DNA of 64,000 nucleotides from positions 5,704,001 to 5,768,000 of the forward strand of contig OX337229.1 of assembly GCA_946965045.2 (NCBI GenBank). The letters are read 5' to 3'. This document shows, in pieces, positions 1-64,000 of the stretch. Numbering within the stretch: position 1 is the stretch's first letter; each line of letters begins with the position of its first letter. Source of the DNA: Epithemia pelagica (Eukaryota; Protista; Bacillariophyta). The notes under the pieces are model-generated. The model saw only the letters and a list, made by a program, of their open reading frames with translations, was not told the origin of the DNA and did not search any database. A program made the translations under genes and the position numbers.

Positions 1-440
1 ATAAAATGCACATGGCGGTTTGCAAGGCACTCAACACAAAATTTGAGGCCGTGGTCATGGATGGCCGTCTATTGCAAAGATCGCAAGAGCGCGTCAACCT
101 TGCCTGTAAGGTCGCCGAGGTGGGAAACCTGGAGAAAAAGAGCATACGACAAAATGAATGGTTAAAGGGAAAGGCTGCCGATGCTGGTCTAGAGATTGAT
201 GAAGACATGTTGGACGAAGGGTTGTCGGGTGGTGATCGTCGAGATCAGGCGAAATTGAGGGAAGCGCAGAGGGCTCAAGAACAGTTGGCTCGGTTACTGG
301 CGGAGCCATTGAAGACTCAGCGTTATGGAAAGTTCCTTTCCACAAACAGCTCGTTGAAGCAAGAGGTCATGCTGTCCACGCCAAAACTCCAACAACACAA
401 TCTTCCTGGTCGCTCCAAGAAAAAGAGGCGGCGGCGTTGA
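1..440 (+). CDS. DDX24: 3' end of a DEAD-box RNA helicase, DDX24/MAK5-like (partial, begins upstream of window)
   Basis: RVNLACKV..EKKSIRQNEWLKGKAADAGLEIDED..LARLLAEPL resembles the DDX24/Mak5 C-terminal extension; basic tail SKKKRRRR. The helicase core is outside the window. Confidence 0.65.
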   Translation, partial: KMHMAVCKALNTKFEAVVMDGRLLQRSQERVNLACKVAEVGNLEKKSIRQNEWLKGKAADAGLEIDEDMLDEGLSGGDRRDQAKLREAQRAQEQLARLLAEPLKTQRYGKFLSTNSSLKQEVMLSTPKLQQHNLPGRSKKKRRRR

Positions 441-911
441 AAAACATTGTCTGAATGAGACTTGGATGCATACTCGAAGAGTACTGGTGTGTGGTAAGTG
501 GCATCAAGTTGAGATTCTTTCTTGAACATGACAATGACGAATGTTGGTAATTTTGGACTAGAGTCTCTGAATGGAGTTTGTTGACAACGTAACCTCCCTT
601 GGCTGTGTCTGAGTCTTGTTGTTGTTTCCGAGTTGCTGGAATTTTGACGAGCCTATGGACCATGTTTTCTAAATCGTTTCCATCTGTTGTTTCTGTCGTC
701 ACCACAGGTGCTTCATCATCCGGACTGTATCGGGTTCTAGACACACATAATGAGTGTTCACGGCTCTGATCTTTCAGGGAGTGAAACTGAAAGGGCATCG
801 ATTTTTGATCCACGTCGTTGTCGTAAAAGAGTCTACCTAGAGGAGTATGGGTGCTTCCACGCTTGAGGACCCAGAAACTACTCCTACTAGTAGACTAGGT
901 AGTATGCTTGC

Positions 912-1108
912 ACTCGAAAACTCTTTGTCGCTCCGTGTGTGTACTTCGATCTTCGATGTACTTCCAAGAACATCTTCAACCTCAATTATTAAAGCCCCCA
1001 AGCCCAAGAATAGAGTTTCAAAATATTGCGAACAGTCTCCAGGCTTTGGCTAGCAGTCAGAATTACTCGAAAAATCTTTTACTTCGATCTTCGATGTACT
1101 TCCAAGAA
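912..1108 (+). repeat. Intergenic direct repeat with 29-bp core TACTTCGATCTTCGATGTACTTCCAAGAA at 942-970 and 1080-1108, each preceded by ACTCGAAAA.TCTTT
   Basis: Direct sequence comparison. Confidence 0.85.
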
Positions 1109-1345
1109 TCTCATCATCCGCCATTCCAAGCCCTGACGGCCTGAAACTGAAAGATCTCAAAATGCGAACAGTAGAGGATTCATGGATCTTTGGCCAAAAG
1201 GTCAACAAGCAAAAGATACCATTGAAACGATACAGGGACAGGTAAGATCGCTGGTGTTTGTCGATAGGAATCACTCTTGCTCCCTGGGAACGTCACAACT
1301 TACCTTTGTTTGCTTTGCTTTTTCAGTTTTACTGGAACTGCAACC

Positions 1346-2809
1346 ATGAGTCTCGTCTGTATCCTTTGCATTGTTGCGTTGTCCTCTTCGATTGTGGGTG
1401 CCGTTCTGACTGGCGATTGGACAGAGATTGGGACCATTCCAAGTGAAGGCTTTTCGCTCTCCATGTCGGCTACGAGTGGAATAGCCGCAACAGACCAGAA
1501 TATCATTGCTGCAGGTGTGCCCCGGTTGGATACCGTAGCCATTTTTCGTGGTTCGGACACGGACGCTTTCACTCAAGAGTTTTCCATCACGGATGCTACT
1601 CCCAACTCCGAACTGGGACACTCGGTGAGTGTAGACTACACCCATTACTACGTGCTCGTGGGGTCTCCAGGGAAAGCAGGAGCTTCACGGGGTGCGGGTT
1701 CTGCTCGCGTCTTTCGAAGAAACAACGACGGATCGTGGTCGCCTCTATACAACGAGATTGTCAATTAAGATGCAAACATAGCTGGAGACAATGCGCGATT
1801 TGGAGAAGCTGTGGCAGTTGTTGATGGTATTACTATGGTAGTTTGCTCTCCTCTGGACGATCGCTTTCAAGCCGATGCCGGTAAATGCTTGGTATACCTC
1901 GACACGGAGATTCCTGGATCCACTGTCCGCCAGTGGCAGCTCGATCCTACCATTGAAGCACTCAACGACTTTACAGGGCGACAAGCAAACGATCGTTTTG
2001 GTACCTCAGTGGCAGGCCAGAGCTTCCAAGGAACCAAAATTTTCTTGGTTGGTGCTCCGGGAACTGGACCAGGCCGATCCTTTGTTCGACTGATTCAGTT
2101 TTACCCCACCGGCCCTGACGCTCCCCCTGACGCTCCAATCTGGAAGACCAGAATGTCACTGGATGGGCCAACATCGACGTCTCAATGCGGAATGTCGACA
2201 GCTGCCGCCCGAGAGACGGTTGCCTTTGGGTGCCCTGGGTTTGGTTCCAACAACAATGGACGTGTGTACGTGGTTGATTTGGACGGAAATCGATTTGGTA
2301 ACCCGATTGACGGTGCTGACAATGAACAGCTTGGACAAACTGGAACCATTGATATCTCGGGAAACTGTGCGTCCACAATCTTTCCTTGTTTCCTTACAGT
2401 ATCGACGGCTACCTCTTTGGTCAAAAAGTACTGGTTTGCTTCTTGGATTGGCGGTGACTGGGAACTCGTCGAAGCCCCCTTGACGGTCGAGAACCCTGTC
2501 AAAGTTGCCACCAGCCCCAATGTGGAGGATAATCTTCGCACCGTCATTTCCGGTCAACTAAGCAATCCCAATGTTTGCACGGTTCTGGATGTCACCAATA
2601 TTGAGTTTCCGGCGGCTCCTACCGCCAGTCCTACGGTCAGTGCAGCTCCAAGTATTACTCCGACGACTAGCCCTGTACCTTCCGCAAGTCCCACAATGTC
2701 CGCAGAACCCTCCACCCAACCATCTGGCACAGTAGCCGCACACAGTGTCCGTTCTCAAAAGACTGTAGTTGTCGCCGTACTGTGTGGTCTTGTTGCGGCT
2801 GTGTTGTAA
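1346..2809 (+). CDS. Secreted/membrane-anchored FG-GAP-like beta-propeller protein with P/S/T stalk, interrupted by one in-frame TAA (1766-1768)
   Basis: Signal peptide MSLVCILCIVALSSSIVGA; repeats ELGHSVSV..LVGSPG, RFGEAVAV..VVCSP, RFGTSVAG..LVGAPG, QCGMSTAA..AFGCPG; PTASP-type stalk; hydrophobic C-terminus. ORFs 1277-1768 and 1811-2809 are in the same frame. Confidence 0.75.
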
Positions 2810-3132
2810 GTTGTAATGACATGTATGGCTACCAAGTAGCAGCCGAACAAGAACGACGAAAGTAACTTTTCTTTATAGTGATGCATTTTGCCGAGAGTGA
2901 AGTTATGTCGGAGTAGGTCATTGACGTCCATATATGTTGCTTGTCGCAGAGTAATGTGATGATGTTGTAATCGACAAACGAAAGCTTATGAGTAGTCTAC
3001 CTAAAACTTGACGTATAATCTACTAGACATAAATCTGACTTTGGCTCGTGAAGATACCTACCTAGTCAAAGTCAAAAGGTTCTGGAGAGAGATGCATAGT
3101 CTACCTAGTTTAGTTATGTTGGCAGCAAAAAG

Positions 3133-3214
3133 CGACAACGGTGAGATTCGAACTCACGCATGCAATGCACACTGGATTAGCAATCCAGCGCCTTAACCAC
3201 TCGGCCACGTTGTC
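3133..3214 (-). tRNA. trnS-GCT: tRNA-Ser (anticodon GCT), long variable arm
   Basis: Reverse complement GACAACGTGGCCGAGTGGTTAAGGCGCTGGATTGCTAATCCAG...GTGAGTTCGAATCTCACCGTTGTCG: paired acceptor stem, A and B boxes, anticodon stem CTGGA/TCCAG, followed by a T5 Pol III terminator. Confidence 0.97.
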
Positions 3215-3404
3215 ATGGCCGTCGTATTTTCCCTGCATTAGAGGTATCTTCATCTGTATGTGAACGTCGAATATTCCAACTCGCAATTGACAAGACTTGG
3301 TTTTTGTCGAACACCACACAGCGCCGCTGTGGTATCTAATGTCAAGGCAAGCTTCTTCGTTTATATTCGGTGCTTGTTGAAGTACATTAACAAAGAGAGC
3401 AACA

Positions 3405-4821
3405 ATGAAGAGAATCTTCGCCGTATCTGGCGCTGTTGCAGCTTTGGCAAGCGTTGCTCAAGCTGGGGATTGTGGTGATCCCCTCTTCAAGGATTGCTCC
3501 AAACCTCCACCGCTCCCTCCCACCAGCAACAATCTCGTGTCGCAATCCAACATTTGGAGGCGATCCGGGTATTATATGGTCAATGCATTTGACTATGAAG
3601 AAGATTACGAGGATTACACCGAGAAATCCGGACTCGCGTGGCGGTAAGTGTTGTATCGCGGCTCCACAGAATGTTGTGAAACACGACATCTTTTTTCGTT
3701 TCTGACTGCTGCGAGCATGTGGTGAATGCAGAATTCCGTATGTTGGGTACGTTAATCTTACAGTCATTGGATCGCGTTTCTATCAACACGCATATTACAT
3801 CCAAGCTACGACCGGAGTAGGAGGGCGAGACGAGGGTAGAGCATGGTACAGGGAATTGTTTGGGCACAGCAACCGTACCGACTATGAACAAGGTCATGCG
3901 ATTCTCTTGGATGAGCGATTCGAGGGGACCAAAGAGGGGTTCTTTGAGTACCCAGATGGAATGGCAGTTCAAGCAGATTATTCCAGAATCTTGGATATTG
4001 GAAGCTCCAAATCGATTCGACGTACCAAAGCAAGAGTCCCGAGCGCTGATACAGGAGAGGTGACAATCCTGGAAACGCTAACCTGCCAGGAACAAACCGA
4101 ATGCATGGTCTTATATTTCATAGAAGAACGCTTTGATGAATTTGGCAACCGAACTACCTTCTCCTCTGGAACCTATACCAAAATGAGTGAGGATGAGTGG
4201 AAGAAAGGCATTACGGACAATTACAACACCTTGAATATTCCGGCGGCACAGCAAAAGGCTGTACCCAACGATTGTTTGGTCGATGCCTTTTGTGTGACGA
4301 CAAAAGAAATTTGCGACAGTGGCGATCCATTTTGCCGCGAACCAGAGGAAGAAGAAGACGGGGAGCTCCGCAAGGGGGCGATTGCCAGCTTTGTCATTTT
4401 CGGATTCTTTTTCTTGGTGGCGGGCCTGTTTCTTCTATGGATATGGTTTACCATGTACAACGAGAAACGATTTCGGACGGCCTTTATTAGTCGTTTCTCC
4501 GAAGATGTCTCGTTGCAGAAAGCCATGAAAGAGATATCGCCGGAGAACATGACGCGAGAATTCAACTTTATCGACAAGGATCGGAAGGGTTACATTACCA
4601 AAGGTGAACTCTTGAATTATTTGCTCACGGCTAATTTGTCCAAACCCATTGCCGACCGCGACTTTGCCAAGCTCTGGCGGACAATAGATATCAATGGGAA
4701 TGGTAAGGTGGGCTATGCCGAGTTTTGTGCCTTTACCGCCGACTGCTACAAGGAACATTCAGCCATGCGAAGCAATTTGATAGTGGAAGCCAAGAAGGCA
4801 TCTTCGGCTCCGACAATGTAG
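3405..4821 (+). CDS. Type-I single-pass membrane protein with cytosolic EF-hand pair (intron 3644-3731)
   Basis: Signal peptide MKRIFAVSGAVAALASVAQA; GTAAGT...GCAG intron restores the frame (AWR|IPYVGY); TM AIASFVIFGFFFLVAGLFLLWIWF; EF loops DKDRKGYITKGE and DINGNGKVGYAE. Confidence 0.8.
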
Positions 4822-5160
4822 ACGCAGTAGTATGTTTGTGGTATAGATTGAATGTTGGGTTATGTTATCAATATACTCCTACCTACTCCTAGGTCGGTAA
4901 GACGCTGTACTTTGCTATGTTACCTACCTCTTCCGACTGAAAGGTACTCCTATCTTTTTTTCGTTCCTTTTTTTGAATTTCGGTTCTGACGATGAGAAGA
5001 GTCCAAGCCATCCAGAAAAGGCAAGAAGCAGAGAAGCGAACATGTTGTCCAGATAACAAGAAGAACAACAAGTCTCCCAACGTGAACAATAATAACAAGA
5101 ATCATTATATGGACCATTCAAGAAAAACAGTAACCATTTGACGTTTCAAAAGCCACTACC

Positions 5161-7089
5161 ATGCGTTGTCCTCTCTCATTTGGTCTATCGTTCGGGAAAC
5201 GACTCTGTCGGCGACAAACTGCATCCGCGTGTAAGACTTTACCGGCGTGGCTCTTGCGGAGAAGCAATCGATTGCAAGGTATTTGGAGGGCATTCTCCTC
5301 CTCGGTTCCGTCCTTTGTAGGTTCATCCTTGGAGGCCAACTTTGCTTCTCCCTCCAAGCAAGACATTGCGGAATTATCAAGCCTTTTGGACCATGAAACG
5401 GGCAGTATAATGTCCTCGATTGGTGACAATGCCGAAAACAACGAAACCAAGGATTCGGTTTCGCTGATGTTGGATCGCTACAACAAGGACTGGATGAATC
5501 ATTATGTCGGACAATCCCAAGTCGTCTTGCGACCCAGAACGGTGGACCAAGTTGCTCGCATTCTCACCTATTGTGCCTCGCAGCGATTGCCTTTGGTTCC
5601 CCAAGGTGGCAATACCGGTTTGGTCGGTGGTTCCGTTGCCACCGGTCCTAAAGAACTCGTCCTTTCCCTGGAACGGCTCAATCAAATCTATCATGTCGAT
5701 GCCGTCACGGGCCTCTTGTATTGTCAAGCGGGTTGTATCTTGAACGACTTGCAAGAGCATTGTGCAAACCATCACAATTTGCTGGTTCCCCTCGATTTGG
5801 GCGCCAAGGGAACCTGTCAAATTGGTGGCAATGTCGCCACCAATGCTGGGGGTCCCTATTATTATCGCTATGGATCCTTGGCTGCCAATCTGGTGGGTCT
5901 TCAAGTCGTATGGCCCAATGGCGGTGCTGGAAGTCCCAACCAGCCGGAGGCGTCGGTCGTCAATCTCAATTTTTCTCCCACCACCAACCAAAACAACGAC
6001 AAGGAGGAGAAGAAGGACGACGACGCCGACGAATCGGCCAATGTGTCGGAACCAACTACGACCAATACTACCACAACAAGAACAAGTCTTTTTCATTCCA
6101 ATTTAAAAGACAATACAGGATACAAACTGAGTCAGCTCATGATTGGTTCCGAAGGTACGTTGGGAGTCATTACCGGTGTGGCACTCAAATGTCCACCTCT
6201 TCCCTTCAGTCGTCAGGCCGCATTTTTGGCCTGTCATTCCTTTGATCATGTCGTGCAACTGATTCACTTGGCCAAACAGGAATTGGGAGAAATTTTGGCC
6301 GCCTTTGAATGGATGGATCAAACCATTGTCGAATTGATTCAACAGACGCATCCCCATGTACGGGTTCCCGTCACCATGGAAGAACAGGCGGACGACACGG
6401 ATGGTGCTGCGGAACGGCCGTATCCGCATTCCATTTTGCTGGAAACCCATGGATCCTGCGAGGAACATGACATGGAAAAACTGGATGGGTTCTTGACCAA
6501 GGCCATGGAATCCTCCTCACACCACCAACAACAAGAAGGCGGTGACCCGATTGTGGCCAATGGTGTCATGGCCCAAGATTTGTCTCAATTGCACGAGTTT
6601 TGGAATCTTCGAGAATTGGCCGGTCCCTCCATTGTCGAATTGGGCTATGGATACAAGTACGATGTGTCGTTGCCTGTGAGTGAATTTGCCGAGTTTGGCC
6701 GGGACGTCCAACAACATGTCCAAGATACGTTGAAACTGAAACGAGATGATGACGACGACACGACGAATGGTTTGGTGGAACAAGGACCAGCGTTGGTTTG
6801 TACCAATTGGGGTCATGTGTTGGATGGCAATTTGCATTTGAATTTTACGACTCCGGGAGAGTTTCACGTCAATGACAAGGTACTGCAGTGTTTGGAACCC
6901 TACGTCTTTGATCAAGTCCTGGAACGGGGAGGGTCCATTTCGGCCGAACATGGCATTGGTCAAATGAAACGTCCGTACCTGTCTCGAGTGCATGATCCAG
7001 CGGTACTGGCAACCATGCGAGCCTTGAAACAAGTGTTTGATCCAGTGGGGATTTTGAATCCACACAAGGTGCTTCCACCAGCAACATGA
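5161..7089 (+). CDS. D2HGDH: D-2-hydroxyglutarate dehydrogenase-like FAD-linked oxidase with mitochondrial-type presequence
   Basis: PQGGNTGLVGGS, DLGAKGTCQIGGNVATNAGG, IGSEGTLGVIT, YKYDVSLP, WGHVLDGNLHLN, GSISAEHGIGQMK, FDPVGILNPHK. Confidence 0.92.
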   Translation: MRCPLSFGLSFGKRLCRRQTASACKTLPAWLLRRSNRLQGIWRAFSSSVPSFVGSSLEANFASPSKQDIAELSSLLDHETGSIMSSIGDNAENNETKDSVSLMLDRYNKDWMNHYVGQSQVVLRPRTVDQVARILTYCASQRLPLVPQGGNTGLVGGSVATGPKELVLSLERLNQIYHVDAVTGLLYCQAGCILNDLQEHCANHHNLLVPLDLGAKGTCQIGGNVATNAGGPYYYRYGSLAANLVGLQVVWPNGGAGSPNQPEASVVNLNFSPTTNQNNDKEEKKDDDADESANVSEPTTTNTTTTRTSLFHSNLKDNTGYKLSQLMIGSEGTLGVITGVALKCPPLPFSRQAAFLACHSFDHVVQLIHLAKQELGEILAAFEWMDQTIVELIQQTHPHVRVPVTMEEQADDTDGAAERPYPHSILLETHGSCEEHDMEKLDGFLTKAMESSSHHQQQEGGDPIVANGVMAQDLSQLHEFWNLRELAGPSIVELGYGYKYDVSLPVSEFAEFGRDVQQHVQDTLKLKRDDDDDTTNGLVEQGPALVCTNWGHVLDGNLHLNFTTPGEFHVNDKVLQCLEPYVFDQVLERGGSISAEHGIGQMKRPYLSRVHDPAVLATMRALKQVFDPVGILNPHKVLPPAT

Positions 7090-7126
7090 ATGGATGGGAT
7101 GGGATGGATCTACCACAAACAAAGAC

Positions 7127-7227
7127 TTCATGACGGCCGATCGAACGGCCAAACCGGAAAAGCAATGACCATATTCTTCAAAATACGTATCATCCATACG
7201 CCGCAAATCCAACGAGGTCGAGGCACC
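7127..7227 (-). pseudogene. Orphan 101-bp fragment of an HCP gene, inverted relative to the main copy
   Basis: 91/101 identical (manual count) to 26899-26999; encodes LDLRRMDDTYFEEYGHCFSGLAVRSAVM vs LDLRHMDDTYLEEYGHSFSGLAVRSAVM. Confidence 0.9.
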
Positions 7228-8078
7228 TTAGGACTCCTAGCGAGCATTGCGGTATTCTCGTCTCCTCCCAGGTAGAATCCATCCATCCCTCATCCCTCCA
7301 CACAGCGAGCTATCTAGTATAGGAAGGGGAAAACCGACTACTCCCAAGATCCGCTACAGAGTTGGACCAGACACAAGTACCTCTATATTTTTAGAGAGAT
7401 GATTACTTGTCGTCGTAATCGTCCCACAACACAGCATAAGTCGACGAAACAAATTTTTGGACTCCCTTGGGACGCTCTATTCGTAGTTATGTGGATCAAG
7501 AGGAAGAAAAGGTGGCTTTGAAATGCTCAGGTGGTACACAGGAATGAGTCGCCGTGTGCCCATTGTTCGGGGCTGGGTGAGAATTACACACCAGCAAGCA
7601 AACAAGACAACTCCGTTCCATGAGTCTCTACGAAGACGTTTTTTGTCGCATTGTCCACTTTGAGTTGAGATCGGACATGCAAAGAAGCTCGATCCCTCCA
7701 CTAAACCTGATCCATGACATGTTCTATCGTCCTGGTCATCGACCAACCTCTTGTCAATATCAAAATTGAAGGTGGATACCTCTCTAGGTTGGTAGAAACA
7801 TGAACAAGATACGCCTCGAAGCAAGGAGAAAAGGTATGGATAATGGATAGTCTACCCGGAGTTGATCCAACTTTGGGGAGACCTTCAAAAGGGGGGAATA
7901 CCGGATTCCGGATTCATCCCCTTATATGAGGGGGCAGAGGCGCTACAACAACGTACAGGCTGCCAGACTGTTGTCTCGATGGGTACGCATGTAGAATTGG
8001 ATGATGAACTGTCATGTCCTTGTCCGAGGAAAAGTGGTATTGTTCTTTATCGAGACCCGAAGAATGTGATGATGAGAT

Positions 8079-10037
8079 GTGAACATGCCAACCCTCCAAG
8101 GAAAAAGACCTTGGAAGAATCGGTCCCAGCGTCGTCGGCCGAGACAAACTGAGACAACAGCTGAGAGCTCCCTCGAGTTTCGCCGGTTGAAAGGTGGCAT
8201 GAAGCGACGTCGTCGTGATACCCCTGCTGTTGCTGCTGCTCGAACACCAATTGGCAGTGCGGCCAAAGTCCATACGTCCAGAAGCTCTTCCAATATGCAT
8301 GAGGATATAACGAGTGCCATCGAGCAGCAACTCGAGCGTCAACGTCTGCAACAGCGACAGCCGCTTGCAGCAAAACTGAACGATGAGAAAGAACAGGCAG
8401 AGGAGCCTGAGAACACGGAAGAAAATGGGTCGTTCGACGGTCGAACAACGGGTCGTAATTTGGGAAATTATGTCTATGATCCCGAACGAAGAGCCTACTT
8501 TCCGTCGTCTTACTTTGTCAAGAGCCAAACAGAGAGTACACCTTCTGACCCTCATTTCGAACCATATAGAAGTTCATCCAGAGGGAGTGGTTTCTCGTGG
8601 TTATTCTCCAGGCAAGAGACTTTGGGTCGTCGTCAAAGATGGAAACTCACATCATTTGGATGTAGTCACAACTATTTGGAACGCATCCGGCTAACAGAGT
8701 CGGCGTGTGCGTTTCGATCCAAGTCACGACCAAGAACAATGGAGTGGAGTATGCTGTTTGGATCTGTACCAGAGGATAATGTCCACTTTTCCTTTGATGA
8801 TTTAACATGCAAGATCCATCGCCCTCCTTGGCTTCGGACATTCGATGTTTGGACACCAGAAATGGAGACATATCCTTCGACACTAGAGCAGGGTAAACCG
8901 TGCTCTCATATGGAGTTGCAGGTTGCCACAGTCATGGAGGAAGGATGTGAAATACGATCAAGGTTATCAGAGCGTGCAACAAAGCGAGAAGTTGTACCCT
9001 CGTCTTCGAAACCCCAACAATTGCGATACATGAGATTCTCTCAATCTTCGGATTCGATGCCCAACAAACCAACCTTGGCAGTTTTGAGCTCTCAACGGAA
9101 CAGCTCAGCGGTTGACTTTTGCTTTCCGGTTACGGATGATGAACCGGGAGAGACACACTCTCATATGCAGTTGCGTTTCGGTTTTGTGTTCCCTGTCAAT
9201 GACGTGGTGGAAGATGGAACCTCTGGTTTTCTTGTAGCCTCACCCAAACGAGCTCCCTACCATGTCTCGTTTGATTATGGGGTATCCAGACCAAAAATTG
9301 GCAACCTGGTTGCATCCGAAATCCTGTGTATGGAACGCGCCGCGCTTCAGAACCAACATTACTTTGGTCACCGTGACGGAACAGTGAGCTTATACGATGA
9401 ACGCTCACCACTCACTGCGAGTGTCCTTTCCAAATGTAGTGGACCTGTCACCGCCATGGTACCACTGGATGTACTTCAAGAGGGGAAGGAAGGCCACGTC
9501 TTCTTGACACGCACGCAGAATCTCACCACCAATGCTCCATGTACGTTGTGGGATATACGGAAACCCTGTGCGGGTATGGACTTTAGCCTTCCAGTAAACG
9601 CTGTTTCACGACTATCCAATCGATGCAATGGAATGGCAGTGGATCCCCACAGAACAACATTATTTTCGCCGTATGTGGAGGAGTCTCAAAATGACGAGAA
9701 CCCATGTCTAGGAGTTTGGTCCATGATTACTGGAGAATGGGTTGGTCGGCGAAGATTGGCAAGTCCTATATCGAACGAAATTCCAGTCTCGAATGCTGCC
9801 GGTGTTTCATGGGTCGAGCTGTGTCAACGCAAGACAAGTGCCTGGAGGTGGCCCAAGGACAAGGACAAGGACAAAGAACGACCTATTCAGTCCATGGACT
9901 CATCGGAGTACGAACCCTTGCATGAAAGCCATGCCTTTGGTCTGTGGTATAAATGTGGGTTGTCACCATCGGCACACAAACATCCTGGACTGTTGCCACC
10001 AAGATACGCAGGAAACATTCACCAGATTGTAATATAA
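8079..10037 (+). CDS. Divergent WD40 protein, possibly DCAF4/WDR21-like (start may be the MKRRRR ATG near 8199)
   Basis: 652-aa ORF; GNYVYDPERRAYFP resembles the DCAF4 N-terminal motif; WD-like ends FGHRDGTVSLYDER and CTLWDIRK. Confidence 0.55.
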   Translation: MNMPTLQGKRPWKNRSQRRRPRQTETTAESSLEFRRLKGGMKRRRRDTPAVAAARTPIGSAAKVHTSRSSSNMHEDITSAIEQQLERQRLQQRQPLAAKLNDEKEQAEEPENTEENGSFDGRTTGRNLGNYVYDPERRAYFPSSYFVKSQTESTPSDPHFEPYRSSSRGSGFSWLFSRQETLGRRQRWKLTSFGCSHNYLERIRLTESACAFRSKSRPRTMEWSMLFGSVPEDNVHFSFDDLTCKIHRPPWLRTFDVWTPEMETYPSTLEQGKPCSHMELQVATVMEEGCEIRSRLSERATKREVVPSSSKPQQLRYMRFSQSSDSMPNKPTLAVLSSQRNSSAVDFCFPVTDDEPGETHSHMQLRFGFVFPVNDVVEDGTSGFLVASPKRAPYHVSFDYGVSRPKIGNLVASEILCMERAALQNQHYFGHRDGTVSLYDERSPLTASVLSKCSGPVTAMVPLDVLQEGKEGHVFLTRTQNLTTNAPCTLWDIRKPCAGMDFSLPVNAVSRLSNRCNGMAVDPHRTTLFSPYVEESQNDENPCLGVWSMITGEWVGRRRLASPISNEIPVSNAAGVSWVELCQRKTSAWRWPKDKDKDKERPIQSMDSSEYEPLHESHAFGLWYKCGLSPSAHKHPGLLPPRYAGNIHQIVI

Positions 10038-10171
10038 ACATATGCATGCACATAAAGTTACTCCAAGTCAGACCTACTGCCGACAAATCATAGTGTCGTC
10101 GTGCCGACTGCATTCTTCTAATCGAATGTTCTAAGGAGATTGAGAGGAGGGGTGTTGATAATCTACGGAAA

Positions 10172-12662
10172 CTATCCTAAAAATTGTGACGTTCGTTCAT
10201 TGTTGTCTGCTTCGGCAACCAAAATGTCGTGTTCATTGAAGTCCTCTAGCTGTCCCGGCATGATATCTCTCGAAAAGTAATAGTCCACTAGTTGATGCGG
10301 AATCTCATCCAAAACGGCTTCCGTCAAGGCATTGAAGGAGCGATAATCCCCGAATCGTACAAATTTGGTAATATCGCGGCCATCTTCGGTGGCTGGATCA
10401 TGTTCGTCCAGAAACTCCTGTCATGCAAAAACAAACATAGACATAACACACACATGAAATGGTTAGCAAAGCACACGCTCGATGCCATACAAGGCTCTGT
10501 CGTAGTTTCCACTTTTATCGTACCATTCCAGTAAAATCTGCGTCCCCAATGCCCACAATTACGACAGACAAGGGCTCATTACTGGCATTGATCAAACACT
10601 CTTTGGTTTCTTTGACATTCTCCACATTCCCGGATGTGAGAATGAGCAGTATCGTATAGGAAAGTTTCGATTCTTCTTGTGCCATTTCCTGGAATCCGAA
10701 AACACCAAACGACAGACAAAAACTGTGTGAGAAAAAGAACAACTGACTACCAGTATGATCATGACTGGACGACTCTCCGAAGCGACGAGGGAACACTACT
10801 TCTCGACATAGTAGGTGGAGCACTCACCTGTTCGTGTCTGGCATAGGAGGCTGCTGTTTCAATCACTTCATTGAGTTTTGTGGGATAGCTCATGGTCAAG
10901 GGCGTTCGGAAGACTCCTCGATAGGCATCCATGATACCCTGGACACCTTCGACTTCGACATCTTGTCCACATTGGAAACAATGTCGAACAATCCCATTGT
11001 ACTTGGCTCCAAATCCCCACACGGGCATGCGTTGATCGGAATCGTACTTGGCCAAAATGGAGCCGACGGCAAAAATGGCCTTTTCGTAATCGTTCCATTC
11101 CTTGGATTGCGGTGGATGAAAGTAATGGGGCGTCCCCGATTCCCGAGGATCTCCATTGCTGGCGGTAAAGTCAATGGCCACGGCCAAGGATATTTGACAT
11201 CCACCGGATAAATAATCGACAAATTCGGGACGTCGACGACTGGTATTATGGGGTTTGTGGTTGGGACTTGTGTTGGGAATGGCAGTGCCGTTGGCGTTGT
11301 TGTTGTTGTGTGTCTTGGGATCCCCGCCACCCCCAAAGGGTTCGTCCAGGTGCGGATATCCTCCGGGTGCTCCTTCCGGTACCGATTCACCACCACCCGA
11401 CAAGGAGGCTGACACGACATGGAGTCGTCCGACGAGTTTGGAATCTCGCAACAACTCAAAGCCATCCATTTCTCCTTGTTGTTGTTGTTCTTGTTCTTGT
11501 TCGCCTTCTTCTTCTTCTCCGGCCGCCGCCAAGGACTGCAAGGTGGTTTCGCATTCTCCCAAAAATTTGTGTTTGCCCGATCGTTTGTGATCCCAGACAA
11601 TGACTTTCATGGCTCGTTCCAAATCGCCATTGCAGGCGGCATCCAAATCCAAATTGACGGGATTCCATTGAGGATTGACACTGTGTTTGATAACATTGGA
11701 TCGATAGACCGATTCCCAGGTGGCACCGGTGGGTCGATCGACTTTGCGATACAATTCATAATAGGCCGACGAGGACGAGGCTCGGGTCGCCGGTTTGAGT
11801 TTGTGACCCGTCAAGTGCAAGGCCAACCGTCCCGCACAATGCGTTTGACATCGTTCCATATGGACCGTCAAGACACCGCCGGATTGCAAGGATTTGGAAG
11901 CAATATTCCCTCGACTGCCCAATAGTTGTCCCACTTCAAACAGGGCTGTGCCCATGACACGATGAGGAAACTTTTTGTCCGAACTGCTGCTACTACTACT
12001 CGCATGATGGTTGTGGTGGTTGTGTTGTTGCTGGGCTGTCACGGCCGATGTCAAGACGGTTTGACTATGAACATCCATGCGAGACAATTCCAATTCTGTC
12101 TTGTTGGTCAAGGAGGTGTTGAAATCAAAGACACCGACCTCAAAATACAAGGGAACGCCGAATCGGTAGCCATCCAAAAATATCACACGAGACCAGGAAG
12201 GATTCAAATTGTTAAAGACACTGTGAATATCAAATGTGGATTGGTGGTGTTGGGGTATGGCAGGAATACAAAAGAACAAAAATCGAGAGAGAAAACGACA
12301 GACCGATAGACCAAACAAAGAGAGAGCAGAAAACCACGACAGCGCATGATGCAACGACACGACAACAACAACAAACAACCAGGTGTGGTGAGAGACGACC
12401 CAAACGAAAGGCGCTTTTGTCATGGCGAATTCGGTTCTTGGTTGTTTCGTTCTTTCTTTTGACACTCTGTGCGCGCATGATATTGCATTTCATTCCTTTC
12501 TGTTGTTCTCACGTACACATCGGTTTGTCCCACGACGCGTGGTTTGTTGTGTTCGGAATCTCCGCGAACCGTCACCACCGCAAAGGGATCACTGACCGAC
12601 AACAAGCCGGCCACATTTCTCAAGTCTCGGGCCGACAAGTGCAACTGCAATCGACTCGTCAT
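10172..12662 (-). CDS. Copine (C2-C2-vWA), 4 exons: 12662-12517, 12220-10828, 10688-10524, 10417-10172
   Basis: LHLSARDL..SDPFAVV..NNLNPSW; second C2 SVNPQWN..VIVWDH; vWA VAIDFTASNGDP, DSDQRMPVWGFGAK, YTILLILTSG, PLSVVIVGIGDADF, VLDEIPHQLVDYY. All three GT-AG introns keep the frame. Confidence 0.92.
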
Positions 12663-13466
12663 GTTTTGAGACAACAACGACAACAATCGAACCAGAAGGA
12701 AGCAGAAGAAGAGGAAGAAGGAGGACGAGGCTCCTACAACTGGTTGTTGTCGTCGTCTTGGTTCCCCGTTGCGCTCTTTTTCTCTTTTTCTTGAAACAAG
12801 CTTGACCCGTACAGTGGTTGGTCTCTTGATCAATGGTTCCACTGTCGGTCCAGCGAGGCTTTTTTGTCTCGTCGTCTTGCTTTTTGAAAGACTGTCCCTC
12901 TAGGACTTGGGTGCGAACCACAAAAATGCGAAGGAACAGGGCGAACTCCTATCAGGACTGAATGTCTTTGAAGCGCTTCCAAAGACACACGTGTTGTTGT
13001 TGTTGATGATGATGTTCGTTTGTTGTTGCCGATGGAGAGATGGTTTGGACAGTCGTCTTGCTCATAGCCCAAAGCCTCTTCCGCTTTCCCTCTCGCGCAG
13101 GAAAAGCGTGTGGACCTACCAGAAAAAGTCTTTCATTCTTGGGCATGGGGGGCCATTTGCACTATTGCCCTTCCGTACTACACCCTACCGGTAAACGCAA
13201 GCATTTTGTATAATGAAATAACAGGACACACTATACACCCAAAGCGACATCCAACCAAAATCGTTCGCCCAACCAAAATCTTTCGGCCAACCAAAACCGT
13301 GCACACGCCGTTTTTTGAAAATTTCACTGACCACTTTGCTTCACTGTCACCGCGTCGGGACAAAAAAGAAAAAAGACCGGAGTTCTTGTGTGAAAAAGGA
13401 AGCACCACACACACAGCATCTCATTCTTTGTGTGGAGCAAGCCCTTCCCGGAGAGAGAAAGACAAC

Positions 13467-14724
13467 ATGAAGCAACAACATGCGCACGACCGTCGCAACT
13501 CGGAGAACAAGAAGAATGAACGGCGACGACGAGGTTCCTCCATCTTGTCGGAATCCCCTCATGTCCAGGTCCCACAAGATGCCATTTTTGCCTGGCTGGG
13601 GGACACGGCCCATTATCTATCCATTGTCAGTGGCTTGATATTGATCCATTCCTTGGTGACGGGTACTACGAGTGTGGAGGAGAACCACCATGCCAAATGG
13701 ATGGATGAGGCATGGAACCAACACGGTGGGTGCCTCGCCCACAAGGACCGTCCGTATCTCAGCACGTACGTACATAATATTATATACAGACAGCAAAGGA
13801 AAAAAAGGCGCGGGTTGCCTTGACTCACCGTGCTGCGGTTGTTGTTTCATGGGACACAGATACCATGTATGCTGTTGCGTGGACCTTGCGGCAGCGGCCA
13901 TGCTCTTGTTCCTGTATCAAACCATTGGGAAAGCCCGGGGCATGACACGAGCCAATCAACTGATGCGATTCCTCCTCGTGCCACTCGTGATGCAGGGTCT
14001 CGAACAAGGTCTACGGGCCTGGTCGCTGCAGCAACACCATGGAAATTCGGGAGACGGAGACATTGAGTCGTCCTGGTCCTGGTTTGGAACCAGTCTGGAA
14101 CGGAATCGTACTACACTGTCCTACCAATGGCAACCACTACCACAACAACAACAACAAGAGCAACCATTACTCGTGAAACAGTTGGTATGGCAACTGCCCA
14201 TTCATTTGAGTTGGGGTGGACTGGTCAAAGTCGCCCTGCCGGACTTGACTCCGTGGCAAGTCAGTGTCGTGTCCACCACGGCATTCTTGGTACACCGTTT
14301 GGTACCGCGGCCCTGGCAGACGGCCTGGATTCAACTCGTCGTCCTCCTCGCCTTGTCCTTGCATCAATTGGCTCCAAGAACGGCCAGTCTGCAAGAAAAG
14401 GATTTTGCCTATGCCACCTTTGCGTGGTTGGTCCTGGTACCCACCATGGCATGGCACTGGATCGAACGCACCCAATGTTTGACCGTGTTGCAAGAGTTTG
14501 GGTATGGTCATGTGACAACCCATGGGGGAGTGATTGGGGCCATTTTCGTATGGTACATGCTCGGATATTTGCACATTTGTGGATCCGTGGCCACATCCAA
14601 AGTACTCCAACAACAACAACAACAGCACGACGAACCACGAGTCCAATTTGGAGGACAAACCGTCCGGACCTTTGAACGAACGAGCCGTGTACTTGGGAGT
14701 ACGACCGTATCGCAGGCTGGATGA
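13467..14724 (+). CDS. Multi-pass membrane protein of unknown function (one intron, about 13766-13859)
   Basis: ORFs 13110-13823 and 13672-14724 joined by a GTACGT...CACAG intron; several hydrophobic segments. Confidence 0.55.
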
Positions 14725-15580
14725 AGCGCCAGTCATTTCTTTTTGGAAATTGTGAGGTGTTTTGGTGTGGGGTCACCGTTTGGTTTGTGTGGGGCACTAG
14801 AAGAGTGTCGTGGTCTTGCATCAATGTTGACTGTTCGAGGACGTGAGGGTATCCAAACATAAATGTTGGAGGACAACCGTTCTTCCTGGAATCATTGCCA
14901 ATCAATGGTCCACAGTCCGTAGGAGCAAAATGCCACAATCCATATCAAACGCCATGATGGATGAACCGACGATCCTCGGGTTCCTGACGGTGGAACACAA
15001 TGACACGACGAGAATCCAACAATCACTGCGCCAGGACGTTGAGTGAATACATGATGATATCATACCATATAAATAATGTCACGTTTCTCTATGAGACTAT
15101 CTCTGGTCTTTGAAAAAACCAAACATGAGTCTTTGTTACAGGATTGGAAAATTGGAATAGAAACAAGCGTCTATGAAACAGGCTATATAGTATATAATAT
15201 GTTTCCCACGAGAAAAGGGCAGACCACGGGATGGACCTACCCTCCTCGTTTCTGAAAAAATGTACGTGTAAATTGCAAATGGAAAATGGTTGATGCCGAC
15301 CCATGTGCCATGTACGCCATGACGGGTCCAGCAATTCGTTGTATCATTCACGGTTATACGGTTGGAGAAAGCGTCAAGGTAGGTAGCTGTTCGTATGGTA
15401 GGAGTGCCAACAGATGTGTGCGGTGCGCGGTTTTCCAAGTTTCTTGGAGATATGATCGAGAGTCCCTGTTGTGTAGTAGTTGGGGTGTCCACCATATCTC
15501 CATAGCGTTCCACGATGGCGACATACACAACGTTGTTCTGATTCTTTGTTTGTTTTATCCTCCCAACCCAAAATACCAAT

Positions 15581-17569
15581 CTACCTCGGTCCATGCGACC
15601 CTGGCCCCAACACAAAGTCACGCAACAACTTGGGCGAGGAACTTTCAAACAAGATATCATGCAAAAACCGCTCCAGCAAGAAGACCTTGAGGGAGAGATA
15701 TCCGGCATCCAAACATCGGTACCAACGTTTGCGCTTCTGTAAGAGTCGCCAACTGGTAATGGCATTGGGCAAATGTTCAATTTCCGGTTCTTCCGTCATG
15801 GCCAAGGGCGACATGTTGGCAATGACGGCCGCACATCCCTCATGAGCCTGCGTCACCTTGTGCGACAATTCTTCAAAATCTCGATACCGTTTCCAGACAC
15901 CCACGGTATCGCGAATGCTTCCTTCTCGATAAATGACCAAAAATTGCGCATATTTGCCATACTTTTTGGATTCCACGACCCGGTAGGATGCCAAACTAAT
16001 ATTGACCGTGTCGACACCGACAATGGCCGCGCCATTGTCGGTCGCTCGGGCAAAGGATTTGCTCACGGTCGTGCCAAAGGCATTGGGTCCCCGCAACAAG
16101 ACGGTCAAATCGCCATCGCTTTTGGGCCCCGGTACTTTTTGAAATTGTTGCTGTTGTTGTTGCTGCGCCCATCCGCCTCCCACAACATAGGTTGCACTGG
16201 TAGCCTTGCTTCCATCGTCCGTCATGTCGTGTATGCGAGAAATCAGAGCCGCTTGAGCGGCGGCATCTCCCTCGACGGAATCGCTGGGACTGGCCGCCGT
16301 CGAGGTTCCTCCTCCTCCCCCCGCACCCGTCGTGGTACTGTAATGACCGTAGTCGGAGACAATTTCGTCCGAGGCACCACCGGCACCTTCAAAGACGCCA
16401 TCGGCAAAGGGATTGAGGGAAAGGGGGGAACTGGCCGTCAAGACTTCGACGGGCATGCTGTAGTTGACTTGGGAACGGGCAAAATTTTGGGCCCACATTT
16501 TTTCAAAAAAGGCTCGTTCTTCCATGGGTTGCGGGGGTCGATTCCCCGCCGTGTGTTTCCAGAGCTTTTGACTGCTCAAGGATTCTTCCAACACGTAGGT
16601 GGGAGCCGTCACGGCCATGGCCGCTGCTTCTTCTGTGCAAACGAAAAGTGTCGTCGAGAAAGTGCATTCACAAGGAACAAAACTGTGAGTCAACGCGTGT
16701 CACAATCTTTACTTGCACAACAGAAAACGACCCACAGCAATAGGTTTTTTGGAGTTCTCACACATGTATGTTACGTACCATTGACTTCCCCGGTATGATG
16801 ATGATGATGATGAATGATATCTTGGGGTGTGGACAACAATTCGGCATGTTTGCGTCTCTTGTCATGGCCGTCGGCTGTCGTGCTACTCGTCGATCCTCCC
16901 GGTCCCCCGGCACCAGCCCCACTGGTTCCTCCTCCTCCTCCGGATCCTCCTTGAAGCGAATGGGCCGACGAGGGTGCCAGTAGCATGTTGGTTTCCAATC
17001 CCATGTGCACATCTTCAAACCATCCCCAATCGCGAGACGACGTTTGCGACGAGGCTCCATTGCGATGCGAACCGGACGAGCCACCGTCGTTGCTGGATTC
17101 ATTGGCGACGGAATCGGTCCGTTGAAACAAGGATGTGGGCGATGCTGCTGCTGCAGTGTTGGATGAAGGAGACGGACGAGGTTGCTCTTTGGGAATCGAG
17201 TGCGGTGGTGGTTGTGGTTGTTGTGAACGTGGTTGTGCTTTGCCAGCATTTGGTTTATGTGTGGCCACCACGTTTCGTGCATCGCTCTTGCCATCCTCCG
17301 GATTGTTTGGAGTACTACTATTGGTGGGAGCTGATGGTACTTGCAATGTCGATGCTGCTGTCGTTGTTGTTGTTGCGACTTGTCGTTGTGGTTGTACGGG
17401 TGAAGTGGTAAGCATCATCAAGTCATCATCATCATCGTCATCTTCTTCCATTAGCGTGTTGCGATTTTCGTCCACCGATCCATCCGAGAGACTCGAGCTG
17501 GTATCCGATGGAGCACCCGCCGTATTGGGTGCCGTCGTGGAATGCACCAAGGTCAAGGGAGCCTCCGAG

Positions 17570-17601
<32 letters not shown>

Positions 17602-17859
17602 GCTAGTAGTGGTTGTTGTGCTTGGTGGCAATTTGACATGGTCATCCTCCTCATCGTCTTCCATGACAATGGTATGAGGAAAGGCACTACTGGCCGAGGA
17701 CATGGGTGGTGCATTCTTGATGTTGGGTGAGTCATGTTGTTGTTGTTGTGCTGCCATGTCTTCGACTTGCATCGGTTGTTGTTGTGGTGGTTGCGGATCG
17801 CCACTACCACCACCAATTTCCGAAGTTTCCGAAATCACTCGACGAAGGGCATTAAACAT
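15581..17859 (-). CDS. PX-domain protein with long low-complexity N-terminus (intron about 16790-16680, boundaries approximate)
   Basis: YAQFLVIY..VWKRYRDFEELSHKV..LLQKRK..LERFLHDILFESSSPKLLRDFV is PX-like; upstream exon MFNALRRVISE has poly-N/Q/D tracts. Confidence 0.75.
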
Positions 17860-19423
17860 GTTGTTGTTGTTGTTTATTGTGTGTTGGATATAGTATATTT
17901 CCCTCGTAGACGGATGCAATAGTCTCTCTGTTAGAGGATCTCGAGTACCTTCGTAGGTAGGTAGAGCTGGAATCCACGACTATACAGTAGAGGAAAAACA
18001 CAGGGTGTCAAGCAATCCACACCTGATTGTTAACTTGTCTCGTCTCTTGTTGTTTTTCTTTGTGGCTGTCTCTGGAAATGGGACCGAACCGAACGGGGCC
18101 TGCTGCTGTTGCTGCCACTATACTGCGCTGTTGTGTTGTTGTTCCTTTGGGGAGACGAAGAGACGACGACGACAATGCGTGGAGGAAGAGAAGAAGAGAA
18201 GAAGAAGGAGCACAAGTCGAAAAGAAGGTCGTGTTGTCTTTTTTGTTTGACTTTTTCTCTCGTTTCCCCCTTTCTACACAAACGCTTATAGCGCTACTTT
18301 TCAGATCTATAGTGAAAGGATGAGCGATCCGTTGGGAGACATCTGGTCCAGGTTGGGGAAGAGAAGGGCAATTGTAATGTTCTTTCGGAATCAAGACCAA
18401 ACCAGAAACATCCGACACTACCTTCATTAAGCCCTTCAATGTCGCTGTCTTCTTTTTCCGCGACTGAATGGGTCTCAGTCGCACATAAAGTTCTCATTCC
18501 TTCAGTCGCAGATCGAATCGTTTGTGACGTCGTCGATGGATTGGATTCGCAACCCAACAGACAAGAGACCCATCACCACGATAGACCACCAAGATAGGAC
18601 CACCCATGTGGGAAGATTCGCGTCATCCTGTTCCCAATTCCCACAAACACACAATCATGTACAAGAGTTGGAAAAGTTGGGCCACACAACAAATAACGAC
18701 ATCACAAAACGAAGACAACGGTAAGGTAAGCCAACAACACATGACTGAGTGAATGAATGAATCCAAGAAGGAGAATGAGACAATCCTTGCAAGATTTCGC
18801 TTCTGGGACGAGGCAATTGACGTGGTTGTTGGAGATCACAACAAGACGAAAGAAAAAGAGACGAGTGAGATTCCGAACGGACACCTCGTACGGGTACACT
18901 TTCACTTTGGTTTGAACAAGGTTATTGTCGAATTCATAGTGACTGCTGTTCAGGAGAGAAGAACCATTCCTGAAAAGAAACACTGCATCCCCCATGCAAC
19001 CGTCTGTTGTTGCCTTGTCAGTTCCCCACACATACACATGTTGCTTGGAAGGAGATGAATGAGAGCGAAACAAGAATCCATCATGGTTCTCTCAAATGTT
19101 TTGTGGTTCTGTTTCTTCTTGTTCTTGTTGGTTTTGTAGTTTCAAGAACACACACACACACAAGTCTCCCACAACGAAGCATGGCTTCCGTATCCGACGG
19201 GTCGTCCGTTGGATGGAATGAAGAGTCCATGTGAATGTCAAGAACCATTGTGGAACCAAAATTAGGAACAAGGAGATGCCACTCGATATGTCGTGATCAT
19301 CTAACGTACCATGTTTTTCTTGCTTTTTCTTTGGAATGGATATCATTCTACACAGATATTGAAACTCCTCCCGAACAAACTCTCTCCGAACCAACACTCC
19401 CCGAATCCAATACTACTACTACC

Positions 19424-19864
19424 ATGAGCGCTGCTACTACTACAACAACTACTCCTGTCGTGGACGACGAACCCATGCATGTGGACCCGGCCGAAAAGGT
19501 GTACGATACTATGAAAAGTGTCTGGACGTGGGGCAAGGGCGTGGTCATCTTTTCGCCCTTTTTGGGCATGGCCGAAGCCGTGGCCGGCAAGGTGGTGGAA
19601 ACGGCCGGATCCTCCTTGGAAGGTGTGGACAGTGGCGTGACGGGCAAATTGCAAGAATGGGACGATGGCCTGTTCAATCCCGTCATTCATGTCGTGGTGC
19701 AAACCGTCCTGAAAGCGGCCAGCAAAACCGAAGGCTTTGTCAAACCCATTGTCTTGACCATGTTCAAACCCTTGGATTACTTTCTCAAGAGTCACCCCGA
19801 AAACAATAATAGTGAAGAACCTTCTCCCGAATCGGCGGCGCCACCACCTCCGGCCATGAATTAG
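19424..19864 (+). CDS. Small amphipathic-helical protein, paralog 1 (start codon approximate)
   Basis: Shares VDPAEKVYD..WGKGV..PFLG.AE..A.KVVETAGSSLEGVD.GVTGKL..PIVLT..KPLD with 20620-21531. Confidence 0.7.
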   Translation: MSAATTTTTTPVVDDEPMHVDPAEKVYDTMKSVWTWGKGVVIFSPFLGMAEAVAGKVVETAGSSLEGVDSGVTGKLQEWDDGLFNPVIHVVVQTVLKAASKTEGFVKPIVLTMFKPLDYFLKSHPENNNSEEPSPESAAPPPPAMN

Positions 19865-20619
19865 GGAGTCTAAGGATGGACCTACGACAGTGACCATTGC
19901 ATATGTTTATTACTAGAGAACTTCTTTTTATTATTCTATTCCATCCGTTCGAGTTGAGATTGGAGTATCATGGTCCAAGATACGATTGCCTTGGGGGGAA
20001 CACAAGTTTTGACGTGAAACATCGCCAAAACAGATGGGTTGTACGACATGGTCAGTATAAAACATTGCAAGAAAACGCAACTCCCCAGAGCTTTGGGATG
20101 AGCGACGGGGGTCTTTCACAAAAAGCGTTCCGGATCTGCGTCATCATGACAAGACAGGCAAAACCGACGAAAAAAACACGTGTCTCTCTCGTGCCCGTTG
20201 TTGCGAAAACTTCGTCAAACTCGCAAACACCATGTTCACAAGCTCCCCCAATTGGAAACGGTGGGCCACGATATCTCCTCAAGTTACAACAACTAAAACA
20301 ACAACAAAACGTAAGGTAAGAAGACAGCTCCGTTACCTCGTAGAGTATCAACAAACCAGGGATATTCAACTGTTTGTTGGTGAGTATCAAGGCTCGCTTC
20401 GGGTTCTCATTATTATCTCTTATAACACCATTCTGACCATGTTGATGCACACAATCTGGACTGGACAGCAGGATGATTCTGGCTTTTGCTTTTGGCAGAG
20501 GATGATCCTCTTGTGTGTGTTTTATAGTATTATTATTTGTTTTGGATGACATCTGACCTGTTGTGCTGATATTCTGATTGCTCGTCAACCTTTCGTAGTA
20601 GTACTGAAACTGAAGTAGG

Positions 20620-21531
20620 GTGCATTCCAAAACAAAGACCATGAGTTTGGTGGGATCCGAATTGAATTTGGTGCTCGATTTTGATACCATTGGTCCATCC
20701 GAAGAAGGAAATGACCAAGTGACAGAACAACAACAACAACAACAGCAGCAGCAACAAGACGGCAGAACGAATGCCCCAGCAAAAGATCATGATGATGATG
20801 ACGAAGATGTCCACCGGGCTCCGACTCCTCAGTCGGGAGTGGAACAGTTCTTTTTGGGCGGGTTGCCGACGGATACCATTTCGGCCACGGCCTTGGCCGA
20901 AGAAATTAGCCATCGACACAAGTCGTTGATTGCCTCGGCCGAGTATCGAACGGCGCAAACTAACTTGTCTGATTACTATGATTCTCCAGGTTCCCATCCG
21001 TCGTCTCCCGTGCGGAATTCCGACGCATTCAAAGAAGTGACACCCAACAACAACCACAACAACATCCAACAAGAAGTGACCATGTCGTCCACTTCCACTC
21101 GACCTCTCCCTCCTCCTCCTCCCCCCTCGGCGGAAGAAGACCCAGTCTTGCAGGTGGACCCGGCCGAAAAGATTTACGATACGGCCAAGAACATTTGGGG
21201 ATGGGGCAAGGGTGTCATGGTGGTTGCACCCTTTTTGGGCCTGGCCGAATCCATTGCAACTAAAGTTGTGGAAACGGCCGGATCTTCCTTGGAAGGGGTC
21301 GATCGCGGTGTCACGGGCAAACTCCACGAATTGGACCAAGGTATTTTGAATCCAGCCATTCAGGTCGTGGTCCACACAGTGATGGGAGCCGCCACCCAAA
21401 CCCGAGACTTGGTCCAACCCATTGTCTTGACACTTTTGAAACCACTGGACTTTATGATTCAATACAATCACCGGCCGGAAACTCATTATCATGATGTGGA
21501 ACCAGCTCCGGATGCGGTTCCCAATCAATAA
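20620..21531 (+). CDS. Paralog 2 of the same domain, with N-terminal disordered extension
   Basis: 303-aa ORF; its C-terminal ~110 aa align with paralog 1. Confidence 0.75.
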   Translation: MHSKTKTMSLVGSELNLVLDFDTIGPSEEGNDQVTEQQQQQQQQQQDGRTNAPAKDHDDDDEDVHRAPTPQSGVEQFFLGGLPTDTISATALAEEISHRHKSLIASAEYRTAQTNLSDYYDSPGSHPSSPVRNSDAFKEVTPNNNHNNIQQEVTMSSTSTRPLPPPPPPSAEEDPVLQVDPAEKIYDTAKNIWGWGKGVMVVAPFLGLAESIATKVVETAGSSLEGVDRGVTGKLHELDQGILNPAIQVVVHTVMGAATQTRDLVQPIVLTLLKPLDFMIQYNHRPETHYHDVEPAPDAVPNQ

Positions 21532-21534
21532 ATT

Positions 21535-21633
21535 GTCCAACCTTTTGTCCTTCTCAAACCACTGGATTTTTTGATACTACTGGCGGAAGAAACTCATGAG
21601 GAACCAGCTCCGGATGCTGTTCCAAATCAATAA
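21535..21633 (+). repeat. Degenerate tandem copy of the 3' end (including stop codon) of the preceding gene
   Basis: GTCCAACC..AAACCACTGGA..GAAACTCAT..GGAACCAGCTCCGGATGC.GTTCC.AATCAATAA is repeated directly after the TAA at 21531. Confidence 0.85.
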
Positions 21634-21915
21634 GAATTCATTCTGTTATATATATACATTATATGATAGAGACAAATCATGCATAGAGAGAGAAAGAGAG
21701 AGTATGCCTCTGGATGGTCCTGTAAAAAAAACAACAGTAGGCACGAGTCCTTCTTCTTTCCAGTGACAGAGGAGACTAACACAATAGGAAGCGTCCAAAC
21801 AAGTCGTTTAGTTCTGTGGCATGCCAGAAAGTGGCTCTGCTGGTAACAGTTCGAGAGAGAATGACCAGATCTAGAACGGTTCCGTTTCGTTTACTCTCTA
21901 TTGCCAAGTATTATA

Positions 21916-24900
21916 TTAGTCGGACAAGTCTTCGGAAAATCGTCCTTGGGCAATCATTTGTCGAAGGTACGCCGAGGCTTGTTCCACGGACAGAGTGCCT
22001 TGGTGTTGAATGAGACGAACCACTTCTGCTTCCACGGCGGCTCCAAAGCTTCGGGCTCCACCGCACAAATAGGTATGACCACCGTGTTGAAAATGGTCCC
22101 ACAATTGGGCCTCCTTGGTTCGGAAGGACTCGGTGACGTTGCCACAGGACCATGTAATTTCCGATGGTTGCAGTACCTCGTTCTTGGTTCCTGGAGGACT
22201 CGTCGGAGTGGTACGACCCAGGGTGGAAGAAATGTGAGCTTCGGTAATCACTTGCGCGGACAGACACTCCTCCATCAAATCTTGGTACACCACATCATCG
22301 GTATCGCGAAATCCGACAAAGACCAAGGCCTTACCAAACGTTACGCCTTGTTGTTGATGAAGCAAGAGTCGTTCTTCCAAAAAATCTCGAACCGGTGCGA
22401 CACCGCATCCTCCCGCAATCAAGACAACCGAAGTTTGTGGATCACGAGGCAATCGAAAGGATGGATTGGACCGAATGGCTCCGGCAATCGTGGAACCGCC
22501 GTCGTCCCCGGCGGCGGGTCTCAAATGATTCATGTACGATGTACAAATTCCTTCCCGTAAAACTCCACGGCTCGTCAAGTATCGAATGGGACGATACGTG
22601 AGGAGTAAGGTTGGTTTTTTCTTCTTCTTGTTCTTGTTGTTGGTTCCTCCGGCTGAACTGTTGCTATTGAGGGGACTGGATGCAATGGAATAATACCGCG
22701 GTTGCAAGGGTGGAAGATTGTACAAGACATCCTCCAAAGATAATCTTGCTCCCAGTTCCAACGCGAGATCCAAGGTGGTCCGTCGTGGCACGGCCACTTG
22801 TTCCTTGTAATGGTCAATCACCGTGGCTCTGGCAGTCGGTGGTACACTGGCTGTCATGGATCGGACAAATTGGGGTGACGGTGTGGCTCCCAAATCGACA
22901 CAAAAACTCAAGGTTTCGTACAAGGTCAAGCCGTATGGGTGAGGGTATACTGGCTTTTTCTTTTTCTTGGTTGTCGTTGAGACTGTCGTCGTCTCGTCGT
23001 TGGTCTCTTCTTCCGTGTCGGCTACAAAGACGGCATGGGGCTCGACTTGCAAATAATTGAGATAGGCCTCCACCACACAATCGGCATTGCGGGGATACAA
23101 CACAAAGTGATCGCCTGCCTCATACAAACAAGGCACTGAATCACTATTCGCAGTAGTCGCCGCCTCTTCGGTACTATCGAGAAGAAGATCAATTTCCAAC
23201 TCGGTCAATCCATTGCCGACTCCATTGCGATTCAACAGGGTTCGATTGGAAATTCGAAATCGCTTGGTTCCCTTTTGATACCAATCGGGAATGACAGATA
23301 ACAAATCATATCGTGGTGGAGCCGTCTCGTTGTCCTTGGGATTGGCGAGCCGCAACTGGAGCATGGGATATTTGGACGAGACCATTCGTTGTCCCGAACG
23401 AGCGCCTGGACAGGGCACTGTATTGTTCGGTGGGAGTAGAGTCGTCGCGTCGGGCGAGGACGACCGGGGTGGAGCCAGTGTCTCTTTTGTTGTTGTTGTC
23501 CTTGTCGTCCTCGTTGTGGCGGTTGCGTTCGGAGGGAGTAATCCTGACTCGGGCATGTCCTCCTCGGGCGCCGGTTCGGTTCCCTCCAATCCGGGTGATG
23601 GTTGTGGTGATTCCAACCGTGTTTTCAGATAGTCGAGGACCAGTTCTTGCCATTGATCAAAGTCGTCGTCGATACAATCTCCATCGTCCCCCAAGGTCAA
23701 GGGCAAACAACTCGTTCCCCCCAAGAGTCTTTCGAATCGCTCTTGCATCGTCTTGCTCACGACATTGTAATGATTGGGATGCGCCTTTTGATTACCCAAT
23801 CCAAAAATGGCAAATTCCAATGTTGTCGTATTGGTGTGGTGGTCCCGCAACCAGCTACGGCCTTGTTCGGGGTTTGTGGTGGTCAAGGTCTTCACATCCT
23901 CATAAAAGGCCTGGGCCGGTTCGGGAGGTTCTCCCACACCGGCCGTGCTGACCAAAAACAAGTACAACGTGTTCTTGTCGTTGTGGTTGGATTCCACGAG
24001 GAGTTGGGACAGCGAGGTATAGTCTCCCAGAGATTGGACACGCACCGGCAGTACAGAAGTGCCGTCCCATTGTTCTTGTTGAATGGCCTCGGCCAATTGG
24101 GTGGCAAACAATTGTGCGGTACCGCCCGTCGTGGCATACAAGATGCAGACGTGGTACAGTGGAGAAACAGACGACGAAGATGACGACAATGGAGAGGACG
24201 AGGAGGAGGCGCTTGGTTCGGGAATGGTGCCCGGTGCGGTCTCTGGTTCCATGGTCGAGTCCTGCGTTTCGTTATTGTTGTCGTGATCGGAACAATCATG
24301 GTCGTAGTTGGAGTGAAGGTATTGAATCACTCGGGCTTGCCATTGATCAAAGTCATCGTCCAAACAATCTCCATCGTCTCCCAACGCCAGGGGCAAGAAA
24401 CAGCCACTCGTTATTGTCGTGTTGTCATGTCGTCCTTGTCTTGGTCGTTGCTGCGGCGGGTCCATGCTTCGAGACGAGCCTGCAAGGTCTTGCCCACCAC
24501 ATTGTAATGATTGGGATGCGCCTTTTGATTGCCCAATCCAAAAATGGCAAATTGGAGGGGAAGAATCTGGGTGTTTTGGTGGTTGTGGTTGGTGCTTGTA
24601 TTCCCAGAATTCAAGACGGTCTGGTAAAAGGCCTGGACCGGTTCGGGCGGTTCTCCGACCCCCGCTGTACTCACGAGAAAGAAGGAAAGGTTGACCGTTG
24701 TTGCTGCTGTTGCTTGGTCTTGTTGTTCGTCCACCAATTGTTGGAGGGATGTATAGTCTCCCAGAGACTTGACCACGACAATGGGAGGGTGGTGGTCGTG
24801 GTCGTCCTTGTCATTCTGGAATTGTTCTTGTTGTTCTTGCAGGGCATCCGCCAATTGGGTCGCAAAGAGTTGTGCCGTCCCACCGGTCGTGGCATAATAA

Positions 24901-25271
24901 ATCCAAATGCGCGGCCGGACGAGTAATGATGGTGGAGTCCTTGTGGTGGTTCTTGTGGAACAGGACCTGCTGGTGGATGGGTGACGAAAGCGACTCCCAA
25001 CCACCGCACCAACCACACTACTCATGTCCGGGTGGTGGAAGTAGTTGCTGTTGTGATACCGCCACAAGGAGTGGTGGTACGATGACGAACGAAGGAGGAA
25101 TCGAAAGGGCCATTCCGTCTTTGTGGTCCAGCCTTGGATCCGTCGGGAAACGGAGGAGGATGATGATACTGATGGTTTCTTTCTGCTTGCTTGTTTCATT
25201 TGGATGGAGGAGAAACAAGAGACGAGTGCCCGTGGAGGACGCCGCACCAGGAAGGAGAATGAGGACACCAT
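21916..25271 (-). CDS. Diflavin (CPR/NOS-reductase-like) oxidoreductase with two flavodoxin domains plus FAD/NAD(P)H module; apparent 1-nt frameshift at about 24411-24465
   Basis: FMN motifs occur twice (YATTGGTAQLFA, STAGVGEPP, FGLGNQKAHPNHYN, LGDDGDC.DDDFDQW); FAD motifs RYYSIASS and GICTSYM; NAD motifs IAGGCGVAP and YLCGGA; C-terminus RFSEDLSD. FMN domain 1 is split across ORFs 24411-25271 and 21916-24465. Confidence 0.9.
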
Positions 25272-26247
25272 GATTGCGACTGGTGAGAACTGTCGTCTTC
25301 TCTTTGTTCTTCACTTCAACCGTTTTGGATCCACAACGACAACGACGACGAGATCCTTCATCCAGCGTCACAAAACAAAAAGGTTAATCCTTTTTTCTCC
25401 TGGCGGATACTTTGGATCGAATACTCGTATTAGGATTGTCTCCAACAGAGATCCAATCTTCTCGTCCTTTGACCATGAGTGAGAATTTCACATACGCAAG
25501 TGTGCGAATGCCAAACTCTCTAGTAGAGAATAGCGACTGATGCGTTTTCTTGAGAGATCTTTGACAGAACACTCAACAGAGAGAGATCCGAGAATCCAAG
25601 ACGAAGTCGAAGCGATGTTCCTTGCGGCTGTTCTGTGGATGTGAAGATGTTCGTTGGCTGCCGGAAGAGGCAAAGGAGGAGAAGAATGTACCGACCCAAA
25701 GATTGCGATTCGGATTTGGACGAGAAGATTTGCTCATTCGCATTCCCCTTCTTGAGTCCCGGATTACTGAGAAGCAGTCGTATCGACCTTCAATATTCGT
25801 GCTTTCCTAGATTGAACTTAAATGTTAATCGCGCTAATGAGTCGCTTTTATTTGAAAATCATCCTTTACAGCCAGGCCTCAAGGATGACGACATCCAATG
25901 TTGATGTCGCATATCTGTCGCATTCGCTTCGGGGCGCTGGCCCCAAACCCAAAGATATGATGGGTTCGCATTTGGCATGCAACCAACAAAAAGATATCGT
26001 TTCTTCTTCTTCTTCTTCTTCTTCTTGTGTCTTCGCTTCGTCGTCGTCGAGACAAGCTCTCTCACCACCAGAAGAATACTTTTGAGAGTTGACAGAGACG
26101 TCATTCGTCACACGGTAGTATCGTCGTGCTTTGGTTCCTGCATCGAGTCAAAAGACACACTCTCTCAGTTTCATCCAACGAGAAGGAAACGAAACCACAA
26201 AACACCATTGCCTCGCTGGCACAATCAAGGATTCCACCCACACCACC

Positions 26248-28242
26248 ATGATTGCCGCATCCTCCACTCGGTTCCTGCTCCATCCGTTCTCCGCACAAGG
26301 TCGTCGTCGTGCATGTGCCGTCGTCGCCCAACAGTTGCGTCGTGGTTCGGTCCGAACACTGTCGTCGTCGGTCCTCTTCTTGGGCCGGAATGGCCACCAC
26401 CGCCAGTCGCTGACAAGACACGTGCCGGCAATTGCTTCGTCCTCCTCCAGTGGCTGCTTCTTTTCGACTCAACCCGCCACTTCGACTTCGAACACTACAA
26501 GCAATCATATTTTTGTGCCCGACATGATGTGTCGTCAATGCGAACAAACGGCCGATCATGTGGCCTGTACCAGTCAAGGTGTGCGTGGCAAATCCAGTGA
26601 AACCTCCGCCATGCAAGATGCCCTCCTCGACAGTATCAAGTCCTTGTCCATTTGGTGCATGGCGGCGCGACAAGAACAACAAGAACCAAACGACGTGGTT
26701 GCTCCCGATTTGCTGGAACAAGCCAATGTGTTGACACTCAAGGCCACCTTTTCCACCTTGACCAATGTCAATTTTTCCTCTTCCCGGATTGCCGACTATA
26801 TTCGACAAGTCGAAGACGTCAAGGTCCAAGTCCGCGACGCCGTCTTGGCCGCGTCTCCTGGCGATAGCAATAGCAGTAGTGTCACGGAACAAGACTATGG
26901 GGCCTTGGCCTCGTTGGATTTGCGACACATGGATGATACCTATTTGGAAGAATATGGTCATTCCTTTTCGGGTTTGGCCGTTCGATCGGCCGTCATGAAT
27001 CATCCGGATGCCTTTTCCCTCAATGAAGTGGGAACCTATGGTCTCAAGGGCGCGTGTGCCTATGCCACGCATGTCTATCAATTGGTTGGAAAAACGGATC
27101 CGACCATTATGGCAGCCATTCATGAAATTTTTGCCAAACTCGCGCGTCCGCAAGCCGACATGGATGGCTTGTTGGCCAATGCCCTACGGGTGGGAGAGGT
27201 GAATGGTCAAATTTTGGCCGCCCTCGATGCCGCCCATGCCGAACAATTGGGTATTCCCGAACCGACTCCCGTGCGAACCTCGGCTGTGGCCGGCAAGGCC
27301 ATTTTGGTCTCGGGTCACGATTTGAATGATTTGCATCACTTGTTGCAACAAACGGCCGGTACTGGTGTCAATGTCTATACGCATGGATAAATGTTACCAG
27401 CCCATGCCTATCCGAAATTGCGACAGTATTCTCATTTGGCTGGCAATTATGGCACGGCCTGGCAAAATCAAAAGTTTGAATTTGCCACCGTTCCCGGTCC
27501 CATTGTCGTCACGACCAATTGTATTTTGGAACCCCGTCGCGTGTACAAGGATCGCTTGTATTCCATGAATGAAGTTGGTGTCGACGGGGTCCAACATATT
27601 GGCTCGGCCAAGGACTTTTCGGCCGTGATTGAGCAAGCTCAACAACTCAAGGGCTTTCCCCGTACCATTGAACCGGCCACCTTTCATACGACGGGCTTTA
27701 ATCATCGGGCCGTCGTGCCCTTGGCGAACCAGGTGATTGAAGCGGCGCAATCGGGTGCCTTGTCTCGCATTTTTTTGATTGGCGGATGCGATGGCAGTCA
27801 ATGGGATCGATCCTACTTTACCACGCTGACCGAAGAAACACCGAGCGATTCCCTAATTCTCACCTTGGGGTGTGCCAAGAATCGCATTATTCACAATCCC
27901 AAACTCGAAGCCGCCACCTTGGCCAATGGATTGCCTCGTGTCTTGGATATGGGACAATGCAACGATTCCTATTCCGCCATTGTCGTGGCCACCGAATTGG
28001 CCAAGGCCTTGAAGTGTACCGTCAATGACTTGCCCCTCTCCTTGGCCCTGAGTCATTTGGAACAAAAGGCGGCCGCCGTCTTTTTCACCTTGCTGTCCAT
28101 GGGTGTCAAAAATATTCGACTGGGACCCAGTTTGCCCGCCTATCTCACACCGGCCGTCCTCGACTTGCTCGTCCAAGAATACAATGTTCAAGGATTGGGA
28201 GATCCCAAGGAGGACCTTCAAGCCATGATGCAAGGGAAATAA
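26248..28242 (+). CDS. hcp: Hybrid-cluster protein (HCP/prismane) with presequence; in-frame TAA at 27388-27390
   Basis: MMCRQCEQT..C..QGV(R)GK, YGLKGACAYATH, ILVSGHDL, VYTHG*MLPAHAYP, VTTNC, IGGCDG, TLGCAK, DMGQCNDSYSAI, LEQKAAAVFFTLL, NIRLGPSLP. The two ORFs are contiguous and in frame. Confidence 0.95.
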
Positions 28243-28314
28243 GAACAAAAACGAAAAACCAACAAGAAGAAATTACGTCGTCGACTCTATGAAGGAACCA
28301 TTTCTATTCTACTA

Positions 28315-29033
28315 CTCCCTCCTGCTCGAAATTATCGCAACAAGTTACAAAAAATGACGTAACTTCTCACGCGCTGGCCCTTTAGCGCTAAAAATTATAT
28401 AGATCGCTAGCTTATGTTTAGACTCAAATTTCCATGTATAATTTATATGTTCCATCTCACAATCCTGGAGAGCTACATGGAACTAAAAGAGGCTAAAAAA
28501 GCAACCCAAACTTTGGCGTACCGGTTCTGGCCCCCCAGGTGCACCCAAGCCATGGCACCCTCCAGCCAGGCCCGCGAGGGGGTAAAGTACAAAGAGTTGC
28601 TGGCTAATGACTGTGGACGTTCTATGGACATTAATCTATCCTTCCCCATCTAAATGGCACCTTGCCAGAGGTGTTTTGTCGAACGTCGCCAAAATTTTTG
28701 GTACTCATCGATCCATCATAAGTAGGGAATCAGAGCGCGCACAGCAATCGCATGCGGTGGACTTAATTAATTCCCCCATAATTTCATCCATCGCGCGCGC
28801 GCGTGGTCGGATTCCTAAGTGTTCTTCACCTACTGTTATCTAAGCGGTTAAAAGTGTCAAGCGAATAAAGGATAGTTAGGTTTTGGCGCGTGTCACGTTG
28901 AATGTTCATCTTTAAAATTCGACTCCGAATGAGCCGGCCATCCTCCTGTAGAAATGTACCAGGGCCTACGAGAGCTTTTTGTGCGACTACTATGACTAAA
29001 AAACTTGTTGCAATAATTTCGAGCAGGAGGGAG
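28315..29033. mobile_element. Non-autonomous Tc1/mariner (Stowaway-like) MITE, 719 bp
   Basis: 32-bp TIRs CTCCCTCCTGCTCGAAATTAT(C/T)GCAACAAGTT with 1 mismatch, flanked by TA at 28313-28314 and 29034-29035; AT-richer interior with no convincing ORF. Confidence 0.88.
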
Positions 29034-29521
29034 TAGTAGATACGCCCATTGTATATACAATCTATGCGTTCGAGTATAATAGCTGGTTGGGAAGTCCCTA
29101 CCACGACCCACCGCCACATGTCTTTCTTGTGGGTCTTGGGTACAAACCGTGTGTCCCTGTGTTTGTTGTTGTTGTTTGTGGTAGATCCATTCCAGTTGGT
29201 ATTGGCATTTGGTACGGAGTATTTGGTACTCCTATGCCTGGTTGAAAAAAGGGAATAGGTAGTCTATATTCTTCCCTTAGCGGCGATAGCCTTTAAGTCG
29301 CGTATAATATATGTGACACCACTTGGTGTCACTAGGACATCAACGTGCGTACTCGTCATTCATCCGAAATCCTCGTCATCGCGATTCCCGATCCTTCTTC
29401 ATCAAAAAAGACACACCCGCATTGAAAGTGTTTGATTCCATCCATTCGACATTGGACCGCAAGAACAGCCATTGACGCAACAACATAACCATACTCAGTC
29501 ATTACTACCTACTTCCACACC

Positions 29522-30448
29522 ATGAGCAGCAAATCCACAACAAGTAAAGAGACGGGCAGTCGCCCCCCTCTGATTCTCTTGTCGCTCGATTCCTATAAAA
29601 AGCTTGGCGGTGCTCCTCCTCCGACGTCGTCCATTGTGTGTACGGGGGTGATTATGGTGATTGCCATTATTTGTTCGGAAATGCTTTTTCGTTACTTATT
29701 TTTGCAAATGCAAGATTGGCATCCCGTAATGGAACCACAAGTCAATCGTCATATCCTGGCTCGTCACATTGGGGCCGACACACTCAGTTTGTTGCTCTTG
29801 GCACTCATGGGCTGGCAAGGCCGTGCCATTGTCTGGGGTATTTTCGAACTCTGGTGTTTTGGCAAAAAGAGTTCGCATGTCACGGCTGCCTACTTGAAGC
29901 GTGTGTATACGGCGCATCCCGAAGGCGTTCGGATATCCATGTTCTTTTTGTGGTATCAAGTCAAGAATTTGTACGATACCATTGTGTGGGACGATGGCAT
30001 TGAATTTGTCTTGCATCACATTTTTTCCATCTTTACTTCCTGGGTGGTTTTGGGACCCAATTTCTGTCACTATTATGCCATTTTCTTTTTTGGCTTGTCC
30101 GAAATTTCCACTTGTGTCCTGTGTGTCTTGGCAAACTTTGACGATGAACATGGCGTGGTGGGCTTGGGCGATGCCTTTCCCTTGACCAAAGTTGCCGTCG
30201 GCGCCGTCTTTGTCGTTTTGTTTATTTTGTGTCGATGCACCATGTGGCCTATCATTTCCTATCACTTTTGTCAAGATGCCTCCAATACCCTCAAGGATTC
30301 CGATCCCCGTACCAATGTGGTACGACGACGGTGGCTCAACTTTCTCTACGTGTCTCTCTCCTTTATGAGTGTCTTGCAAGCCGCCTGGTTGGGGCAAATC
30401 TTTTTGATTGCCAAGGAAGAATTCACCAAAGTAGGTCTCATATCCTAG
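29522..30448 (+). CDS. TLC (TRAM/LAG1/CLN8) domain membrane protein, TLCD4/TMEM56-like
   Basis: Multi-TM; FVLHHIFSI, FFFGLSEISTCVL, FVVLFILCRCTMWP, LSFMSVLQAAWLGQI. Confidence 0.8.
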   Translation: MSSKSTTSKETGSRPPLILLSLDSYKKLGGAPPPTSSIVCTGVIMVIAIICSEMLFRYLFLQMQDWHPVMEPQVNRHILARHIGADTLSLLLLALMGWQGRAIVWGIFELWCFGKKSSHVTAAYLKRVYTAHPEGVRISMFFLWYQVKNLYDTIVWDDGIEFVLHHIFSIFTSWVVLGPNFCHYYAIFFFGLSEISTCVLCVLANFDDEHGVVGLGDAFPLTKVAVGAVFVVLFILCRCTMWPIISYHFCQDASNTLKDSDPRTNVVRRRWLNFLYVSLSFMSVLQAAWLGQIFLIAKEEFTKVGLIS

Positions 30449-30713
30449 AGAGTATACTAAATCCAGTGAAACACGACAGTTTATTCCACCATTCTTGACT
30501 GTAATTCCTATAACTCAATTGAAACCATGGCCTATTCCACCGATACACACCCCCATTTCGTTTTGGCCTGAGAAACCCCGTTTGGCACAACAGTTCCGTA
30601 AATACCTGGAAAATCTATGTGTTCCTACTATCGTTGCGGTTCAAACACGATAGAGTAGATGAGACGCTTGTTTTCACTTTTGCACCCTTTTTGCCATTTT
30701 CTCGATTTTTCTC

Positions 30714-33700
30714 TCATTGTTCTTCCCGAACGGCGGCATACAACAAATGCTTGACGGACCGAACTTCGTTTTCGACTTGAATGGACCGTTCGTACGTCAT
30801 GGTTTTGGTGCGGACCAATTCCGATCGAATCTCGGACAATTGCGCGACCATGTAGTCTTCCTTGGCGGCCGCCGCCGAGGGTTGTCGAGTACTGGTCCAT
30901 CCCAAGGGTCGGACCAAAAATTGTCGCAATTGCGGGGGCCACAACAAACCCAAGGTCAAAAAGCCCAAGACAAACCACAGGGGAAGGAGAATCAAGGCCG
31001 TCAACCAAAAAGCCAACCCCAACAAACCACCCTTGCGATACCGGCCCGAATACCAATACTTTTCACTCCGAGCGGGCGGTCCAACCAACAAGGACGACAC
31101 CAACAGCTCCCAGGTTCGTTCGAGACGGGTTTGTAGGCCCACCTTGCGAGAGGGAGTCAAGGAAATTTTGGGTTGGACCCGACAGCCCCAGTCGGCCGAA
31201 GACAAGACAAAGGCTAATTTGGGTTCCCAAAAGGATCGAAAGGCAATCTCGTCGGGTTTGGAATGCAAGGCCCCCATAATGACAGCTACCAACACGGCCA
31301 AGAGCAAGGCAAAGAGAGCGAGCAAAAAGGCAGACAAGAGTACCACGGCTTGTGCCGAAATTTCGTCACTCCCATCCAGCTCCAGCAACGACTCTCCTCG
31401 CAAAAGAAGATAGACCACTCGGTACGAATCACGGACACTGCACACTGGTGTGACGGGAATGGCCGTGGCACAATCCGTCCACAACAAGGTGTAAAACATT
31501 TGGGCAAAGGCTACCAACACCATGCCCCCCGCGATCAGTGGCCATACAATCTGATTGGCAATCTTGGCCAATGATCCCAACAACAGCGCCATTCCAAAAC
31601 ACCACGTGGCACAATAGCCCAACAAGGACAACCATAACAACCCCGTCGCACCGGTTGCCAACGAAAGTGCAGTATCATCCGATACGTCATTGTTGTTCAA
31701 GAGTGTGGTTGTGGAAAATGTCAAAACCATGGCAGCCAAATCCACCCAAAACCATCCATTGAGTAGTACCAGGTAATTGAGTTGACCCACATTGGCCGCC
31801 AAAATGGCTCGAACGGAAAGAATGACAATGCGCACGGAAACAACGGTACCGACCGAGACGGGGTATTCGCTTTCAACAGACGATCCCGAGTCGCTGGAAT
31901 CCGTGTAGTCCTTGACTTGAATGCGAAAGAGCACCAGAGTCAGAATGAGTAACAATCCATCCGAGATCACACAGGCAGTTCGCAAGGGAGTGGCCAATTG
32001 CTCAATAATCATTTCCTGGACAAACTGGACCGAGCATGCCTGGCGTCGAATCCAGGGAGGCAAGGATCGGAGCTGTCGTAAGAGTTGAGATGTCTTGGGA
32101 CGTTCCGCCTGAGACGATGGAGTCAACAAGGAAGCCGTAAAAAACTTTTGGTAAATGCGTGCCATTTCTCCAGCCTCCCACGATACGGGCAGTCGCTTGG
32201 GGAGACAGTCTGCGGCCTGGACCAAAAGATCAAAGGGAAGATTGCCGTCCACGTCTCTACACTTGGCAGAAGTATCAGACAAGAGCATGGATATCACTCG
32301 CGGACTGGCCGGGAAGAGTCGATAGTTGGAGAACACCAAGTGCAAGGGCGTCCTTCCTCGATGGTCTTGAGCATCTGCCGCCGCTGGATAGGACTTGTAT
32401 ATGGATTCAACAATGGCGCAGTCGGAAAGGAATTCTTCGGCTGCAATGTGGAGCGGAAGCTGGTTCGTGCGTGCCGATGGGACCATGGCCGGACTGAGGA
32501 TCCGACTCTGGCTGTCCGGCAACGAACTCATGGAATGCACCGGGAGATCGGACATCCAGGGTGACATTTCTTCAAAAGCCCCCGATCTTTTTCCCAGTAG
32601 TAGTTCAATCAAGTCCAGTGTTGGGAGCCCATCTGTCATGGTCATAATGTGTAACAGTGGAGTCTTCCCATCTCCATCACGTACACAAAGTCCTTCCGGA
32701 AAGGCCGCAATAATGCATCTTAGAACGCCATACACATCATCCACCGAAGAACGCCGGGGCGCATCCTTTGACGACATGGCATTTGACTCTTTTTGTGATT
32801 TGGTGTTGGTTCGAACTTCGTTATCCGAGTCATCACTGTCACTGTCATGTTCGTCGTCGTCCTCTTCGTCTTCAAACTGTTCTTCGGACGACGCCATTCG
32901 GTCATCCAACGGAACGGGTTGTACAATGCCTCGAGCAACAGCCATGTGAATAGGAAGCTTCAAATCGGGATAATGTGGAATAGCAGCCGGATTTGTTTCG
33001 CCTAATAAATCATTCACAGCGTCATTCTCGTTTTCGTCTTCCTCACTGTCGTCCACGATGCGTAAGAAATGGGAACTGCTGCTGGTACTCGTGTCCTTTT
33101 TGTGTTTGCCATTTCCGCGACGTTTTTGTGTCGTCTCTTGTTGTTGTTGCTTATTGCGCCACTTTGCCAAGTTCCGTAGGGCCACTTGGACATCGGGAGG
33201 ATAGCCTTTCCATTCTTCGTCCATTTCGTCAAAATCGGGATGCAACACGGTGGTGATCACTTTATGGCGTCGGGCAATGTAATCATCCATCTCCTTCAAA
33301 GTCATCTTCAAGTGTTCTCTCCGCCGTTGCAGAATGAAACGTTGTTGTTGTTGTTGCATTTGTTTCCATTGATGGCTGTGGCTTTGAGTACTCAAGGTAT
33401 CTGTGCTCAATCCCAGGAGCACGGACGTGTTTCGAGTCGTGAGTTGGACGCTCCGGTTTCGAAGCAAGAGATGTAGGGGTGTCAATCCCTTGTGATCTCG
33501 TTTGGAAATGGCTTGAGGCCAGGTCTGCAAGAGCAATTCCATTGTGGCGACATCGGCCGAGGAAGCTGCCAACAAGTGCAGGGGAAGTCTCCCTCCATCA
33601 TCACGCCATTGCACCGCCTTGGGATTGGCATATAAGAGTGCCCGTGTAATGTAGGTGGGTGGAGGATGCATTCCCAAACAACTAATATGCAAGGGTGTCC

Positions 33701-35957
33701 AGCCATGTCCACCCGACACTTGTTCGTCTTCTTGCGAATCCTCCAGACTCGTATCTTTTGGTGTATCATCACCACCCAATGGTGAGTCGGGCACATTGTC
33801 CCGAATCGAGGCGAGTTGTGGTTGAATCGAGAGTAAATACAAGGCATTGCGCCACGCAATGTCATCGGGTGAAGACGCTTCTCCACACAAATCGTGCAAG
33901 GTAAAATCCGGTTCCTCTTCGTCCTGCTGGTCATTCTCGTCGTCGTCATCGTCTTCTTCCTGAGTGGGTTCTTCGGTACCTTCATGCGTGGTGGTATCCC
34001 CCTGCGATTCATCCAATTCTTCCAATTCATCCAATGGCGCTTCCGCCGAAGATCGACCAACGGACCGCACCGAGTACACCAATGCTTTGTTGCTGTGGGA
34101 TTTCAAAGGTGGTCGATCATCCAGAGTGGGATTGGGTCGAACCGAGGAGATTGTGGTGGACGATGATACGGTTGAGGTCGGTGTGGCGGGTTCGGGAGAT
34201 ATCAAGGCTGATGTGGAACGAGGCGCCGGAGACGGTGTTCGTGGACGACGTCCTTTGCGCGAAAAACTTTGTACCAAGGATTGTTCGACCGATTTTTGCG
34301 ATCCTTCGGTCCCACTGCGAGGTCGCGTCGTAGTCGTAGTCGTGGCCGTCTGCGGAGGTGCCAGGGGGACTGTCGATCGATGTTCATTAATGGGTTTGGG
34401 AGGAGGACTGGGATATCCATCCAAAATCGAGGCATCTCCCAGCGACAACAATTCTTCGGAATCACGAGGAGGAGCCGTCGTGGGAGGGGAGGACCAAATG
34501 CGTCCCTCCTGGTTGTTGTTATTGTTGGTCGAATCTGTAGAAGGGAATCCTCGTGGTTTGGACCGTCGTCGGACACTTTGACCATCGACTTTACTGCCAC
34601 TACTGCTCTGACTGCCATCCTGACTGCTGGCCGTTGATCGGGCGACGGAAAGACTTCGACTCCGTCGTCGACGACGACTATCGGTTCCGTCGTGGACGGT
34701 AATGTGAACTGGATTTAAGAATGAATCGCCCTGTGATTCCGCATCCTCATTCTTATCGCCCTGTGGATCGGCCGAATCGGAACTTACCGCCGCCACCAAG
34801 GCGGCAAAGGGATTGTAGGTACTTTCTGACAGGTACGATGAGGTTCGAGTTGTTGTTGCTGGTTGGTTTGTTGAAGATGAGGTGGCAAAGGGATTGTAGG
34901 AGGATTCCGAAAAGAGAGAGGACGATGCTGTCGTGGTGGTGGTGGGATTGTGATTGGTAATGGGAGCCGCCGAACCAAAGGGATTAAAGGAGGATTCCGA
35001 AAAGAGGGAGGAGGTGGATTCTCGTGGTGTTGTCGCTTGTCCTTGCGACAGCCAGTGCGCTTGTTCCGACGAAGAGGACGATGATCGTGTGACACTACTG
35101 GTCCGTAACTTGTTGACTTTGCTTTTCATGCGTTGAATGTCGAGAATGGGAAACATGGTTCGATCGGACGAATCCCATTTGGGAGTTGGTTCTCGAGTTT
35201 GGGGTGGTGGTGCTGTTGTCGATTGTGGGGGAGGAGTGGTCGTTGTCGTCGTTGGACTCCCCACCAAACTGCTACTGGCTTGCGCATGTTGCGTGGAAGC
35301 ATCACTGACATCAATCGAAGGTTCTTCCGACGATTCATCAAAGGGGGTTCGCACATGAACCATTTTTTTACGTTTCATGGGTGTCCCCACAATCACAGTC
35401 GGAGGAGCCGATTTTTGCCGTCGATGCTGAGACGATGGTTCTTGGGTTGCCGCAAGAGTGTCGGTCGTGGCAAAGGGATTGATGCTACTACTACCAGGGG
35501 TGGAGGAGGAGGACGAATGTGGTGGTGGTGGTGATCCGTGAAACAAAACTGTTGCATACGAAGAAGGATGCAGGGGTGGTTTCGACGAAGCAGCAGCAGC
35601 AGAGGAAGAAGATGATGATGATTGCTGTTGGGCATTCAAGGGGACATTGGGAACCAAATCGGGTCCGGGTGGTGGTGGTCCTTTGGTCAAAGGTTTGGTG
35701 GCCACGGTGAGAGGAACGAGATGGGAAAATGTCTGTTGTGATTGTGGTTGTTGCACCGCAAGGGTCGGAGTATTTGTGGTGGGTAGTGTCTCATCATTGT
35801 TGGGGGGCGGTGGTGGTGGTGGTGGTGTCGTCCCCGTTTCACAACTCCACGTATCGTACGAATGTTCCTCACGTGAAAATATACTTTGTGCCGAATCGGG
35901 GACTGGTGGTGATCCTTGCGAAGAGGATGCAAATGGTGGTGGAGTGACAACCATCAT
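30714..35957 (-). CDS. Large ankyrin-repeat protein with C-terminal ~6-TM TRP-like channel module and coiled-coil tail
   Basis: 1747-aa ORF; ankyrin motifs GWTPLHISC, GRLPLHLLAA, GLTPLHLLL, QLPLHIAA, GRTPLHLV; TM cluster with pore-like FYTLL..RDSYRVVYLLLRGE. Confidence 0.8.
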   Translation of the reverse strand: MMVVTPPPFASSSQGSPPVPDSAQSIFSREEHSYDTWSCETGTTPPPPPPPPNNDETLPTTNTPTLAVQQPQSQQTFSHLVPLTVATKPLTKGPPPPGPDLVPNVPLNAQQQSSSSSSSAAAASSKPPLHPSSYATVLFHGSPPPPHSSSSSTPGSSSINPFATTDTLAATQEPSSQHRRQKSAPPTVIVGTPMKRKKMVHVRTPFDESSEEPSIDVSDASTQHAQASSSLVGSPTTTTTTPPPQSTTAPPPQTREPTPKWDSSDRTMFPILDIQRMKSKVNKLRTSSVTRSSSSSSEQAHWLSQGQATTPRESTSSLFSESSFNPFGSAAPITNHNPTTTTTASSSLFSESSYNPFATSSSTNQPATTTRTSSYLSESTYNPFAALVAAVSSDSADPQGDKNEDAESQGDSFLNPVHITVHDGTDSRRRRRSRSLSVARSTASSQDGSQSSSGSKVDGQSVRRRSKPRGFPSTDSTNNNNNQEGRIWSSPPTTAPPRDSEELLSLGDASILDGYPSPPPKPINEHRSTVPLAPPQTATTTTTTRPRSGTEGSQKSVEQSLVQSFSRKGRRPRTPSPAPRSTSALISPEPATPTSTVSSSTTISSVRPNPTLDDRPPLKSHSNKALVYSVRSVGRSSAEAPLDELEELDESQGDTTTHEGTEEPTQEEDDDDDENDQQDEEEPDFTLHDLCGEASSPDDIAWRNALYLLSIQPQLASIRDNVPDSPLGGDDTPKDTSLEDSQEDEQVSGGHGWTPLHISCLGMHPPPTYITRALLYANPKAVQWRDDGGRLPLHLLAASSADVATMELLLQTWPQAISKRDHKGLTPLHLLLRNRSVQLTTRNTSVLLGLSTDTLSTQSHSHQWKQMQQQQQRFILQRRREHLKMTLKEMDDYIARRHKVITTVLHPDFDEMDEEWKGYPPDVQVALRNLAKWRNKQQQQETTQKRRGNGKHKKDTSTSSSSHFLRIVDDSEEDENENDAVNDLLGETNPAAIPHYPDLKLPIHMAVARGIVQPVPLDDRMASSEEQFEDEEDDDEHDSDSDDSDNEVRTNTKSQKESNAMSSKDAPRRSSVDDVYGVLRCIIAAFPEGLCVRDGDGKTPLLHIMTMTDGLPTLDLIELLLGKRSGAFEEMSPWMSDLPVHSMSSLPDSQSRILSPAMVPSARTNQLPLHIAAEEFLSDCAIVESIYKSYPAAADAQDHRGRTPLHLVFSNYRLFPASPRVISMLLSDTSAKCRDVDGNLPFDLLVQAADCLPKRLPVSWEAGEMARIYQKFFTASLLTPSSQAERPKTSQLLRQLRSLPPWIRRQACSVQFVQEMIIEQLATPLRTACVISDGLLLILTLVLFRIQVKDYTDSSDSGSSVESEYPVSVGTVVSVRIVILSVRAILAANVGQLNYLVLLNGWFWVDLAAMVLTFSTTTLLNNNDVSDDTALSLATGATGLLWLSLLGYCATWCFGMALLLGSLAKIANQIVWPLIAGGMVLVAFAQMFYTLLWTDCATAIPVTPVCSVRDSYRVVYLLLRGESLLELDGSDEISAQAVVLLSAFLLALFALLLAVLVAVIMGALHSKPDEIAFRSFWEPKLAFVLSSADWGCRVQPKISLTPSRKVGLQTRLERTWELLVSSLLVGPPARSEKYWYSGRYRKGGLLGLAFWLTALILLPLWFVLGFLTLGLLWPPQLRQFLVRPLGWTSTRQPSAAAAKEDYMVAQLSEIRSELVRTKTMTYERSIQVENEVRSVKHLLYAAVREEQ

Positions 35958-36422
35958 GGAAGATGTACGTTTGTGTGTTGAGAATGGTTGGAGTTGAAGT
36001 TCTTTTTATGTGTCGCAATTCTCGTTGAAAAAATCGTAGACCGGAGAGAGATTCCAAACAGTCCTACGACTCCTCGTCCTCAATGAAGGAACGAATGCCA
36101 AAAAAGAGAGTCCACGGACACTCAAGCACTAAAAAGTCGAATCCAAAAGCGAGGCTGCACCGAAACCACTCCGTTTCTTGTCGACGTTGTATTTGGCTCT
36201 TGGAGTAGTTGTTGTTGTTGCAGCAACCAAGTCCAGTGTGACTTTTTGTCTTCTGTATTTCTTTTTGTTGTGTTGGTGGGAGATGTTATATGTATATTTG
36301 TCAATTTTGGTTTTGGCGCACCTCTTTGTTGGTGCGTGCACCCCTCTTTGAGAGAGTGTTTGATAGACGACGAATCGTGGAGCGAAACTTGGGAATGGCA
36401 AACGTTGAGAAATGGATACTAT

Positions 36423-36486
36423 TGCCCTCGCCAAGCGCGGCGAGTCAACCATGCTGCCCCCGCCAAGCGCGGCGAGTCAACCACGC
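36423..36486 (+). repeat. 32-bp tandem repeat, two copies (TGCCC(T/C)CGCCAAGCGCGGCGAGTCAACCA(T/C)GC)
   Basis: Direct comparison; 2 mismatches. Confidence 0.9.
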
Positions 36487-36846
36487 GCATGGTTTGGCCC
36501 ATTCAAGTCCACGCCATGGTCGTCACACCCATCCGCGCACGACAGCGACAGGCCCTCCAGGTCCAAGTCGCAACCCCATTCCAGTGTGTACTAGCTATAA
36601 GATAAATGAAATGACATGGGGCTTTACTCGTTGCTCTCGTATGCCAGACCTCGCTTGATGGAGACTGACTGTACCAATCTTTTCTATATAGTATAAAAGG
36701 AATTCCATTGATTATTGCAAATTGATGTTAGCTGGCTATAGCGAGGACAAGACTTGCCGGTCCACTGGGGTCTGTCCAAAAGAAAACTAGAACGGAAGAG
36801 AGAGAGAGAGATCTATCTAGCTGGTTCTCCAAAGTGCTGTCTTGTG

Positions 36847-38862
36847 TTAGGTGTAAAAGCGAATGACATCCTCCTCCGAGGGGTCTTCCTTGGTGGCGTC
36901 CAGAGTGGGGTTGGTAGTCGCCGTGGTCGTGGGTGGCGGCTGGTTGGAATGGTTGGACGACGATACGACACCACCCACCAACGCGGCATTGGTTTGCAAA
37001 TAGACGCGATCTTTAAAATTTTCGGAAATGGACCGGCGGTAAAAGGGTGCCGAAAACGACGACAATGGAACAGTTCCCTGGGTTGTAGTACTACCACTAC
37101 TTGCCAACAATTCATCGGCCGAATGGGCTTTGGAATAACTATTGTTGCTGGATCGCAAGTCGTCGTTCACGACTGTTTGTCCTCGATGCAACGAAGACAG
37201 AATCGCGTCGTCCACATCATCATCATCATCATCATCATCGTCGTCGTCATGTTCCATGGTGGTATGATCTGCAAGGGTCTTGGGGACAGTAGTTTCGACC
37301 AGGTAGTGTTGGGTTTGTTGCCAAAAGTCATGGATTTGTTGTTGAATCCGTTCCTTGGTACCCTCATCGTGACAAAAGGCGGCATGGATGGCATCCACAT
37401 TGGTTTGCACCAATTCCTGGGGACTCATGCCCATTTTCACCAAGGCGGTACGATATTGCCAGGCCAAACTGGTATGAAAGACGGCCGGATCGTCCGAATT
37501 CAACGACACGGACAAGCCGTACGATTGCATTTTGCGGCATGGATGACGAGTCCAATCCTTGCTTCCTCGTGGCTGCGGTCTGCCACTGCTACTAATATTG
37601 CTGGTGCTCGGTGGCATGCGCCCATATTCCCAGGCTCCCGTTTCGAGACTGGACGTGGGACAAACTTCAAAATGAATACCGGCTTGCTTCATTTCCTCCA
37701 TCAATTCTGGATTCGAGACAATATGATAGCCATGTCCAATGCGTGTGGCACCATATTCTCGTACCGATCGTCGAATATTGTCGGCGGCGGCATTGGCCTT
37801 GCTTGGATGGCGGACTTCTCCGGCATGCAGGGTAATGGGAATGTGCGCCTCTTGGGCCTTTTGCAAGACATTGTAATGTGTTTGATGCAACTCGGGAAAT
37901 TGATCACCATCAAAATGTTCTTCTCCGGCGGCAATATCAATGCCCACGGCCGCACAGGGATAATCGTTTTGATATTTTTGCACCAAGGCCAGTGTCGGTT
38001 CGGCCCAATCGGGCCGCCAGGTGATGCAGCACAGAATTTGGTTCACGACAATGTCAAAGTCGCGACAACCACGACGCAATCCACGAGTGATGCACAGGTA
38101 CACATCTTCTCCAGTCACTGTCACAATCTCGCGATTGGAACCACTCTTCTTGTTCTCGTCGTCATGATTGTTGAGTTGGTTCAAATCTTCGGCTAGACAA
38201 TAGGGAGAGTATCGCACTTCGGTGTAGACACTGTTTTGTTGCCATTGTCGTTGACAAAAGTCGTAGGCCAAGTGTTCCAAAAAGGGCAAATTTTGACGGA
38301 CCGTGGGCAAAAAGATTTCAAAGCAAGTCAACATTTCTTTCAAACTGCGAGTGCGTCGACCACCCCGACAAGTGCACAAGTCATGATAGTCTTGTCGCGA
38401 CCGACAATTGGAAACCAAATTTCGGACGGGCAAGTGTTTCCGCGATTCGTCCTCTTCCCACGGCAAGAGCGTGTTGGTAGGCAAACACTCCAAGGAGGCA
38501 GGTTTGTGTTGTTGAATGTAATTCCACATCACATCTGGATCAAAGGCTCCGTCCAAATGAACATGGAGTTCGACCTTGGGGAATTGTTGGACAAAGACTT
38601 CCAAATCCAAACTATAACGTTCTCTCCATTTCTTGTAGTGGTGACTTTGAGAATTGGTACGATTGGTGCGATTGGAGCTTTCGTTGTCAACACTCGAGTC
38701 TCCATGACGTTGTGACGAGGCGAGATGTTGCAGCAATACCTGCGTCTCGTGTTTAATTTCCACCAATCCAGCAGAAGCAGCTGTCTTGTTGTCCCCATCC
38801 TCCGACAGAGGCTTCAATCCAGTGTCTTGATTTGTTGTTGTATCATTGTCGTTCTTCGTCAT
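36847..38862 (-). CDS. ADA: Adenosine deaminase
   Basis: PKVELHVHLDGA, YTEVRYSP, GIDIAAGE, TLHAGE, RIGHGY, EVCPTSS, SLNSDDPAVF. Confidence 0.93.
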   Translation of the reverse strand: MTKNDNDTTTNQDTGLKPLSEDGDNKTAASAGLVEIKHETQVLLQHLASSQRHGDSSVDNESSNRTNRTNSQSHHYKKWRERYSLDLEVFVQQFPKVELHVHLDGAFDPDVMWNYIQQHKPASLECLPTNTLLPWEEDESRKHLPVRNLVSNCRSRQDYHDLCTCRGGRRTRSLKEMLTCFEIFLPTVRQNLPFLEHLAYDFCQRQWQQNSVYTEVRYSPYCLAEDLNQLNNHDDENKKSGSNREIVTVTGEDVYLCITRGLRRGCRDFDIVVNQILCCITWRPDWAEPTLALVQKYQNDYPCAAVGIDIAAGEEHFDGDQFPELHQTHYNVLQKAQEAHIPITLHAGEVRHPSKANAAADNIRRSVREYGATRIGHGYHIVSNPELMEEMKQAGIHFEVCPTSSLETGAWEYGRMPPSTSNISSSGRPQPRGSKDWTRHPCRKMQSYGLSVSLNSDDPAVFHTSLAWQYRTALVKMGMSPQELVQTNVDAIHAAFCHDEGTKERIQQQIHDFWQQTQHYLVETTVPKTLADHTTMEHDDDDDDDDDDDVDDAILSSLHRGQTVVNDDLRSSNNSYSKAHSADELLASSGSTTTQGTVPLSSFSAPFYRRSISENFKDRVYLQTNAALVGGVVSSSNHSNQPPPTTTATTNPTLDATKEDPSEEDVIRFYT

Positions 38863-39406
38863 GTCTTTCGATTCTTATGTGAAACGTTGTTGTGTTCTCG
38901 TTCGATAAGTATGATGAGTCTCGATTTGTCTTGAGGTGTCGTCTTGACAACATCCAGATTGGCATCTCTCCACAATGCAAGCCCTCTCCGTGATGCGAGG
39001 ATTCTTCTGCGAAGCAAAAAAATCTTCCTGTTGCGCTGGGAACACATTCTGTCAATATGACATCTGTCAAAACTACCCATCGTCTTATGAAGACGACTCG
39101 CTTGTTTCTAATCTTCTAGAGAATCGAGATCCGTAGCGAGGTTGTCATTCTGTGTCAACATTGAGACCACTTTTTGACAGATGTCATTCCGACACATATG
39201 AGATGACGTGACGAGAAGCGTGACAGCATCGTACACCCCATCGGAAACGAGTGGTTTATATGTGAGGTTTTGTTAAAACAAAAAAGAGGAAGAGATCTCA
39301 GAATTCGTGTTTCACCACAGGATTCTCTCCTCTCCATCATTGTCACAAAATGCCATGGAAGATTTTATGCCGCACCACGACAGTTTCATAACTTCGTTAT
39401 TAGACC

Positions 39407-42376
39407 ATGTCGTCCAAACAACCAGTCAATGCAGGTCATGACACAGATCTACCACCACAAGTGGCTGGAGAATCCGCCAGGACCATTTCTGTTGATCCTC
39501 GCACTGAGATTTTCCTGGTTTGTCAATCGGATCCGGTTTCCTTCTCTGATTTGCGTCGATTGGTAGACGCAGATCCTCGGCTTCTTGCTGTTCATGATGA
39601 GTATTCTTTGTCGCCCATGTCCTATCTTGGATGGGAGGCTCCATTGCCATCGGAAATATGGGACTATGTTGCAACACGGGCGATAAGTGTTCTTGATTCG
39701 CTTGAAAACAAAGTCGACATGATCATGGCCCTGATAAGAGCCCGTTGCCGGGGAATGGACTTGTGCACATTGAAAACTGTTGTTAAAGAGACCCTCTCCT
39801 ATATGCATGATGACATGATCCCGATAGCGTATCTTTTTCATGACTTTATTCGTGAAAAGCTCGATGATGTCATTCTCTCCGTGATGGAGGTATCTCCAAG
39901 ACTAGTGCAATGGGAGGATCATGTCGGAGGTCTTGCTCTTCACGTTGCTTGCCTTTATGGATCCTCCTTGAAAATTGTTCGGGCTCTAGTGGAAGCTCAT
40001 CCAGCGGCACTGGATCATCAAGATCACAAGGGCAACACAGCACTGCACTTGTGTTTCCAATCGGCGAATGGAGGTTTCAAGAGAACATGCAGTTTGGAGG
40101 TTGTACGCTATCTTATTGAACAAGATCTTTCAGCTTTGCTAGAAGAAAATCTAACAGAGCTGCTTCCAATTCATCTGGCATGCAAATCAGGAGTTGGTCT
40201 AGATTATATCCAACTCTTGTGTACCTCTTTGATGATGACTCTAGAGTCTCGCTGCGAAGAAGGGCGTGTGCCTTTGCACTATGCCTGTACGGTAAAGGAC
40301 AATGCTTCTGTCATTCGCTATCTTGTCAATCTGGACGAGGCCGCCGTATACAAAGCGGATGAACATGGTGATTTGCCGCTTCACTTGTTGTTACGCCAAG
40401 ACTGGTCCATGGACCCAGAGGAGCAACTCCGTCTTGTGGATTTGTTTCTTTCTATAAATCGGGAAGGAATACATCGTTTCAATGATAGTCATGGCCTTCC
40501 TCTGCATGTTGCTTGTCAACAGTCGAGCTCTCTGGAACTTATTAAGCGACTTGTGGAGGTGGGCGATGAAAGACAACCGCTTCACTGGTATTCTGAGAAT
40601 TGCAAGCAATATGGGACAGTCGGAGTAATGAATGACAACGAGAGATTTCCATTGCACCTTGCTTGCATGAACAGAAAGAAGAATTTGGATATAATTGAAT
40701 ACATTTTGGACAGGTATCCAACGTGCGTCAAGCATTGGGATGAAGATTGCAATCTTCCATTGCACTATTTCATGAATTCATTTTGGAAAAAGGATGAACA
40801 TGAGAAAAGAGCCAATCTGATGAAAAAAATGGTTGCTTATTTCCCTGATTCTGTTAATCAAACTGGCGATGGTCTTGAGTCTGCATATTCTTTGGCTTGT
40901 TTGTGGCAAGCTCCTCCTGAGATTGTCGAGGCATTGAGGGGAGGCCAATCTCCTTTTCACTGGCGGTGCAACGATGGCGTGGACACTCCATCTGATGGCT
41001 CGTGGATTTCAATAACTCGAGTACTCTCTCTCTATCCAAATGCGATCTACGAATGCAACGAAATGGGTGAACTCCCTCTGCATTCTGTCTGTCATCGAAT
41101 CAGGCCACTCTCTGCAGTGCAAACAATGTACAAACGATTCCCAAGTGCTATTTCAACTAGAGATAAACATGGAAACATGCCTCTCCACCATGCATGCAAC
41201 TTTCCAAAGACAGAGAATTTGGCATTTCTTCTGAAGAAATATAAGTCTGCCTTGAGGATCCCCAACTTTCATGGTGAGCTACCGATGCACTTGGTGTGTT
41301 CTTCTGGCTTTTCATTTCCTGGTCCCATAAAGCTCATTGTGGAGAAGAACCCATTTGCTCTCAAGCGCCCTGACGACAGTGGTCGTCTCCCGCTGCATCG
41401 TTATTGTGGTGCTGATCCTTGTCCTTCAATTCTTTTATACTTGATCCGGCGAAGCCCGTCATCCTGTTGTGTCATGGATCTGCAGGGCAATTTACCTCTA
41501 CACATTCTGGTGAAGAATCCTCGTGTTTCCTCACACTCAAAGATTATTCAAAATCTTGCAAATCGGAACAAACGCGCCCTCACAAGTCGAAATTTTGCGG
41601 GCTTTCTCCCGCTCCACTTCTATCTTCAACATCGGCGTGATCATAGTCTTGCCCACGTCAAGTGCCTTGCAAAACGTGTATTTTCTGATCTGTCACTCGA
41701 GTCACAGCGAAGCTCTTGTGGCTCGACTTTCCTTCATTTTGCCTGCGCATCAAAGGCAAAAAATGAAGTCATCCAGTATCTTCTTAAGCAGGATACTTCA
41801 AATGCTTGCAAGGTTCTCGATTCCCGTGGTCGCGTTCCATTACACTACGTACAAGATAGCGACACTGTTCATCATATTTTCTCGAGATTCCCCGATGGTA
41901 TAAACTGGCGAGACAATGACGGCAATACCCCACTTCATGTCGCTTGTTTGAATGGGCATAGCATTGGCGTCATACGAGTGCTATGGTTCAGTGGTATTGA
42001 ATCATTGCTCATCACAAACAAGGATGGAGACCTACCCCTCCATCTGGCCTGTGAAGCACAAGTGGATGGAGATGTTATGGAATGTCTAATTTCCGCTTAT
42101 CCTGATGCTGTTTGTAAACGGGGAAGTTGCGGGCAGCTTCCCCTTCACTCTTGGTTCAGGAACGTGGAGCGGGTGGAACACAGGGATGGAAACGAAGGTC
42201 TCGAACGACTTTTGGAGAAGTCCAAAGATGCACTCTTTTCGCGTGATGATGAGGGGTTCTATCCTATTCAGCTAGCTGCATTGACAATGGACTTGGATTT
42301 CATATTCCGACTCCTTCGATCCTGTCCTGCCGTGGTTGGCTCGTGTCAGTCTTGCCAACCCAATGGTGGAGTTTAG
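39407..42376 (+). CDS. Intronless ankyrin-repeat protein (989 aa)
   Basis: Many G.LPLH.AC / GNTPLHVAC repeats across the whole length. Confidence 0.9.
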   Translation: MSSKQPVNAGHDTDLPPQVAGESARTISVDPRTEIFLVCQSDPVSFSDLRRLVDADPRLLAVHDEYSLSPMSYLGWEAPLPSEIWDYVATRAISVLDSLENKVDMIMALIRARCRGMDLCTLKTVVKETLSYMHDDMIPIAYLFHDFIREKLDDVILSVMEVSPRLVQWEDHVGGLALHVACLYGSSLKIVRALVEAHPAALDHQDHKGNTALHLCFQSANGGFKRTCSLEVVRYLIEQDLSALLEENLTELLPIHLACKSGVGLDYIQLLCTSLMMTLESRCEEGRVPLHYACTVKDNASVIRYLVNLDEAAVYKADEHGDLPLHLLLRQDWSMDPEEQLRLVDLFLSINREGIHRFNDSHGLPLHVACQQSSSLELIKRLVEVGDERQPLHWYSENCKQYGTVGVMNDNERFPLHLACMNRKKNLDIIEYILDRYPTCVKHWDEDCNLPLHYFMNSFWKKDEHEKRANLMKKMVAYFPDSVNQTGDGLESAYSLACLWQAPPEIVEALRGGQSPFHWRCNDGVDTPSDGSWISITRVLSLYPNAIYECNEMGELPLHSVCHRIRPLSAVQTMYKRFPSAISTRDKHGNMPLHHACNFPKTENLAFLLKKYKSALRIPNFHGELPMHLVCSSGFSFPGPIKLIVEKNPFALKRPDDSGRLPLHRYCGADPCPSILLYLIRRSPSSCCVMDLQGNLPLHILVKNPRVSSHSKIIQNLANRNKRALTSRNFAGFLPLHFYLQHRRDHSLAHVKCLAKRVFSDLSLESQRSSCGSTFLHFACASKAKNEVIQYLLKQDTSNACKVLDSRGRVPLHYVQDSDTVHHIFSRFPDGINWRDNDGNTPLHVACLNGHSIGVIRVLWFSGIESLLITNKDGDLPLHLACEAQVDGDVMECLISAYPDAVCKRGSCGQLPLHSWFRNVERVEHRDGNEGLERLLEKSKDALFSRDDEGFYPIQLAALTMDLDFIFRLLRSCPAVVGSCQSCQPNGGV

Positions 42377-42659
42377 TCGATCGCCCAGACTGATGATGAA
42401 GCATCTACACGCCGATCTGATTGAAGCCACATCGGCCCGTGTGGTCGATTCGTAGAACGTACTCATCCGGCATCAGAGCTGGTAGAAAACATACCAAATC
42501 CTGAAATTCCCTTGTAGACAACCACCATAGTATCTTGCTACATGCATAGCGAAGAGAAGAGTCAGATAAGTTTGAGTCATAATATGTCCTAAGCTTTACT
42601 TTGTATGTATCTCTGATTCGTAATCGAGGTGTTCCAATCGTGGCTGGCAGTCACGACGA

Positions 42660-44108
42660 CTAGTGTTGAAGAGCTTCCACGATACGAGAGAACATGTATA
42701 TCATGTGACCGTAGTGCTTGTTGTCCGAAAGCGACGCAGGCACACGAATGATATGATGAGCAACATGTTCTGGGGCGGCTTCACCTGCGTCTTCAGCCAA
42801 TTCGCGTTGGTATCTCGGCTTGAGCTGATCCAGTGAATTGACTTGCTCATACAGACGGCTACATCCAGGGCATCGACTGCCATCTTCAATGACATACTGA
42901 GCCTCCCTGAAGGTGGCACAGTACGGACAATTTTCAGTTGACTGATCCACAAAGAACTTGGGACATTTGCAGCAATACAGAGATTGATAATCTTTGGAAA
43001 GGGGTTCTCGACAGACTACCACGGGGCAAAGGCCATGAGTGCATTGCGCCGACGATTCATGAAACTTTTGCTCCACAAGCACCTTTTCCAGGCTGAAATG
43101 TTCCAAAAAATGATTGTGGTTGGCTGTGGTTAAGATTGATCCGTAAATGAGGACCCAATCAAAAACTGTCAGGCGTCTGTTGGTCAAAAACTCTTTATCC
43201 AGAGCCATTTGCAAAAATCGGGCAACAGTGGCTTTGGCTTCTCTCATGATACGAGCTTTGAGGGATTGACGCATGGTCGTATTGTCAATGATTCCAATCT
43301 CCTTCGCAAAGCTCACGAAGGAAAGGATTTGGCTCATTGGATCACGGCGCTGCGTATCTTCGGGGAAGCCTTCCACCAAGCAATTGAAATAATTATCCGA
43401 AATCACAGTTAAGATCCTCCAGAAGGTTTCGTTCATTTCATTTGCCGCCATGCCAAGAGCTGTGTATCGGTCGTAGATGTATGCCAAAGAACTGCCAAGA
43501 TCTTGGCTATCTATGAGCTTACCCTCTGCAATCTCAATCTGACGGGTCGCAATCGAGCGTTGTTTGGCTTCTCCACCAACAGATATGGACAGCGCTTTCA
43601 GAAATGAAAGGATGTTGCATGACTTGATGCCCTCTTCCTTCAATTTAGGATCGTGGATCTCGTTGTAAGCGTTCTTGTACTTCTCTTCCCTACTGAAACG
43701 ATGCCAGGATCGCCCAAAATCTCCGCTCCAAAATCGTCAATGACTTTTCCCCCGAGTTGCCCAAAATTCTCAAAGTCCAGAACTTCCGCCGCTCGGTAGA
43801 TAAAGGCATGCATGGCAGAGAAAGGGAGAAAAATGGGGAACGGATCTTGAACAGTTGCTCCTTCCAAAAGACCTTGGAAAGCCTCCGTGCGATCGCTGAC
43901 ACCATAGCTTGCTTCCACTCGCTCTTTGAGCTCATTGACCACTTCGAGGATGTCTTCATTACTGGGGTTATCAACCTTATTGTAGAGGAAAATCGTTTTA
44001 ACATCACGGATCTCTTGATTATTGCTGTGAAGGAACTCGAGAAAATTGAGCTCTTCATCACCATTGACACCTTTTGTTCCATCCATCACTGCGACAACAC
44101 AATCAAAG
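42660..44108 (-). pseudogene. 5'-truncated, frameshifted dynamin-family/large GTPase-like gene with Cys-rich C-terminus
   Basis: FDCVVAVMDG..FLYNKVD (G4-like); 1-nt frameshift near 43705 (EILG/RSWHRFSREEKYK); no G1/G3 motif, and the 5' end abuts a tandem repeat; C-terminal CP..C/CCKC/CPYC/CPGC. Confidence 0.6.
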
Positions 44109-44490
44109 GTTGTAAGGCATTCACTCGGATCTCTCTTACTCACTTTTCATCAAACCACTTGCGGACCACCTCCAGATAGGGATCTGGCAAATCTAATTGC
44201 GTGACCTTGTCGTTCTCCAATTGCATTGGGACCCCTCATACTAATACATAGTTACGTTGTAAGGCATTCGCTCGGATCTCTCTTACTCACTTTTCATCAA
44301 ACCACTTGCGGACCACCTCCAGATAGGGATCTGGCAAATCTAATTGCGTGACCTTGTCGTTCTCCAATTGCATTGGGATCCCTCATACTAATATATAGTT
44401 ACACGTTGTCTTAAGGCATCCGCTCGGATCTCTCTTATTCACTTTTCATCAAACCACTTGCGGACCATCTCCATACAGGGATCTGGCTCC
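44109..44490 (-). repeat. ~147-bp tandem repeat (about 2.5 copies) of the BTB gene's last codons and 3' flank
   Basis: GTTGT(CT)TAAGGCAT..CTCGGATCTCTCTTA.TCACTTTTCATCAAACCACTTGCGGACCA units start at 44109, 44256 and 44405. Confidence 0.9.
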
Positions 44491-45335
44491 GAGTCGGTTT
44501 TGGAGGATTGCTGCGGAAGAGCCATGGTCCCGGCGGCAGTCAAAGTACCAAGGGCAACGAGTGCCATGCGCGCTTGACCGAGCAATTGAGAGGCACGAAC
44601 AAAGGGATTGCCGTGAAGGCCACCCACTTTGGACAACCCAAGCAAGGTCACAAATTTCGTCCAAGCGGACTGTTCGTGCAAGGCATTTTGCAATTCGGCA
44701 ATTCGATAATACGTGGCTTCAACATATAATTCTGCCAAGACTTTGGAATCTTTGGGCAGTTGAGGCATGTAGGATTGCGTCTTCCAGGAAGCCAAGAGAC
44801 TTGTCATACGACTGGATGTGGTTGTTTCGGAAAAGGCTCGAGGAAGATTGGAATGTTCCAATTCGACTTGATTGCGCAAATATTGCAAAATGAATCCAAA
44901 ATGTTTGGCATCGCGATCAATAAAGACGCCACTGGTGGTATTGTGCATCAAGAGTTCTTGATTGGCTTCCGCTCGTGCGACATGATCGGCCAAGACGGCA
45001 TTGGATGCCACGGTTGATCGCAAGGTAATAAATTCCGTTCCACCCACATTGAGGACAATGCAGGTATCTCCGGCACCATGACGAACAATGGATCCCAAGG
45101 ATTTGGTAGCCGATCCACACAACAAGACTGAATCCGTGTTGGTCGTTGGAGTGACAGCCTTGGTGGACACTGACGAGGAACTCCGACTTGTTGCCCGGTA
45201 CCTCAACACCATACCACCAGGTGGCTTCTTGTTTGGGAGAGAACGTCCAATGAACCGAAAACTCATGGATCGAATCGATGGAGGCCGCAGTGCGACGCTG
45301 GAGGATACATGAGACAACCGCATCATCATTGTCAC
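44439..45335 (-). CDS. BTB/POZ (KCTD-type) protein with R/S-rich presequence-like N-terminus and C-terminal hydrophobic segment
   Basis: IVLNVGGTEFITLRSTV..FIDRDAKHFGFILQYLRN..ELYVEATYYRIAEL. Confidence 0.88.
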   Translation of the reverse strand: MTMMMRLSHVSSSVALRPPSIRSMSFRFIGRSLPNKKPPGGMVLRYRATSRSSSSVSTKAVTPTTNTDSVLLCGSATKSLGSIVRHGAGDTCIVLNVGGTEFITLRSTVASNAVLADHVARAEANQELLMHNTTSGVFIDRDAKHFGFILQYLRNQVELEHSNLPRAFSETTTSSRMTSLLASWKTQSYMPQLPKDSKVLAELYVEATYYRIAELQNALHEQSAWTKFVTLLGLSKVGGLHGNPFVRASQLLGQARMALVALGTLTAAGTMALPQQSSKTDSEPDPCMEMVRKWFDEK

Positions 45336-46015
45336 ACCCAAACGGATCCAGATATCTTTGTGTGTGACACCCTGCTGGGCTGGCGTGACTACAATAAGAG
45401 TTATACAAGTACACTATGAGAAATACAAAATCTATATCTACATCATAGAGTACTGATGTTCTCCTCATCAGGGACTGAAAAATCCAACATCTTGCTTGTG
45501 AATCATCCGGAAGCTGGGAACGTCGCAAGACTCCACGCACGAATAACGGGGATCATGGATCATATCGAATCTGATGTCGTCGAAAGACGATCAGATCTCA
45601 TAAAACTAATAACCCATCAATTTCAGGTCAAGTATCACTCGCTTCTCTTGGATGAACCTACATGGTAATGTTGAACTGGAATCACAAACCTCTTTTTGTT
45701 CAGAACATCTCGTGCTACACGCAAAGCGACCCACAAGTGTGACCTTGGACCATTCAGGTGATGGCTCTTTGGCAGTCGACACCATGGCCAATTCCTCCTC
45801 TACCTCTGAATCTGAGATTCTGTCTCCGTTTCAACGCAATGGTTTGGACAAGACGGCCAATGTGTATTGGTGGGCTGCCTCTGGCTTGGCCATGTGGTTT
45901 CTCTTGATTCATACACCGCCTCTCTTGATGCAACGACAGATTTGAAAGTTTCAGGATCCTCTCTTGATTCTACACTTGATGGGTGCGGGTGGCGTTTATC
46001 TCGCGTGCATTCACA
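45142..46015. repeat. Copy A of a ~870-bp direct segmental duplication (copy B = 47249-47958 plus 55201-55352, split by the copia)
   Basis: Co-linear near-identity covering the BTB 5' end, the shared intergenic region and the 5' part of the membrane-protein gene. Confidence 0.9.
45784..46015 (+). pseudogene. Truncated 5' copy of the membrane-protein gene found at 47876/55201
   Basis: MANSSSTSESEILSPFQRNGLDKTANVYWWAASGLAMWFLLIHTPPLLMQRQI*; 1-nt deletion relative to copy B; homology ends at 46015. Confidence 0.85.
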
Positions 46016-46242
46016 GTGGTGCCCTGTACAAACAACCAATGACAGTCCACTGTCATTACTTCTAGGGCTCCTTGTTTTCCTTCTGGTTTCGGCGGTGTCG
46101 CACTGCCACGAAACAATTGGACCATGTACAGTTTTCCATCACCGCCCTTGGCCGTTCCAATGCCAAATTCGGTAAATTGTTTGCCCAAAATGTTTGGTTT
46201 GCTGGAACAGTCTCGTCGTCGTCGTTGTGCTGGTTCGGTCAT
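46016..46242 (-). pseudogene. CAP/SCP-domain C-terminal fragment
   Basis: NILGKQFTEFGIGTAKGGDGKLYMVQLFRG resembles the CAP-family C-terminal signature; no N-terminal part is visible. Confidence 0.6.
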
Positions 46243-46338
46243 GAATTAGTCATGCATTTCTTCGAAACATGTTTATCTTGAGTTGAAATAGCACGTAGAA
46301 CATCTTGCACCTGCCGTAACGTTCGCCCTTAATTTGGG

Positions 46339-47439
46339 CTAAACTTTATATTTTGGCTTCTTTGCTGGAGGAGATTGGCAAAGGTCAAGATACTTTCCAT
46401 AAAACTTTGTAATCTCACGTTCTTTCCCAAGAGTGTCCCAATGCTTGATGAATTCTTCCTTGTCTTTTTCCACCGGCTCAACCACACGGATAGATTCCCA
46501 ATTCTTGCAGCGTGCGTAGGCAGAGAGGTTGTAGCTTCCAACGACGACATGATTGTCGGTTAAGATCATCGTTTCATGCATCGATGATTTGAGAGTGCAT
46601 CCAGAATGGGCCATATCCGCAACCCTGATCTCGATGCGCTGGAAAAGAGTGCAGCTGTTCCGGGATTCATGCCTTTTCAAAAAGGCTTTGATTTTGCTGA
46701 TTGAGTCAGTTGGATAGGGCTCATATTGTAGCTGACCTTGAGCAAACAGAGCTTTTCTCTCTTCATATGCTGCGATCACGCCATGGTCCACATAGTCCAG
46801 GATTGCAAATATATTTCGTGATGCTCCATAGTGAAGAATAAGGTCCAATGCCAGTTCATCGGAAAGGTGGTATGCCTTGATATAAATGTCAGAATCTTCC
46901 GGTGACTCGTCAAAGACTTTCACGATCGCACGAAAGGGATGTCCTTCAGGTATGTTCGCGGGGCTACGATCCCACCCTGGACGAGGCTTGGCATAGAACG
47001 CTTGCGCACGAAGATCGACATTGTCTTTCAAGGGCTCAATTCGAGGATCGAACCACCCACGGCCAACAATGTCATCGGGGATTTGGATCTCCGCTTCCTG
47101 CTCCTCCTGAGCGAGCGCAAGTTCGGCATCTTCTCGTTCTTGTTCCTCCACAGAGTAATCAGGCAAGTCGTCGTCGGGATGTTGTGTTGGTGACTCCCAA
47201 GCAGCAGTTGATCCATTGTTCCCTGTCTTGGCAGCGTCGTGGACACTCGTCGTTGGTGTGACTGCCTTGGTGGACATTGACGAGGAACTCCGACTTGTTG
47301 CCCGGTACCCCAATACGACTCCACAAGGCGGCTTCTTGTTTGGGAGAGGACGGCCAATGAACCAAACACTCTTGGATCGAATCGATGGAGGCCGCAGTGC
47401 GACTTTGGTGGATACATCATGAGACAAACGCATCATCAC
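46339..47439 (-). CDS. Chimeric ORF: BTB-gene-derived N-terminus fused to a single-motif PLD/Nuc-like domain
   Basis: First ~64 aa match the BTB gene N-terminus; downstream [32 protein letters not shown] matches HxK(x4)D..GSxN with K replaced by T. Confidence 0.7.
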
Positions 47440-48226
47440 GCAAAGTCGTCGATTTCCGTGACACCCTGCGAGACTACTATAAGAGTTATAGAGCTACAAT
47501 ATAGTATATACATAGTTTATATGTAAATAAAAAAGTACGGATGTATTCCTCATCGAGTACCTAAAAAGCAAGAGAGCGACAGCATGGGCATCATCCGGAA
47601 GCTGGGAACATTCGTCATTGTCGTCGTAAGTCGTAAGGTACGAACAACGAGGATCATCTGGAATCTGCGTCGTCGAAAGACAATGAGATCTCATAACTAA
47701 TAACCCAGTTTCAGGTCAAGTAGTATCACTCTCGTCTCTTGGATGAACCTACATGGTAATGTTGAACTGGAATCACAAACCTCTTTTCGTTCAACATCTC
47801 GTGCTACACGCGACGCGACCCACAAGTGTCATGCCCTTGGACCATTCCGGTGATGGTCCTTTGGCAGTCGACACCATGGCCGATTCCTCCTCCTCTACCT
47901 TTGCATCTATGATTCTGCCTCCGTTTCAACGCAATGGTTTGGACAAGACGGCCAACGTTGTCGTTGTGTGAGTGTTAAAGGAGGCGCTCGCTTTGAGGGT
48001 GTTGTAGAGGAGTCGAATGGTCGTAACCGCTTGGGGTTGGCCATTGTGGGACGATTCATTTGGAAGGTTCATAGTTGGTCTATGGAGTGAGGAGTTTGTC
48101 TTTTGAGTAAGTTTGAAAATTATGAGACGGAGTTAGGACTATGTTTTGTGTGGTGAGTGGTAAGGTTGATTCGTGCATGTCTGAGTGAGTAATGGATGGT
48201 ATTGCCTGGAGGCGTTTGTTTTGACA

Positions 48227-48236
48227 CTCGCCCTCG
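48227..48236 (-). promoter_or_regulatory. Polypurine tract (CGAGGGCGAG) abutting the 3' LTR
   Basis: Purine-rich decamer directly before TGTCA on the minus strand. Confidence 0.7.
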
Positions 48237-48245
48237 ACCGTGCAA

Positions 48246-51200
48246 TCACCAGCCCATGATTTTCTTTCGAGAGGTGGTGAAGAGGTTGACGTCAAGAGGT
48301 TTTGTGAAGCAATCCCCAAGTTGAGCATCGGTGGCAATGGCTTTCATGCGGATGCCGTTGGGGCCATCATGTAGTTTTGAGCGGAACCAATGATACTTGA
48401 CGCCGATGTGTTTTGATCGAGGTGTCATGCGGGGAGGATCCTTGGTAGCTAGTTTTAGAGCGGCCTGGTTGTCTTCCCAAATGGTAGTAATACTGGTAGT
48501 TCCTGGTTGTGCAAGATGGAGTTGTTTGGTCATTTTCTGTAGTTGTCGTTGTAAAGGAAGTAGGGTGCGCATGCTGGTACTTGCGGCTATATATTCAGCC
48601 TCCATGGTAGATAGAGCAATTTCGGTCTGTAGTTTACTTGACCAAGTGACGGGAGATCCACCTAGGGAGATAAGGAACCCGGTTCGAGATCGGACACTGG
48701 AAGGATCTTGAGCATCTTCGTTTCCCCAAATTCCGGCGAAATCAGCGTCGACGTAGCAGTCAAGGTTGAGATCTTTTGAGGGCTTAAGTATCAATCCCTT
48801 GTCGTGCGTGCCCTGAAGATACCTTCCGATTCGTTTCAAAGCTTCACCGTGTGTGCAGCGTGGATCGTTGCTAAAGCGAGCAGCTTGATGGATTGCAAAC
48901 GCACAATCGGGCCTTGTGTTGTTACCAAGATAGAGCAGCATGCCAACAACGGAACGGTAGTTGAATGATTCGTTGAGTGGGGGTTTGTGTGTATCCTTCC
49001 CGAGTGTTCGTGTGGCTGGAGTTTGTTTGGGGCAGCTGTCAGTCAATCCAAGAGCGGCGATGATACTCTTTGTCAGATGTGGTTGCGTCAGGACCATGCT
49101 ACCATCATCTTGGCGTGTGATTTGAACTCCAAGGTATGTTGGAAGGTCTCCCAAGTGGTCAAAGTCCATTTGGAGTTGGGTCAAACCAGCTAACAGACGA
49201 TCCACGGTTTCTTGATCTTTTCCACAGATGATTGCGTCGTCGACGTAGGTCACCATAATACAGCCATCCTGACAAAACAAGCAGGGATCATTGCCATCGG
49301 TAGTGAGTCCAAGTTCCTTGAGTCGTGCCTTTAGATAGTTGTACCAAAGACGTGGAGCACGACAGTCGCCGTACAGACTCTTGTGGACTTGCAAAACTTT
49401 GTCGCCATGTCCTTCACCATAGCCGTGAGGCAGGTTCACGTAAATTGGTTCCGGAAGACTGGATTGGACGAATGCGTTTTTGAAATCAATGGATGCTGTT
49501 GCCAAATCGTGTTGTAACGCGAGAATCAACAATAAACGAACGGCGGGCCAGTCGATCACCGGAGCAAATGTGTCTTCTTTGTCAAAGGTAGCTTTTTGCT
49601 GGTCTCCTCGAACGACGAGACGGGCTTTGTATCGTGAGAGAGTCCCATCGGGCAGTCGCTTTCGCTTCAAGGTCCACATGCTGTCAACGATTTCCTTTCC
49701 GTTTGCAGCCCTGCGTGGGACAAGAGTGAATGTTCCTTTTTCCTCCAGTTCGTCGAGTTCGCGATCCATGGCAATGAACCATTTTTCTTGTTCTTCCTGG
49801 TCCATGTGTCGCACGTCGAAGTATGAAGGGTTATCGGCATCAAAAGACTTGGAAGCAAAATATCGTGGGTCCCAGTCGTCAATAATGCCATGAGTGGCAC
49901 TTGATTGCAGCTGGTACGAACGGTCATGGAAGTAACTGGGATGTTCGTGGTCTGGATTGCTGCAGTGGTCCCAATTGAGGTGATTGGCATATGAGGCAAA
50001 GCTGGACGGGTCGGTATTGATGGCTTGAGTGAAGAAGAAGCGGTGCATGTCGTTTGAAAAGGTGTTGAAACGACGGAGACTGTGGTGGTTGCTCCATTCG
50101 CTGGTTGGGAGATCGAAGGTGACATGTCGCTCCGGATCGGGAAAACGACGAGGTGCGGCACGTTGGCGACGAGAACGACGAGGACCGGAATCCAACTCTG
50201 GCTCGCCCAATTCAACTGGCGGTTCCAACTCTGGCTCGCCCAATTCAACTGGCGGTTCCAACTCTGGCTCGCCCAAGTCAACTGGCGGTTCCAACTCTGG
50301 CTCGCCCAATTCAACTGGAGGCATAGGTGTACTGGGAGTACGTGGTGTACGTGGTGGAGTAGAAGGAGGGTTGGGAGAAGCTGGCGCTGGTTGTGGATCA
50401 ATGCGTGGAGTTCTCTCGCCCTCGTCGGCAATAGGAGGATTGGCGGCGACAGATCGGGAAGGGGGCGCCCAGGAAGAATCAAGTGGAGGCAAGTCCCCGT
50501 CGATGTCCGAGCAGTGATCTTCAAGATAGGTGTCGCGAGTAAAGAAATCCGGGAGGTCAATCGGACCCAAAGGAGCTTCCCAAGAACTGTGCACGGTGTG
50601 GAAAAGCTCGTCGTGGACGACATGGAACTGAGGGCTAATGTGGTTGGTAGTCAAATTCCGAATAAGTCCAATGGTGGTGGAGTGTTGCGTCGAAAAACCG
50701 AGAAATTGACCTTGTCGAGCTCGGGGAGACCATTTCGGAACCTTCTTGCCATCTTGGAGACGTGGGTCCAACACATACGAAGGACAACCCCAAACTCGTA
50801 AGCGACGTAATTGGGAACAATGTTCTTTCACGCCAGTGAACAATTCCATGGGTGAGAGAGTGGAGTCTTCACGTGGTACGTGATTATAGATCCAAACGGC
50901 ATAGTCGAGTGCCATGGGCCAAAGGTTTGGAGAAAAGCCGTCGGGCCAATGCAAGTGGCAATGGATCATCATCGTTCGGGCCATACTTGTAACGGTTTGG
51001 ATGGCGCGTTCAGCACCACCGTTCTGATGATGAGCGCCAACACCGGACACAGTATGAAGGGGTTTGACTTCGAGATGGTCTGCCTGTAACGATCGTTCAA
51101 AGGCATCACTAGTAAGAATGCCGTTGTCGGAGTGGTAACGTCGGATGGTGCGGCCGACTTGACTTGCAAACGTTTCGAGGGAGAATTTCGATCGGATGGT

Positions 51201-53192
51201 GTCGCTTCCGCCGAGTGAGACTTGATGGTATACAAAGATGGCACGGGAAGCATGATCGAAAAAGAGAGTTCCACCACAAAAACGATGTTCGGCGCGCTCA
51301 CGTCCTTTGGTGTGATACAAACGTCCACGAACAGAGGACTCGTAGTGGTCGATGGACACCAAATCTCCAGGTTCCAATTTCGAAGGGTCATGAGGGATGT
51401 GCCCGGCATCAGAACGTGGTCGCTTGACGGTAGACTTGGTGGGACGACGTTTGGCTTTACCCAACAAACAGGCTCGACATTTTGGAAGTGGACAAGTAAG
51501 ACAACCAGTGCCTTTCGGTTTGAGACAAGAGTCGGGGCTGGTCTCATGACAGTGGTAGAGGTTTTGGATCTGGCGCATGTTCAAGTGTCCTAATCGTTGG
51601 TGATCCAAGAGTAAATGTTTCTGAGCGGTAGTCAAGTTCTCATTGCTTGTTGAGAGAACGTCATCAGGGTCAACAACTTGTTGGTTCAAGGCATCAGCGA
51701 GAGTAGTTCGAGGCGTGTCATGAGGCTTGGTACAAAGAGGACAACGGCACCAGTTGGTAGTGCTGCAACGACATTGTGGGTCATTGGCATGACTATGGAC
51801 CTTTGTTGAGACGTGAACATTTTTGGCTTTAACCAAAGGGAGGTTTACGTTGTGGTCGATTGGAACGGTTAGTCGCCCACCAATGGCGTCAGTTTTGATA
51901 CTGGCATAAACATCATGATTGCTCTCGAAACTTGGGAATCGTCGATCCAAGTTAAGGTAATCGGCACAAACTTGTGGGGAACAGAGCCGACTTCCAGCGG
52001 CTTTGCAAAGATTGGCAGGGAATGTCCAGCGAATGAGGTCTCCATTTTCGCTGATTGCATCGTACGCTACAATTCCAGCACCAATGATGGGAAACTTGTT
52101 TTCGTTAGCCGCAGTGGACATCGAACCAAAATTGCCGTAAGTTATTTCAACGAAGTCGTCAGAGGACATCGTGAGTCCGTGAGATGCTCCAGTATCTAAG
52201 ATGATGTTCAAAAGAGGGTCTGCTGATGAACAAGCTTGGGGGTCTTCAATAAACATTGTCGGGTCAAGACGGATGTTGAAAAGTTTCGAATTTGTTGTCG
52301 GAGTCAAGCGGTGTGAACGAATCAGATTACTGAAATCATCTCCGAGTTCTTCGAGAGTCAGATCATCAGGGTGAGGAGCAAGGTCGATGTCAGGTCGGGT
52401 TGAAAAAGGTGCTAAGTCAAACAGAGTCTCGCTGCAGAAGGCGCTAAAATGTGGGCCGTATCCAGTCAAGTGAAGATAACGTGGCCGTGGTACAAAAGGT
52501 GTTTCCTCATCATCAAAACCAAGGGTGTCAAGAACTGATTTCCAATCAAAAGTCTTCAAGGAAGGAGTCAACATCAGTTCAAAAAGGTACGTAGAGACAG
52601 TATCGTCGTCAAGGCCATCAATGTAAGAGTTCCAAATCTTGAGGTGTCGTTTTGATAAACGATATTTGCGTCGCATCTCGCCCCGTACCCGAAAGGAAGG
52701 AGTGAACGACTGTAAAGAAAAAGGGTATGTACTGGAAGCAAATCGAACGGAGCCAGTGTGGATGCTGGTCAAAGATGCGGAAGAAAGGTTAACAACGCGG
52801 TCAAGGAGCATTAAACGACAATCAAACCCACTTGGAGGGAAGGCGTGCGGTAGTAAGATGTCAGAGTCGATACGATCCAAGTGACGCTGAAGGGTACCCA
52901 ACGTAGGAAGAGGAACAAGGAAACCAGTAACACCCAACAAGGAAGCGTTGCAACAACTCGAAAGAACAAGCTACAGGTAGAAAAGGGAACCAAGCCAACG
53001 TCGATGTAAAGTTAAAGGGGGAAATCGAAGTAAAACAAACAAAGTAAAACAAACCATCATGGCGGCAAACGAAAGGACGGGCCAAGACCAACAAAGCAAA
53101 CCAAAGCCAGACCAAAACAAGGGACACCACGACAGAATCTCCATGAAATCAAAGCAAGGGGCAGAAGAACACTGGAGGGATGTTCGCCCCAT
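48246..53192 (-). CDS. pol: Copia pol (PR-IN-RT-RNase H) in the -1 frame relative to gag, with one in-frame TAG at 52971-52973
   Basis: IILDTGAS; HQRLGH..CRACLLGK; SIDH/SDNG/AERAIQ; YKARLVVRG, YVDD; YVDADFAG, STMEAEY, EDNQAA, DCFTKPL. Confidence 0.95.
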
Positions 53193-55042
53193 TAAAAATC
53201 CCGACGTCGCAAAGATGAAACGGAAGCAATGGTACCGGTTTGAGTAGACGATGAAGGTGGAGAAGTAGAGTCAGCGACGGTAGCATCGGAATCATCAGAA
53301 GTGGTAGTGTTGCTTGCAGCGGCAGGAGTAGAAGGAGTGTTCTGCCGACAAGCTCGGACCTTGGTTGGATCATGGCGAGAAGTGCTATGGTTGCCCCAAC
53401 GGCCCACACCATTGTCGGTACCGTTAGGACACAAAGCACACCACCAAATCTTCTTGTCGCCGTTAAGGGGGTGAGGCCGCCAGTTGGGTTCACCCTCACC
53501 AGGAGGAGTAGTGTCAATGGGAAGACGAGTCCGGCCTCCACCAGATTTACCCCCGTTGTTGGAGGAAGATTTCTTACTGTCGGACAAGTTTTTCTTACTC
53601 GTGAAAGAAGAACTGTCGGAACTACTTGTGGGCAACCATTTGTCGGCCAAGAGGAGATCATTGTACTTGAGAATGACACGTTCACGGAGCGCCACAAAGT
53701 CTTGTAAAATGGCATCATCATTGTTCTCGAGGTTGTCAAGAAATCCAAGTAACTTCGGAACGGTGCAAGTTTGAAGCTGAATGAAGAAGATATTAGCAAC
53801 ATCCTTGGGAACGTGTCCACTGACATTCAAACGCATGATAGCGTTGTTGAAAGTCGCACAGAAGTTAGGGATGTTTTCTCCAGGGTAATCAGTGACCTTG
53901 TGGGACTCCAAGCGACGGACGATATTGCGAGCAGCTTCATGAGTCGTGGACATCATTTGGTTCAAAATCATGTGAAGAATGAGAGGTCCGCCTTGTTCGT
54001 TTTGGGGAATCGAGATCAACCGATGCTCGATGTCAGAGCAAAGGGTGGATTCACACAATCCCAGAAGTAACTCTTGGCTCCATGAAAGATTCTGGGGATG
54101 GATCTTCTCGCTAGTATTTTCAGCATAGACTTGATTACTTAGGCGAACTTGTCCCTCACTGATCGTACAAGCACTGCTCAACAAATCCACGGTAGGCTTT
54201 GTCTCATCCAGGTCACCAGAGGCCGGATCGATGGGAAGAACTTGGAACACGGACTGCATACAGTAGCTTGTCAAACGGCCCTTGAGGTTGAAGAGCTGCA
54301 TCATGACTTTGTTGTTGTGGCCAAAGAAGTTGGTGTCATTGGTGATACGAATGCTGGCGGTTTCCAGAGTAAAGGCAGGAGACAAAGGAGATACAGCTTC
54401 ATTGCGGAACTCAAAGAGATTCTTGCCTCCCAAAGATTCACGGTACTTGGGGGTAACGGTATCGGCAAAAGCTCCAAGTTCAAAGTCGCGACTTTTCTTT
54501 GCCGTGAAAGTGATACCATTCACGGTGGCCGTATCACCACTCAGAGTCGGAGCAGCGGCTTTGGTCGGCGTCGAGAACGGAGTGTTGATCTTCATGGTGG
54601 TAAGCAAAGGGACTTGGTAAGGCTTCAGAGAGTCTTTGGGTTCAGAGCAACGTTGTGCTTTTACAATGAGTGAAAGAAGGTGAGGACTAATTTGTGAAGC
54701 GGTCGTGAAAAATTGGGAGTCAATTGAATTCGAAGGTAGCGGTTCGGAATTTGATACACAGTTCACGTTGAAAGGTAGCGGTTTGAATTGGTTGGGAGTC
54801 AAGGGCTGTGTTATCTTGAGTCTCACCACGATTCGAGGGTTAAATGTTGTTTTAAAACCAACCATGTTCCAAAGTGAGTATGTCAAAAAGAGTGAGAATA
54901 CCCAGCGGTAGCGTTTGGGCTCATAACCTGTCGTTGTGTGAGTGTTAAAGGAGGCGCTCGCTTTGAGGGTGTTGTAGAGGAGTCGAATGGTCGTAACCGC
55001 TTGGGGTTGGCCATTGTGGGACGATTCATTTGGAAGGTTCAT
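53192..55042 (-). CDS. gag: Copia gag (the reading frame opens inside the 5' LTR)
   Basis: 616-aa ORF; GPLILHMILNQM, YPGENI, atypical knuckle WCALC..WGNH....H. Confidence 0.88.
   Translation of the reverse strand: MNLPNESSHNGQPQAVTTIRLLYNTLKASASFNTHTTTGYEPKRYRWVFSLFLTYSLWNMVGFKTTFNPRIVVRLKITQPLTPNQFKPLPFNVNCVSNSEPLPSNSIDSQFFTTASQISPHLLSLIVKAQRCSEPKDSLKPYQVPLLTTMKINTPFSTPTKAAAPTLSGDTATVNGITFTAKKSRDFELGAFADTVTPKYRESLGGKNLFEFRNEAVSPLSPAFTLETASIRITNDTNFFGHNNKVMMQLFNLKGRLTSYCMQSVFQVLPIDPASGDLDETKPTVDLLSSACTISEGQVRLSNQVYAENTSEKIHPQNLSWSQELLLGLCESTLCSDIEHRLISIPQNEQGGPLILHMILNQMMSTTHEAARNIVRRLESHKVTDYPGENIPNFCATFNNAIMRLNVSGHVPKDVANIFFIQLQTCTVPKLLGFLDNLENNDDAILQDFVALRERVILKYNDLLLADKWLPTSSSDSSSFTSKKNLSDSKKSSSNNGGKSGGGRTRLPIDTTPPGEGEPNWRPHPLNGDKKIWWCALCPNGTDNGVGRWGNHSTSRHDPTKVRACRQNTPSTPAAASNTTTSDDSDATVADSTSPPSSSTQTGTIASVSSLRRRDF
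54917..54928 (-). promoter_or_regulatory. Primer-binding site GGTTATGAGCCC, complementary to the tRNA-iMet anticodon arm (half-tRNA priming)
   Basis: Directly follows the 5' LTR; the plus strand reads GGGCTCATAACC. The arrangement matches the Drosophila copia internal-tRNA PBS. Confidence 0.85.
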
Positions 55043-56421
55043 AGTCGGTCTATGGAGTGAGGAGTTTGTCTTTTGAGTAAGTTTGAAAATTATGAGACGG
55101 AGTTAGGACTATGTTTTGTGTGGTGAGTGGTAAGGTTGATTCGTGCATGTCTGAGTGAGTAATGGATGGTATCGCCTGGAGGCGTTTGTTGTGACAACGT
55201 GTATTGGTGGGCTGCCTCTGGCTTGGCCGTGTGGTTTCTCTTGATTCATACACCTCCGCTCTTGATGCAACGACAGATTTGGAAGTTTCAGGATCCTCTC
55301 TTGATTCTACACTTGATGGGTGCGGGAGGCGTTTATCTCGCGTGCATTCACAATGCCTTGTTGACTCCTTCGACCTTTGAGGGACGCTCCAAGTCGTGGC
55401 ATGTCAACGTGGGTCGCCTGGGATTACTGTTGGGCACGGTGGGAGCTCTTTCGGGTGCCGTCTTGACGTGGACAGTGGACACGATTGGATCAGGTCGAGT
55501 TGGGCTTTGCCATTGGCATTAGTATTGGCGGAGTCTTTCAACTGCTGGCGCAATGGAGAGGGTATCATTTTATTCGAAACTACCAAAGGGTTGTGGACGA
55601 ATTGCAAAAACTCGAATATACGACCCTGACGTCCCCGCAAGAGAGTCCTACACAACAACAACACGTCAAAGACCTTCAGGACCAGAAGCGCTTGTATCTC
55701 AAGTATCATATTGGATACATGGTGGGATTGTTTGTAGCTAAATGTGGCATTCCAGCCCTGATGCGACTTGTGTATTCCATGGACAGTGCCCTGCCCTTGA
55801 TTGTGGCCATTGTCGTGGTCAATATCATTTCCTCCTTGTATGCCACATTCTTGATGCGGCGACTGGATCATTCGACAACGGAGGAGGAACCAGACTCGTC
55901 GTCCATCACTGAGACAACGCCCCTTGGCGTGGTCCAAGGACGTCTTTAGCATGACACAAAATGAGAGATGCACCAACGATCTAGCTCTGGCGTTGGGTTT
56001 CTCTCCACATGCGGCTCGTTCCAGAATGCACGGGATGCATGCACGCCGCGATATACTCCCTGATTGAGTATTCTACGGTGCTGGGTGGCATTCCTTATCA
56101 AGAATACCAGAGGAGGCGTGTTTCTTTTGTTGACATCAGCTGTACATCTTCGTTGCATTGGACCGGAACAAGTCTCCAATACAAAGAGATGAAAGTCGTT
56201 TGCACTGTGGCAACAAGCAGATTGGACAAGAAAATACGCGTATCTGTATAGGCCGGCTACGGAAAGTATCATTTAGTGTTCGACTGAGTTCAGTACTCCT
56301 ACTCCCAACAGAATCTGAAGCTGTCGGATATGCATAGTAGAGGGGTTAGTTGAAACAAGCTTTTTGAGAAATCGAATCCTGTCATTCCTCTTTTCTTTCT
56401 TTGAAAAGGGGACCATCATAG

Positions 56422-56550
56422 TTTTCTTGCCGCATTCCAAGTTCCTTCAACCTGTCGACCATGTCGAGACGATTGCTCGAATCTCTTTGACGTTACAAGA
56501 CTTGCAGCAATCATCCATCATTTCCTCCTCGTCGCTTCATCCTTCACAAC
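56422..56550 (+). pseudogene. Diverged orphan fragment of the downstream PsuG gene
   Basis: FLPHSK..VDHVETIARISLTLQDLQQSSIISSSS vs FSPHSN..VDHVDTIARAFLISQDLQQ..SSISSSS at about 57787-57935. Confidence 0.8.
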
Positions 56551-56904
56551 GACATCAACACGGATCTTCTTGTGATTCGCATTCGAGTTAGAGGGACCAG
56601 TACTCCTCTAGCTCTAGGGGTAATACTCTTCCCTCTAGCTAGCTAGAGTAGCGAGTCTCTTGGCACTTGGTAGGTACTCCTAGTCCATGAAAATACTCCT
56701 CCAGATTCTAGCGGGGTATGATATCAGGAAACTACAAGAGGTAAACCCTCAGAACATGCCGCGATAGGGAGTGACAAACTCTCTACGCCTCAGCGGTGAT
56801 ATTTCTGAGGTAGTAATTTTCTTTAGATCAAATGCTCAAAGCCATCCCTCGAAAAGTGCTAAGGCGTATCAGCGATCTTTTCCCTCAGTCGCTTTTGGTT
56901 TTCG

Positions 56905-59550
56905 TTGAAAAAGATTTCAAGAGAAAGAACCATGGCAAGGACCGTCACAGCCGTCACAAGATGGGCCACTCGGTGGAGAAGTCGTTGGTCGACCATACAA
57001 CACCACCACTATGGCGTTTCATCTGGCACGGTGGTGAAACAATCGGATGGGACGATTCATTGGCCATCGATTCATTCTATTCGAACTCCTGTTTTCCCGG
57101 CATTACACGGTCGATTCTTGTCGTCGTCATCTTCCAACTGGTTGTCCTCTTCCTCTTCTTCTTCCTTGCTGCGTATCTTACCCCGTGTCCAACAAGCCTT
57201 GGAGGAGGGTCATCCGGTGGTGGCATTGGAATCTACCTTGATTGCCCATGGCATGCCCTACCCCACCAATCTTCACTTGTATCGTCGTGTGGCGAACCAA
57301 ATGAGGAGCATGGGTGTCGAACCAGCTACCATTGCCTTGTGCAATGGCACATGTCGCATCGGATTGACCGTCGAGGAATTGGACGAATTGGCACAATCGG
57401 CGGCATCCGACTCGAATCCAAAGAAGGTGCCCAAATGTACCACTCGTGATTTACCACTTGTCTTGGCACAGCAACAACAACAGCAAGACGACAACAACAA
57501 GAATCCCCCAACGACGAATCAATGGGGTGCCACAACAGTGGCGTCGACCATGGTGATTGCTCATGCGGCTGGCATTGCCACCTTTGTCACGGGTGGCATT
57601 GGGGGTGTTCATCGAGAGGGAGAAACTTCCATGGATGTCTCGGCCGATTTGTTGGAATTGTCACGAACACCCGTCATGGTCGTTTCGGCTGGCATTAAAT
57701 CCATTTTGGATATTGAAAGAACCCTCCAAGTCTTGGAAACCTACAGTGTGCCGACTGTTTCCTATCAAACAGATGAATTTCCCGCCTTTTTTTCGCCCCA
57801 TTCCAACGTTGCTTCTCCCTGTCGGGTCGACCATGTCGATACGATTGCTCGAGCCTTTTTGATATCGCAAGACTTGCAGCAGCAGCAGCATCAATCGTCC
57901 ATATCCTCCTCCTCGTTCAATGCACAACCACAACAACCCTATCCCCGTCCGGGCATGTTGGTAGCGGTTCCCAATGACGAACCGGCCGGGGCCGCAGTCG
58001 AAGCAGCGATTCAACAAGCCTTGGAGGTTGTACGCGAACAACAAATTACGGGCCCCAAAGTGACACCCTTTGTCTTGCAATATGTGGCGGAACAAACACA
58101 GGGTGCCTCCTTGGAAAGCAATCAACGATTGGTCGAACGCAATGCCATGGTGGGTGCCGAACTCGCTCTCGCCCTCGTCAAACTACAACAAAAACAACGA
58201 CAGTCTCCCAGCGCTGTACAAGGAGGAGGAGGAGAAGGAACACCACCTGTCATACCTATTCCTCCTCGTACTGATGCTGTGCCTGATAAAGACAAAAGTG
58301 ACTCTTCTTCTCAGAATCCTACTCGACCAGCGACAACACGTTCCGAACCAACTCCTCCTCCCCGCATTGTGGTGGTGGGAGGTATCATTTTGGATCGTGT
58401 GGCACAGCCCACCGGACCCTTGCAGTTGCATACCTCCAATCCAGCCACGAGCGTCGAATCGCCGGGAGGTGTTGCTCGCAATGTCGCCGAAACCTTGGGA
58501 CGATTGGGATCCTCTCCTTGGTTGTATTCGGCCGTGGGAGGCAAGGATTGTAATACCAGTACGAGTCGTGCGACAACCGACAATCATGACCATGACTCGA
58601 GGAACAACACTATGGACAACCCAGTCATTTCGTACTTGACGCAAGAGTGTGGGGTTCATGCGACCCTGGGAGAGACAATTGCCATGGTTCCAGGAGTATC
58701 CACACCCAGTTATTGGGCCATTCTGAACGAAACGGGTGATTTGCATGTCGCGGTTTGTACCAATGCGGACCAAGTGTTTGCTCAGATTGCCCTCCCTCCT
58801 CCCTCGGTCATGCAGCAAGCCGAGTATCTGGTGGCCGATGCCAATGTCGTGTCGTCGGGGCAGTTGGCACAAATTACCGCGCAAATTCCACACGTGCAAC
58901 TTGTCTTGGAACCCACCAGTGTGGCCAAGGCGGCCGAATGGGCATTGTCCAGCGCGTTACTGTCGCAGTGTTCCATGATTTCACCCAATCGTGATGAATT
59001 GATTGCCTTGGTGGAGAGTCTCGAGGAACGGAGTGATGAGGACTACGACAATGACCATCTCATTCCCAGACACAAGGACATGGACATTGATGACGACAAA
59101 GAATATCTACTCAAGTTGTGTCATCGTTTGTTGAACCGCATGAATACCCAAAAGGGGGACGGAGCTCATGTCTTTGTGACACTTGGTGCCAAGGGTGTCT
59201 TGCATGTCTGGCGCCCAAAAACTTCCAGCAGCAGCAGCACTTCTGGGACAAAAATCTCGAAGTATTCCTCGTATGCCATCGAGGAATCCTGGATCGTGCC
59301 ATCTTCAAAGGACAAGGACGACAACGAAAAGGAAGTGTTGGTCAATACAACAGGAGCGGGCGATACCTTTTTGGGAGCCTTGTTGCATGCACGATTGCAA
59401 GGATGCGAAATGGACGACGCCATTCTATATGGAATGCAAGCGGCCTGGTACAGTCTCACGTGTGTGGATCGAGCCATTTCTCCCCAATTGTCCCCACAGG
59501 TACCAGCCTTGCCAGCATCCATGTCGCCAAACTCGGAAACGACAGACTGA
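56905..59550 (+). CDS. psuG-psuK: Pseudouridine-5'-phosphate glycosidase / PfkB pseudouridine kinase fusion (first ATG 56932)
   Basis: VVALESTLIAHGMPYP, KCTTRD, GATTVASTM, FVTGGIGGVHR, DVSADLLEL, AGIKSILDI, VTPFVL; PfkB motifs GGVARNVAETL, SPNRDEL, NTTGAGDTF. Confidence 0.93.
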   Translation: MKKISRERTMARTVTAVTRWATRWRSRWSTIQHHHYGVSSGTVVKQSDGTIHWPSIHSIRTPVFPALHGRFLSSSSSNWLSSSSSSSLLRILPRVQQALEEGHPVVALESTLIAHGMPYPTNLHLYRRVANQMRSMGVEPATIALCNGTCRIGLTVEELDELAQSAASDSNPKKVPKCTTRDLPLVLAQQQQQQDDNNKNPPTTNQWGATTVASTMVIAHAAGIATFVTGGIGGVHREGETSMDVSADLLELSRTPVMVVSAGIKSILDIERTLQVLETYSVPTVSYQTDEFPAFFSPHSNVASPCRVDHVDTIARAFLISQDLQQQQHQSSISSSSFNAQPQQPYPRPGMLVAVPNDEPAGAAVEAAIQQALEVVREQQITGPKVTPFVLQYVAEQTQGASLESNQRLVERNAMVGAELALALVKLQQKQRQSPSAVQGGGGEGTPPVIPIPPRTDAVPDKDKSDSSSQNPTRPATTRSEPTPPPRIVVVGGIILDRVAQPTGPLQLHTSNPATSVESPGGVARNVAETLGRLGSSPWLYSAVGGKDCNTSTSRATTDNHDHDSRNNTMDNPVISYLTQECGVHATLGETIAMVPGVSTPSYWAILNETGDLHVAVCTNADQVFAQIALPPPSVMQQAEYLVADANVVSSGQLAQITAQIPHVQLVLEPTSVAKAAEWALSSALLSQCSMISPNRDELIALVESLEERSDEDYDNDHLIPRHKDMDIDDDKEYLLKLCHRLLNRMNTQKGDGAHVFVTLGAKGVLHVWRPKTSSSSSTSGTKISKYSSYAIEESWIVPSSKDKDDNEKEVLVNTTGAGDTFLGALLHARLQGCEMDDAILYGMQAAWYSLTCVDRAISPQLSPQVPALPASMSPNSETTD

Positions 59551-60225
59551 TGGACCACTGTCGACCCCGGGTGCGATGGAATGGAAGGAGTACAGTCATT
59601 GGTACTCTTGTCTGAGAGTGAATGGCGGCCAGGTCATCCAAGCACTCAACAAAACGAGAATCTTCGAGCTATAGCAGCTACATTAGATTCGACTGGTTGT
59701 TTTGTTCAGGTCGAGACCTGCGAGCACCGTACCTATTTGCTCAAGGAGTCCGTGTTCTGGCTATTGATTTTCATGGAACAGGACGACGGGGACATTTGAG
59801 GCTCAGTCAGGATGAGATACGGTACCCAGCGATAGGTGCGTGGGATGGCCAATCGAGCTTCCTCAGATCTTTCATGATGGACCAACTGAGCAAACGACTT
59901 GGTGTCGTGAAGCATTCTTTACAGAAATATCTTTGCTGTTACGACAGCCTAATTATGTATTTGGCGAAGCCCGACTTCATGACCTCCTTTAACGGAATAC
60001 AAGCTATCATTCACCTTTTCGTTGGAGTCTTTTGTCGTCAATGCTCCGCGATAGGTCAAGTTGCGTGGACATTTATGCAATATAGGAGTACTCCGTATGA
60101 CAAACATATTATGGTTGGCAAAAATGCGATGGTAGCTATGTCGTATCGTGAGTCGCACATAGCGACAAACGCATATCATGACGTCATCTTGTCACTTCTT
60201 TCTCGATCACTTTCTCGAGCCCGTG

Positions 60226-60547
60226 ATGACGACCATGGCGCCGCTACATCTCTATCGTTCACTCTTACGGCAGGCCAAAGGGATGAAGGACTATAATTTC
60301 CGGATGTATGCACAGCGACGAGTGAAAGCAGGGTTTGTAAAGAACCGAGGCTTACAAGGGTAAGCTCAAGTATCGCGAGGGCGTGGTTTTCCCTCCCCTT
60401 CAGTTCGTATCTAATGTTGTTTGTCCAAATTTCTTCAGGGAAGATGCCACCGCCGCCATTACAAAGGGTATGGAGCAGCTTGAAATGCTCAAGCGCCAGG
60501 CTACGCTGTCTCAATTATACCCGTCGGCAAGATCTGTCATGGAATGA
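60226..60547 (+). CDS. LYRM4: LYR-motif protein LYRM4/ISD11-like (intron 60360-60438)
   Basis: LYRSLLRQAKGMKDYNFRMYAQRRVKAGF|GEDA..GMEQLEMLKRQATLSQLYPS; GTAAG...TTCAG intron keeps the frame. Confidence 0.9.
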
Positions 60548-60619
60548 AAGATGAGAATCAACTACTCCCTAAAGAACACCCATTAAACCCAAATGTAAAA
60601 TACCTAAAATACCAAGTGT

Positions 60620-61132
60620 CTACGTGGAACCGAAAATATTCTTGGTCCTATCCAAATCCTTTTGGAAGCGCTTTTCTTCCCTTCTTTGGCGCTCCTCCGC
60701 AAGGCCGCGAATTCCACCCCAACGTTCCCTTGCTCGCCTCCTTATCTCTCCCCGGTCATACAATTTCATGGAGGTCCAGCCCTTATTTCTCGGGTTCTGT
60801 GTTTCCGTGTAGTTGCAAACTGCTAGAGTTCCTTCTGGCAGTAGATACATTTTCATAGCTTCCTTTTTGCTCACATACTGCGACGCTCCCACTTCAAAAT
60901 CTTCCAATTCCACTTCCTCTTGTTCACATTCTTTCTCATCAGATCTTGGCTTCTTCAATGGACCCTCTAAATTCTCTCCATCACTTGGTGTATTATCATT
61001 TGTCGCCTTCGAAAGGGTAGCATTCCGTTCTTTCTCCTCTCGTTTCCTCTTTTGAATTTCAAGAGCTTTTTCCTTGTTCTTACGAATCCGCTCTCTGATT
61101 TCATCCGTCATGACCACAGTATTGTTACTCAT
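60620..61132 (-). CDS. XPA: XPA C-terminal-domain protein
   Basis: RIRKNKEKALE, SKKEAMKMYLL, QNPRNKGWTSMKLY..ARERWGG..L.EE..RR; no zinc finger visible. Confidence 0.7.
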   Translation of the reverse strand: MSNNTVVMTDEIRERIRKNKEKALEIQKRKREEKERNATLSKATNDNTPSDGENLEGPLKKPRSDEKECEQEEVELEDFEVGASQYVSKKEAMKMYLLPEGTLAVCNYTETQNPRNKGWTSMKLYDRGEIRRRARERWGGIRGLAEERQRREEKRFQKDLDRTKNIFGST

Positions 61133-61569
61133 GTCCACTGTCTTAATTCGACAGGCTCTTTGGTTCCTCACGACCGGCGAAAAAGACGTAGGCACCGCGA
61201 AGCAGCAAAAAATACACGCCCAATTGTCCAAAGAACCAAAGGTTTTGACCAAACACTTCACTAGAACCTCCTGAGGCACTTCCAGACCCTCCTGGACCTT
61301 TAGGACCTAACACAAACATGGAAGAGAAGCAACAGCACGGTTGAAACTACACGACGACGATGGAAAGGGATCGATCGAAATCTCTTTCCGCTCTTGCGTT
61401 GTGGGGTGCGCAAAAAGGCCGCGAGCTGTTTCAGTCGTTTCAGGACTGAACTTTTCATCTCACAAACGCTTCCACGCGTAGACTTTGGGACTGCGCTTTT
61501 TCAGTCCCCAGTCCGCACCCATCAGATCTCTCTCGATCCTCATAAATTCCGCAGTAAACGTTTGGAACG

Positions 61570-62667
61570 ATGAGCATGACACTGAAAGAACAAGCATGGC
61601 ATTCGGGGCTTGTCCTTTTGGACGAGACAGCAGAATGGAATTATAACGACTGGCCTCCTCTTGTGGGAGGAGCGCGAGAGTATCATGCCTCGGTCGTACT
61701 GAATCATTCCGATAAGGACGACAATTACGACAGAAAGAACGGACAAACGGTCGTCGTGATGGGAGGACGTCAACAAGGCCAAGGCGAGGTCAACTCTGTT
61801 CTTGTATTGAATCTAGCAGAATCAAACAAGCAGTGGAGAGATGGGATTCCCCTGAACAAGGCACGTTATGCACATGCTGCTGTTGTGTGCAACGGAGGAG
61901 TCTACGTGATGGGAGGAAACAATGGAACAGATTTGGATTGTATCGAACAAATTGATGCCAATAATTTGCTCCAATCATCTCCGACATCGAGCAGTTCGAT
62001 GAAGTTCCATTGGACGACATTGAATTGTCGTTTATCAACGGGAAGGGCAGGATGTTGTGCTGTCGCGGTGCACGACCGATACATTGTGGTGATGGGCGGA
62101 TTGAGGGGGAAAATCCTGTCGTCGGTGGATATTCTTGATACCAGCAGTCGCACGATAAGTGGGGGGCCGAGCATGAACTTTCCTCGAGCATGTTCTGCCA
62201 GTGCGGTCATTGGCCACCGCATCTTTGTCGTTGGAGGCTTTTATGCGGACTCGGTGGAGTATTTGGAATTTGCAAAGACTTGTGAGAATGAGGAGACAAA
62301 GGCAGAAACAGTTGCTAAAGTCATTCCCTTCTCCTCCAATTGGATGACTCATTCTGATCCGGTGCTTTCCCGCCCACGAGCTTGTGCAGTGGTTGCCGTG
62401 GGATCGTGTCTCGTGGTGGCGGGAGGACTACCGGCAGGAAATTCAACTGTGGAAGTCTTGGATACGCACCGCAACCGCGTGTGGAATCTCCCACAAGTCG
62501 GTGATGACCGATATGGCTGTACGATGGTGACTGTTGCCAATCAAATTGCCGTGATTAGTGGACGGCGCAATCCTAGCTGTGCGACAGTACCACTAATGGA
62601 CAAGCATACGTGGTGTTTTCGACGACTCTGTGAGCAGCCCAACGAATGGTTTCACCAATGGAAATGA
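61570..62667 (+). CDS. Kelch-repeat protein
   Basis: Repeats R..HA.VV....VYVMGG, RAGCCAVAV...IVVMGG, RACSASAVIGHRIFVVGG. Confidence 0.9.
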   Translation: MSMTLKEQAWHSGLVLLDETAEWNYNDWPPLVGGAREYHASVVLNHSDKDDNYDRKNGQTVVVMGGRQQGQGEVNSVLVLNLAESNKQWRDGIPLNKARYAHAAVVCNGGVYVMGGNNGTDLDCIEQIDANNLLQSSPTSSSSMKFHWTTLNCRLSTGRAGCCAVAVHDRYIVVMGGLRGKILSSVDILDTSSRTISGGPSMNFPRACSASAVIGHRIFVVGGFYADSVEYLEFAKTCENEETKAETVAKVIPFSSNWMTHSDPVLSRPRACAVVAVGSCLVVAGGLPAGNSTVEVLDTHRNRVWNLPQVGDDRYGCTMVTVANQIAVISGRRNPSCATVPLMDKHTWCFRRLCEQPNEWFHQWK

Positions 62668-63111
62668 ATGAGTATTCGAGATGCCAATGCGGCAATCAAT
62701 ATAAACCGTGCTAAATGGAAGGATGACACTCGGTGTTGTTGTTTGTTGTTGTACTAGAATTGAGCTTTTGTCAACCAAATTCCTGTGATGGGTTGTCTTG
62801 ACGGAAGGAGCATGATCTGCATGAGAAGCAACGACATAAGTTCATGCGACTCATTTCTCACGAGTAGAAGCAAAACTATATTCACTAACAGTAGTTTCAC
62901 AAGATCCAAAACTTTCCGTCGACTACTATTCCGTCCAAGAACACAACAGGGCGTTGACTCCATAGAGTCAACTCAAGCAAGTCATTCGAATTGCATCAAT
63001 GTAACACAGTACCTCTCTTCCACCTCGGGTCACATTCGACTATTCAACACAGGTATATGACAAGCAAGTATGTGTGATTTGCAGAAGTATTGGGGTTGCA
63101 TCCGTTACAAT

Positions 63112-64000
63112 CTACCCCTCCAGCATCGTGCCTCCCATCAGAACAGCCTCCGTATCCAGTTCGGCAACTAGCTGAGAGGCAGGTTGTAACATATTTGCTT
63201 GTCCAATGCCTTTGCTTGTCGTTGCAGCATCTACATGAAGAACGGTGCTGCGCCGCGACGATGACTTTCCAACGCGTTTCCATATCCATAGATTTTTCCG
63301 ATCGGTAACAAGAACCTTTGCCCGACGAGGACAATCGCACAACTCTTTCAACGCAGGGCCCTGGCACAATTTCCAACGATCTTCCGCGTTTGCACTTGCT
63401 GAAACGTCCACGATTGTCGACGAAGTAGAAGGTAACGCTGCGGTCGCAACCGTACGGCCGCGACGACGGCAATGCAATACAAAATCCGGTTGATTCCGTT
63501 TGGTCATACCCAATCCAAAAATCGCATCGATATCCGAGAATCTACATTGGACAGTGAATTTCGGAGGACTGTCATGAGTATCACGAACGAAATGAACAAC
63601 TTCACTCCTTTCTTCGTTGTTCTCGTGCGGAATGACAGCCAACAATCCACCAGTCTGGGTGGAGGACCCCAACTTGACGTCACTCGGCAAATCCCACACC
63701 ACGCGGTTCATATGAGAACATGTGAAATGCCATAACCCTGGCTCCAGCAGCTGATTCTGGTTGCTATCTGGCTGCAAAAGCAATGACGATGGCTGTTTGC
63801 GACTGAGAGCGTCCCGCTTTTCTCCGGTACTTGTGTTTGCGTCGTCGAAGGGCGGTACGAACAACCAAACACTATCATCCCTCTCTGCGCCGCGATATAG
63901 AACCGCATTGCTTGGGACATTCTGACATACAATATTTCCATTCGGATACTCACTGTCAAATCGAATCAGATCTGTACTCGACTGCGCAGAGGACTTGGGA
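63112..64000 (-). CDS. Hypothetical protein, probably an internal exon of a gene starting beyond the window
   Basis: 250-aa ORF ending at a possible GT donor (MLEG|GTAG); no recognisable motif. Confidence 0.4.
   Translation of the reverse strand, partial: PKSSAQSSTDLIRFDSEYPNGNIVCQNVPSNAVLYRGAERDDSVWLFVPPFDDANTSTGEKRDALSRKQPSSLLLQPDSNQNQLLEPGLWHFTCSHMNRVVWDLPSDVKLGSSTQTGGLLAVIPHENNEERSEVVHFVRDTHDSPPKFTVQCRFSDIDAIFGLGMTKRNQPDFVLHCRRRGRTVATAALPSTSSTIVDVSASANAEDRWKLCQGPALKELCDCPRRAKVLVTDRKNLWIWKRVGKSSSRRSTVLHVDAATTSKGIGQANMLQPASQLVAELDTEAVLMGGTMLEG

Follow-up and report, generated by a model that had tools for sequence, protein, structure and literature searches.

Which protein gives electrons to the hybrid cluster protein (HCP) of diatoms? 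HCP is widespread, and in diatom studies it is named 'hydroxylamine reductase'. Algal HCPs have been tied to nitrate, darkness and anoxia (PMC7412212, PMC8003979, PMC6787086), and reviews call their role unresolved (PMC7412212). A structural paper from 2023 gives the partners of class I and class III HCPs as unknown (PMC10502027); for Chlamydomonas HCP, ferredoxin is a suggested donor (PMC8003979). The window, i.e., the whole 64-kb stretch of DNA analysed here, contains an hcp gene beside a gene for a diflavin reductase. An original prediction, made from the letters alone, read the two genes as an electron-transfer chain and knew of no dedicated partner for an algal HCP. Our literature search likewise found no paper that combines HCP with a diflavin reductase, and none that describes such a partner.

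We report herein that this gene pair recurs across diatoms and that both of its members are disabled in the genome under study. The reading that we favor, with somewhat better than even confidence in its two parts jointly, is that the locus represents a diatom two-gene HCP system, in which a class I-spaced HCP is served by a divergently transcribed, soluble diflavin reductase as donor, and that in this genome the system persists as a recently disabled allele pair whose haplotypes were disabled in different ways.

A head-to-head gene pair and its recurrence in diatoms

The hcp gene (26248-28242, forward strand) and the reductase gene (25271-21916, reverse strand) are divergent and lie head-to-head, and their ATG codons are separated by exactly 976 bp (25272-26247), as had been predicted. 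The region between them is presumed to act as a bidirectional promoter.

The same head-to-head arrangement was found in Epithemia clementina (two haplotigs), Cylindrotheca closterium, Thalassiosira profunda, Seminavis robusta and Fragilaria crotonensis, and in the metagenome loci L009, L010, L011, L017 and L018, the first two of which are probably from one species. In a Bacillariaceae metagenome-assembled genome (MAG), hcp and the reductase gene have consecutive locus tags on one contig, and this genome probably carries the same divergent pair. In each of nine further pairs of an HCP and a reductase match, the two members come from contigs of identical length. In all, six named taxa (including the organism of the window) and five metagenome loci are linked, probably joined by the Bacillariaceae MAG. 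At least 10 other independent diatom loci have this arrangement, and the pairing is more than chance. It spans raphid and araphid pennates and one centric diatom, with intergenic distances of 372-976 bp, and the synteny check proposed with the original prediction therefore came out in its favor. Background synteny is low, since the other flanking genes mostly differ across five named species. Thus, the diatom reductase shows the conserved genetic linkage to hcp that is seen with Hcr. The linkage is broken in four loci, namely Cyclostephanos tholiformis, Stephanodiscus triporus, L003 and L014.

Within the intergenic region of the window lies an 11-mer, GGGTTCGCATT (25962-25972), which occurs once in the 64 kb. 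F. crotonensis and L011 have it unchanged in their homologous intergenic regions, and E. clementina has it with one mismatch. At the other end of hcp, 66 bp past its stop codon, begins a haplotype-specific, MITE-like insertion (28308-29040; ~720 bp, with 39-nt terminal inverted repeats), which lies outside the module and marks this allele.

The reductase

The reductase gene runs from an ATG at 25271 to a stop codon at 21916-21918 (reverse strand), and Pfam recognizes in its product two tandem Flavodoxin_1 domains, FAD_binding_1 and NAD_binding_1. Two nucleotides that are extra relative to the other haplotype (24426-24427, reverse strand) shift the frame inside the first flavodoxin domain and split the gene into two open reading frames (ORFs) on that strand. 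ORF A (24411-25271) comprises a presequence of ~121 residues and most of flavodoxin domain 1 (Pfam Flavodoxin_1), and shares 91% identity with residues 1-290 of P0122, the 1124-residue single ORF of the other haplotype. ORF B (21916-24465) extends from the end of flavodoxin 1 to the C-terminus, which ends in GRFSEDLSD, and includes the Pfam matches to flavodoxin 2 (23650-24150), FAD_binding_1 (22657-23127) and NAD_binding_1 (about 21922-22422). The original prediction of two FMN domains is correct for this protein; the E. clementina reductase and all other members checked have a single one. As judged from these sequences, the double flavodoxin is a lineage-specific tandem duplication, a point of difference from cytochrome P450 reductase (CPR), and is not a part of the conserved module.

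The domain order (Flavodoxin_1, FAD_binding_1, NAD_binding_1) is that of the CPR/diflavin superfamily, which includes CysJ, nitric oxide synthase (NOS) reductase, MTRR and NDOR1, and the RxYS and GGxGxAP motifs of that superfamily are retained in the reductase clade. The best PDB match of ORF B is a plant-type CPR (7sux, 3e-45), the top annotated matches are also CPRs, and automatic annotation names the protein NADPH-ferrihemoprotein reductase. It might accordingly be an ordinary microsomal CPR, or an orthologue of NDOR1 or MTRR, that lies beside hcp by chance. However, in a maximum-likelihood tree of 62 proteins, all seven HCP-adjacent reductases fell into one diatom clade (100/100, stem 0.96), which nests in a family split 99/97 from Trp-terminated CPR-like proteins and from CysJ/NDOR1-like proteins. 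The tree contained no sequence annotated at source as MTRR or NDOR1 (P0364 was called NDOR1-like from its C-terminus), so the separation from these two was made through representatives without such names. The grouping with ordinary CPR, NDOR1 or MTRR that would have spoken against the original prediction was not seen.

Other features point the same way. The clade ends in GRxxEDL(S/A)D, with Ser or Ala where CPR has its FAD-stacking Trp. Its FMN loop reads STAGVGEPP, with an Ala opposite the Tyr of TYGEGDP, the CPR loop; its GLGN loop carries a 2-residue insert. No membrane anchor was found in the N-termini of the clade sequences compared, whereas the CPR-like proteins compared begin with hydrophobic anchors. 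Scores against the NCBIfam CysJ model (130 bits for the window protein and 254 bits for the T. profunda orthologue) remain below its equivalog cutoff of 668. The resemblance to CPR is thus one of domain architecture, and does not extend to the anchor, the C-terminal Trp or the phylogenetic grouping. The putative client is also of another kind, being an Fe-S enzyme and not a haem protein. Together with an adjacency to hcp that recurs in many taxa, the separate clade and the missing anchor and Trp largely refute an ordinary CPR, NDOR1 or MTRR identity, which we regard as barely credible.

HCP and its class

The HCP gene starts with an ATG at 26248 and has its final stop codon at 28240-28242 (forward strand). 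It is one reading frame with an in-frame TAA, in which ~92 codons of presequence precede the mature HCP. Both Pfam Prismane (PF03063; profile positions 1-237 and 239-512) and the NCBIfam hydroxylamine reductase model NF003658 (positions 1-263 and 265-545; 214 and 385 bits, cutoff 367) match it in two pieces, which amounts to a full-length HCP profile. The protein aligns colinearly with 10 intact diatom HCPs. The motifs THG, QKFEF, TTNC, GGCDGS, LGCAKN, GQCND and HLEQK are identical to those of intact diatom HCPs. The residues that we take, after the D. vulgaris structure, to be the His, Glu and Cys ligands of the hybrid cluster are in place.

The N-terminal [4Fe-4S] motif, C-x2-C-x8-C-x5-(C), is encoded at 26530-26592 (forward strand). 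In the window its fourth Cys codon is CGT (Arg; 26584-26586), so that the motif reads C-x2-C-x8-C-x5-R and the set of four cysteines is incomplete. This codon is TGT on the other haplotype, and the residue is Cys (in GVCGK) in all 10 other diatom HCPs compared.

Class I HCPs combine C-x2-C-x7/8-C-x5-C spacing with a middle region of ~100 residues, and the window HCP has both; class III HCPs are without that middle region. The best PDB match is nevertheless the class II HCP of E. coli (7de4, 5e-140), with 471 bits vs 399 for that of Desulfovibrio. The longer class II motif, C-x2-C-x11-C-x6-C, is missing, the alignment with 7de4 having gaps of 3 and 1 residues at this site. In class II HCPs the insert forms a protrusion that matters for working with Hcr (PMC10502027). 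Going by these comparisons, only the Cys spacing of the diatom HCP is class I, and the overall sequence is nearest to E. coli class II. The class I/III-type spacing noted originally, C-x2-C-x8-C-x5, is correct.

N-terminal extensions

Arg/Ser-rich, acid-poor extensions had been noticed on both proteins. In the first 50 residues, the window HCP (extension encoded at 26248-26523, forward strand) and the reductase are both basic and rich in Ser and Thr, with 8-9 Arg plus Lys and no Asp or Glu. Thirteen other diatom HCPs have comparable extensions (50-104 residues), and the N-termini of 14 HCPs and 14 reductases are basic, nearly acid-free and without a strong hydrophobic core. Being Arg/Ser-rich, acid-free and without a core of the signal-peptide kind, the HCP extension resembles a mitochondrial presequence. 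Since presequence-like N-termini were seen on both partners in every diatom checked, in accord with the compartment originally suggested, both proteins are probably located in the mitochondrion.

Disabling lesions in both genes on both haplotypes

In the window, hcp has no uninterrupted reading frame: the conserved VYTHGEMLPAH motif has a TAA (27388-27390, forward strand) in place of its Glu codon. The same TAA is present on the contig of the second haplotype (L007), where a 2-nt insertion lies 10 nt upstream of it. On each of the two haplotype contigs, disabling lesions are present in both genes, and those of the second haplotype are partly its own. The mention of "repaired proteins" in the original prediction was hence apt, as both genes are interrupted (by the TAA and by the 2-nt frameshift); the chain it placed in this window is not intact.

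Could the interruptions be errors of sequencing or assembly, with both genes intact in the organism? The assembly appears, from its hifiasm-like contig names, to be built of long reads, in which small indels can be errors, and one E. clementina haplotig also has an apparent 2-nt frameshift. However, two lesions, GAA to TAA and TGT to CGT, are base substitutions, and the TAA was recovered independently on a second contig that differs by ~5% substitutions across the HCP gene. Long ORFs of 1747, 1564, 989 and 881 residues are intact in the window. Moreover, three flanking genes are intact on both haplotypes, and all 12 of their indels are multiples of 3. Error is therefore a very improbable explanation.

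The mature HCP has a dN/dS of 0.116 between haplotypes, which equals the long-term value vs E. clementina, and neutrality is rejected (p=2e-17). With this ratio and a TAA common to two haplotypes in normally divergent sequence, the gene is unlike a long-dead pseudogene, and this counts against the recent disablement proposed above. The same observations could mean that HCP is still made here as a working protein, e.g., by stop-codon read-through, in which case the locus would be no pseudogene. Against this, 6 of 20 long window ORFs terminate normally in TAA, both genes themselves among them, and the 2-nt insertion on the other haplotype would shift the frame of the product. The HCP of the window haplotype is without one [4Fe-4S] cysteine, and both reductase alleles have lesions too. 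TAA-ATG is not known to be a read-through context. Read-through is thus quite improbable, and a recent loss, as proposed above, is the preferred reading.

Discussion

We infer from the sequences an electron transfer from reductase to HCP, as well as the substrate, the compartment and the co-regulation of the two genes. In the intact system, NAD(P)H would reduce the FAD of the reductase, and electrons would pass to the FMN of the flavodoxin-like domain. The FMN would then deliver them singly to the N-terminal [4Fe-4S] cluster of HCP and, through it, to the hybrid cluster, where NO (or hydroxylamine) would be reduced, probably with both proteins acting in the mitochondrion.

Such a system would be a functional analogue of E. 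coli Hcp-Hcr in which a CPR-type scaffold takes the place of an FNR-[2Fe-2S] protein. In both, HCP is genetically linked to an NAD(P)H flavoprotein that joins an FNR-like FAD/NAD module to a one-electron carrier, reduction of NO or hydroxylamine is the proposed role, and the E. coli HCP is the nearest in overall sequence to the diatom HCP among the structures matched. The carrier, however, is an FMN (flavodoxin-like) domain in diatoms instead of a [2Fe-2S] domain, and the two architectures are not homologous; neither the Hcr model nor a 2Fe-2S domain matched the reductase in Pfam and NCBIfam. The E. coli genes form an operon, whereas those of diatoms are divergent nuclear genes whose products bear organelle-type presequences, and the diatom HCP has class I spacing without the class II insert. 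With other algal HCPs (Chlamydomonas HCP1-4 and the diatom 'hydroxylamine reductase') it shares a nuclear gene, a bacterial-type sequence and organelle targeting; for those no reductase partner has been described, whereas the diatom genes have a conserved neighbouring reductase.

Alternatively, the two genes may have in common a promoter and perhaps a stress regulon, with the reductase serving another mitochondrial acceptor; the electrons of HCP would then come from ferredoxin, the donor proposed for Chlamydomonas HCP4 (PMC8003979), or from a different carrier. The gene pair has come apart in Stephanodiscus and Cyclostephanos, where each gene was found intact in one genus or the other. P0304, a more distant member of the reductase family, has no hcp neighbour, and the family is therefore wider than its link to HCP. 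On the other hand, the adjacency persists in pennates and centrics while most neighbours change, no gene for an alternative acceptor is consistently nearby in the loci compared, and the reductase follows the domain logic of Hcr, in which an FNR-like module is coupled to a one-electron carrier. Co-regulation without electron transfer is unlikely on balance, though by no means negligible. We give about even credence to the strongest form of the two-gene reading, i.e., that diatoms possess a dedicated, probably mitochondrial diflavin NAD(P)H:HCP oxidoreductase, which would be the first physiological donor for a class I-spaced HCP and form with it an NO/hydroxylamine-reducing system in one of the major groups of phytoplankton.

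The conserved neighbouring reductase is a concrete candidate electron donor for diatom HCP, and intact natural orthologues exist, e.g., in C. closterium, T. profunda and F. crotonensis. The decayed copy described here offers a natural loss-of-function case, and a stop codon common to two haplotypes, in a gene that appears to be under purifying selection, poses a minor evolutionary puzzle. If the proposed function is true, the decay of the module would represent a recent loss of NO/hydroxylamine-reducing capacity in this lineage. The finding is relevant to the way in which diatoms deal with NO, nitrite and hydroxylamine in the dark or at low oxygen, and to their possible production of N2O.

Architecture of the locus

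The window, contig ctg1307l in ENA assembly ERZ21939226, is diatom nuclear DNA (GC ~0.48) with long, single-exon ORFs, and it carries a copia element alongside ankyrin, copine and kelch protein genes. The gene for the hybrid cluster protein (HCP) lies at 26248-28242 (+) and is recognized by the Pfam Prismane and NCBIfam hydroxylamine reductase profiles in two pieces, positions 1-263 and 265-545; the profile position absent between them is an in-frame TAA at 27388-27390 (+). The diflavin reductase gene runs from 25271 to 21916 (-). Its product combines a presequence and two flavodoxin domains with FAD_binding_1 and NAD_binding_1, and a frameshift at 24426-24427 (-) divides the gene into two overlapping ORFs. 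A distance of 976 bp separates the two ATGs. Each gene product has a basic, acid-free N-terminus rich in Ser/Thr, and the Cys motif of HCP reads C-x2-C-x8-C-x5-R. Since domains, gene positions, spacing, N-termini and Cys motif were all as described in the original prediction, its account of the locus was accurate in every detail. A MITE-like insertion of ~720 bp (28308-29040) begins 66 bp past the HCP stop; it has 39-nt terminal inverted repeats (97% complementary), and the other haplotype contig lacks it.

Conservation of the gene pair

Loci around homologues were retrieved and their gene arrangements compared. The HCP and reductase genes are head-to-head in Epithemia clementina (two haplotigs; a second HCP stands in tandem), Cylindrotheca closterium, Seminavis robusta, Fragilaria crotonensis and the centric Thalassiosira profunda, as well as in five metagenome loci with sufficient upstream sequence (L009, L010, L011, L017 and L018). 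In a Bacillariaceae MAG they carry consecutive locus tags on one contig, and in nine further pairs of HCP and reductase matches both members sit on contigs of identical length. The intergenic distance ranges from 372 to 976 bp. Flanking genes vary by species, and only two of them, one GlcD/D-lactate-dehydrogenase-like and the other TRAM/LAG1, recur, each in a subset; background synteny is therefore low. The predicted synteny thus extends across five named diatoms and five metagenome loci, but there are exceptions: HCP in Cyclostephanos tholiformis and the reductase in Stephanodiscus triporus are flanked by other genes, and the partner is not adjacent to the HCP of locus L003 or the divergent reductase of locus L014. 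We conclude that diatoms do have a conserved pair of HCP and reductase genes.

Upstream of the unpaired L003 HCP sits a copia element resembling the window's Ty1/copia-type retrotransposon (RVT_2; 48246-52940 (-)), which holds an intact ORF of 1564 residues. The GlcD/D-lactate-dehydrogenase-like gene, coding for a FAD-linked oxidase, is convergent with and directly after HCP in E. clementina (15010-17013 of haplotig L002) and F. crotonensis (9918-11204 of L021); in the window it occupies 5161-7089 (+), ~15 kb from the pair, and in S. robusta a FAD_binding_4-domain gene lies ~8 kb away. The TRAM/LAG1 gene is near the pair in the window and F. crotonensis.

Within the intergenic region, an 11-mer, GGGTTCGCATT / AATGCGAACCC, at 25962-25972 occurs once in the 64-kb window and has exact matches in the homologous region in F. 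crotonensis and in metagenome locus L011. E. clementina has a copy with one mismatch, as does the sequence upstream of the unpaired L003 HCP, and related CCGAACCC variants occur in three other loci. This motif, picked post hoc, is a candidate shared cis-element.

A distinct reductase clade

The best solved-structure matches of the reductase are NADPH-cytochrome P450 reductases (CPRs; 7sux, 3e-45), followed by NOS reductase, MTRR and CysJ, and its score is well under the NCBIfam cutoff for CysJ. With the T. profunda orthologue as the query, exhaustive phmmer searching gave 9028 matches, among which a recognisable set ends in ...[ED]D[LV][SA]D, without Trp. In a maximum-likelihood tree of 62 diflavin proteins, a 99/97 branch separates this set from Trp-terminated CPR-like and CysJ/NDOR1-like proteins, and all seven HCP-adjacent reductases fall into a single, long-stemmed diatom clade supported at 100/100. 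The below-cutoff score and the separate clade lead us to reject a CysJ or an ordinary CPR, and the predicted distinction from CPR- and NDOR1-like proteins is supported by the 99/97 split.

Where CPR has the FAD-stacking Trp, the HCP-linked clade has Ser or Ala; its FMN loop is STAGVGEPP rather than TYGEGDP, with Ala aligned to Tyr, its GLGN loop has a two-residue insert, and a short basic presequence stands in place of the CPR membrane anchor. The RxYS and GGxGxAP motifs are kept. Removal of the Trp from CPR relaxes its specificity for NADPH, and thus, judging from the residues at this position, the HCP-linked reductase may be able to use NADH. The wider family extends beyond diatoms, for example to Lapot gusevi; a more distant non-diatom member (P0304) has no hcp neighbour, and for the sister group P0260 the next matches after its relatives are plant CPRs.

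A second flavodoxin domain had been taken as part of the module. Both domains of the window reductase retain the FMN-domain motifs of the family, and the two group with the single E. clementina domain (support 95/98), copy 1 having the longer branch. As the remaining clade members examined have one domain each, the duplication is private to the window lineage and lies outside the conserved module. Three other diflavin-type proteins (P0258, P0320 and P0345) have between three and six flavodoxin domains in tandem; STTGxGDPP-type loops place them outside the HCP-linked clade, so that tandem multiplication of FMN domains is not unique to this locus.

Class of the HCP

The window HCP keeps the hybrid-cluster motifs, and GVCGK and VYTHGEMLPAH are present in all other diatom HCPs compared. 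Its closest named homologue, E. clementina P0002, finds its best overall match in E. coli class II HCP (7de4, 5e-140), but its Cys motif has no class II insert. The class I/III-type Cys spacing named in the original prediction is thus confirmed, but by overall sequence class II is closest. The insert is important for working with Hcr, the E. coli NADH oxidoreductase partner, and no partner is known for HCPs of class I or III (PMC10502027).

A disabled copy and its probably recent loss

The assembly has another contig, ctg1330l (locus L007), that aligns collinearly to 15003-35966 of the window with 93-96% identity; it represents a second haplotype or homeologue. The TAA in HCP is common to both contigs. 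The window HCP also has a Cys-to-Arg change, and its reductase the 2-nt frameshift; L007 retains this Cys, and its HCP has a 2-nt insertion 10 nt upstream of the TAA and a 1-nt deletion in the presequence. The L007 reductase is a single ORF of 1124 residues (P0122), in which CAA has become TAA 10 codons before the end. Mutation of a [4Fe-4S] cysteine harms HCP function (PMC10502027). In three flanking genes on both contigs, all 12 indels are multiples of 3 and there are no stops; the damage is thus specific to the pair and not a problem of assembly quality, and sequencing error is an unlikely source. The pair in the window is disabled. Over the broken HCP of L007 (7027-9100), the public gene calls are antisense ORFs of 275 and 387 residues without a Pfam match, an annotation artefact that conceals the remnant from protein searches. 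In E. clementina, a 2-nt deletion near 5409 of haplotig L001 (versus 8331 of L002) splits the HCP-linked reductase into ORFs of 397 and 471 residues; the reductase is intact on the other haplotig, as are all four HCP copies.

Between the contigs, mature HCP has a dS of 0.136 and a dN/dS of 0.116 (neutrality rejected, p=2e-17), which equals the long-term ratio against E. clementina (0.09-0.10) and rules out a long-dead pseudogene; the reductase ratio is 0.36. The shared TAA sits in normally divergent sequence, with the closest differences at -10, -25, +19 and +24 nt. Both the constraint on HCP and the sharing of the TAA would suit a protein that still works through tolerated read-through, but TAA acts as a regular stop codon in this genome, and we regard this reading as improbable. 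Excision of the TAA or the frameshift by an intron was rejected, as colinearity with homologues (THG*MLPAH) leaves no room for one; the sole GT...AG span, about 28-30 nt, would remove conserved residues. Reassignment was also rejected: TAA is the normal stop of 6 of 20 long ORFs, including the ends of both genes, and tRNA-Ser is the sole tRNA in the window. Most likely, the loss is very recent, and the TAA was passed between haplotypes by recombination or short-tract conversion.

Implications for diatom HCP

In the literature, diatom HCP is already known under the label hydroxylamine reductase; Parmales lack it, Phaeodactylum tricornutum expresses it at a high level and T. nordenskioeldii induces it at the subsurface chlorophyll maximum (PMC10328945, PMC2945787, PMC6787086). 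A literature search, with most subscription papers outside its reach, found no paper tying diatom HCP to a diflavin reductase, and the P. tricornutum HCP id, Phatr3_J12416, was found, when co-expression was looked for, in a single proteomics paper. As far as searched, the gene pair and, as predicted, a candidate partner reductase for algal HCP are without earlier description. The original interpretation is thus supported in part, namely in a conserved and seemingly undescribed gene pair, but the window copy is disabled, and we infer rather than observe electron transfer from the reductase to HCP, its substrate and its compartment.

The long matches of the exhaustive search yielded P450-CPR fusions and multi-flavodoxin proteins of other lineages but no HCP-reductase fusion. 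In Cyanophora paradoxa, according to a review table footnote, the gene encoding HCP forms a fusion with a 'sulfite reductase' gene (PMC8003979). If this 'sulfite reductase' is a CysJ-like flavoprotein, it would provide a gene-fusion argument for a partnership between HCP and diflavin reductases.
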